Assembly (NCBI GenBank): GCA_038496445.1
Contig: JALMLS010000619.1
Location: 924 to 64,923, forward strand
DNA: 64,000 nucleotides
Direction: 5' to 3'
From: Trichosphaerium sp. ATCC 40318
Taxonomy: Eukaryota; Protista; Tubulinea
The position numbers and the translations under genes are program-made. Positions within the stretch are counted from its first letter, which is position 1. Every line of letters begins with the position of its first letter. Positions 1 through 64,000 of the stretch are shown piece after piece. The notes beneath the pieces are model-generated. The model made no database searches. It was not told where the DNA came from and worked only from the letters and a program-made list of their open reading frames with translations.

Positions 1-3000
1 GCACCTCCACTACTATACCCACCTGCATCACTGTCATTGAAATCATCACCAGACCAGTACGACTAAGCACATTATGTTAGATACACATTTTGGATTCATA
101 GCACATACTGCTTCATTTCTAACAACATCCCAATCAACACGATTACCCTGTCGCAGAATAGGCTCATCGTCTTCAATCGTAGCTGGAGTTTTACGCCAAG
201 GTACTGACTCATCAGGTTTTACACTAGGCTTTTTCTTGCCAAGCTTAACTAACACAAACCATTAGCTTGTACAATACTAAGTGATTAGTTTTTGCACGTA
301 CTCTTAGCAGAGATACCCATACCCAAGCGCTTCTTTACCCTGTTGCGCTTATCTTCATTCTTTATAGGTATAGCCTTTAGCTTACGGCCGCGAACATCTG
401 CAGGACTATAACGTGATTAAGCAAGAAAATTAAGAACCAAAAAAAAAAGCGTATAGCATTAAGGCTCATTAAACAAAGTGTACCGTGCAGAATCTAGCAT
501 GCTATCAGACAAACTCCCATTAGCAGATTTCATAGAACGAGCGCTCTCCATGACCTTATATTGCTTCAACTCATTTGACATGCCAGCGTTTTTATGCTCT
601 AATTCATTCTTTTCTTTGAGTAAAAACTCCAAGTTTTGTTGGAGAGTCTCTTGTTGTTGTTTCAGGTGCATAATATACTTTTCAGAGTGCACCACACGAC
701 CACTATCGCTCACACTACCATCCTATAAACACATCTATGTTAGTTTAACACGCAACGAATAGCGGTATATAAAATGGCGTGTACGTGATAAGCTGATATA
801 CCACCAGTGGGACCAAATCCAGATTTAGGTCGCAGTTGTTTTGCCCCTGATACAATAACGCGAGGCGCTGCAGGTTCACGCGTATCTGCTCGGAGAGAAG
901 CTACTTCACGCCTTAGAGCCTATAGTGTGTTAGTCTGGGTTCCATAGAGGTGCTTTATTTCAAAAAAAAACAAAAAGCCCAAGTACTTTTCTTGACACAT
1001 CAAGCTCTGAGCGCAACGCCAATTGCCCGTCATCGAATATTTTTTGTATGCGCTCTTTGTCTTTGGTTGAGAGCTTGTATTTAGTTCCTTCAATTTCTTC
1101 TCGTGCCTAACTCAACAAATTACACCCCAAAAAAAAAACAAAAAGAAAACAAAACAAAAATAAATGTGAAATACGTACAATGGAAAGCTCTGACTCTAGG
1201 CTGAGAACCTTACCCATAAGCATGCTTTCTTGCCGCGCTTTTTCGTTGGTTATATCAACTAGAGCATTGTACTTATCCATAACTTCAAACAATCGCTTTT
1301 CAACACTACGTGTTGTTTCTTGTTCGCGTTTAATCTGCTCTTGTAACATTCTTGAGTCTGGATGAGCTTGCGAGTACGAGTTGATATCACGTGGAACCCT
1401 ATCTCGAACGGTTATATTTTTTTTTACTACAAACCAATAATACTAGTTATTACTAACCCTCGCAAAGACGCTTTACGCAGCGAATCACGTCTTATATGTA
1501 TGCTAGTACGCTTCACTTCATCTACTTCAGTGCGTAACTCTTCTGTACGATTTTTTAAGTCCCTGATGAGCTTCACTTTAAGTGCTAGCTTATTCTAAGC
1601 AGAACTGCGTAAGCAAAAATAACGCCATTGACAAAATATCCTATCCGTACACTCAAGGTGTTGTTACGTTGTTGCTCCTTCTCTAGGTCAGTGGTGAGCC
1701 TAGCTATTTTTTCTTCCTTTAATTGGTTTTGTTCTTCATATAAATAGCGCTGATCCTTGAGTTGTTGTTCTAATTGATCAACTTTGGCTTTGTACGCGGA
1801 AAGAGCAGTAGGTGTCATCATGTCATATTTTACTTTTTTTGTTTTATCGCCAGAGAAGGATGAATCATCAGAATCTTCATGAGCGTCAGTTGTATCTCCT
1901 GCGCCATCAGTATCGTGACCCGCATGTGCAGTTTTATTGGTGCCAGTTCTAGCAGACCCCTCTGTTGGTGCTGTGAAAGCACGCGAACGTGAACGTGTAG
2001 AAGCTGTTTGGGACTCTGTACAAAAACTCTTGTTAGAAACAGAAGTAATTCGAAAAATGAGGGGTTAAAAAAATAAGTGGTATACCTGTAGGTTTAAATA
2101 TTCGCAATTTCTTGATCTTGCTTTTGGACTTGCCACGTTTATACTTTTTCTTATCTTTTTTTGATTTCTTTTTACTTTTACGTGGTGTACCACCTGCAGA
2201 AGCAACCTGAACCCCTTCAGATGCTACGTAACAAATAAGCCAAAAATAATTACGAAAGAGTTTTCCAAAAAAAAAAAAAAAAAAGGAAAAATATTTACCT
2301 TCATCGCCACTAGTGCCATAAGCACCACCATCTGTATCTATGGTAACACCCTTGCTACGCGCTGCACTACGACCGCTCTACAATTGGACTGTTAGAAAAT
2401 GAGAATAAAAGAAAAAAAAGATATTTTGTGACACTTCACGAAAAACGGCCGTTTGGCGCTCATAAACACTCGATACATACCATATCGCTCATTAGCACTT
2501 CCAGATGCAATTTACCCCTTACTTTCTCATCTAAATTCCGACCTTGCAATTCGTACCATCCTTTAACAGGGTTTTCTACCGGTAATTCCGAAATAGCGCA
2601 CTCTATTTGACCCATAAAATTACTTTCGCCATTCCATACAGAAACGAGGAGAGTTTGGTCTTTTTTGGCAAGGTCTTCAGCGCTACAAAAATAACAACCA
2701 GTCAGTAAAAATTATTACAAGCGCATGCAATAAGGTGGTGTTCATAAAAAAGGCTTGTAGTATAAATTCTTGCAAGCAACAATTCTCTGCTTTTTGTTTT
2801 CTTCAAGTTGACATTTTCTCGCTTTTGGAATTGATTGCTTTGAAAGACAAACCACGAGAGGCTTGGTGTATACGTACAAGAAAAATCGCTGCTTCCAAAC
2901 GGGTTTGTTGGTTTGATTAGCTACCTTCGTTCTAAAATGCATTTTACCGCATGTAACTACACAAAATGGATTGCATGACGCTAAATCGTGTTAGAGCAAG

Positions 3001-3189
3001 GGTTTATAACGAAAATTACTCGTAGTTGGGTTTTTTTGTACGCACCGGCTTGTTTCTTGCCAGATAGCCCTCGAGCTTCTATAACTGTACGAACACGTTA
3101 GCCACGGACTATGATACATCTTATTGGAATACAAACATACCAGAAACTGCAAGTTGCTGTTGTTTCTTCTCTTGATTCGAATTGGACAT
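1..3189 (-). CDS. N-terminal C2 domain + long coiled-coil protein (multi-exon; 3' end runs off the window)
   Basis: Hand-spliced from ATG at 3189: MSNSNQEKKQQQLAVSVIEARGLSGKKQAASCNPFCVVTCGKMHFRTKVANQTNKPVWKQRFF-AEDLAKKDQTLLVSVWNGESNFMGQIECAISELPVENPVKGWYELQGRNLDEKVRGKLHLEV, a typical C2 pattern. Then a K/S-rich linker and heptad-rich exons (ORFs 1585-1821, 1107-1349, 459-713), with GT-AG introns. Confidence 0.8.
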
Positions 3190-3865
3190 ATTATAATCAA
3201 CTTGTGCTTCAGCACTCCATTTACTGTAATTTGTTTTCTATTTTTAATACCACCAACGACCATTTTTTGACTTGCGTTTTCGTTTATTTCGACAATATGG
3301 CACGCTTGCAAATAGGTAGTACGGATCCCTTTTGTGGCTACAAAGCAAAAGTTGCACTTTACAATTACTGGCCGTTTTTGTTGTACTAGCTGAAAAATTC
3401 GTTGTGAAAGCAACGAGGCCATTTAGGGATAGAGCGTAGTTCGTTCTACACCTTTTAAACGCAAAAGCCGTTTAAAACTGCGCGCAACAGTCCAAACAAT
3501 ACCACAACATAGTACTGTAAACTCACATGACCAAAAAGTTCAATTGGACACCTAATGAAGTCAGATGAATGTCAGTGAAAAAGAGACATCGAGATCTCAA
3601 AAATATGCTACTTCATATTTTATTCAGGGTGCACTTGCATTGGAAGGGGTAATTCAGGTTACTATTGTTGCGTCACGTACGTCAAAAGATCGGTAGAAAG
3701 ATCTTTTCCTTTAAAAGTGGGAAGAAATGACTCCTTTTTTTATGTCTCAACAACGAGATGTCGGTACGCCAAACGCCAATAACAGCTTTTCTGTGTAGCA
3801 CAACTGGAAATTTGCGTACTTTTCATACGTTTTCTGCATTTTCTACATATTAGGTTAACAACACA

Positions 3866-5271
3866 ATGACGGACGTCTACAATTTGCGAGAAACAAGAAA
3901 GTACACCGGATACAACAAAGCTCACCCCGGCCACGACCTTTCAAAATGGATGCAAGCCAACGGTTGGCGGGTAACAAACAAAAACAGAATGTATACTGTA
4001 GAGGCTCGCAAGAAAGGCGCCCATGTAAATTTTCGAGTGCGTAATAGTTATTGGAAAAAAAAAAAAAGTCAAAGCGTTCGTAGCGCCTTTATCAGTAAAG
4101 GCATATTGAGTAGAGTGTCTAATGTCCGTTTAGCCTGAATTCAAAGCAACGTTTACAACGGCTTCGGATGGAAGCATGACAATAACAATTCACTCCTACG
4201 CCACCATAAAAGTAGTAACAGGCACAGTGGTACGTACACGCTTCTTTTGTCCATTTTTTTGTTTTGCCCTCTCTTGTAATTATGCCACGTGCTAGTGGTG
4301 AAAAAAATGTCACAAGTTTTTTTAAAACGACACATGACATCTTTAACTTACTTGTGCTAAAACGTGGCTGCAAAAAACTAACCCACATTAGGTCGGTGTT
4401 CTTACTGGCGGCATAAGCGCAGCTGTTGGAGTTGGTACCTTTGCAGTGCACGCTTCTGGTGCTGAAGCTTTTTTGAGGCAAGTTTGGATCTTTATTGAAT
4501 CACACGCTGCTTCTCCTCCTGAAGTCTTACAACAAGTTGGGTACGACACGCAATACTACTCGTACTATTGAAGCTAACACGAATAGATTCAAACACTTAG
4601 TACCAAAACAAATGGATAACCCAACGCAATCTAGTCCTTCCCCACAGCCTGCGCGTCCTTCGCAACCGTACCCGAACCAATCGTACGGACAACAACCAGG
4701 ACAATATGCGCATCACGCACAACCGACATACCCCACGCAATCGTACGGACGGCAACCAGGACAACCTCTACATTCCCCCCAACCTGTGCATCGTGCCTAT
4801 CCCGCTCAACAATACCCACCACAGCAAGCATATGGCCAACCTCAACCTCATCAGTCACCGCAACCAACACATCAAGCCTATCCTGCGCAACATTATCCAC
4901 CACAGCAAGCATATGCGCAGCAACCACATCAACAAACACAAAGTCACCAGCCTGAACAACATTCAGTACAATACTCATCCGACCATTCACAATCCCCTGT
5001 GCAATACCGAGCGAATTATGCTCCGCCAGCTCAACAGCCGCTTCAGCACTATGGTTCCCAAGAACACCTCAGCCAAACCACCAGTCAATACACTGCTCAA
5101 GCTCCAACAAATGCGACAGCGTCACCTCCTGCATTAGACGCTAGAAAGCAAGAAATCCAAAAAACAATCGCCACAAAGCAAGCAGAGCTGAACGATCTTG
5201 AAAAGAGAGCTGCGCAAATACGTGTTGAAATAGCTACACTGAATGTAGAATTGTTGAATGTACGAGAATAA
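3866..5271 (+). CDS. Hypothetical protein: small alpha/beta domain with Gly-rich hydrophobic hairpin, P/Q/Y/H-rich repeats, C-terminal coiled coil
   Basis: Four exons (3866-4036, 4134-4229, 4392-4540, 4587-5271) splice in frame at GT-AG sites. Contains VVTGTVVGVLTGGISAAVGVGTFAV, internal repeats such as AYPAQQYPPQQAY / AYPAQHYPPQQAY, and terminal heptads. Confidence 0.8.
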
Positions 5272-5576
5272 AGAAAAAACCTTCAAAATTCTAAAGTACA
5301 TATTTTATTTCACGCATGAACAGCTTAGCTTGATGATATCGTAATCACTTCAGCTAAAAGAGGCCTCTTTTTAACACCTCGATTGAAATCCACCCGATAT
5401 GGGAACACTATTTTCCGTACCACAGAATACAAGCACGAGTATACAAAAAGTACAGCTATTGTGCCACCACTATTTTCTTGAATAAGAATAGTGCCATTCA
5501 AAGACAACAATAATCGCAGCTTGATCAGTTTGTCCTAACTACATGGCACCAGAATCACGACTTGTCCAACAATCTA

Positions 5577-5813
5577 AATCCGGAACCCAAATATGTGGAA
5601 TTTTGTCAAAAAAAAGTCAAAAATTCGGCACACTAATTATCCTACATTATGCCATAGGAACTATTTAGAAAGCCAGGTTGGGGGTCAGAGCCTAGTGTCA
5701 ACTGAGAGCCATAACCCAGTTGTCTCCCTTTGTGGCGAACAGTTCAATATCACTTTGACATTTTTCGACTGTTTTTTGACATTTTAGTTTACTGGCTAAA
5801 TCTAGCCCGGATT
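5577..5813. mobile_element. Degenerate MITE-like foldback element
   Basis: Inverted arms 5604-5623 and 5762-5781 match at 18/20; outer AATCCGG (5577) pairs with CCGGATT (5807-5813). Intergenic; no clear TSD. Confidence 0.4.
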
Positions 5814-6088
5814 AAAACTGAAATTAACTTCCGGAAACCTACATACTGGAGCTATTACAAGTACCACCAATTTGCGGAAAATTGTGCGTTTACCACTTAT
5901 TTTTATGGAAGATAAAATAGTAAGTTGTACAATAATACAGTGTGTACACTTTCGACGCTTGCTGAGCTACACTGGCTCGAATTGTGCTTTTTGTGTTGTA
6001 TGTTCAAACATTTTCTCTTTATTTATTTAATACTACTCAAAAGTACAACAACTCGGCGTCGTACTGCGTGTACGAAGGTAATATGGGT

Positions 6089-9000
6089 TTACGAACCTAC
6101 AGCCCGATGTATTTGAGCGTTGTCATCAAATACTGGCCATTGACCACATTCGTTGGCATTAAACTGGTTATAGGCAAATTCTGATCCAAACACGCCGTCT
6201 TTCACAGCATAGTCCCATAGTGTGCCTTCCACTGCAAAATCAGTTGTGTTAGAGCCTTCATGGGATGTTTGGCCAAGAACACCTAAAAAGAAACGAAGTT
6301 AGGCCGCAAAAGTTTAAAAACGAGCGTTAAACATACCATGAGGAAGGTCAGCGCCAGTTTGTTGTCGGTACGACATTTTGAAGTTAATATGACAACTTGA
6401 ATGTTTACTGGAGGAAAATCTAACGGTAAGTCTATAACCGCCAACCATTATGAATGTCTTTCCGTTTTCTCTCTCAGTCCTAAATCGTATGTTTGAGCAC
6501 GTGTGAAAAAAGTTTCTTAGCGTACCTTTTAACCCCAAGGACGTTTCCCTTTAATCGCCGTCCAGGTTCTAAATCGCGACCGTTTAACCGTGCAATGTGA
6601 GTTTGGTTGCTCCTGTCACACTCAAAATAGAGCTGACGGAACTTACGTTCTCCAGAATCACCCATTACACAAACATTTATGCCAACACTTCCCATGTATG
6701 TTTTTGTTTTTTCAGGTCTCAAATCAGCATTAACAAACCGAGAGTTCATTTGGAAACTTGGTGCAGTGACGAGACTATTCAATGATTAGGTTTGTAAACG
6801 AATAAAAGGCATACTTGAACACCATGTCAGGCTTCCCGTGAAAATCTAAACACATTTAGCGAATAAATGTTGGTCTGAGAACGTACCAAAAATTTGACCT
6901 CTGAAGCCTACAAAATGCGGATCTGAAGAAAAATTATACTACGTTGTAACTTAGTGTCATACCTCCTTGGCCTTGTCCATTTGGAGCCATTGTAGTTGGT
7001 GGTGCAGTTGTAGGAACCTACAAAAAGACGAATTATTACAATAATAGTACTACATAACATTACAACTTACAAGGAACTTTCCAGTGGTGCTAGGCGCTAG
7101 CACAGCAGGTGCACTGGTAGTAGGTGGTGCTGGTCGTTGAAAGGTAACGACAAGTTCTAAGGTAAAAGGATAAGTAACATACGCGTGTATTATTTTGTTC
7201 ACAAAATCTTCAAACCTGGTGATCCTGCACTTGCTTGAGCTGAAGCGAACTCTGAAGTTGGTCCTGATGTTTCGTCAGTCTTGATCAACCACCCGTAGTT
7301 ATTTCCAGTATCAAGCCAATGCTGGACGTCTGTCACCATCTCATCAGTACTCATGATGGACGCTACGATCAGTCAACCATTTGAGTCATATTTAAGTTCT
7401 TACTTAATCCTTGAAACATAACAGAGAACGTTGCTGATACAACTTGAGAGAAGTCGCCACCAGGATTGGTCCAGCGAAGAGCCGGATAGAAACTATGTAT
7501 CCAGGTAGCGTCTGACGGCATTGGTAGGGTACCGACGCTAGGATCAGAAGCGAGGGAGTTACCCTCATCTAAAAATTCGTTAAATAAAAAAAATACAATG
7601 GCACGTGCCCCAATTACGCAGAACGTTGTGTACAGAAAAAGAGCTAATAGAAACCTGTGCAGTAGCAACAGTCAATCGTAAGTTTGCACTTAATATTATT
7701 GAACCAGCAGGTATCTGTGATATATCAAATTTAACAGCAAAACGCCTTCTTAGTCCACTACTCGAAACGCCTAATTACTGGTTTACAATTAACAATTGCT
7801 TTTTGTAGTACCAGCTAGTAGTGTAGTTCCTAATCCATTAGCTAAATCGCCTTCTTGATCATCGTATAAAGTAACATCTGCCTCAGGATTCAACGTTAAA
7901 GTATCTGGTGCTGCAGTTGGCTTTATCATTGTAAGTACACAAGTGTTAGATTTTTAACGAACCGTATTTGCAATTGGTGGTAGTGGAGGAAGTGTCATAG
8001 CAGGTGCCATCACAGGAGACATTGTTGACATACTGCAACTAATAACACGTTGAGGATTAAAGTGATAGCCAAGAGCCCTATGCTTTTTATTAGTACTCAC
8101 CAAAACTTAACTAACAGATGGATTGCTTACTCAAGGATTGAAGCTTCTTCAGCAACGAAAGATCGTCTGGTTACACCCAATTGAGTTATAGGTTGAATAA
8201 CAGCATTTGGGAAAGCTGTGCCATCGAGGTGTTGTAAGCTAAATCCCAAACTGCAGAAAACTTAGAATAAAGTGTTGAGTTCTGTACATACGCAAATGTG
8301 TTTGGAGTGAAAATTATTGGAGGTACAACACAGTTCGAGGTTTGGGACGATATGAAAACTAAAGCTCCTGCTCCACCGCTACCAACGTTAGTGTTATTAG
8401 AATAAACACACAGAGTAATTACGTTAAAGCACTGGCATCGACTTGAAGTGCACCATCAGTGTTAAAAATCAGCCCATTACTTGACATTACACCCAAATAA
8501 GACTCAAACGAAGTGCGTGCATTCTTAACGAAAAAAAGTTAGCCGCTTGCCTTTATAAAGCCCGTACAGGTCTACCAAACAAAGACGATCCAGAAGCATC
8601 TACACAACATTATTATATAAATAGTAAAGTATCACGTGCCTGTGTGACTAATGACGCCCATGGCGTGCACCAGCTCGTGCAAAATAACGCTGTAAAAATC
8701 ATATAGCTGTTGACCTTGAGGAACAGGAGAAAACTCAAAATGCCAAGCTTAAATCACATAAGCACGAATCAAATATTTGTCATAAATTTTTAACTTGCCT
8801 GCACCGAAATTTACTCGCAAGGACATTTCGGGAAATCCAGGAAAGTTATCTCCACCGGAAATATACATTGCCTCTGAGCTTGATCGTGCGAAGCCGTCCG
8901 ATATAGGGAAGTAGTACGAGCCTCCCTCAGCAAGAAAAGATTGACCAGCATCATTCACAGATGCTTCAATTACAACTTCAAAAGCTCTCCTTGCTATTAT

Positions 9001-9622
9001 ACTGGTTTAATACAAATAGAAGTCATATTCTTACAATCGCCTGGAGAAGGTAAACGCAGAGAGTTGCCAACGAATTGAAGCACTGCCTCTACAATGCTTC
9101 TTGCCTACATCTGGTAATTAAACACGTGTCTCTAGCCGTTTTTTCTTTAATCGTCAACCTGTGGTCCTTGTACAGCATCATCAAATCCGATGCCTGTTCC
9201 GCTATCCATATAAAACACTTCAAATGATATGCTGTCCGTAATCTTTTCGTCTCTTATTAGCGTTGTCACGAAATAATTAAAGGTTGATACAAAGAGTTGT
9301 AGCACGTGGCTGTTTCGCTACAAGAGCTGGTATTGTCACAGTTTAACGTACCACAATCGTAGTCATAGCATCTCTTTTGCTCGTATGTATAGGAGTGTAT
9401 TCTGCGCATCCACGAGTAGTGCATTTGAACAAAGGCTCGTCTGGTTAAAGAAATTTAACAAAAAAAGCCATTAATTATCATATTTCTTATTTAAAATACT
9501 CTCCGGATGCATGTAGTAAGGTACATACCCAAATCTTGTGCCTGCACTGACAATAAACAAATGAAAAACGCGCAAACCGTCGCTAGAACGCAATGGCGCC
9601 GAAAATATAGGTCCGACTGCAT
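6089..9622 (-). CDS. Secreted zincin metallopeptidase + DNRLRE/CBM96-like domain + Pro/Thr linker + VWD/root-cap-like C-terminal domain
   Basis: Signal peptide MQSDLYFRRHCVLATVCAFFICLLSVQA. HExxH in DFYSVILHELVHAMG (8641-8700), with SLQHLD downstream. DNRLRE-like motifs RRFAVKFDISQIPAGSIILSANLRL, ATWIHSFYPALRWTNPGGDF and VQHWLDTGNNYGWLIK. C-terminal motifs DFHGKPD, SLV...MNSRF, TYMGSVGI, HGVLGQT. Confidence 0.75.
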
Positions 9623-10143
9623 TGATTAGAGAGTAGGCTGTGGAAATGCGCGAAAGTGAGATAGCTTGAGATTATTAACGCCCTCCACCACGTGCGACTG
9701 TGTATGTGCCAATACTGTGGTAAATACTTCGCAAAACAAAAAAGTACACATTGGGAAGCAAATCGTAAGTTACAATGAGCACGTGCAACTTGCATCTTAA
9801 ACTTCCGATACTGTGCACGTGTTTTCGGTATTAGTATGATTAGACATGGTATCGAACAACTGACTTGTGTTTGCACTGCTGTTTTAGCGTATGTACTAGC
9901 CACACGTTTGGTGATAAGACTTTATATATCAATTACAGTAGGTACGCATCTATTAACCTCGAAGAAATACCAAACACAATCATTATACAACTATAACTAG
10001 CAGTCACTGAACACAAATTACAACATTTAGGCTTAAGTGTAGTGCTATATTACAACACTACAATGCATATATTCTTTACTACACGCTTTAAGAAAAAAAA
10101 ACCTTTTAAAAATTGCAACTATAAAGATCACAATTCAAAAGGC

Positions 10144-11945
10144 CTATTCGCTGCTACCAAAGAGTACTTTGATGAAATCTGTGATTTCTGATGCAATTTT
10201 ATCTGCTCCAAGGCTTAAAAATAAGCTATCCTAAACGGTAATAGTCAAGATGTAATTCAAAGCACTTTAAAATATTTATATGTCAAAAAGAACGTACCAA
10301 ATTGTTACCAACATTTTTGTACTCATACTTTGTAGAGAGTTTGGAAGAAAAGAATGTCTCTTGCTCCCAAACACGGTTTGCTACCTCATCAAGCTCTAGA
10401 GCATCATTATGAAGGTGTGGTGCCTGTAAGTGGAGGACAGGAATATCCAAAGGCAAAGAGTAAGCGCCATCTAAAATTGTTAGTTTTTTTTTTCTGATAG
10501 AGATTTAGTCGTGGTACCATTGGTCTTATTCTTGATATTCTCGGCATAGGTTTTCATGAGTTCTAGATTATTAGCATCCCAGTTCTTTCCTTGATTAATG
10601 ACATGCGTCCATATTGGATATAAATCCTCAGGGACGTGCTTGTACAAAAGTTCAAGCTATGGCGAATATCGTTAACGCCACTCTTCGCTAAGTTCGAGTA
10701 AAACAAATGCGTACTTTAAGCAAACCAGCGATTCTTCCCAGTCCGATGACAACAGAAACCTAACGTATTATTAAAACGACAAATGATAAACATCTGACTA
10801 AAAGGCATACGTGTGCAATGTGACATATACGTTCAGCATATCCAATAAGAGTCTCTGCTTGTTCTTTCATGTCTAATAATTTGTTTAAGGCGCAATAGGC
10901 CAATTAATATTGAATGCTTAAAATACCTTCATCAAACATTGCCAAAGGCACAGGTTCGAGCTACAGAAAGTAAATAAAACAACAATAACAATGTCAAAAA
11001 AAAAAAACAAGAAAGACATTTCTTCTTAACGTACGAATACTAGGCCATCAACGTTCTTATAGTACTTGTCCTGAAGCATAACAGACATTGTTAACAGACT
11101 AGCAGATGAGTGACTTGCCACAATGACCTAAACATTGACCATCAATTTGAAAAAATGTTGCTCTACTAAAACAGATAAACCATACCTTTGTGTCTTTGCT
11201 GTTGCGTTCACGTTCAATTAAGGAACGCAAATCATCCATGTTACGAGTAATATCAGTTGCGTTTACCTTATCCGGAAATGTTAGTTGCGTGGTCCAAAGG
11301 TGAGACGAGAGTGATGGTGATTAGAGCCATACGAAATTTTTTTCAGTTTGTTTTTCAAATACGTACTGTGCCCGAGCTACGACCGCGTCCAATCTTATTG
11401 TATGTACATGTGCGTATACCAGGTTTGTATTTCCTCATTGCACGTTGTAGATTGGCGACTTGGAAAATACCTGCGTTGAGATTTAATAAATACGTGCGTA
11501 AACGGCGTGTTATGCGTGATTACGCAAACTTATGCTATTTAGACGTACTTTGTGTAAACCCAGGACAAACAAATAGCAATGTGTCGCTGTAGGCGAATTA
11601 ATATTTGCTAGAGTATTCTTACGCACCTTTCTTTGTTACCGACGCAGTACACTTCGAGTTGTCTATCATTTACAGTCACAACCTCTGACGGCCATTCTAG
11701 ATACACTTTTTCGATCTGCGATACGCCCAAATTGAGCATAAAGCCCACCAGCATAACCGCAATGCATGAGTAAACTATTGTTTGAACAAAGGCTCCAATA
11801 CGCGCATAAATGGATGGCCTGAACACAAACGTAAGAAACTCAACATTTGACGTGGCATGTACGCTGGTTCGCTACGTTTTTGCTTCTGGGATTGTTCCGT
11901 TGCCTTAGCGCCTTCTTTATCCTTGCCTCCCTTGCGCTGTCTCAT
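10144..11945 (-). CDS. Alpha/beta-hydrolase-fold protein with N-terminal membrane anchor, catalytic residues degenerate
   Basis: TM segment IVYSCIAVMLVGFML; VNDRQLEVYCVG; TCTYNKIGRGRS; NMDDLRSLI; elbow VIVASHSSAS; VDGLVFLEP; DIPVLHLQA; terminal helix ADKIASEITDFI. Confidence 0.75.
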
Positions 11946-12426
11946 TCTTGGTGCTGTGCAAACCTCTTATGGTCAAACAAAATCTCAACATTGCAATACA
12001 TAGTGACTGACATTAATTCTACAGTTGGCGCATTATAGCTTGGGAGAAAACCTGTGACAGTCACTTGTCGAGGTTCATAAATAAAACTGGGAGTGTACTC
12101 AGTTGCTACCGAACAACGATTAGATTTAGTAAACAATCAAGGTCTAAAAACGTTGTTGTATTTTCTCACAGGACTGTCAATGCATACATGTAGATTTTCG
12201 TAACGCTTTTAAAACGAATACTGTTGATGAAACGTGCAAGCTGAGAATTGTTGTTTTTATTTATAAACACATGTAACTTGTATGCTGTTTTGGCTAGTAA
12301 AAACAACATCAAGTGTCGCGCTAGAGTCACTAGACATTGATGCCTTGCCTCCCAAAGCTTGTCCAGTTAAGTGAATTGCGAATGAGTAGGATTGAGGAAA
12401 GATAGGTTCTGACATGGATAGTTTTC

Positions 12427-23263: not shown

Positions 23264-25322
23264 ATGTATCTGTTGATTGTTGTTTTAGTACTGGTGTTTG
23301 CTATAATTGGGAGGGTAAAACGCCAGTTATGTTTTGCAAGTTAACCAAAACCTCTTTAGATATTTATTTGGCCTTTTATCGAGTACAAAGGAGCCATTAA
23401 GGTGCATTTTAGGCGCTTGTGAGCTTGTTTACCATATTTAGCTCCCTGGACCACCTAGGCACATATTATTCGGTTCATTGTATAACATACCAATAGAGAA
23501 AGTAATGCAGGTATGTAGTTGATGGATTTATAAGACGGGTCAACTTTTAACCGCATTCACATTTTGCCGTTCTGACATTGGACTTACTGTTAACACAGAA
23601 ACAAGTCGAATGGAGTATCAAGTATGATCATGTTTTCAACCAGTGGATGGGACCTAGTGTGGTAATGGGCACGTCACGTGACATTTATACAACCCATTTC
23701 TAACCTCTTGTGAACAGCATGTGTAAGCGATCCAAAGTACATCAAGCCGCTAATGAGATCATCTGTGAACATTGAAAAAGGACTTGCGTACTTTATTATT
23801 CGTCCATGGCTACGAGATGGTCTTCTTCTCAGGTCAGACTGAACGTCACACAACTTCTCCTGACACTTCTCGTAGCTCAGGATCGAAATGGAAGACACGC
23901 AGGCGGTTGCTTACTCCAGGCTTCCACTACAATATCTTGAAGGTAGTAGGAAAATGCACAACACGTTTTTTAACTGGTATTGAAAGGGGTATGTTCGGCT
24001 AGCTGGCCAGAAAGCGAAGGAGTTCGTAGATATTGTGTACGCTTTTTTGACATAGCCATTTATCTAAAGCAATGATGATAGGGCCAATAAACATCTCGGA
24101 CAATTCATGGAGGTACAAAAAGAAATGACGCATCTCAGCTTGGATATTGTTGGTACATAAACATAAAAACTAGTGTTGTACTTCTGGCTTATTGTATTCT
24201 AGGTCTTTGTGCGTTTAATTCAGATTTTAACGCTACAAGTGGACAATCTGGTACGTACGAAGACAGTGCATGTGTTCTAAAATGGTACAGAGTATGTCAA
24301 TGCTGTAGAGGAGATCTCGTCAATGGCAGAGCACTGGATACGAAATCTTGCCTTTCTCCAAAATCATAGTCTATTTAAGCTTACGTCCACTGGATCACGT
24401 TACTTTAAAGCGATGAACATGATGCATGAACACACAGCAAATATTATAAGAAATCGTATGAGTGAGCTAAAGGAAGGAACTGTTTCCAAAAAGAAGAAGC
24501 TTGACTTTCTAGATATTCTCCTGGAGTGCCGTAATGAAGATGGCAAGCCTCTCGACTTCCTATCCATCCATGAAGAAGTTGATACATTCTTATTCGAAGG
24601 TACTACCTAAAACGAATCAGAGTAGGGTTGTTCTTTGTTTAACACTTCCGTTCTAGGTCATGATACAACTGGTCACTCTCTTAGTTGGGCGTTGTATTGC
24701 TTAGCTACAAATCCAGAAGCACAACGCAAAGCTCAAGAAGAAGTAGACAAAGTCCTAGGGGATAAGGAATTTCCAGAATACGGAGACCTAGCATTGTTCA
24801 AGTACTTGACTCTCTGTATAAAAGAAACAATGAGGTTGTACCCAGCAGGTAATATTTCTTCCTTACTCTTGAACTCCCAGCTCTCTGACATGCGTAAATA
24901 GTTCCCTTTGTCATACGTAACCTCACCGAACCTTTGATTCTGAAAAATACAGTATTGTCAGCAGGCTCGATGGTTCAAGTGTCACCTTTTCTGTTGCATA
25001 GGAACCCTACTATATGGCCAGAACCAGAAAAATTTATCCCGGAAAGATTTTTAGAGTCGCCTAAACCATTCACATATATTCCTTTCAGCGCTGGTACGGA
25101 AGCTTTTAAACATACATGTGTACCTTGTTTCTGAAGCATATAATAGGACCTCGAAACTGTATTGGACAGAACTTCGCTATGCATGAAATGATAGTTGTTC
25201 TTGCAATGATACTTCGTGCTTATAACATTGAGTTGGATGCGGACCACACAATAATACCTGTCTTCAAAATTATTCTAAAGTCCCTCCATGGTGTCAAAGT
25301 AAAATTCAATAAGCGTGCTTGA
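23264..25322 (+). CDS. Cytochrome P450, CYP4-clan-like
   Basis: N-terminal anchor, LPGPP, PWLRDGLL..SGSKWKTRRRLLTPGFHYNILK, DFLDILL, EEVDTFLFEGHDTT, KETMRLYP (ExxR), PERF, FSAGPRNCIG haem motif. Confidence 0.95.
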
Positions 25323-25614
25323 TGTATGCATCTTCTTTGTAATAAATCACGTGATAACAAACAGTTTTTATTTGGCATTTCGCATGGCAGTTTTGTGATA
25401 CTAAAAGGTTATGACTGTTGGATGCTTTATGCCTTTACTCTGATGGCTAGGTAACAAAGCTTTCAGTGTGAATTCCAAGTTCTCTTATTCAGTAGCAATT
25501 GGTTATGGTCAACTCGCAATAAAAAGAGTGTAAAGTCAAACTTAAGGATGAGTTGACTCAATCACAAAACATTTTTTCTGTTTTAATTGTAAGTGGTTTC
25601 AAACGGCTAAAACG

Positions 25615-26911
25615 ATGTCGCAGGCAATAAATTACCTTGAGAATATTCCACCAGTACCTATCATAGATCATTAAATTGCAAATTAACAATAAAACAGGAA
25701 CTCTTCTTTTTTCTTCAAGATGAAATGCCTATATCGGTTATGGGGCGTATAGCATGTACCTCAAAGCTTTTAAACTCTGTAAGTTTGTGTTTAATCTAAA
25801 ACTGTTAACAACATCCAAAGGCGTTCGATAATGCGTCAATGTGGAGAAATAAAGCTAAATCAGTATTTCCTGGATCAATACACAGTTTACAAGTTTCAAA
25901 TAACGCTTGGCGGGAAGCTTATGCGCTATTAGGTACCCTCACTCATTAGCAATGCCAATGAGATGTTTATATTGATCATTTAGAGGGTAACTCTGCGAAA
26001 AACACAATACCTTGGGAAACAGACGATAAAAGCAGATTCAAACTAAAAATAGAACCGAAACAAAATGAAATTTCCGTTAAACAACTTTCAGATCCAACTA
26101 CTTCCAGACCTGCTTGTGTATGTCTTTTTTTGTCACCTATTGCCTAAATTAAGTATATTTTTAGACTGTAAAGCTTCCAAAGTGGACTTTTGCATCAGCA
26201 GAGGAAGGTCCACGTGTCATGTTATGTTACTACGAAATTACAATCGTTAAAAAAAATCCTTTTGACAGGTATGGAAAAAAACCAAACATACATCGATTCT
26301 AATTAAGATATAAGCTCTTTTGCTGTAGGTATAGGACCAAAAGATTTTACAAATACTTACCAGTGTGTTGGATGGCTTGATTCGTCATTTGCACTTCATA
26401 CAGACGACTTTGGCACGTGCTAAACAAATTTGTTTATTGTCCTTGGTTTTAGTAACATTAGTTTAAAGGGCAGTACTTTTCTCTCTATGCAGGACCTAAA
26501 CACCATTTTGAAGCAAACAACCATGAAATTGCAGTTGGTGATACCGTTGGATGTGGTATATGCTGGAACGGAGTTGTAATATGGACTCTCAATGGAAAAC
26601 TGTTGGAGATTGGAGCAGTTTCATTGAATAATGACAAAGAATATATTGAGTCGTATGACTTAGATTATAGAGAAATCATCTTGTTCTAATCTACTACTAG
26701 ATATCATGGCGCTATTACAAGCTTATCCAACGGTGATGACTACGTCATCAACACTGGGCGCAAGCCGTTTAAATTTGACACTACATCATTTTTAACGAAA
26801 TATGAAAATACTATTAAAGGCCTAGTACTTAATGCATGTGACGGTGGATCTTTGTTTGTTTCAAATAACATGCGCCCAAAAAGATATGACAGTCAAATAC
26901 CCAAAGATTAA
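25615..26911 (+). CDS. F-box + SPRY domain protein
   Basis: F-box pattern LENIPPELFFFLQDEMPISVMGRIACTSKLLNSAFDNASMWR. SPRY pattern VGWLDSSFALHTDDFG, VGDTVGCGI, VIWTLNGKLL, VINTGRKPFKFD. Confidence 0.8.
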
Positions 26912-27369
26912 TAAATAAAGTAAATCAAAGCCAAGCGAGAAAACAAAATATAATTATCTATGGTAAACAAATATTAATAAAAGTTACGATAATGCTGCTC
27001 CTCTTTAAATAGCACTTACAACTTCTCCAAACCCACATATTTAAGGCACTTTCGTTGCACCTTTTTCTATCACTCATATCCAATGGCACCAGGCGATGTA
27101 CTTTGGTTTTTATTTTTTCACATTAGGATCTTACTTTCCAACTTCTTACTTGAGTATGTATCAGTCGCTTTCGTCAGAGATCTAACCCGCATAGCTAATA
27201 ACAATAGAAAAATTTTAGGAACCTCAGCGTTACCATCTAATCCTTCTGTTAGAGCTGCAAGCTTGATACTTAGACGTAGATTTTGATATCTATTATGCCT
27301 TTATGTAAATTTCGATCATTCAGATAAGGTGAGAAAAAAATACCAAAAGCAGAAAGGATGAAGGAGACA

Positions 27370-27650
27370 AAAAAGAGTCCTAAAATCCTGTGGATAAATG
27401 GAGAAAGCTCGAAAGAAGGTATTTATTGACTTCACTAATACGTTGGATTCCTTCAGGTTTAGCAACTTTTGACAATCACTACTGGAGTTTTTATCGATTT
27501 CATTCTTTCCGGAATAGAGTTTTTTGATTTGCGAAGTCTGTCGTTCTTAACCTTTTGTTTGTAGGCATGGAAAACTGCCATGTCAAAATGAAAGATATCA
27601 TGGATGGTATGAACAGGTACGATAAAAACAGCATACTCCAGTCCATACAC
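27370..27650 (-). pseudogene. Degenerate DDE (pogo/Tc5-like, DDE_1) transposase relic
   Basis: VFIVPVHTIHDIFHFDMAVFHAYKQKV fits the DDE_1 pattern hhhPxxTTxxLQPhDxxhFxxhK. After a frameshift, SINTFFRAFSIYPQD fits the NIxxxFxxxGIxP motif. Confidence 0.4.
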
Positions 27651-27902
27651 TCTAACCTACGCACTAGCTATAGGTTTGAAACTGGTTTGAACCAAAGTTG
27701 AACGAAGGCACAACCAGATTTTTGTTTTTCAGTTGATCACGTGATATTAATGCCTAAGTTTTACTTGCAAGTAAAGGAAGTCATACAATTATTCATGTAA
27801 ATGCAGACTACCATATGTAACTAAAACTCCCTATGATGCAATACCAGCCTTTTTCTTTTTTTTTATTTCGCCATTTTTTTTTTACATATTTGTTGGTTTT
27901 TT

Positions 27903-30669
27903 TTACTCTTTTGTTTTACTAAACAACTGAGAAGCCTTTGATTTATTATAATCTACCTTAAAACCTCTTTGTTGATGTTTTTGAGTTTGTTGTTCACCAC
28001 CGTTACTATTATTTTGTCTTCCAGATGATGGTGACGTATTATATTTAGTAGCATTTGTTTGGTTGTTGCTACTAACATTCTTACCATAAAACCATTGTTT
28101 AATAAAATCATCCATTTTTTGTTGAGACCAATTAAGCTCTTCAATTTTATAATAAATACCCAATTTATCCCCAACGAGCTGATGTAAGTGTCCTACAGTA
28201 ACCACTGAGTTTAGTGTAGTTTCTACATGTACATTAAAGCCCATCAGAGCTCCAACTTTGTCACCAGTAGCATCTAAAAGAATCGATTAAATCAAAACAA
28301 AACAGAAAAGAAACTCAGATGCCTACCTTTTGGTATGACAAACGCTCTCATGAACGAGTCACTATTCCTAGATACGCTTATAGCCTGGTGTATGACATGG
28401 ACGTTTCCTTCAGGAAACCTAGGAGTTGTGTAAGCTGATAAGAACCGATTGGGAAAAAAAGAGATTTTGTGCATGCCTTTCTGTAACATAGCCAAGTAAT
28501 TTAGATAATAAGACTGTAGTTGCATTAAATATTGTATCAGCTTGTTCCTTATTATCATATAGATGCTTTTCCATTGCAGCGATTGGTAAAAACTCAAAGC
28601 CAAACATTTCTTTTGTATTATGATATGCTACAAATACACCTGCCATCTTTCCTAAAATAAAACATGCTTAGAGCACTGAACACAAAGCAAACGAAGAAAA
28701 AAATAATATCAAAAAAACACACGATTATATGATCATACATAAGTAAATGAACAAAGTGATTTTAAAGAAACTCCACAAAAGCAACGAGTTTGGTCCAAAC
28801 CAAAAAAAAAAAAAAAGGAAAAAAAAAGGAGAAAAACGTTTTGTCGACTAAAACGTACCTATCCGAACTTGCAAGGAGTGCTTCAAGAAAGCAGCTCTAA
28901 TCATATCATAGAATTCACGTTCAAAACTATCACCGTACCCACTAAAAATAGTAAGTAAAAGAACCAAAACGAAACGAAAGTAATATTAACCGCACGTGAC
29001 ATGCTCCAATTTAGATACGTGATAGTCAGGTGGTTCCAAAAGATCCAATCGAATATCTGAAGTGGCACGTGTCTTTAAATCAAATGTACCACCTACACCA
29101 TCTCCATAACAATCTAGCTGAGCTCTCATCAAGAAATCAGCACGCTGTAACAAAACAGTTAAGATATATTCGTATAGTACATTTTTAGACATTACCTTTG
29201 TGTAGTGAAATACGTCCTCAATAGTATCATCAGGGCTAGCTGTTGTTGGCTTAACAAATTGAGATACAAATACATCAGCTGGATTTGTAAGCATGTGTTC
29301 CATTGATTTGCCCAAGAACATAAGAAGTTGAACTTTTTTTTCTCTTGTTTCTCTTTTCTGTACTATCTCCTCAGCTGTCATATTAGACACGTTGGAATTG
29401 AATTCTAATTGACACTTATATGCATCTAGACTGTATACACCATTTTGATTTGTTAACGAGATTCCAGTAGGTGCAGAAGCAGCTCTTGTAGGATGTCGAG
29501 GCTGAAAATAAAAAAATTAAACAACTTTTTTTTTGTTTTCCATTTTACTGTACCCTACGTGCGAAATCTTGACTTAAATTATGTGTACGCGCAGGCTTAT
29601 GGTTAGTTATAAGCCAAGTCAACTGAGATAATGTACTAGTAAGAGATGACGTAGAACCCTAAATAAAGTTAAAAAATAAGAAATTTTTAGGAGTCTATTT
29701 TGACGCGTACAGTGTATCGAGCACCATGTTCAACAGCAAGAGATTGAAGAACTGTGTCTTTAGATGCCGTAATATAAGGTGGTATCTTGGCGGTATCTAT
29801 TTCATCTGGATGATGAATCTAACGGACAAAAAAAATTAAAAAGTGTCAAATCTCATAAAAGTGAAAAAAATATAAAACTTTTGGGCGATGGTGCATTTCA
29901 TACGTATGATAATGACTGATCAAAGTTAAACTTTTCTTTTTCCTTCAATAAATGTAATCCAGGCTCATTCAAAACCTTGTCTAACCTAAAGGTAACAATG
30001 TGTCAGTACAAGACATGTCAACAAATAATAATTGAATGTGAGCGTTCTGGTACTTTTAAAATAAGCTAAGAATACGCACCCATGGTCGAGTTTTGGGATA
30101 AGGCTCAAGTCAGGGAATGATACAGTCTCCTAAAAGAAGTTATTGGTTTTTGTACAAATAATTGTAATACGCATCTAAGGCACTCTCGACGCCTACGCTC
30201 GCGCGAAAGAAGTGAAACAATTATACAGCAGTGCGTTTTAAGTGTAAATTATCAAACTTACGTGTTCAACTGTTGTATCTAGCTTGGTATAACCCAAGCC
30301 TTCTAGATCGTCTTCTTTGAGTTTCTTGGATGAATTAGCGTTTTTTCTCAGTTGACATTTTCTCAGTAGTACCTTGAATTGCTGCGAAAACACATCTACG
30401 TTTGCGCCGCACCAACCTCTGTAATTAATACCGAGTTTGGCAGGTTCTTCCTTGCCGCGCTCTAAATTCACCAGTATTAGGCTACAAACCATATTTAATA
30501 CGCATCACGGACCTTCTGGATCCCAAAAAGCTCTGCGATTATTTTCTTGAAGCTGTTTTCCTACTTTGCCAACGTAATTCGATACTACTTCGTTAGCAGA
30601 GGCCCTCTGGGTGGAAGGTAATGGAAATTGTTTCTCTCTTCGAACACGACAGAAGCCAGTTAACCGCAT
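27903..30669 (-). CDS. PET127: Mitochondrial RNA 5'-processing nuclease Pet127 (start uncertain, may extend to ~31000)
   Basis: IPKLDHGLDKVLNEPG, PYITASKD, GSTSSLTSTLSQ, LGKSMEHMLT, FLMRAQLDC, TFDLKTRA..DIR.D, SFEREFYDMIRAAFLKHSLQVRIGKMAGVFVAYHNTKEMFGFEFL. Confidence 0.9.
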
Positions 30670-31211
30670 ACAATAATATACGTGGTGTGTTCACCTGGGG
30701 AGAAATATTGAGCTCGTACATCAAATGCAACAGAGTAAACTTAACTATGTTCAAAATTTTTGGTTTCAGTGTAGCAATGTAATGAGTGGCATTAGTCACA
30801 AGATTCGCACTGAGATTGTGTAACAGCTAAAATAGATGAAGCGAGGCTTCTTGAGTGATACAAACGTAATTGTAGTTTGTATGAGCTACACGCACGAAGA
30901 TTAATTACTGGATCATAATACCGCCGGTGTTGGCTACACAGCGCCTAAAAAAAAAACAAGTCCAGCGAGAGCGCTTTCAATTATACTATACGCCACCCAC
31001 TCATTGATCGCGTAATTAGTTTGTTACTTCGTTGATTGTTAGTTGTCACTTTCGCGTTGCGAGGACACTGAGTAGCAAACGTGATTTGTTGAACGTTGAA
31101 CGCACTCTATCGTGGAGGTTCGTGGGTAGAATCAATTTTTTTGCTTCACAAAAGTCGTAAAGGCATTTCTTTTGTGTTCACAGTACCAAAAAGCAATAAT
31201 TAATACGCAAT

Positions 31212-34200
31212 ATGTCAAAGCGTAAGATAGGAAGCTTTAAAGGATCCCGCAGAAAGAAAAAGGGTCTATTTCGTCTAGTAAGAGAAGGCACAGTTGAAGA
31301 CGTGGATGCGGCGCTTAGAAAAAAAGGAGCAAGTGAAGAGATTGATTTTAGAGGCCAGGTATGAATTTAGTAGTTCCAGCACGTGACATCAAAGAGTTTT
31401 GAAAAAATTATTTTCCTTGATGCTTTTATTGAATAATTTAATCTCGCTCAGTGTGGATGCTTAGTAACGGCATCACTTCGCGTTTGGTTTTTTAAATAGG
31501 ACAATCTGAAAAAATTTTGTACCGTTTTGATCTAACAGGTTAATATAGAACGCCCTTCATGTGGCAGCAGCTAGGGGTGAACCTGGTATCGTTAGCGCTC
31601 TATTAAAAGGAGGCGTAAACTTTAATCTTGCCGATTCTGAGGTACGCCGCCATAAACCGCTTCAACATCACGTGACGAATCAGCTATTTTTGTTTACGGG
31701 TTTTGCCGAACTTTGAGCGGCGTAATGTATCTGTGTATGCTTAAACGCGCTGTAGAATTGGTATCCTATACATAGAGCAGCTGAAAAGAACCATCTTGAT
31801 GTCGTCATCATCCTACTCTCGCAAGAAGGCATTAAAGGCACTAAAGTAGTTTTTTGTACCAATGAGACTTACAGTAAGTGTAGTGCGTCATCCAAACGGT
31901 GATGGTCATACATTAATGCATTTGATTGCAATGAATTGTGCAAACGCTGCTAAAGACTTTATAAAGGCTATTATTGACGTACGATTTAAAAAACAAGTTT
32001 GTTTTGAAATTTACTGTTCATTATAAAAGTTCTAACTTGTGTTGAATAGAAAGGTGGCGAAATAAACGCTACTGGACCGGGTGGAAACACACCACTTCAT
32101 TTCGGTACTACTCTAAGTTTAAATTTATAACTTCCTTTTGGTAAAAAGAGCGCAAGCACGTGATTTTATTACGACTTCCTATGTTTAATGCTATTTTTTA
32201 CTTTTTTTGTTAATTTGTTTAGCAACTGTTTCTGGTCATGTCAAAACAGCTGAATCCCTTATAAGGTGTGGATCTCAGGCACGTTCTTTTATTCTAGAAT
32301 ATCTAATTAGCTTACGTGCTACTAGTGCGAAATTATGAACGATAAAGGAGAAAAACCACTTACACTAGCGACATTATCGGGAAATGCGAAATTAATAAGG
32401 TACACAATTTACATTATTGAGCAATAATTTACGTACTCTTAGCACTCTACTACGCTCTCATGGTGCCAGTAAAACACATAAACGGTCAGTATCTTCTCCT
32501 GGACCACATATAAGTAACAAAATATCGTAAGCACCTTTTTTAGTTTGAACAGTATCTTACTTTGTGTTTTTCAGCTCCAAAAAAGGACGTAAAAAATCGC
32601 GTCAGACTGCTACTTCAGTATCTGATTCGCATCCAGAACCTGATAAAAGCGTAAAGGTAAAATAATAAAAGGTATAACGGATACTAACGCGAATACAATA
32701 GTACGAGTTGACATTTTATGGCAAAGATTTTTATTTGTGCTTAAAAGATGACAATTGGGATCGTGCTTTGTAAGCGCTTTATATTTTCCTTGATAACACT
32801 TACTAATTATACGCAGGTTTGAAGGAGGAGTAGAGATAATGCGCGAGAAGGGTCACAAAGTACCAAACGACCCAGCGACACACGATGACGCACAACAAAA
32901 AGAAAAGGTGCTTTTCTTACCATTAAAATATCCATCATAGCTGTCGCTTACCTTTTTGTCTCTTAAAGATGCCAATGTCTAAATTATTCGCATTGTATCT
33001 ATCAGTATCTGGAAAAGCCAAAGAAGACCCACAGATTTTAAAATGGATCGAAAAGTTTCTTGCTGGGCCTAAACAAGCGTATTTTAATCACCTCATAAAG
33101 ACCTGGGATCATCGTATTCGTGTAAGTTTATGCACGTGGTTTTTTTTGGAGATAAACTCACGTGATATTTTCAGGAACGTCCAAACGAAGACGGTATAAT
33201 AGATGACGGCGCTGGACTTGGAAACGGTGATAGCAATGATCCAACATCACCCAACTTTTATCCATCTTCTGCTCCAGAAAATAATCATAGAAGTCATAGA
33301 AGCAGGCCAAATTCGGATAGTAGTAGTCGTAGAGCTGCTAGGAGATCTAGAAGCGAAAGAGAAGCACGTCATAGCATAGACTATGGGTCTACAAAGAGAT
33401 ACAAGGAGTTTAAAAGCGGAAAGGATAAAGAAAGGTACACGTTCTTTGCTTTGGTGATAGCCTCCTAATATTCTTCAGCAGAGGTCAAAGAGTATCTAGA
33501 GATTCAAAGAGAAGATCTCAGAAATTAACACCAGAAGCGTAAGCCTCATAAATCCAACTTGATTCAGAAAAAAAACCGAAAAAATCGATAACTTTTATGT
33601 TTGTTCTCATGATACTTCTTCTAATTATCCAGCAGTCAATCACTCAAAAGAAAAAAATCACGCAAAGAGCGTACAAAATCAAGTGAGCGTGGGGACAGAT
33701 CAAGTGGTGGAGAAAGAGGTGGTAAAAGCGATAAAGTCGATCGCGTAGATAAGTCAAGTGGAGGTGGTGAGCGCAAGTCACACAATATTTGGGATGATTT
33801 CACTAGTGACAAGGATCAACGCATGTTAGACATTCTGGCTGGAGACGTTGAGCCGAAAATAAACGGTACGTCTCACGAGTTTGGACGAAAAATCAAAGCT
33901 TTTTGTCTTATTTCAATGAAACTAACTTGTTGAAAAGAGAAATTGAAAGAAGGGTTGCCGAAGAAGAAAACAAAACCTTCATACCAAACAAAACATCGTG
34001 CTCGAAATCTTATTGCTAGACGCAATATCGAGGGTACTTTCAAATGGGAAATAAGCCCACAGGACATTCAAGTTAAGGAAAAAATTGACTCAGGTAAAGT
34101 TGACTTTTTCGCTTAAGTCAGAATTGTGTTGACTGTTTTAAGGGTCATTTGGTGTTGTTTATAAAGGTACATGGATGGCTATCGAAGTAGCTGTAAAAAC

Positions 34201-35285
34201 AGTTACAGCCATGTCAATGACAGATCAGGATTTTGTTGATTTTCTTGCTGAGATAGACGTCATGTGGTACAGTTGTTATCTACTTTTTCCTCGCTAATCT
34301 GTCGTATTTTTAGTCATCTACGACACCCTAATGTTCTAATGTTCCTTGGAGCGTGCTTGCAAGCTCCTAATTTATTCTTTATAACACCTTATATGGGGAA
34401 TGGTTCTTTGCATAAATTTCTACGTGATAATCCGGACTTGGATTGGTAAATACCATTTTTTTTTAATTTTTTTTCTTTCTTCTTCTAATATTTTATGTAC
34501 TAGGTCGATTCGATTATCCTTGAGTATTGAAGCATCTAGAGGTATACTTTATCTCCATCATCAGAATCCACCTATCCTACATCGCGATTTGAAGGCAAGT
34601 ATTTTACAAAACAAAATTCAAACTAAAACATATCATTGGTATTTGTTATTGAATTTCTTCAACATACAACCGACTTACAATACTTGTAGAGCCTAAATCT
34701 ACTCGTTGATAAAGATTACAGAGTTCTTGTAGCTGATTTTGGTACGTTTAAAAGCCAGTACACATCACAAAAGCCGCGTACTAAATCAACAAAAGGTATA
34801 TCAAAAGAAAAAAGCAACTCTATAAATACGCGCATGGGCACCTTGAATTGGTTAGTAGTTATTAAAAAGAAGTTGGGCAGCTATCTAACATTAGCTCAGG
34901 TTAGCACCAGAAGTCATCTCCGACCCAAACCCAAAATACACAGAAGCAGCTGATATTTACTCACTTGGGATTGTGTTTTGGTACGTAAAGTTTTTTGTCA
35001 GATTCTTGATGTTTGTGACTTACTCGTTGTCTTTAACATAGGGAAATCGCAAGTGGAAAGTCCCCATACCGTGGAAAATCACCCCTCGAGGTTATACGCG
35101 CTATAGATCTACAGAAACGTCCAAGTATACCAGAAGATGTTGATAAGGGTTTCAAGTCATTAATAGAAGATTGCTGGGATCAAGATGCTGATAGGCGCCC
35201 TAATATGGATCAAGTCATGGAAAGGCTTCTTAAAGTTAAGGAAAATGTAAAGGACGACGAGGATGTAAATAACAAGACTGCGTGA
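31212..35285 (+). CDS. Ankyrin-repeat tyrosine-kinase-like (TKL, Raf/MAP3K-like) protein kinase
   Basis: Ankyrin repeats (NALHVAAARG, YPIHRAAEKNH, GNTPLHFATVSGH), R/S-rich linker, kinase motifs GSFGVVYKG, VAVK, LRHPNVLMFLGAC, HRDLKSLNLLVD, ADFG, GTLNWLAPE, DIYSLG, CWDQDADRRP. Confidence 0.93.
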
Positions 35286-35601
35286 TGATAAAAACATTTT
35301 ATCTTCTCAAAGAACCATTTGACTCGTTTTCTTCTTTGTACACGTGAGAACAATTTTTTTCAAACGTAACGTTGCTTGCTCAATGCATTATTTCGGCGCG
35401 CCATGAAATAGGATGGAAAAAAAAAAGGGAAAATTTGCCGTGTAGTACAAATGCAGAATCTACGTCGCTGGTTCAGTGAAAATATGAGCTTCAAAAAAAA
35501 GTTGTGTGAAAATACGTAGTCGTTTAGCTTAAAACCATACGAAATCATAATTACAAATACTGTAACACATCAACAACACATCAGGATTAAAATAACATAC
35601 C

Positions 35602-36261
35602 ATGGGATCCATTATAACATCATTTAAGAAACTCGGCAAAAAAGACGTAAGATTGCTTATGCTGGGCTTAGATGCTGCTGGAAAGACGGTAAACTATCTA
35701 TCTACGCCTATGAAACTAATAAATAATCTAGACAGTGCTTTACAGACTCAATTTGGGCGAAACCGTTAGATCTATTCCAACAATCGGGTTCAACGTCGAA
35801 GAAGTCAGATACAAGAAGCTACAGATGCAAATATGGGATATCGGTACGTATCAGTTTACCTACTTGAACGAACAGTGAGCGATCACGTGATTTTTTGTTG
35901 ACAACGAGAAACTTATTTTCTTTTAGGCGGTCAAGATAAAATTCGACCTCTTTGGAGACATTACTACAATAAGGTTGACGCCTTGATTTATGTTGTTGAT
36001 AGCTCAGACACCGACAGATTTGACGAAGCACATCTCGAACTTAAGAAAGTTTTAAGTGTTGCACAATTGCGTGGAGCACCTGTTTTAGTTTTTGCAAATA
36101 AGCAAGATTTACCAAAAGCAAGTCCTATAATGGAAATGGGACACTCTCTTGGTCTTCATGATTTAAAAGATAGAAAATGGCATATGCAAGCATCAGTTGC
36201 AACAACTGGTGAAGGATTATACGAAGGTTTAGATTGGCTTTCAAATGCACTCAAAAAATAA
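35602..36261 (+). CDS. ADP-ribosylation factor (Arf) family small GTPase
   Basis: N-terminal MG (myristoylatable Gly2), [53 protein letters not shown]; two introns. Confidence 0.96.
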
Positions 36262-36649
36262 GCCAGGAAAAAACAAGTAAAAACCTAATGTACAATAAAC
36301 TGTAAGATACTTCTACATGTTTGCTTGGTTCCTTTATCGCGAAATCACAAGTATATCATAATCAATTGGAGGTAGAAAATGTTACACTGGTGTCTCACAG
36401 AACCAACAAAGTAGATTTTTAAAGTAAAATACAAGTAGAAAAAACAATTAATATCTTAGGACATTGACTTATAAAGCTAAGTTGCGCTGAAAACGCACGT
36501 GATTTCTAAAGCGCAAATAGTCGGATTTGCCAAATCGGTAGCATAATAACTCTTCTATTCATTTGCCCATCCTTTCTAGTCAAATACATTTACCTGTCCG
36601 TGCACGGACAGTCAAATAAGTTCAGTAAACTCAACAACTAAAAACCACC

Positions 36650-37504
36650 ATGAACGACACAGTACGCGCCCAGCTTTTAAAAAAGGCTATAACTAAGTCA
36701 CATCCGTTTACTATCTACGCTTGTGCCAGTGGTCTAAGTATGCTCGGTATAATTGGGTACTTTAACTACAGCACACCTGGATGGGCCACAGAAGCTGTTC
36801 CAGATGAATCAGATACAATACTCTTTAAAAATGAAGAGTACACGGTCGGTAAACGACAAGACCAAAACGAAGTATACGCTATTAGTACAAGGAATGTAGG
36901 TTGGTGGTATGGATACTTACCAGAATGGTACAACTCCGAAACTACAAGTGTCGTCTTACCAAGAGGTATAAACGACATAGAACTGTATGATAAATCAGGT
37001 ACTAAGCCAAAGAGTATAGCTTTGAATCGAATCATGCCTAACTGGGAGTACAATCTTTATAGTGGAGCATGTGTTATAGGCATGTCCAGTATAAGTGGTG
37101 GAATTGGTAAACTACTCTGGTCACGTGTTAAGCTATCACAGTTCAGAAAATCATCAGTCAAATTTGGAGGTGATGTTGGTTGTATGGTTGCTTTGTATTC
37201 TATTGTTCCCGGAACTTTCTTATTGTATGGTTTAATGAACCTTGAGCATGCTTCGAAAATATTCTATGAATCAGAGAGGAATTGGCCTGACGGAGAGACA
37301 AGGTGGCCAACGTACGATACTATGGGTTTAGTCCGAAAACATGTTGGTGTTCTTGCAGGTGTATTGATCTTTAGTTTGTTTGGAGTAGCCATTACTGGAT
37401 TTCTTGTAGGTCCTCCCGGGTATTTAACTGGGACTAGGCATTCTAAAATAGTATTATCAGAATACAGAAAGTTGTATAGGCTGTACAAAAGAAAAAAATA
37501 TTGA
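36650..37504 (+). CDS. Intronless hypothetical membrane protein, 284 aa
   Basis: Uninterrupted ORF with ACCACC-ATG context, about four hydrophobic segments and a basic C-terminus. No family recognised. Confidence 0.7.
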   Translation: MNDTVRAQLLKKAITKSHPFTIYACASGLSMLGIIGYFNYSTPGWATEAVPDESDTILFKNEEYTVGKRQDQNEVYAISTRNVGWWYGYLPEWYNSETTSVVLPRGINDIELYDKSGTKPKSIALNRIMPNWEYNLYSGACVIGMSSISGGIGKLLWSRVKLSQFRKSSVKFGGDVGCMVALYSIVPGTFLLYGLMNLEHASKIFYESERNWPDGETRWPTYDTMGLVRKHVGVLAGVLIFSLFGVAITGFLVGPPGYLTGTRHSKIVLSEYRKLYRLYKRKKY

Positions 37505-38154
37505 ACCAATCAATTTTTTTTTATTTACGTTTTGGGTGAGTTTATGTGCTTACTCTGTTCGCTCACATTGTAGGCAAAACTGAGTAAAACCAGAAAAACA
37601 ACAAATTGGTATGTGCTGTAACCTTTCGGGCGAGTGTGGTTAATAATATTGTTTTATCCGCGTAACAATACGTTCTGCCAAAACTAGTGGATTTTGTAAT
37701 TTGACAATACAAATCACTTACATTTTGGACAATACACTTCGATCAGCATCTACAATAGTACAATACTCACCAAATGTTGGTGGGCATGCACGTGAACTAG
37801 TGTTACCTCTGGATATAGACATCCAGCCTTATTTAGGTCTGAGGTATATGCATCTAATGCTGAATAGTTTCTCCAGTTCTTGTTCTCACGTACAAAGTGT
37901 AATTATACCCAGCTGTAGTCCCCTTAAATTTTCAAAAGCAAATGAGTTATGGCTCTTCGTCAATGTAGATCTACCACGTTAATTAACCATTTATTGCTTG
38001 TTATGGCGAAGTAATGCTCACAGAGATAAACAAAGGTATTCAGAATTAGCTTTGTTCGTGGAGTTATTGAAAACTTTCGGAGAAAACGAGACTATTTTAT
38101 GTATGCGGGTGAAGTTACATCAAAGAGATTGTGCTCTTTGTACTGATTTTATTG

Positions 38155-38429
38155 CTAGTTCATACACTCTCCGAACTCTGGACATTTATCTCCAGGACAT
38201 GGAAAAAAGAAGACACAACAGTAATACTTGTTCAAAGGATGACCGCAATCTTCACAGGAACCAGCTGGGTCTCCAGGAGAAATCGTACATGGTATCGCCT
38301 TTGAAGAACAGTAAGAATGTGGTTGGGTATTCGGTACTTTTTTAAAAATCAAGTTGTTCGTACTTCGGTTACAGTGAAGAAGAATAAAGTAGCAAGTGCA
38401 AAGAGGATAAAAGTTGTTGAGGTGCGCAT
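38155..38429 (-). CDS. Small secreted 8-cysteine peptide precursor, copy A (69 aa)
   Basis: Exons 38429-38364 and 38298-38155, 65-nt GT-AG intron: MRTSTTFILFALATLFFFTVTE-AIPCTISPGDPAGSCEDCGHPLNKYYCCVFFFPCPGDKCPEFGECMN. AATAAA right after the stop. Confidence 0.85.
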
Positions 38430-40030
38430 GTTGTAATGGATTGGGTTGTTTAAATTTTTGTTTACTATCTATGACATTTTGTTACACAACTTGTAAATAA
38501 TGCGAGAAATAAGATCACATGTGAATGATTGTCTGTCAAAAAACCCTTTTGAAACCAATAATGGTTTCTTATTTACTTTACACGCATATTCTACTTCGTT
38601 GTTCCAAACTTTGGTTCGGACCGTTGTGTTATAAGTTTAGAGAGTGATTTTCCGCTGTATTCTCTTCTAGAAACTGTGTAGAACAACGTTTGTTGTCCAC
38701 TCGCCCAAAACCCTATTCATACCTTTACTATAACCGCGTTTTTTGTGCACGTGTCCCAAATACAGAGTGACCTCACTTTGAACTCAAACAACCATAGCAT
38801 GTCGTAACAGCCCTTCTTACAACACCTCGGTGGAAAGTAGTAATTCACACAAGATTATACGCCTCGTAGAAGCATACAAACCCTATTGGTAGTAGTAGTA
38901 TGAATATGTTGGCAAGATGAGTATGTTGGCTATCTAAATAAGTACGAAAAGCAGGTACGATGTGTGATAAAGTTGAAATGGAGACTTATTTGCCAATGCT
39001 AAAACTTCAAAAGAGTTCCTCAAAAAAGACATTTGAATCAAAATCTCTGAGATGACTAAAAATATATTTTCCAAACTGGGTTAGGCGGGAACACAATCCG
39101 TTTGGTGCGTTTTTCATCCTCCCATTTGATGGATTACGGTCAGGTTATTATACAAACAAGCACTGGAAGTCAAGAAACAACAAAATACAGAGAATCTGTT
39201 TTTTTGTGATTCTTAACAATCCTAACGTATCCTGTACCCTTATAGCCCTGAAATTCTCCACAGACGATGTACGGATTGGAACGCGAAAAGTGAATAAATC
39301 ACAAGAGAGACTAAAACCTGTACAGACGCAAAACAATTGAAAAAAATCGTTTTATATTAACAGTCTTCGTGGAAAATTACAATTTTTATTGATAGGGTGT
39401 TCACAAGGGAAAGAAAAATCTACCTCATGTCATAAATCAAAGAATTGTTGGTTTAAAGAGAATCTTAAGAAACATACAGCAAACCAGTTGCCACCTATTG
39501 GTAAAAAACCCAAAGTTCTCCAAGACTATTTTCGAATGTTCGTTATCCCTAATAGAGTCACTATAGAAACTAGCCTGTATATATGGTCTAGACAATACTT
39601 TGCAGGTTGGGTTTATTAAGTGTACACAACTTTTTTTTTGTACCTTTTAAGAGAAGATAAACCGAACGGATTTATATTCTTATATTCTGCTGTTCAAAAA
39701 AGCACAACATGACGCTTTTACACCTATATTAAGTGTTTCAGGCTTTTTGAGTACCTGTAAAGCGGGGGGCTTGCGATAGTTTGAATCACAAAGGGGCGAA
39801 AACCGTAAACACAAACGGCATAACTGCTTTTTTAATTTGCTTTTGTATTTGTTTTTGTCTATCTCAACACGCCGCTAACTTTGGTGGTGTACGGAACAAA
39901 AAAAAGTACCAAATCGCTTCGCAGTGCCGAAATAATATATCTTTAACATGACGCTGTGACAGCGTGAACATGGTACAAAAACCCAAAAGTATCACATGTC
40001 AAAAAATCAAAAAACCCAATCCATTACAAC

Positions 40031-40308
40031 ATGCGCACCTCAACAACTTTTATCCTCTTTGCACTTGCTACTTTATTCTTCTTCACTGTAACCGAAGTAC
40101 GAACAACTTGATTTTTAAAAAAGTACCGAACACCCAACCACATTCTTACTGTTCTTCAAAGGCGATACCATGTACGATTTCTCCTGGAGACCCAGCTGGT
40201 TCCTGTGAAGATTGCGGTCCTCATCTGTTGAACAAGTATTACTGTTGTGTCTTCTTTTATCCATGCCCCGGAGCTAAATGTGAAGACTTTGCAGCTTGTA
40301 TGGAGTAG
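40031..40308 (+). CDS. Small secreted 8-cysteine peptide precursor, copy B (70 aa)
   Basis: Exons 40031-40096 and 40162-40308: MRTSTTFILFALATLFFFTVTE-AIPCTISPGDPAGSCEDCGPHLLNKYYCCVFFYPCPGAKCEDFAACME. AATAAA right after the stop. Confidence 0.85.
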
Positions 40309-40908
40309 CAATAAAATCAGTACAAAGAGCACAATCTCTTTGATATCACCCTCACCCCATACAGCATCGTTTTTCTTGAAACTTTCTATTGGAAGCCACT
40401 AGACACTTTTTTACATCCAAACTACTGTCATACACTTTGAATACAATCTACAAGTTGAGTGAAAGTGACAAACTATTTTTATGATAGCCAAAAAGCAATA
40501 TTAAGTACCGATTTGGGGCCTTGCTAGTATTTCTTTGCAACCAGGCCCAAACATGCTAACTTGAAAGATAGTTGCAAATATGGTGACCTTAGAGTCAAAA
40601 ATAAAAGCTGCTCTTTCGTCCGTGGAAATAACTTTATTTCGATTTAGCCCTTAAGCTTTTAAAAAGTAACTCCCGATCAGCAAGCACGTGACTTTCTGGT
40701 CACCACCACAAAGTACTCGTTAAGGATACATCAATAGGTTAGCTTGTAGTCTAGGGGTTGCCTGTACTCACAAACCATCTCGAAAAACTAGCTTAGCGCT
40801 AAAAAATAGAGTTCAGGTCAAACCCAAGCAATGTTGACTACAGTGCACGCTTTTTGATTTGAAAATTGGTCGTTGCCTTTAACCACGTAACGCGGGAAAG
40901 TCATAGAG

Positions 40909-43900
40909 ATGGATCTACAGTTGAGAGTGATGCCTAGTAAATGAGTTAAACTACAATGCTGTTACTAATAGTAGGTTAGGATTTCGCAGCTTGCCGCACA
41001 TTTTACAGCCTCGTATACGCTCACTAGAGCAGTTTGTGCGTATTTACGAACGTTTCATTCGAAATAGCGAAGAAAAAGACAAAAACCGTTTAGAATACGT
41101 TGTACCCGTTTGTTCTCAATTCTATGGCTCTGGTATGCGTAGAAACCCTTGTTTTGAGGTTCTAAAGCATATTTTAAGGCAAAACAATATTCATGTATCA
41201 TTTGCAGTTTGTCTTTAATGACGAACACACTTTGAACGAATTCAACAGATTGACTGATATTGAGCGTAAAACTAGTAAGCGATACAATACATTATTGGCT
41301 GGAAACACACGATGGCAACAATTTAAATCTGAGAACAAAGGAACGTTTGATAAGCTTGCGAAAACACGCTTTATTACTTTACATAGTGGCGCTTCAGGTG
41401 GTATGTTTTGTAAAATGATTTGTGTTTTACTTTCTTTCACAGGAGGCGGATTTGGAGGCACTCATGAGCACGCCTTAGCTAGTTGTTTGGGAGGGAGGTT
41501 GTTGTGTAAGTTAAGGTTACATTTACTGTTTGCTGGCTAACAAACGCAAAGCTAAAACCGTTCCTTCTGACGAGTTACAACAATGGACAATTGCTTTAAC
41601 GACAGGATCATTTGGCAGTGCTTCTTCTGTTATGGTACAAGCATTGCAGCTATTCTGGAAATATCAACCCGATTCTCCAGTCTTTCTTGTCACTGATGAG
41701 TTTGAATCAGGGTTGCCACCGGTATGATATTACGTGACATTTTATGTTTCCTAACACATGAATAGCATATGGATCTTACAGAATACCTCAAGGATCTGTG
41801 TAATTTATGTACAAGAGTCTGCAAGGAGACTGGATGTGCGTTTGTTGTTGTCATAATCTAAGATGTGTTTAACTGTATTAGACCCTGGTTTTGGATTTGC
41901 GTTCAGTGGTGTTGACAAATCACTGATTGGTATCAGTGGTACACCCGGCCTATTATGTAAAACAGAGTGGATACAATTGAATGTATGTGCTCAACCGTCT
42001 CATTGGAAAATAACATAAAAGGGTAGCCTTTCAACATTGAAGATATTGTATCAATTATCAAAGCACTTTATGAAGATGGACATGAGATTATACCACCAGA
42101 ACTATGGCATGAGGCTGCTCAAGCACTCATGTATTATTTTGCAGGTCATCCTCGACATATTCGATATGCCATGGAGTGCCTAGATAAGTTGCTTATCACA
42201 AAAACTTTAGAACCAATAGTTTCAAGAAAAGACATCCACACGTGCGACTTGTACAGTGCTATATTTGTTATTTGACCATATTTAGATGGATGCGCAATGC
42301 TTTGCAGTATCTTACAGATTCTAATTTTTTTACCAATGACATCACCCGCAAGCTAAGACGTAAAGATCTCCATATAATGGCTCATGTACAATTGTACAGT
42401 GTGACTGAATTACCTTTGGTAAATACATCAGAACATGGTTGGCAACGAAATCAGCTTGCTATTGCAGGTGTTAAATTGTACATAGCAGAATATATCTACT
42501 ACGCACCTTGTGCCACTAAAATATTGCCCAATGGTACCATACCTTATAACAATAACTTAAATGTTATTTATTTGTTTTCAAGGTGATATTGTATCATGTT
42601 TGGGTTCAGTGGTGTGGTCGTACTTGAAAAAAAAAGTAGATATTGTTGGATGGAGAATTCAAGAGCGCATTGCATGGATAATGGAAATTGAAAAGAATGG
42701 TAATTGTAGCCACTAGTATAGATTATGTAACTGAAGAGTACTTTTAGTTGATATGTTAACTCTATACATTATATGGGGTCTCTTAAAGATCGTTTTACAC
42801 GAACACTTGATGCAGCATCTTGTTATCTACCAGAAATCTGCGCTCAAGGTACCTTCAAGATAGATTTCTTGTGAATTGTCTTCTGATATTTGAGCGTAGC
42901 ACATCAAAGCAAAACGTTTACAGGAAGTACTCCTGTTACCTACAATATACAATGATAAATCTGACATTGAGCAAGAGGAACCAATAGAACTATCAAAGGT
43001 ACGTTTACGGACACACACATTAATGACAGTTTGCAGGAGCTGAAACACAGTATTGCAAAATGTTTAAAACGCGGAGACGAACCATTTAATAATGTAAGAT
43101 CAATACTATCAACTGACTTTCCTTGGTTATGGTCTACAGTATGCAAGCACACCAAGACATTTGTTGGTTTGACAAAAGATAAATCACGTGCGTATAACAA
43201 TGCAAGCAAATGTTTGTTAATAAAGTGGCCGCAGGTTCATTTAGTTACATACGATTTGCTACTGGACGTGAAGATGAGTTTGTAACTGTTGGTGTATTAG
43301 ACAAGGTATGTTTTAAATTGAAGTAATTTTTACTCACTCCTCCGGGCAGTGTTATGAAGAGTTGTCTTTTCATCAATTAAAAAATGTAATTGATGAATAC
43401 AGTTCAATTACATATGAGTGTGATTCAGATCTTCATGTGATGTTGATGACAACTAGTCATGTTGGAAATCAAATCTGTGATGTATTTGGAGGAAACTATT
43501 CTTCCTTTGTCATTCAAGGTATGTGCCAACTGAAAGACCAGCATTTTTAATTTCTAAAATTCTAGCTGGACAATACTACAAGTGTAGTGTAGATGGAAAA
43601 AATACAAATAATACGACTATGTTTGTGGATATTACAACAAAGAAGATGTTTTGCAATGGTCAAGTATTTAATGTATCACGCTTGTTGTTAAAATCTACAT
43701 CGTAACTTTTTTGTTTGTAGTGTTGTGAAGCAAGTGACAATACAACCAAAGTCACACATGGTGATACTGTAATCCACTTTGATACATCATCATCAAACAC
43801 GATGTAAGCTTGTTTTTTTGCTGTATATCTTTAAAAACTGGTATAGTAACTAATAGCCTGGTAGTTGCTCACCCAACACACATTTCACAATAAGTGAAAG

Positions 43901-44469
43901 TGAGATACTCGTTATTCCAAAAAATTATGAGGTACTTGTTGCAGGTTTAGATACTTTGGAAGTGTTGGTGGGAGGTCCGTTGTTGAGATCGTTGGGCTTG
44001 ACTGAGGATTATGAAAGTCCTACAACAAGAGATATTACAGATCTTATGGATTGTACGGTCTATTGTGGAAAAAGTATTAATCCTGCTACTTAGATAATAT
44101 AACACCTCCAAAACGCTTGCAAAAAGACGTAAAAAAAAGGAATAGAGATACTGATGTGTGTACTACGCAAATCAAGAAGCCTCGCCTTACAGATTACAAC
44201 GTTGATTTGATGGTGCAGCAAAAAAAAAGAGTTATTGGCTTTGATAAACATGATTGTGTGATTAATATCCTTGTAAAATTGGGGTACAGAACACGTAACC
44301 TTCACATGGAAGTAAATGGGGAAAGAGTAAACAAGTTTATGCTGATGACAAATGTGCAAGCATTGGCTGTACGTATAAATTACTGTAAATGAAGTTAACT
44401 TATTTTCTGTAGAAGAAAAATAATTGTGATATTAACGTAATTGACGATAGTTATTGTACCATCTTGTAA
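40909..44469 (+). CDS. Crinkler-type P-loop NTPase with degenerate REase-like region, basic NLS-like tail and CaaX box
   Basis: Walker A split by an intron, VVPVCSQFYGSG|KT; Walker B VFLVTDEFE; YFAGHPRHIRY (GxPR). Later TKDKS...VTVGVLDK..EELSFHQLKNVIDEY and EVLVAGLDTLEVLVG. Last exon 44413-44469 is KKNNCDINVIDDSYCTIL*. Confidence 0.65.
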
Positions 44470-44679
44470 AGAGGTAATTAGGCCTAGTAATAATAAAATG
44501 ACTTGTGTCTTGAATCTAACTCTTTGATATTTATTAGAACAATAAAGTGCCTACCAAGCCTGGACATATTCCTTCTACGTGACAAGAAGCACGCTTTTAA
44601 AAATTAACAGGCACAATCACGCTACATTAAGGCTAACTCAGAACTAGTGCACGTCACGTCTGAACGCAAATTAAGTTTA

Positions 44680-45720
44680 TTCAGTGACTGTTGGTACTTG
44701 TACATCCTGAAGACTTTCTGGAAATCTACTGAATTGTACGCTTAGCATTCTGTCGATGTTCTATTTTTCGAAGAATACAATTTGCTTATGTTTCTTTTTC
44801 TACAATTCAATTAGTTCTATCGATAAATGTTGCGTACCGCGATTGCTTTCAAATCAACTATTGTATATTTATCATATATTGTGTCCTCATCAGTAAGTCT
44901 TACATGCATAGGTCCAAGGCAGAAGCTTTGGCGCACTTCATCTGCTAACCCGCTTGCCGTTGAATCTTGGGCATACTTTATGGCGTAGTCAATATGAGGT
45001 GCTTGTTTTGGTTGCACAAGACACTTGGGCAGTTTTTTTTCTAGTTTGCCCAGAATATGTACTTTCGTCTCCTACTCTTTTCAAACTCGTTGTGGTGCCT
45101 TAATTAATTTATCAGTTTAACTCAGGTACATTCAACATACCTGTCATGAGATTGCAAAGATATTGCATTTGAGCCCGCCTGTTGTCTGGTTTGGATTGCA
45201 AATATTGAAACAAAACTTTCCCATTTTTTTTCCATCAACTCACTGTTAGCTAGAAGCACTTCATGGTTAGGTTTAATTAAACAGAATTGCTTCTCAGTGA
45301 CTAGATCATTAGCCGATAAAAAACTAACAACATTAGTTCTAAATTCTCAGAATTTTCCGCAAACACATGGATTATTTCCAAAATAACTCCAAAGTAGTTT
45401 TCAACAGACCGCCAATCGAGAATGGGATAGAATTAATCCATTCGTGGTATTCCTTGACAGGTATAAACCCGTCTGCGCAAATATAAGTACAAATTGTAGT
45501 ACTTAACTCACCCAAGAGTTTTTCCAAAAAGAGCAACAATGCCACGCACTAGCAAGGCGATTTTTGTACCGGATTGTTTTTCTGTAGCGAGGATTATTCG
45601 TAATACAACGTGACTTACTTTTAACTTTTATAAAGCGTGTCCTTCTCAGAGAACTGAACACGGTTTCGTTTTGTTGTGCATGTCTCATCCAGTCCGAGTC
45701 TTGGCTTTCGCTACGAAAAT
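44680..45720 (-). pseudogene. Multi-exon hypothetical gene or pseudogene
   Basis: Exon-like segments with GT-AG boundaries (..LRRTRFIKVK|KKQSGTKIALLVRGIVALFGKTL|DGFIPVKEYHEW..; ORF 44817-45017), but a frameshift is needed at the A8 run near 45225. No family recognised. Confidence 0.35.
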
Positions 45721-46482
45721 GATCGAGATGTTCTTACGGAGCGCTAGTATTGTTGAGCTAAACTCGTCGACAAACCAGTGCGGTTGTAACTTGCATATGT
45801 ATTTTTTTCAAAGGCGCTACTCCTACGCACAGAGAATTGCTATGGAGTAATGTTACCAAGCGAACGAAAACTGAATAAACGCTCTAAAGCATGGAAATAC
45901 TGCCAACATCACACTATGCCGATTTGTAGTTGCAAAGGCTTTTTTCTGAAGTTGTCCTCAATTGGAATTACCACACGCGCGTACCATAGCGAGAAATAAA
46001 AGCACACTGTGAGCTATAAAACCGTAGCCCTCTTTGACCCAAGTAGAGTTTCTACAAACACATAACGTTGTTACACAACGTCAGAAGGATCAGCTAGCTG
46101 TTTATTTGACTAATCAACAATCGGTGCAACAAAACAGCAAGAACAACGGCGAAACGCTTCCTATTAGCGTTTTTGAGGCTTTTCGGAAAAGTTCTGCGTA
46201 ATTGCGCTTAGACACTAAAACTACCGACGCTCTGGTATTTGCAACTCGTTTTGTTCTAACTCGCGAGCGCTTTGTGCCAGCAACACGCGTTTGCGACGTT
46301 GTATGAGAAGAAAAATAACAAAGCAGCTATGCGCAGCGCAAGCCCTTTGAAGTGTAGTATGAGCATAAATAAACACTACCTACTTATCGCTATTTGGACC
46401 TGTTTGAATGAACGCGTTTGAAAAATATTGAAAATACAAAATTTTAAAATTGGCGGCAAAAACACCTAAACACAAACACGCC

Positions 46483-49400
46483 ATGTCTTCCAGCCTAAAG
46501 TGGTCCGACGTGCTTTGCGAAGAAGAAAAAAGTTGTGTAAATGTAGCACTTCACCCGGACGGACAGTACGCGCCTCATTACGTCTTTTAGCGTACTAAGA
46601 CTATATGGAGGCATATATTTCTGTGTTCTCACGAAAACAACGATGTTACAGTGTTAGATATCAAAAACAGTGATGCCAACCCAGAAATTGTGCCACACGA
46701 GGAAGGAGTATACGCAGTAACGACTACTATAAAAGTAAGCGTTAAAAAAAAAGAATCAAGACTAACGTAAACGTAGGGTGATATGTTTGCTACAGCTTGT
46801 GGCGATCGTGGGTTGTATTTGTACGAGTACCCTTCAAAAGGTGGCAATTTCACAAAAACACTCTTAACACGCTTCGAAAACGCTGTATATGACGCAAAGT
46901 TCGATCCTACAGATGAACGTGTCGCTGGCGCAGGGTACGTTTCTTAAATTTGCTCATCAACGCAAAAACAGCGTTAAATACTAGCGAAATGCACCGCAGC
47001 TTTGTTTCTAGCAGTTCTGATCATTTTTTTTTTCAACGGTTAATTAAATATTTGAAACTAATCAGAGTTTTCTAGCGCTGACGGTGTCATTCGTATTGTT
47101 TCAGTAGTTGGAGGCGATTTAAAGCTATTAAAGGGACATACTAGCTCTGTTACAACAGTTGCTTTCGATCCACAACGAAAATACCTTGTACGTTTAGAAC
47201 CCGCTCGACGTTGTCCTTGAATACACAATTGAGCTCCAAACGATCTCTCTGTGACGTTCTTTTACTGTCACAAAACTTTTTATTTCATTTCATTTCTTAC
47301 GCCGATTCTAGGCTTCTACAAGTACTGATTGTACTTTACGCATATGGAATCTAGACAAAGAAGAAGATTCAGAAGTACACAAAGCGGAAATGCTCCCTAA
47401 GGGCGGAATTACACAAAAACAACCTCATCGCATATCCTGGAATATTGATGGCTCACTTCTCGCTGTGCCAACTGCAAAAGGTATGCGCGATGCGCGTTTT
47501 TCTTGTTTTTTGTGTTTTTCGTGTATTTTTAATGATTGTCTCGTTAGGTGTCGTTTTATTACAACGTGGCAGTTGGAAGGTTGTTGGAGAGTTTAAAGAG
47601 CATAATGTAGAAGCAGTTGCAACGGTACGTGCTGTTCCTTTTTTTCTTTTGGTTTTTTTTTCTTATTTTTTTTTTGTAGATGTTTTCTCCTCGTGGTGAG
47701 TTCTTAGTTTCCAGTCATGTTGATGGAAGTGTTTTATTATGGAATGTAAAAACAAAAGAGTCTTTAGAGCGTCACAGATGTGATTCTCGCGTTACTTCAA
47801 TGGCATGGAATACTAAGGTAAACGCCTGAGGTTTTGAACTATTTTTGGTCTAGTTCGTTTTTAACTGTTCTTTTAGGATAATGCTGTCATTCTAGTCAAC
47901 GAGGACGGCGAGTTTGCTGTATGGGATAACATACTCTCTTCACACATGAAGCGTGAAGAGACTGGTACTGTAAAGAAAAACCCTATCGACTCTCAAAGAA
48001 AGCAGATTGAGAAGTGCGTTGTACTTCTTTTTTATTTCTCCTACTTCGCTTCTTCTAACCGACCTTGATGTAGTTTAACCAGTATGTTCCTTGATGATGA
48101 GTGCGATGTTGATGAAGATGTTGAGATGGAACAAATCTCTGCTGCTAATATCATAACGTGCGTAACGAAGCTATGAAAAAAAAAACCTAAGAACCTACCT
48201 GGATTTCTAATTCGACAGATATTTTTCTGCCCTCGTGACTGTTTATTGTCAACTTTATTTTCCCGCGTATATGTATTTTCCTTGGTTATTTTTTGACAGT
48301 ATGTTTAGTAAACCAACGACAAAGCAAACGAAAAAAGTAAATAGACGTGTTGCTAAATCATCGAAAGTCTTGGACTCTGATGAAGAAGATGAGTTATTAG
48401 GCCAACTCGCACAAGAAGAAGAAGAAATGGATGATATTCCTGAAACACAAATACCTGTACGTCTCAATTGTGACATGAGTAGTAGACTGTGAATCTGACT
48501 TTTTCGAAAACTAGGATTACGTTGATTTTGAAACAAAAAGATTTGGATCTGTTGACAAACAAAGACAAACAACACTCACCAGTCACTTGAAACCTGTACA
48601 TATTGATGATATTTCACCAACTGTTAGAGCACCTCAAGCTCCTTTTCAACCAAATGCTTCGCCTATTGGAGAACAAAGAAGGTTTCTCGGTGCGTTTTAA
48701 TTTCAAATCCTATTTTTTTCTCTTTTTTCTTGTTTTTAACGATTTCGCGCTTACATTGATTTTTTTAGCTTGGAACAACCATGGTTCAGCAGTATCACGA
48801 TACGACGGTGTTACTTCTTATATTGACATTGAGTTTGCTGACTTGGGACGTCACAGAAACTTCAGCCTTTCCAAAAATTTTGCAATCGGTACGTTGGGTT
48901 TTTTTGTGTTGTTCAACGGTTTTTTACTGATTGTAACGCCTAGATTTCGGCGCTGTTGCTGATGACGCTTTGGTATTAGCTAGCCCTGGCACCCTTTTCT
49001 ACAGAAAATATGATAACTTTATGTGGGAGTCATCTCAAGGGTGGTCAATCAATCTAGTAGACAAAGAAGCCATTCAACGTACACGCTTTTTTTTTCACAA
49101 AATGTCAGGCGTCAGCCGCTTGTACTTTACCGTTATTACTCGTTCTGTTGTGGCTAAGACGTATGTATAGTTCTTGCTGCTGGTACTGGATTTGTTGCTA
49201 TTGGTACAACAAACAACTACGTCCGCATCTTTTGCTCTGGTGGTATGGAAAAGTACGTCTTTCTTATCTGTTTTTTTTATACTTGACACGTCATTAACGT
49301 TATTTACTTCTAGAGCCATCCTTTGTTTCGGTCCTTTACTGTCAATGTCTGCTCAAGAGCATATTCTCGCTATTGTATACCATGCAGGCATGTACTCTAT

Positions 49401-51214
49401 CAACTTGTTTGAAATCAACGGCTATCTTGCTTATGTTTTTTTTTGCTTTAGGTTCTAGCCGTAAATTAGTTCTCATGGATACACGTGACCGTTCAGTTGT
49501 ATATCATAAAGACTTACCTTGTCCTGCTAATGTTAATCTAACATGGATTGGGTTCTCTCGTGATGGTATTTTCCATATTCTCAGAGATGACGGTAAAATG
49601 TTGTGTTTGGCTCATTGGGAAGAGTAAGTTTGCTTTTTTTTTTTGGGCTTTGTTTTTAATTTCGGTTTTCGAATCTATACTGATGTTTATGGTAGCGACA
49701 AACCTTGTGGTGGACTATGGCAAGTTGTTCTTGAGGTTGACCAAAAGAGACGTATCTGGCCTATTCAGATTCAGTCCAGCGGAACACTTTTATACCTTCC
49801 TTTGTTGGTACGTAATGCTTTTTGTTTCTTTTTTGTCATCAAGAACGATGTTGTATTTTCGCACGTGATATTTACACAATGTTAGGCTGATGAGATAGCA
49901 CCAAGGAATGTCAGTGCACGAAGGCCTGTACCAAGTACCATGAAGTAAGTTAGAAGAACGAGCTTTTTTACTTTTTTCCTCGTTTGGTTTGCTGATTTTT
50001 TTTTCAAAAGGGTTCGCGCACCTGTGTTGACACAAGACTCAAAGTATGCTGCGTTTGGCGAAAAGTTCATGAGAGACTCCATTCGTTATCACACTTTGGA
50101 ACCAGCACTTGAAGAAGGTCCTGAACTGTTGCAGGAGCAAATTAAACTCGATAAGATTGCTTTGCAATTGTTCCAAGTACGCCTTTTTTTTTTTCTCGTT
50201 TTTACATTTTTCGGCTGTTAGAGGATCAACACCTTTATCTTCTCTATCCTCACGCTTTGTCTACGATTATCCAAAGCATTGCTTCTTTTAAAACCAAATT
50301 TAAACCTACAACTAGTTTACAAAACAGTTTGTCGATCGTTTTCTTCTCCTCCACCTTTGCTTACATTTCTACCTTAGATTGCCTGTGAGAAGGGTAAACA
50401 AGAACGTGCGTTGAATCTTGCTAAAGATCTATTACTCGGTGGTTCGATAGAAGGTGCCCTTCAGTTGGCATTCAATAAGCAAGTATGTATTATTCAATTC
50501 CCTCTTTGTATAGCACGTGTTAACTTTTTTTTGTTCAGCTTCGTGGTTTGACTGAGCGTATCACAGCATTCAGAGATTCTGAATTTGGCGAACAAGAAGA
50601 AGAGTCTGAAGAGGAGCTAGAGTTATCTATTGAAGACGATACGTCAAGCCGCTCTGTAAAGCGTAGAAGAGTTGATTACAACAAGAGCCAAGCGACAAAA
50701 ACGTAAGCCCTTTAATTTGAAAACGTTTTTCTTTTTGCGTTGACTGACATTGTGTTGTAGTGATCGCTTGGTTTCTGAGCCTGTTGAAGACGTTAGTGAT
50801 GATGACTCTGATGATGCTATGGACGAGGATGTTGAAGAAAATGATGATAAAGAGAACAGTACGGAGAAGTTATCGCGTCAGCAATTTGTTCTTTTTTTTT
50901 TTCATTTATATTTGTTTGTTCATTTTTTTTTCCATTAGAGCAAGCCAACATTACTAAGAAACCTTTCAATCCTTTTGCTTCTAAGAAGAAGAAAGTCAGT
51001 GGGGGTAATGGTACGTCTTCTTACCTGAAACATGATGTCTTGAGAGCAGAAAACAGCATAGAGATTTCTTCGTTTTAGTAATGAACTTTTTTGTATTGAC
51101 TTTTTTTCAGGTTGCATCTTCTCTACAATCGGTGGTATTGTATCAAAAGGAAAGGATAGTCCTCTTACACAACGTACAAAGGGTAGAAAGAGAAAATTAC
51201 AATCTGGGTTGTAA
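46483..51214 (+). CDS. WDHD1: Ctf4/And-1 (WDHD1, SepB) replisome hub protein
   Basis: N-terminal WD40 repeats (LLTRFENAVYDAKFD, LKGHTSSVTTVAFDP, STDCTLRIWNL) and an acidic linker. SepB domain APFQPNASP..QRRFLAWNNHG...YIDIEFAD, WIGFSRDG, QIKLDKIALQLFQIAC...RALNLA. Tail KPFNPFASKK. Confidence 0.9.
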
Positions 51215-54200
51215 AATATGACACGTCAAAAGAAATTTGTACATAGAACAAAAAAAGCACCACCACTTACTTGTATGTACACTTTACGTTAAGTTTGTGC
51301 GTATAATGTACATAGTAAAAGATATTATCTTAATACTGTATTTGTTATTTTACGTAGATGTACGCTAACGATAGAAAACGTTTCCTTTTAGCAGCCTGGT
51401 TTGGCGATATTGTGAAATAGTTGGTTGCAAATTGCCAGTTGGCTCCTTTTTTCTGTTATTTGTTCGTGATTTACAGCGCTCGACTTTGAAGGCTAAGACC
51501 TGAGGTATAGCTAAAGTTCTGTATTTGTTGATGTAGAATACAAACTTGAAAGTTTTTGTTTGCATGTAATAAACGAAAAAATGGCACCTGTCATGTGACG
51601 ATACTTGAAGAGTAAAAGGCAAATATTAAAGACAGACGTTAATAAATTTGTGAATGAGGCGTAGGAGGTACTACAAAAAAGAACATAGACAAACAAACGA
51701 AATGAATACAACAGCCAAAATAATACAATCTCAAGTATGAAACAAACTTTATTCCTTTCACAGACAAATGCATTCAAGTACCACGTTGCACTTGATGTTA
51801 TTAAGTCAAAATTAAATTTGACACATGTCAAAATGTGTCAACGTTTTCGTCGATGGCATTTTGCGGCGTATGTACATTAGTGTGTGAATACCTAGAGTGT
51901 TAGGCGTTTTTTTAATCCAATTGGAGAGCTGCAATACCAATAGTAATAAAACAAGGACTACAGTCTGTTATTTCAAAGAACACTGAGCGCCAGAATGTGA
52001 CGACTCCAAATGTCTTCAGATTTGATTTCTATCTCGTTACCATTTCTAACCATTTCTAAGTTCACGCACAATTGAGCACAATAGGAAAAACCACAGAAGA
52101 GTTTAAAGTGTCCACAGACTTTCTAAAAACCAATAGCCTAGACAAGAACTGGCGCACGCAATAGTTCTTTTGATCGTGGGGCAATTGAAGTCTATCTAGT
52201 CGTTGTCTGCTAACAGAGAACTTTAAATGCTATAACATCCAAAGTATGCTACGATACAACTAACGCAATATGTACATAACCAGTATGCAGGAATGACTGT
52301 CTCAAGGTTAGTTTACTTGCAAACGCACGGAATGTCTCTGCTAGAGTACTTAGTTGTGCTTAGCAACCTTTATTGTAGTGGCGTCGTAGATAGTTACGCA
52401 TTCGCTGATAGTTACTACGACATAGCACGCGGCGTAGAAAGATGAATCTGCACAGTACTGAGCAAAGAAAGCACCTAGTAGTAACATGAAAAGCAACTAC
52501 TAGTAAAAAAATTGTTCTCAAAAAACTACCGTTAAAGAAAAAGTATGACTTTGCTTCTTGTGGAGGAAAGAACTACGCTGCAACAACATGGAGTATTGGC
52601 TTGAACTCTGTTTGGCCTTTATTGTAGAGGTATCCCATTCGTAGGTGATAAGGGTTTACTGTTACCTCGTGCAGCTCCGTTGTGGTTTATTCTTTTCTCC
52701 ATCATACTGCCAAAGCACTAGCGAGCGATCCTTTGAAAATGATCTCCCTCAAACCAAGTTATTATTTTGTGAGCTGTTTTATTGTGACGTTGCAAACATG
52801 CGCGCATACAAGTGTTGAGGTTGCAATTGTGCTAATTGCAAACCATAAAATGGCCGTTTGCCACAAAATTGTGTTTACCCAATCGAAAAACGCTGTGATA
52901 TTCTGTACGAAAGCTTCAGTTAGAGCTCTATCACTTGTTAGTTTCAACACTAGGCGCCTCTCCTCGCGTAAGCCAGTTTAAACGATGTAAAATCTTCGCT
53001 CATGCAGTGTATTGCAAGTGGGAAATAGGAGCGGCTGGCAATTGTCGTACGAAAGCTCTTCCTGAGTAGCACTCAACATAAGTCTATCGTTCGTTTTATG
53101 CAGTTCAGTGTAACAATCGTGGTTTCGAACCGAAAAGTGCCAAAAATACGATGAAAGCACTCTCTTAGTGCATATGAGAGACGTAAAACCTGAGGTAACA
53201 GTCAAAAACTGTTGTCCTGTTTAGTTTGGGCTACAAATGCTACAAAACGTTTATATACGCGTAGAAATGCGTATTAGGGACTCGAGCGGTAACAATGGGC
53301 TTAAATCGCAAGACTTACGCACGCCTTCTTTGGAAGGCCGCAGATAGCGAAAAAACAGAGCTACAAAAACGTTTGTGATAAGAAGTTCGTTTTAGAGATA
53401 GGCGTTTCATCTCATTCCAAAATGTCTATGGCATACAATAATACCTTGCTCTGTTGGTTCTCTTAACGATGCTGGCGTGCAATACGGTTTAAAATACAAA
53501 TTGAAAAACTGGTTCTACCGTTTCGCACTAAAACGGTGTGTACGGAATCGACAAAAATAATTCTAGGCTGGAAGTGTTCATGCTAACAGGACTAAAGTAG
53601 ATAAATACATCATTAGTTGCATGCGATAAACGCTTGGCGTATGTCAAACAAATTTAAAACTGCTTCTAATATGTTCTTTATTTTCCGACAGTCTTCATCC
53701 GTGTGTGCACTTCTTCTGGTTCATAACTTTAAGTATTCTACTTTACTTCTAACCTACAGGATTTCTCAGAGACGCGTAATCAACAACAATGCCGCCTATA
53801 ATATTTGTATAAGTTAGATATTTTGTATCATTTCCAGAAAGAATAAAATTGGGTTGCACGTTATGCAACCGTCATGAAAAAGAAGTAAAAAATGTTCAAT
53901 TGTATTGAATAAAATAGCGTAGTACTTATGCATACCTACCACTAACCATAACCTTCTTTTCATCTTTTGTTGTACGTCAGCACTTGGTGTCTCGCATGTG
54001 ACACCCGTTGGAAAGAAATTAGTAAGACTTGTAAAATTTTACGAAAAAGCTTGTGTCTCCTTACTTTTTATTATTATATTTCCTTCAACAAGATCTGCAA
54101 CAACTTGAGGATCACCAGCGATCTCACAACTTTCCAGATGCTAACTTAAACATAGTATTATTCTCAGTCTCCAAATTCACTCTAAATGCCAACAAGCACT

Positions 54201-54866
54201 CTGAAAAAGAGACAAGTGAGCGAGAGGATAGACAAAGAACATTTTGCGTACTGGAAGGTGGTACCTTAAAAATTGATAAGTAATCAACTCGCTCGTACCA
54301 GTTTGTAAAGTTCAAGATAGCTTTCGTGAGAAACAACAAGCAAAAGAATAAACCAAACTCGTGTTTTCAATCAAGCTTAAACTTGCATACGGCACAGTTT
54401 CTACTTGGCAATAAGTTGGCAGCACTACTACAAACAACATCAAGTGCCACAAGGCAAAGTTAGACCAATCCTCAATCCCAACAAAAGCTATTGCAAGACG
54501 ATCTGGGAGGAAAGGAACACACTGTCCCTGACCGATAGCTCTGGCGCAGAGCGAGCGTGTGTGTGGTTTATTTACCTAACACGCTTGCATGTACATGAAA
54601 AAATGAAGAAAACGAAAAAAACAAAATCTTACGGGTGGTAGTGGGTGGGTGATTTCTGCTTGCTATCGAATAAACAGCCTCAGTTGGTTGCTTGTCTTTG
54701 TTGGATCAGTCCAGCTCGTTCAAGCGCCTGAAATGTCTCGCATGTTCAGACAAAAAACAATCACTCGCTTCTAGTGCTGTTAATGACTCAGTCTTAAAGT
54801 TGAGTCGACAAACGCAAAAGCCAAGTAAAGCTGGATTGAACTGAAGCCGTTCCTGAAAAAGCCAGG

Positions 54867-55818
54867 GAAGCTATTCGTATCATTTCCAAGTCCTGCCATC
54901 TATTACACCAACCTTGTTTGGGAGCCTTGAAAATATAATATGAGTACATCTTTTGTCGATAATCTGGGTCAATTCCATATTTATGAATCAACTTAAAAGG
55001 TAGGGATCAAAAAAATGACTGAAGCAGCGTGGAATAAGAAGGGAATCTTATCAGCAGTGCAATATTTGCAATTCTTATTGCTATTGCCGGATTACCTTTT
55101 ATCACCATGGAGACGAGGTCACTATTACTAGCCTTTACATTGGTTTGCTATCACGAGTGATGCTGTACCAACATACGAACAAAGTTGTTACAAAAGTTTT
55201 GATTCATTTGGTATATGTACTTCCTTCTGGCTTCAGCTAACTTTGCGAGAGAGCTCTACATCAATGTATTGTGACATAAAGGCAATGGAAACGAACATCC
55301 CTTACTTGCTCCTTACGCTTACAATGTAACTACCAACGTAAGAAACAATTAACAGGCTTTGCACCGACTGTACTTGGCGTGTAGCTAGCGTTTAAAAGGC
55401 GTAAAGAAATGGTCCGTTTTGCGTCATGTTTTGTTTGATTATCTTTCGCTCTATTTACGCACAATTTCTATTGCGCCGACCACGCGATCGCATGCATGAA
55501 AGCCTGAAGATATAAAAAAAACCCGCAAAAAACACAGCGAGCAAAAATCCATCTCGCCCACGTGATCTTCAAAAAAAAAACTGAAACTCTGCGTGGCGAG
55601 ATAGCATAAACTTGCTCAACGAATTCGTTGCGTTGCCGATTCTCGTTATGATAATGTTATTATAACGTTTCATAACGCAATGTGTTGCCTGGAACGGGTA
55701 AAAAAATAGTCCGCAAAAATAACTTCAAAAAGGCTTCCTTTCGAGCGTTATAGCAGATGCGCTCAATTGATTTTTTGTTCGAAAGTTGTTGAAAAGTCAA
55801 AAAAGAACCCGTTTCGCA
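54867..55818 (+). repeat. Local direct duplication, copy 1 (~0.95 kb)
   Basis: Near-identical to 56842-57677 from TTTCCAAGTCCTGCCATC to AAGAACCCGTTTCGCA; differs by small indels and one longer block near 55300-55390. Confidence 0.9.
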
Positions 55819-56841
55819 CTAAACGCTTCCTTTTTCAATTGCTCCAAGTGCATTCACTCCTTCAATGGCCGGTGAACTGTTCGAAAAAATTTTCGACGGC
55901 AAGGCTTTAACACTCGTAACGAAACCACATCACACCTGTAGTGTGGTAAAGTCATATCTTATTTTGGTTGGTAAGATAAGAACAGGCTACAAACCATGTT
56001 TTCCAAAAAAACTGAGTTTTAGCTTTTCTCCTTCGTTGGTACTACAAGCTACTGCAATATTGCATTAACAAGTTGCAAGCGTTAATGTCAATGTTTATTA
56101 TTGGTCACACTTTCAATGATTTACATCAAGTCGCCACTTGGAAGCGTGGGCTCTTTACACTTGTGCCTTCGCAAACCTAGTAATCTCAAATGTAATATAG
56201 TATGTACGCAAAGGTACTAACAAGTAATACTGTAATAGCAAGATAATCACGATGATCCTTCATACCAGATAAGTGTGGTGCGGTGAGGTGCTTTTGTATC
56301 AACACTACTGGCAGTATTTTACAAGGTGTTTGTTTGCTGGATCAAAGTTAGAACCTCTACAAAATAGTGTTCTATTGGCTCAGTTCATGGTTTATTGTGG
56401 TTCATACAAGTCTCATATAATTTTCAAAAGCAGCATGAATAGTGATCCGCCACCAAATTCACAGTTGCAGTCAGCAAATTCACTTGAGGCGGAGAAGTAG
56501 GAATTGTAGGTGTTTCTTGTAGGATTGGCGCTTGTGTAGCATTTCTTCTACTCTATGTGTCACGAATAATACCTCCTTTGTTGTCATTGCTGGGTTTGCT
56601 GTAAAGATGTCAAAAAAGCGCGTTTGGTATGATGTTTTTCTGTTTGCTTACCTGCGATGTAGGTTAGGATCAGACAACTCAAGTTTCTGTAAATAGTTTC
56701 ATTAAGTTCAGTTGGATGCGTGTTAACTTTTCCAAACGGTAACTTCAGCGACTTCTCCCTGTTAAAATGAGTTCAAAAACAATTAGTAAAAAACACACAG
56801 CTTAAAAAAAGTTGTTTGTACAGTAAAGGGTAGTGTAAAAA

Positions 56842-57677
56842 GAAGCTAGTATCTTTCCAAGTCCTGCCATCTATTACACCAATTGTTTGGGAGCCTTGAA
56901 AATATAATATGAGTACATCTTTTGTCGATAATCTGAATTCCATATTTAAAATCAACTTATCAGGTAGGGATCAAAAAAATGACTGAAGCAGCGTGGAATA
57001 AGAAGGGAATCTTATCAGCAGTGCAATATTTGCAATTCCTATTGCTATTGCCGGATTACCTTTTATCACCATGGAGACGAGGTCTTTATTACTAGTTTAC
57101 ATTGGTTTGCTATCACGAGTGATACCAACATACGAACAAAGTTGTTACAAAAGTTTTGATTCATTTGGTATATGTACTTCCTTCTGGCTTCAGCTAACTT
57201 GTGCGAGAGAGCTCTACATCAATGTATTGTGACATAAAGGCAATGGAAACGAACCATCTCTTCAAAAGTAGCCCATACGCATTAAACGTAAAAGGCGTAA
57301 AGAAACGGTTTTGCGTCTTGTGTTTGATTATCTTTCGTCTATTTACGCACAATTTCTATTGCGCCGACCACGCGATCGCATGCATGAAAGCCTGAAGATT
57401 AAAAAAAACCCGCAAAAAACAAGTTTCGCCCACGCACTTCAAAAAAAAAACTGAAACTCTGCGTGGCGAGATACATAATTGCTCAACGAATGTTGCGTTG
57501 CCGATTCTCGTTATGATAATGTTATTATAACGTTTCATAACGCAATGTGTTGCCTGGAACAAAAAAATAGTCCGCAAAAATAACTTCAAAAAGGCTTCCT
57601 TGAGCGTTATGCAGATGCGCTCAATTGATTTTTTGTTTGAAAGTTGTTGAAAAGTCAAAAAAGAACCCGTTTCGCAT
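56842..57677 (+). repeat. Local direct duplication, copy 2 (~0.84 kb)
   Basis: See copy 1; no convincing coding capacity. Confidence 0.9.
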
Positions 57678-57683
57678 AGTAGA

Positions 57684-57917
57684 TTCCGAATTTTCCGAAA
57701 ACAAAAATTCGAAAGTGTAGAAAGATGCAGAAAGATGCATACCTAGGGCAGTCCACTTAACTAGAAAGCGCCTGGTTCACTTACGGTCGGGTCCTCGCTG
57801 TGCTCGGAACTAGAACCCGACCTTCGCTCACATATAGTGATCCATTGGTGGGTATAGGCATTCAGTTTTTGTATCGAATTCTATTTTTTCGAATTTTTTC
57901 TTTCGAAAAATTCGGAA
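57684..57917. mobile_element. MITE-like foldback with 31-bp inverted arms
   Basis: 57684-57714 matches the reverse complement of 57887-57917 at 28/31, with weaker similarity inward. Central hairpin GGTCGGGT/ACCCGACC. Abuts the end of duplication copy 2. Confidence 0.6.
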
Positions 57918-58801
57918 AAAACGTGGGTCCGGTAGAATTGTCGCTTGCAGTTTTGACCGCAACACTTTAAGAGCAAATGACACTAAGTGGCTTATCAGCA
58001 ACAAGCAATTGTAAACAAAGTTTCCACCTTGAGTTGATATTTATTCAAGAAAGATTTTAAGTGCGTTCTTGTGCGGTATAAAGGAACTTTTCATACTTTT
58101 GTCTGCTGGCTGTAGATACATAGCTACGCAATAAAGTGGTAAAAACTAAAAATCATAGCCATTATTTGCAATCTTAGAACTATAGAATAGTAAGCGTTAC
58201 GCAACCGCAAATATTCTGTAACGCTTTGACTCACACTGGAAATTCTAACTAGTTGGAGTTCATCTCAGCTCTTCAAATGCCCAAATTATTTCAAAACTAT
58301 TTCTAGGTTTTATTCCTGTACATACAAGGAGCTTTTAGGGCGTACATGATCATAGCTGTACTGATTGCGTTCGGGATGCTGGCAAGGAATGAGACTAAAA
58401 ACAGTTGTGGCTGAAAACCCACGTGTTAAATTGAAAAATTTATCCTCACGTGCTGTCAACAAGTTTTATCGTTTGCCCCTTCTTAATGTTTCACGCGTTA
58501 TTGTACCGAGGAACTAATCCTGAACGAAATAGGAACGTAACTGAGTTTTTGGTGTCGTAAACCACTGCTTTAACCTCTATATATACTATACGCAACGTAA
58601 CCACGTACAGCCAGTTTTTTGGCAGTAGTTGTAGTATTAAAAAGGGAACAGCAAAGAAAACGCCAAAAAACTACAAACGTCGCATAATTTTAAGCAAACG
58701 AACCGTATTTTGTGTTTGCGCGTTGTATTGCGCCATATGTATTATCTCCGTATCTTCTCATCGTACGTGTGGGAGAAGGCTTTGTATATGAACGGGGAGA
58801 T

Positions 58802-61800
58802 ATGTTGAACGCAAACAATGTACACGAGTTGGAACACAAACAATTCTATGAACCGTCGGCGAAACTTAAATCCATTTTACCATACAATCAACACTGGTTA
58901 CAACGCTTCATGGCAGAGCCAGCCACATAGCATCGAAGAATTAGAATTAAAAGGTATTATTAGAAACGAATCTTAGATCTACCTCTCCGTGTTATTAAAA
59001 ATCTTCAATAGCCGAATTGGCGCAGCTTCAATGCAAATACCAATATTACTACATGTACCTCCCTTGTTTAAAATGCACGTTCTCTTATAATAAAAACACT
59101 TTCTTTATGATTGCTGAAACAAAGTCTACATACTCTTGAACATAGCAAACGACATCTATTCTATTCAGGTTTGTATTTACCAACACTTAAGTATCAACCC
59201 AATTTGTAGCTGGCTAACAATCTCCAATGTTATTGTAATGTTATGCCATACAATCAAGATTGAACATTGAAGCAAAAATAAAGAATGGCTATACAGCTTT
59301 ACTTGGTGCAGGTATGATAGTGTTTAAATATAACATCATCTGTTACTCACATACTCTTTAATTGGTAGCATATAATGGACATGATAATGTGATAAAAGTA
59401 TTACTTGAATCAGGAGCCAACATTGAAGCCAAAGAAAAAGATGGAAGTACTGCTTTGATTGATGCAGGTATGATAGTGCTTAACCATAACAACATCTGTT
59501 ACTCACATACTCTTTAATTGGTAGCCTTTAATGGACATGATAATGTGATAAAAGTATTACTTGAATCAGGAGCCAACATTGAAGCAAAAGAAAAAGATGG
59601 AAGTACTGCTTTGATTAATGCAGGTATGATAGTGCTTAACCATAACAACATCTGTTACTCACATACTCTTTAATTGGTAGCATATAATGGACATGATAAT
59701 GTGATAAAAGTATTACTTGAATCAGGAGCCAACATTGAAGCCAAAGAAAAAGATGGAATCACTGCTTTAATTAGCGCAGGTATGATAGTGTTTAACTATA
59801 ACAGCATCTGTTACTCACATATACTCTTAATTGGTAGCCTATAATGGACATGATAATGTGATAAAAGTATTACTTGAATCAGGAGCCAACATTGAAGCCA
59901 AAGAAAAAGATGGAAGTACTGCTTTGATTGATGCAGGTATGATAGTGCTTAACCATAACAACATCTGTTACTCACATACTCTTTAATTGGTAGCATATAA
60001 AGGACATGATAATGTGATAAAAGTATTACTTGAATCAGGAGCCAACATTGAAGCCAAAGAAAAAAATGGAATCACTGCTTTAATTAGCGCAGGTATGATA
60101 GTGTTTAACCATAACAACATCTGTTACTCACATACTCTTTAATTGGTAGCATATAATGGACATGATAATGTGATAAAAGTATTACTTGAATCAGGAGCCA
60201 ACATTGAAGCCAAACAAAAAGATGGAATCACTGCTTTGATTAATGCAGGTATGATAGTGCTTAACCATAACAACATCTGTTACTCACATACTCTTAATTG
60301 GTAGCCTTTAATGGACACGATAATGTGATAAAAGTATTACTTGAATCAGGAGCCAACATTGAAGCCAAACAAAAAAATGGAATCACTGCTTTAATTGGCG
60401 CAGGTATGATAGTGTTTAACCATAACAACATCTGTTACTCACATACTCTTAATTGGTAGCCTTTAATGGACACGATAATGTGATAAAAGTATTACTTGAA
60501 TCAGGAGCCAACATTGAAGCCAAAGAAAAAGATGGAAGTACTGCTTTGATTGATGCAGGTATGATAGTGCTTAACCATAACAACATCTGTTACTCACATA
60601 CTCTTTAATTGGTAGCATATAATGGACATGATAATGTGATAAAAGTATTACTTGAATCAGGAGCCAACATTGAAGCCAAAGAAAAAGATGGAATCACTGC
60701 TTTAATTAGCGCAGGTATGATAGTGTTTAACCATAACAGCATCTGTTACTCACATATACTCTTAATTGGTAGCCTTTAATGGACACGATAATGTGATAAA
60801 AGTATTACTTGAATCAGGAGCCAATATTGAAGCCAAACAAAAAAATGGAAGTACTGCTTTGATTGATGCAGGTATGATTGTGTTTAACCATAACAGCATC
60901 TGTTACTCACATATACTCTTAATTGGTAGCCTTTAATGGACACGATAATGTGATAAAAGTATTACTTGAATCAGGAGCCAACATTGAAGCCAAACGAGAC
61001 AATGGAAGTACTGCTTTAATTTGTGCAGGTATTTATACAAATAAACTTGATTTGAAGACATTAAATTCATATTAGCAAAAAATGGCACAACCCAGTTTTG
61101 AAAACATTGTTGAAACAAACTATAGACATTTTATTAATTCCAATTGAATGGAAAGAGCTTTAATCAAAATACTAACACAGGTGGTTGCTGATGAGCCTGC
61201 GTTCATCAATGTGTTTGAAACTCTTTTGACACTGTTTCCAAATGATCAACAAAGTTGTGAACTATGGTTATCATGTGCTCATATGAAAGAGATACCTCAC
61301 TGGCGACTCAATCTTGCAAAATGGTTGCAATACTTGGTATGTCTTCCTTTTGTACCAACTATTAAGTACTAATCACACAAAGCCAACACGTCCATATTTT
61401 AAAGTTGCAATGCAAAAAGGCATTTGTCATTTGATTTGTACATATAATCGCACATTTGTACAATCTTCGGTATGAACACATAATACAAGTATGTGTAATA
61501 TAATAACTTATTTTGGTTCATTAGAGCTTTTGGTTACAGCAAGGAGAGCTGATGGAAGGAATTCTATCCGACTTACCAGATGATATGTGGAGTAATACTA
61601 AACACACTGGGTCTGTTATTGAAATGTGTATAAAAGAAGGATGGTGTACAAATTCTCTTCAAAAAGTACCCAAGCAAGATAGTATGTGTTTAGTGGTATT
61701 TCTTTTATTAACATTGTACAGCGTTTGCTTGCTATGAGTGTTCTCAATATGGATTGTATTTGTGCAGTTATTGTGCAACTCAACATAATCAAAACCACGT

Positions 61801-63272
61801 AATTGTTTTGTAGTTATTTTGCTAACAGTTTGAGTAGAAGCTCTCTAAGCACATTGGTAGTTTCAAAAAATGTGAATGCAAGGATTGCAAACACGTTATT
61901 AATCCCATATCTCCAAATCAAAGAGTTGAAAACCCTACAGCAGGTAAAAAAGCACTGTTAGTCCAACCACACTAAAACTTGAAGGGTTAAAAAGTGAGAC
62001 GTCATGGGACTTAAATCCAAGATTACATTATGCCCACACCTGGGATAGATCCAACAGCAAGTGAGTAGTTACTCATTATTAACTCATGTTTAACTGGTTT
62101 TTGTCAAACAAAAAAGGGGCACAATTGAAAAAGCAACGCACTTCAGAACACTGAATCTTCTTGATTCAAATAAAAATGATATTGTAGCCAAGAGAGAACT
62201 ACAGTTTCTTTACCAACAAATGTCAACAATGCACGGCTATGATAAATATGATGTTGTAGAAGCTCATCTTGTTTGCAATGACATGCTGACTCGAAACTTT
62301 GGCATGTACAATACAGTACTTAAACACAGACATCAGTATGTTTACATGTTAATAGACTACAAATAATCTTAGCTGTTATTTAGGGAACTCCGTTGGTTGT
62401 TTTGTAAAAATGATTGGAAACAGGGAATCAGCAAAAGGCACAAAGAAAATAAGATAAAGGTTGCAGATTGTTATTCAAAACTTGCTGGTGAAAATACCCC
62501 ACATTCAAACAATAATTCAGAGCAGGTAGTTTGCCTCTTAAATATAATAATACCTAACCAAAAATCAGCTACCAGTTGTATTAATGGTTCATGGAACAAC
62601 TCGTGAAGCCGCTTGGAGTATTGTAAAGGCTGGATTTGGAGTATTAAGTTCGTTGGATGCTGGATACTACGGTCAAGGAATCTATTTTACAGTATGGTTA
62701 AAAAGTCACCATTGCCAATCTGACTTGTTTTTTGAAATAGCACAGCATTGAGTATGCCTGTTCATACGATAAATCTGCTAAAGACAAGAAGACACTTGTG
62801 CTTAGTTTGGTTACGCCTGGGAATGTATATCCTGTACACAACTGCAACCAATCACATTACTGGTTTGTTTACTTACAAAGCATTGATAGGTTACAGAAAA
62901 CCCTAAAGATGAAGATAACCTTGTTGGTAAACCAATTAAAGCTGGATATCAAAGTCACTATGTATTGGTAAACAGCAAAGGACAAGTGTTGGAGCAAGAT
63001 AAAATAGATAAAGCAGTGTATGATGAGCTAGTTGTAGCTCAAGGTAGTGATTACAATTGATGTACTTTGTTGACTAAGTTGTGATTTTAGATGTACAGAC
63101 TGTTGCTCGTTATATCATTGCAGTTAAACGAAAACCAAACCAACAACAACCAACCACACAGTTAGAACAGCAACTGCTGAAAGAAAATGAAGAACTTAAA
63201 CAAGCCAATCTAAAATTAGATAAAAATAACACAGCTTTGCAACATCAAATTAATAAGCGTAAAAAGAAGTAG
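58802..63272 (+). CDS. Ankyrin-repeat + UBR-like zinc finger + H-Y-E ADP-ribosyltransferase (PARP-like) protein; start uncertain, apparent frameshifts flank the ankyrin array
   Basis: 11 ankyrin exons. Cys/His cluster CT...FACYECSQYGLYLCSYCATQHNQNH...FKKCECKDC. ART motifs VLMVHGTTREAAWSIVKAGF, GYYGQGIYFT, EYACSY, LVLSLVTPGNVYP, GYQSHYV, VYDELVV. C-terminal coiled coil. Confidence 0.8.
59312..61028 (+). repeat. Tandem array of 11 units of (56-58 nt intron + 99 nt ankyrin exon)
   Basis: Exons start at 59369, 59525, 59681, 59838, 59994, 60150, 60305, 60460, 60616, 60773 and 60930; each is 99 nt, phase 1-1. Introns GTATGAT..TTAATTGGTAG are near-identical. Confidence 0.97.
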
Positions 63273-63597
63273 CAAATAATAACTTAAACATGTTCTAGCT
63301 GAGATTGACAGCAACAATAAAACTACAAAGTAATAAACTCCAACAATGTCCTCTATGCCATGACTAAGAAGAATACAGTCAATCAAAGAATAGAATGGAA
63401 ACCATTTGGTAATGTATATTGAATTTGGGTAATTTGCTAAGAGAGAGTTGGTAAAGTTAAAGTCCTCACTTAATTGCTTACTTTTTGAGATTGGAAAGTT
63501 ACTTAGCAACAGTAGAATAAATGGTTATAAGAAGTTTTTGTTTTCAGATGAGACTGATGGTGTAACAACTTTAGATTGATGCTGTTATTTGATAATA

Positions 63598-63830
63598 TTC
63601 AAGGCTGAAACTAAACAAGGCTTTGCCTTAAATACAAAGGCATTCAAAAATGGCAATGTTTGATTTTGCAAAGGCAATGACAATAAAGACAAAAATCAGG
63701 CATTGAAATAAGGCTTTGTTGGGCAATGCCTTAATTGTTGCAATGCCTTGTTTTTTTTAGGCAATGCCTGCCCTAGTTTTTTTATGCATTGCCAGCCTTA
63801 AATGTACAGGCACCAATTAGGCATTGGTTA
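63598..63830. repeat. Cluster of AGGCATTG/CAATGCCT-type motifs, resembling a DNA-transposon subterminal region
   Basis: About a dozen GGC(A/T)(A/T)TG-like motifs in both orientations. CTGCCCTA at ~63768-63775 reads TAGGGCAG on the minus strand, like a hAT-type end. Confidence 0.45.
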
Positions 63831-64000
63831 TGTACACATTGTACATTAAGGATACATTGGTTTAAGGTAAGTCTCCACCACACCAACACTTCCTAAACAT
63901 GTTTTTTCATTTACTACTGATGTTTTATATAGACAATATCACCATGCGCTTAGTACTTTATGGATTCTAACGAAACCACTGCCATTCGAACTGCAGCACC

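Follow-up and report, generated by a model that had tools for sequence, protein, structure and literature searches.

Gene conversion as the probable main source of a toxin-like variation pattern in paired eight-cysteine peptide genes of the amoeba Trichosphaerium

Does a constant leader joined to a variable, cysteine-rich peptide mean that the peptide evolves like a toxin? The question is raised by a head-to-head pair of genes in a 64,000-nucleotide stretch of contig JALMLS010000619.1 of Trichosphaerium sp. ATCC 40318 (hereafter the window), in which a preliminary description had seen two secreted 8-Cys peptides with a toxin- or pheromone-like pattern of variation. Small secreted Cys-rich peptides escape routine annotation, notably when an intron splits them, and to our knowledge very few have been described from Amoebozoa. 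The reading that we favour, with a probability of roughly 0.72, is that the pair is an ancestral two-gene cassette encoding secreted 8-Cys peptides, homogenised by gene conversion and kept under purifying selection.

The gene pair itself is borne out. Two divergent two-exon genes, copy A at 38155-38429 (minus strand) and copy B at 40031-40308 (plus strand), are separated by 1.6 kb (Table 1), and an independent search recovered the same region as an inverted repeat with arms at about 38100-38460 and 40000-40363. The leader consists of MR, a 14-residue hydrophobic core (mean Kyte-Doolittle value 2.24) and TVTE; the MR start, the hydrophobic core and small residues at -3/-1 are found in the leaders of all family members, and a leader of this kind suggests that the peptides are secreted. 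Re-derivation of the Cys framework gave the arrangement described earlier, C-x10-C-x2-C-x8/9-CC-x5-C-x4-C-x5-C, with all eight Cys in both copies. The splicing of both genes is likewise predicted, with comparative support from the other copies of the family.

Table 1. Features of the divergent gene pair, in window coordinates
Feature	Position	Strand	Remarks
Copy A (type 2) exon 1	38364..38429	-	22-codon signal peptide (putative); identical to copy B
Copy A intron	38299..38363	-	65 nt, GT..AG, phase 0
Copy A exon 2	38158..38298	-	47 codons, 8-Cys peptide with terminal CMN
Copy A stop TAG	38155..38157	-	closes exon 2
Copy A conserved 3'UTR	38119..38154	-	AATAAA, then hairpin at 38121-38140
Type-2 5'UTR and promoter (copy A)	38430..38892	-	aligns with C23 type-2 promoters, not with type 1
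Central spacer	38893..39680		weak conservation between cassettes, ~40-70% identity
Type-1 promoter and 5'UTR (copy B)	39681..40030	+	contains TCACATGTCA at 39992-40001
Copy B (type 1) exon 1	40031..40096	+	signal peptide (putative)
Copy B intron	40097..40161	+	65 nt, GT..AG, phase 0
Copy B exon 2	40162..40305	+	48 codons, 8-Cys peptide with terminal CME
Copy B stop TAG	40306..40308	+	closes exon 2
Copy B conserved 3'UTR	40309..40344	+	AATAAA, then hairpin at 40323-40342

The differences between copies A and B are very unevenly spread. None is found in the 66 nt of exon 1, one in the intron, and none in the opening 57 nt of exon 2 or in the 36 nt past the stop codon. The rest of exon 2 carries one codon indel (GPHLL in copy B, GHPL in copy A) and differs at 15 of 87 aligned bases. 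These counts agree with the preliminary description, which had reported an identical signal exon, a 65-nt intron with a single differing base, some 35 nt of identical 3'UTR, and a codon indel with many substitutions in the second half of the peptide; the C-terminal peptide strings that it quoted match the sequence. Twelve of the 19 differences sit in one 40-nt stretch (maximum chi-square 51.4; 0 of 1000 permutations as high), a clustering far beyond chance.

A search for further family members had been suggested, and profile searches of the whole 70 Mb assembly returned 16 matches. The assembly contains three pairs, one single copy (C3), three intact distant paralogues and some relics, a family of about ten genes. 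All seven close copies keep the ATG, the 22-codon hydrophobic leader, the GT..AG intron boundaries and an open exon 2. Together with the three distant paralogues they retain ATG, leader, splice sites, frame and the eight Cys at identities of 34-83%, the 8-Cys domain ranging from 46 to 57 residues. In exon 2, indels within the core of 47/48 codons always comprise entire codons; introns of 63, 64 and 65 nt occur among the close copies, so that indels there are not multiples of three. The C3 copy has a 38-nt insertion near the end of exon 2, which gives it a longer tail. The distant paralogues have the MRTST leader and all eight Cys in common with the close copies; one of them (contig C63) carries a propeptide, and the other two are intronless, with leader and 8-Cys domain within a single ORF, and so confirm a joint reading of the two. 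The copies occupy different loci of a single assembly, and the two cassettes of C23 are 95% identical to each other. Contig C249 was considered as a haplotig of C23 and rejected: the likeness is limited to the cassette, the spacers being 55-70% identical, and C249 is therefore a separate locus.

Relatives outside this genome were sought with the two exons separately and with the intronless paralogue as a contiguous leader-plus-peptide query. A word-index protein search with exon 2 gave no candidate. In Pfam-A, copy B had no family match, the intronless precursor nothing at E<=0.01, the propeptide exon nothing meaningful, and copy A matched DUF6011 alone (E=0.015), with 15.3 bits where the cut-off is 26.6; the unmatched classes include defensins, knottins, hevein/CBM18, saposin-like proteins, PcF, nsLTP, CFEM and insulin. 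Among 1.84 billion representative proteins the family profile matched a single one, a spurious repetitive translation, and a PDB sequence search gave only chance rows of ribosomal protein eL37 (E about 0.05). The ESM Atlas held no usable match, Foldseek against the PDB gave 0 matches, a BFVD fold search only rows with E>5, and the VIA wide fold search, run with two models, only generic helical hairpins (Z<=2.6 and Z<=4.1). Scans of metagenome and viral contigs with a back-translated motif found none, nor did one exact-pattern scan for transcripts. Across these Pfam, word, profile, PDB, fold, metagenome and viral searches the family is thus without detected relatives, as had been proposed, and appears to add an orphan helical 8-Cys scaffold.

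The AlphaFold model of copy B (pLDDT 83) has helices at residues 22-32 and 37-47. A second, independent model (pLDDT 73) shows the same helix order; the models contain one short and two long helices and no strand. The fold, which rests on an alignment of nine sequences, is accordingly predicted to be a small disulfide-rich helical bundle. On helix 3 the conserved residues K39, C40, F/Y43, C46 and M47 lie on one face and the variable positions opposite. Several known scaffolds were compared and rejected. Insulin-like peptides have a B-chain helix between their first two Cys, followed by CC-x3/4-C-x8-C; here the segment C4-C15 is Pro/Gly-rich and non-helical in the model, and the spacing after CC is x5, x4, x5. 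The plant nsLTP/2S albumin order is C..C..CC..CxC..C..C, against C..C-x2-C..CC..C..C..C in these peptides, and the two CxxxC motifs of alpha-hairpinins and CS-alpha/alpha toxins are absent from every member.

What might such peptides do? One alternative, which we consider unlikely yet take seriously, is that they are structural extracellular proteins (cyst-wall, spore-coat or matrix) made in bulk from multiple, chorion-like gene copies. The peptides are rich in Cys and in aromatic residues (F or Y at 6 of 48), several copies are nearly identical, and divergent pairs of two sub-types in concerted evolution have a classical precedent in chorion A/B pairs. In the silkmoth, these are divergent pairs with a short signal exon, one intron, Cys-rich products and gene conversion; a pair has a common promoter of about 300 bp, and there are more than 100 genes. 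The likeness lies in genome anatomy alone (paired sub-families, exon layout, conversion), whereas the pairs described here number three, with a 1.6-kb spacer and two unlike promoters, and their proteins are unrelated to chorion. Amoebozoan cyst walls, too, hold lineage-specific 8-Cys Leo lectin domains, and Acanthamoeba Leo and Entamoeba Jacob/Jessie are examples of lineage-restricted secreted domains with 6 or 8 Cys (PMC6541295). However, Acanthamoeba Leo lectins are proteins of 19-59 kDa in which two 8-Cys domains occur, often together with a spacer (PMC6541295). By that description the present peptides stand apart from them, being single small domains of about 5 kDa which, unlike Leo or Jacob lectins, have no repeats or low-complexity spacers. 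Only some ten genes are present, and the profile search found no sequence match to any such protein; a match to a known structural repeat family with neutral divergence had been named in the preliminary description as a result that would speak against its proposal.

Somewhat less probable, in our estimation, is that the family consists of antimicrobial or anti-competitor peptides of a bacterivorous amoeba. Small, secreted, disulfide-stabilised peptides encoded by a lineage-specific multigene family would fit this, and the propeptide-bearing paralogue of C63 is cationic (net +3). Against it, net charge in the family ranges from -4 to +3 but lies between -4 and 0 in most members, which makes these acidic or neutral, and it is -4 in the window peptides; the predicted fold is helical and not of the cysteine-stabilised alpha-beta type; and there is no likeness to saposin-like amoebapores or to any Pfam family of antimicrobial peptides. 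CS-alpha/beta defensins were rejected on the same grounds of charge and lack of a strand. What had been suggested stands in part: the genes look like real ones for secreted, disulfide-rich peptides and had no relatives in the libraries searched, but the anionic window peptides are unlike classical cationic defensins.

The family has a regular genomic organisation. Each of the three cassettes consists of one type-1 and one type-2 gene, each type having its own promoter. Type 1 has the loop GPHLL and a C-terminus ending in ME or MD; type 2 has the loop GH[PH]L and ends in MN. The type-2 promoter of the window differs from those of C23 at 67-68 positions per ~255 nt. The promoters of the two types are unalike apart from one 10-bp palindrome, TCACATGTGA in the type-2 promoter (38515-38524), of which the type-1 element listed in Table 1 keeps 9 of 10 bases; the first ~30 nt of the type-2 5'UTR are also present in type 1. 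Another candidate motif, AAAGTACC, common to the intron and the copy B promoter, is not conserved in the other copies and was rejected. The intron shows just 0-4 differences per 63-65 nt across the seven close copies, and a 27-nt core of the 3'UTR is identical in six of them, with one mismatch in the seventh. The 3'UTR hairpin has a 7-bp stem and a 6-nt loop (predicted fold -6.7 kcal/mol). The intron folds no better than shuffled sequence, and Rfam gave for intron and spacer only a chance-level match to SNORD20 (E=0.95).

Trees of the promoters group the genes by type (support 100/100). A tree of the 5'UTR, exon 1, intron and first half of exon 2 groups them by locus (99/99): in this part all four C23 copies form one clade (99/99), and the share of bootstrap trees with monophyletic types is 0%. 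In the 3' half of the gene the grouping leans weakly towards type (64/76), and sites fixed by type are found together with sites fixed by locus. Since promoters track type and the 5' part of the gene tracks locus, we conclude that gene conversion has occurred between the inverted-repeat arms; this conversion, visible as mosaic trees, is what makes the 5' part uniform.

The same contrast could have arisen if the family were toxin-, defensin- or pheromone-like, its mature peptide driven by diversifying selection and its leader, intron and UTR unchanging, an explanation that we now regard as improbable. It can claim that the transcribed non-coding parts are much better conserved than the C-terminal half of the coding sequence (they differ at 3.7-6.2%, synonymous sites in that half at 24-34%, promoter and spacer at 26-62%), that replacements across the family change charge at exposed positions, that 11.5 of the changes within the window pair are replacements and 3.5 are silent, and that the same pattern is reported for conotoxins and Euplotes pheromones (PMC9542385). 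However, pN/pS in the divergent C-terminal half is 0.28-0.84, with no comparison above 1, and in the deepest comparison, C23 type 2 versus C3, the departure below 1 is significant (p<=0.001); the preliminary description had suggested dN/dS across alleles, and its toxin/pheromone-like pattern is not supported by these values. Synonymous divergence in that half (0.24-0.36 per site) is not above that of the neutral spacer (0.26-0.36), so that the peptide is not hypervariable and nothing has been accelerated. What stands out is how uniform the remainder of the transcript is: intron, UTRs and 5' coding part are about 10 times more alike than the silent sites of the C-terminal half or the spacer. 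Moreover, the type-2 peptides of C23 are identical and the type-1 pair differs by two residues, despite silent changes. The appearance of a constant leader and a variable peptide seems therefore to result mainly from copy-correction, rather than from rapid evolution of the toxin kind. With 47 codons in 7-9 sequences, a small number of sites may nevertheless be under positive selection.

Two known systems invite comparison. In conotoxins the mature regions evolve faster than silent sites and are less conserved than leader, intron and UTR. The present genes resemble them in having a signal exon split by an intron from a Cys-rich exon, and in the conserved leader, intron and UTR; they differ in that the mature region evolves more slowly than silent sites, in the lack of homology, and in belonging to an amoeba, which has no venom apparatus.

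Euplotes pheromones are secreted, all-helical, disulfide-dense and often acidic proteins of 32-109 amino acids, with a leader far more conserved than the mature part (PMC9542385). The window peptides are also small, probably secreted, disulfide-rich and acidic, and their helices are predicted. The pheromone fold is an up-down-up bundle of three helices held by 3-5 disulfides; the models obtained here comprise one short helix and two long ones. One paralogue model could be superposed on 36 of the 38 residues of Er-13 (Z 2.7, rmsd 2.6 A); this match ranked 37th, among unrelated helical hairpins that fit alike, and is therefore not discriminating, and the fold search with the first AlphaFold model (copy B) gave no row for a Euplotes pheromone. 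Profile and PDB searches found no sequence similarity. The pheromones are built as pre-pro-mature proteins, whereas in the window genes the signal leads directly to the Cys domain and a pro-segment occurs in the C63 paralogue alone; they are encoded by multiple co-dominant alleles at one mating-type locus. The copies of the present family, at different loci, look like multi-locus paralogues, whose conserved leader we attribute to gene conversion, with pN/pS below 1.

In the conversion-homogenised cassette that we favour, each of the two divergent genes of the 2.4-kb unit would yield one prepeptide, whose 22-23-residue signal peptide would be cut off on entry into the secretory pathway. The mature product would be a small helical bundle of 46-48 residues with four disulfides, its Pro/Gly-rich N-terminal arm pinned onto the two main helices. 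The cassette would be ancestral, its three genomic copies each having a type-1 and a type-2 gene with their own promoters. The inverted repeat that the two genes form would have led them to convert each other repeatedly, over a tract that extends from the 5'UTR about halfway into exon 2 and ends near the type-specific codon indel. The C-terminal half would retain the older divergence; purifying selection there would be moderate, and most of the changes would fall on a single face of the final helix. Within-pair conversion alone does not explain the near-identity of intron and 3'UTR across contigs, including the single C3 copy, which calls in addition for ectopic conversion or for selection at the RNA level. 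If this is correct, the locus is a small, clean case in which conversion between inverted copies mimics the signature of a conserved leader and a hypervariable toxin, and should counsel caution in genome scans that read the contrast between leader and peptide as toxin evolution.

As to the role of the peptides, our best guess is an extracellular binding or signalling mini-protein maintained in two variants, rather than a cationic, membrane-active antimicrobial. A more speculative extension, which we offer as a long shot, is that types 1 and 2 form a two-component recognition or signalling system (pheromone-, kin- or density-like), with the variants kept distinct and the intron and 3'UTR hairpin serving RNA control; in the loop, at the C-terminus and on the exposed side of helix 3, selection would then keep the variants apart against gene conversion. 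No family of disulfide-rich peptide signals would have been described from Amoebozoa before it, and if the peptides are signals, or the intron or hairpin regulatory, the locus would offer a handle on cell-cell communication in amoebae.

It is very hard to believe that the pair is non-functional, a decaying inverted duplication or foldback-type mobile element with chance open frames, for although a unit of 2.4-2.6 kb with inverted arms of 365-490 nt does recur at three sites whose flanks are not homologous, the eight Cys, the ATG, the leader, the splice sites and the frame are kept throughout the divergence reported above, pN/pS is below 1, no target-site duplication was seen where we looked for it, at the borders of the 95%-identical pair of C23 cassettes, on which ground a mobile element was rejected, and truly decayed relics of the family, on contigs C81, C117 and C11, provide the contrast. 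A thirteenth MRTST start, on contig C11, stands without leader or Cys domain. Contigs C476 and C536 look like haplotigs of C41.

Each gene of the head-to-head pair, copy A on the minus strand and copy B on the plus strand, reads as a leader exon followed by a cysteine-rich exon, and comparison among copies argues that the two are joined by predicted splicing into a single gene. The gene parts were read from the window sequence and cut out by script, and the inverted arms of the pair were also recovered independently by a repeat finder. The preliminary description was accurate on the anatomy: exon 1 is the same in both copies (66 nt, no difference), one base differs in the 65-nt GT..AG phase-0 intron, the identity past the stop, put at about 35 nt, extends over 36 nt, and the claimed eight-Cys spacing is present in both copies. 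The variable second half is likewise there, exon 2 being invariant over its first 57 nt and then differing by one codon indel and 15 of 87 nt. This clustering of differences is non-random (maximum chi-square 51.4, matched in 0 of 1000 permutations).

All seven close copies in the genome have an ATG, a 22-codon leader, GT..AG boundaries and an open exon 2 in which the 8 Cys are kept. Their introns are 65, 64 or 63 nt long, so that intron indels are independent of the reading frame, while the core of exon 2 (47/48 codons) varies in length by whole codons; the sole exception is the copy on contig C3, which has 38 nt inserted close to the 3' end, so that its frame shifts and its tail is longer. 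That leader and peptide belong together is directly shown by the intronless genes of contig C41, in which both lie within one ORF. The leader begins with MR, continues with a hydrophobic core of 14 residues (mean Kyte-Doolittle 2.0-2.3) and has small residues at -3/-1; this usual arrangement suggests that the peptides are secreted.

The search for further family members that had been proposed was run on the 642 contigs (70 Mb) of the genome that holds the window. A DNA search gave the seven close copies, three head-to-head pairs and one single gene, and profile searches added distant paralogues that share the first five residues, MRTST, and all 8 Cys (see table). The second copies of the C41 genes, on contigs C476 and C536, are probably haplotigs; that on C536 has a 1-nt deletion directly after the ATG, which makes it either a broken allele or a product of misassembly. 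In the paralogue of contig C63, the propeptide is 43 residues long, with a basic lysine run and then an acidic aspartate run, an unrelated 39-nt intron stands at the propeptide/peptide boundary, and the mature part is cationic (+3).

Coordinates of the genes, elements and neighbors (plain numbers refer to the window, C249:924-64923; C, contigs of the same genome; L, loci numbered separately)
Feature	Position	Strand	Remarks
Copy A, exon 1	38429..38364	-	66 nt, 22 codons
Copy A, intron	38363..38299	-	65 nt, GT..AG, phase 0
Copy A, exon 2	38298..38158, stop 38157..38155	-	8 Cys
Copy B, exon 1	40031..40096	+	66 nt, 22 codons
Copy B, intron	40097..40161	+	65 nt, GT..AG, phase 0
Copy B, exon 2	40162..40305, stop to 40308	+	8 Cys
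3'UTR hairpin	38121-38140	-
3'UTR hairpin	40323-40342	+
3'UTR hairpin	L007, about 1852-1871
Palindrome TCACATGTGA, type 2	38515-38524		about -97
Palindrome TCACATGTGA, type 1	39992-40001		about -42; 9/10 bases in copy B
Pair 1	C249		window pair
Pair 2	C23, 23.9-26.3 kb		cassette C23:23756-26354
Pair 3	C23, 47.4-49.7 kb		cassette C23:47356-49884
Single gene	C3:669 kb		C-terminal extension, 57 residues
Intronless paralogue	C41:198149-198360		near-identical copy C476:16445-16644
Intronless paralogue	C41:275863-276062		near-identical copy C536:6018-6128
C63 paralogue	C63:225106-225480 (L016:1264-1629)		propeptide between signal and Cys domain
Decayed relic	C81:25637-25738		frameshifted, related to C63 gene
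Decayed relic	C117:96136-96207		C-terminal half, without upstream exon
Decayed relic	C11:713896		bare 5'UTR and MRTST start, then unrelated sequence
Arf-family small GTPase	35983-36258	+	C-terminal-half exon; Pfam PF00025, E=7.6e-28; ~2 kb from cassette
284-codon ORF	36650-37504	+	intron-free; several hydrophobic stretches; adjoins copy A

On contig C23 the two pairs lie 21 kb apart as inverted duplicates of a 2.6-kb cassette, about 95% identical, with no target-site duplications at the cassette ends. The inverted arms there reach about 130 nt past each stop, about 490 nt in total. Homology of the window cassette to these two runs from end to end (gene bodies 90-100%, spacer 55-70% identity); we rejected the idea that its contig is a haplotig, since a spacer identity of only 55-70% to C23 marks a separate locus. 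Each of the three pairs consists of one type-1 gene (loop GPHLL, ending in ME or MD; copy B) and one type-2 gene (loop GH[PH]L, ending in MN; copy A). Between the two types the promoters are unalignable, but within a type they align from one locus to the other. The pair is therefore older than its duplications.

Maximum-likelihood trees built region by region are in strong mutual conflict. In the promoters (-300 to -31), copies group by type with support of 100/100. Over the stretch from the 5'UTR to nucleotide 57 of exon 2, with exon 1 and the intron included, the four C23 copies group together whatever their type (99/99), type monophyly occurs in 0% of bootstrap trees and the two window copies are nearly identical, while the rest of exon 2 groups weakly by type (64/76). 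The fixed sites are concordant: those specific to a locus occur in exon 1, in the intron and as far as column 247 in exon 2, and those specific to a type are found upstream of -34, in the loop indel (columns 189-196) and in the last codon. These comparisons indicate that the arms of each inverted repeat evolve in concert through gene conversion of one by the other, the conversion tracts ending at about the loop indel.

Rates point the same way. Transcribed non-coding sequence (30 nt of 5'UTR, intron, 40 nt of 3'UTR) differs by 3.7-6.2%, against 26-62% in promoter and spacer (Fisher p<=1e-9) and 24-34% at synonymous sites of the C-terminal half (p<0.01). The "variable" C-terminal half thus evolves at or below the neutral rate. 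For the window pair, pN/pS is 0.68-0.84. Orthologous types compared between the two loci give 0.28-0.41 in the C-terminal half, and C23 type 2 versus C3 gives 0.30-0.34 (p<=0.001). The ratio exceeds 1 in none of the comparisons, although a few of the 47 codons may be under selection. The diversifying selection expected of toxins is thus not borne out, and the contrast of constant leader and variable peptide that had suggested a toxin- or pheromone-like pattern is, on the conflicting trees, fixed sites and rates, largely a by-product of gene conversion.

Conversion within pairs leaves one observation unexplained: intron and 3'UTR are almost identical between contigs as well. The C3 gene is included in this, even though dS in its exon 1 is about 0.2-0.3. 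To account for it, one would need either ectopic conversion across the whole set of copies or selection acting on the RNA. Six of the seven close copies share an identical 27-nt core in the 3'UTR, the seventh has one mismatch, and the core does not occur elsewhere in the 70-Mb genome. It is predicted to fold into a hairpin (7-bp stem, 6-nt loop, -6.7 kcal/mol; z -0.9 to -2.9, varying with the flanks taken) directly 3' of AATAAA, and the C3 copy retains the hairpin and has lost AATAAA. The intron folds no better than shuffled sequences, and Rfam gave only a chance match on the spacer. The 10-bp palindrome TCACATGTGA is found in both otherwise unalignable promoter types, in all close copies, and is absent from the promoters of the distant paralogues.

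Two AlphaFold runs, each from a 9-sequence alignment, with copy B (pLDDT 83, pTM 0.62) or an intronless paralogue (pLDDT 73) as target, gave the same order of elements: a Pro/Gly-rich N-terminal arm with three Cys and one short helical turn, a helix bearing the CC pair and a cluster of aromatic residues, FF[YF], and then, after a tight turn of sequence PC(P)G, a last helix with two Cys. In this last helix the invariant K39, C40, F/Y43, C46 and M47 are spaced with helical periodicity and the variable positions 38, 41, 42, 44, 45 and 48 lie on the opposite face, which in the models has the look of a folded core with a free surface. The product is probably a secreted, disulfide-locked mini-protein.

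No relatives were found in Pfam, by a word-index protein search, in PDB sequences and the ESM Atlas, by Foldseek against PDB and BFVD, or in metagenome and viral contigs, and a scan for transcripts by exact pattern gave none; the two exons of the precursor were searched individually. Among 1.84 billion representative proteins a profile search gave a single match, a spurious repeat. With VIA-align, the matches were generic helical hairpins throughout, at Z<=2.6 for copy B and Z<=4.1 for the paralogue. The Euplotes pheromone Er-13 ranked 37th against the paralogue model (Z 2.7, rmsd 2.6 A, 36/38 residues), a match that fits a three-helix bundle but is non-discriminating. Tiny intron-split genes are seldom annotated, and the family's own members are missing from the protein libraries searched, so that "orphan" here means that no relative is detectable in those libraries. 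The family is, as had been proposed, real and previously undescribed, and of a familiar general kind, the lineage-specific secreted cysteine-rich peptides; its interest is moderate, and would be greater if expression, allelic diversity or activity were demonstrated.

Our best guess as to function, held with low confidence, is a two-variant binding or signalling role, because types 1 and 2 are paired in three cassettes, type-specific residues lie beside the conversion tract and the palindrome is shared. A structural role and an antimicrobial role are both live rivals to it. Each family peptide is a single small, repeat-free domain, which speaks weakly against a wall lectin like Leo or Jacob (PMC6541295). 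A classical cationic defensin is opposed by the predicted helical fold and by the acidic charge (net -4 in both window peptides; family range -4 to +3).

The 284-codon ORF next to copy A has no Pfam match; only one other ORF in the 64-kb window reaches 150 codons.
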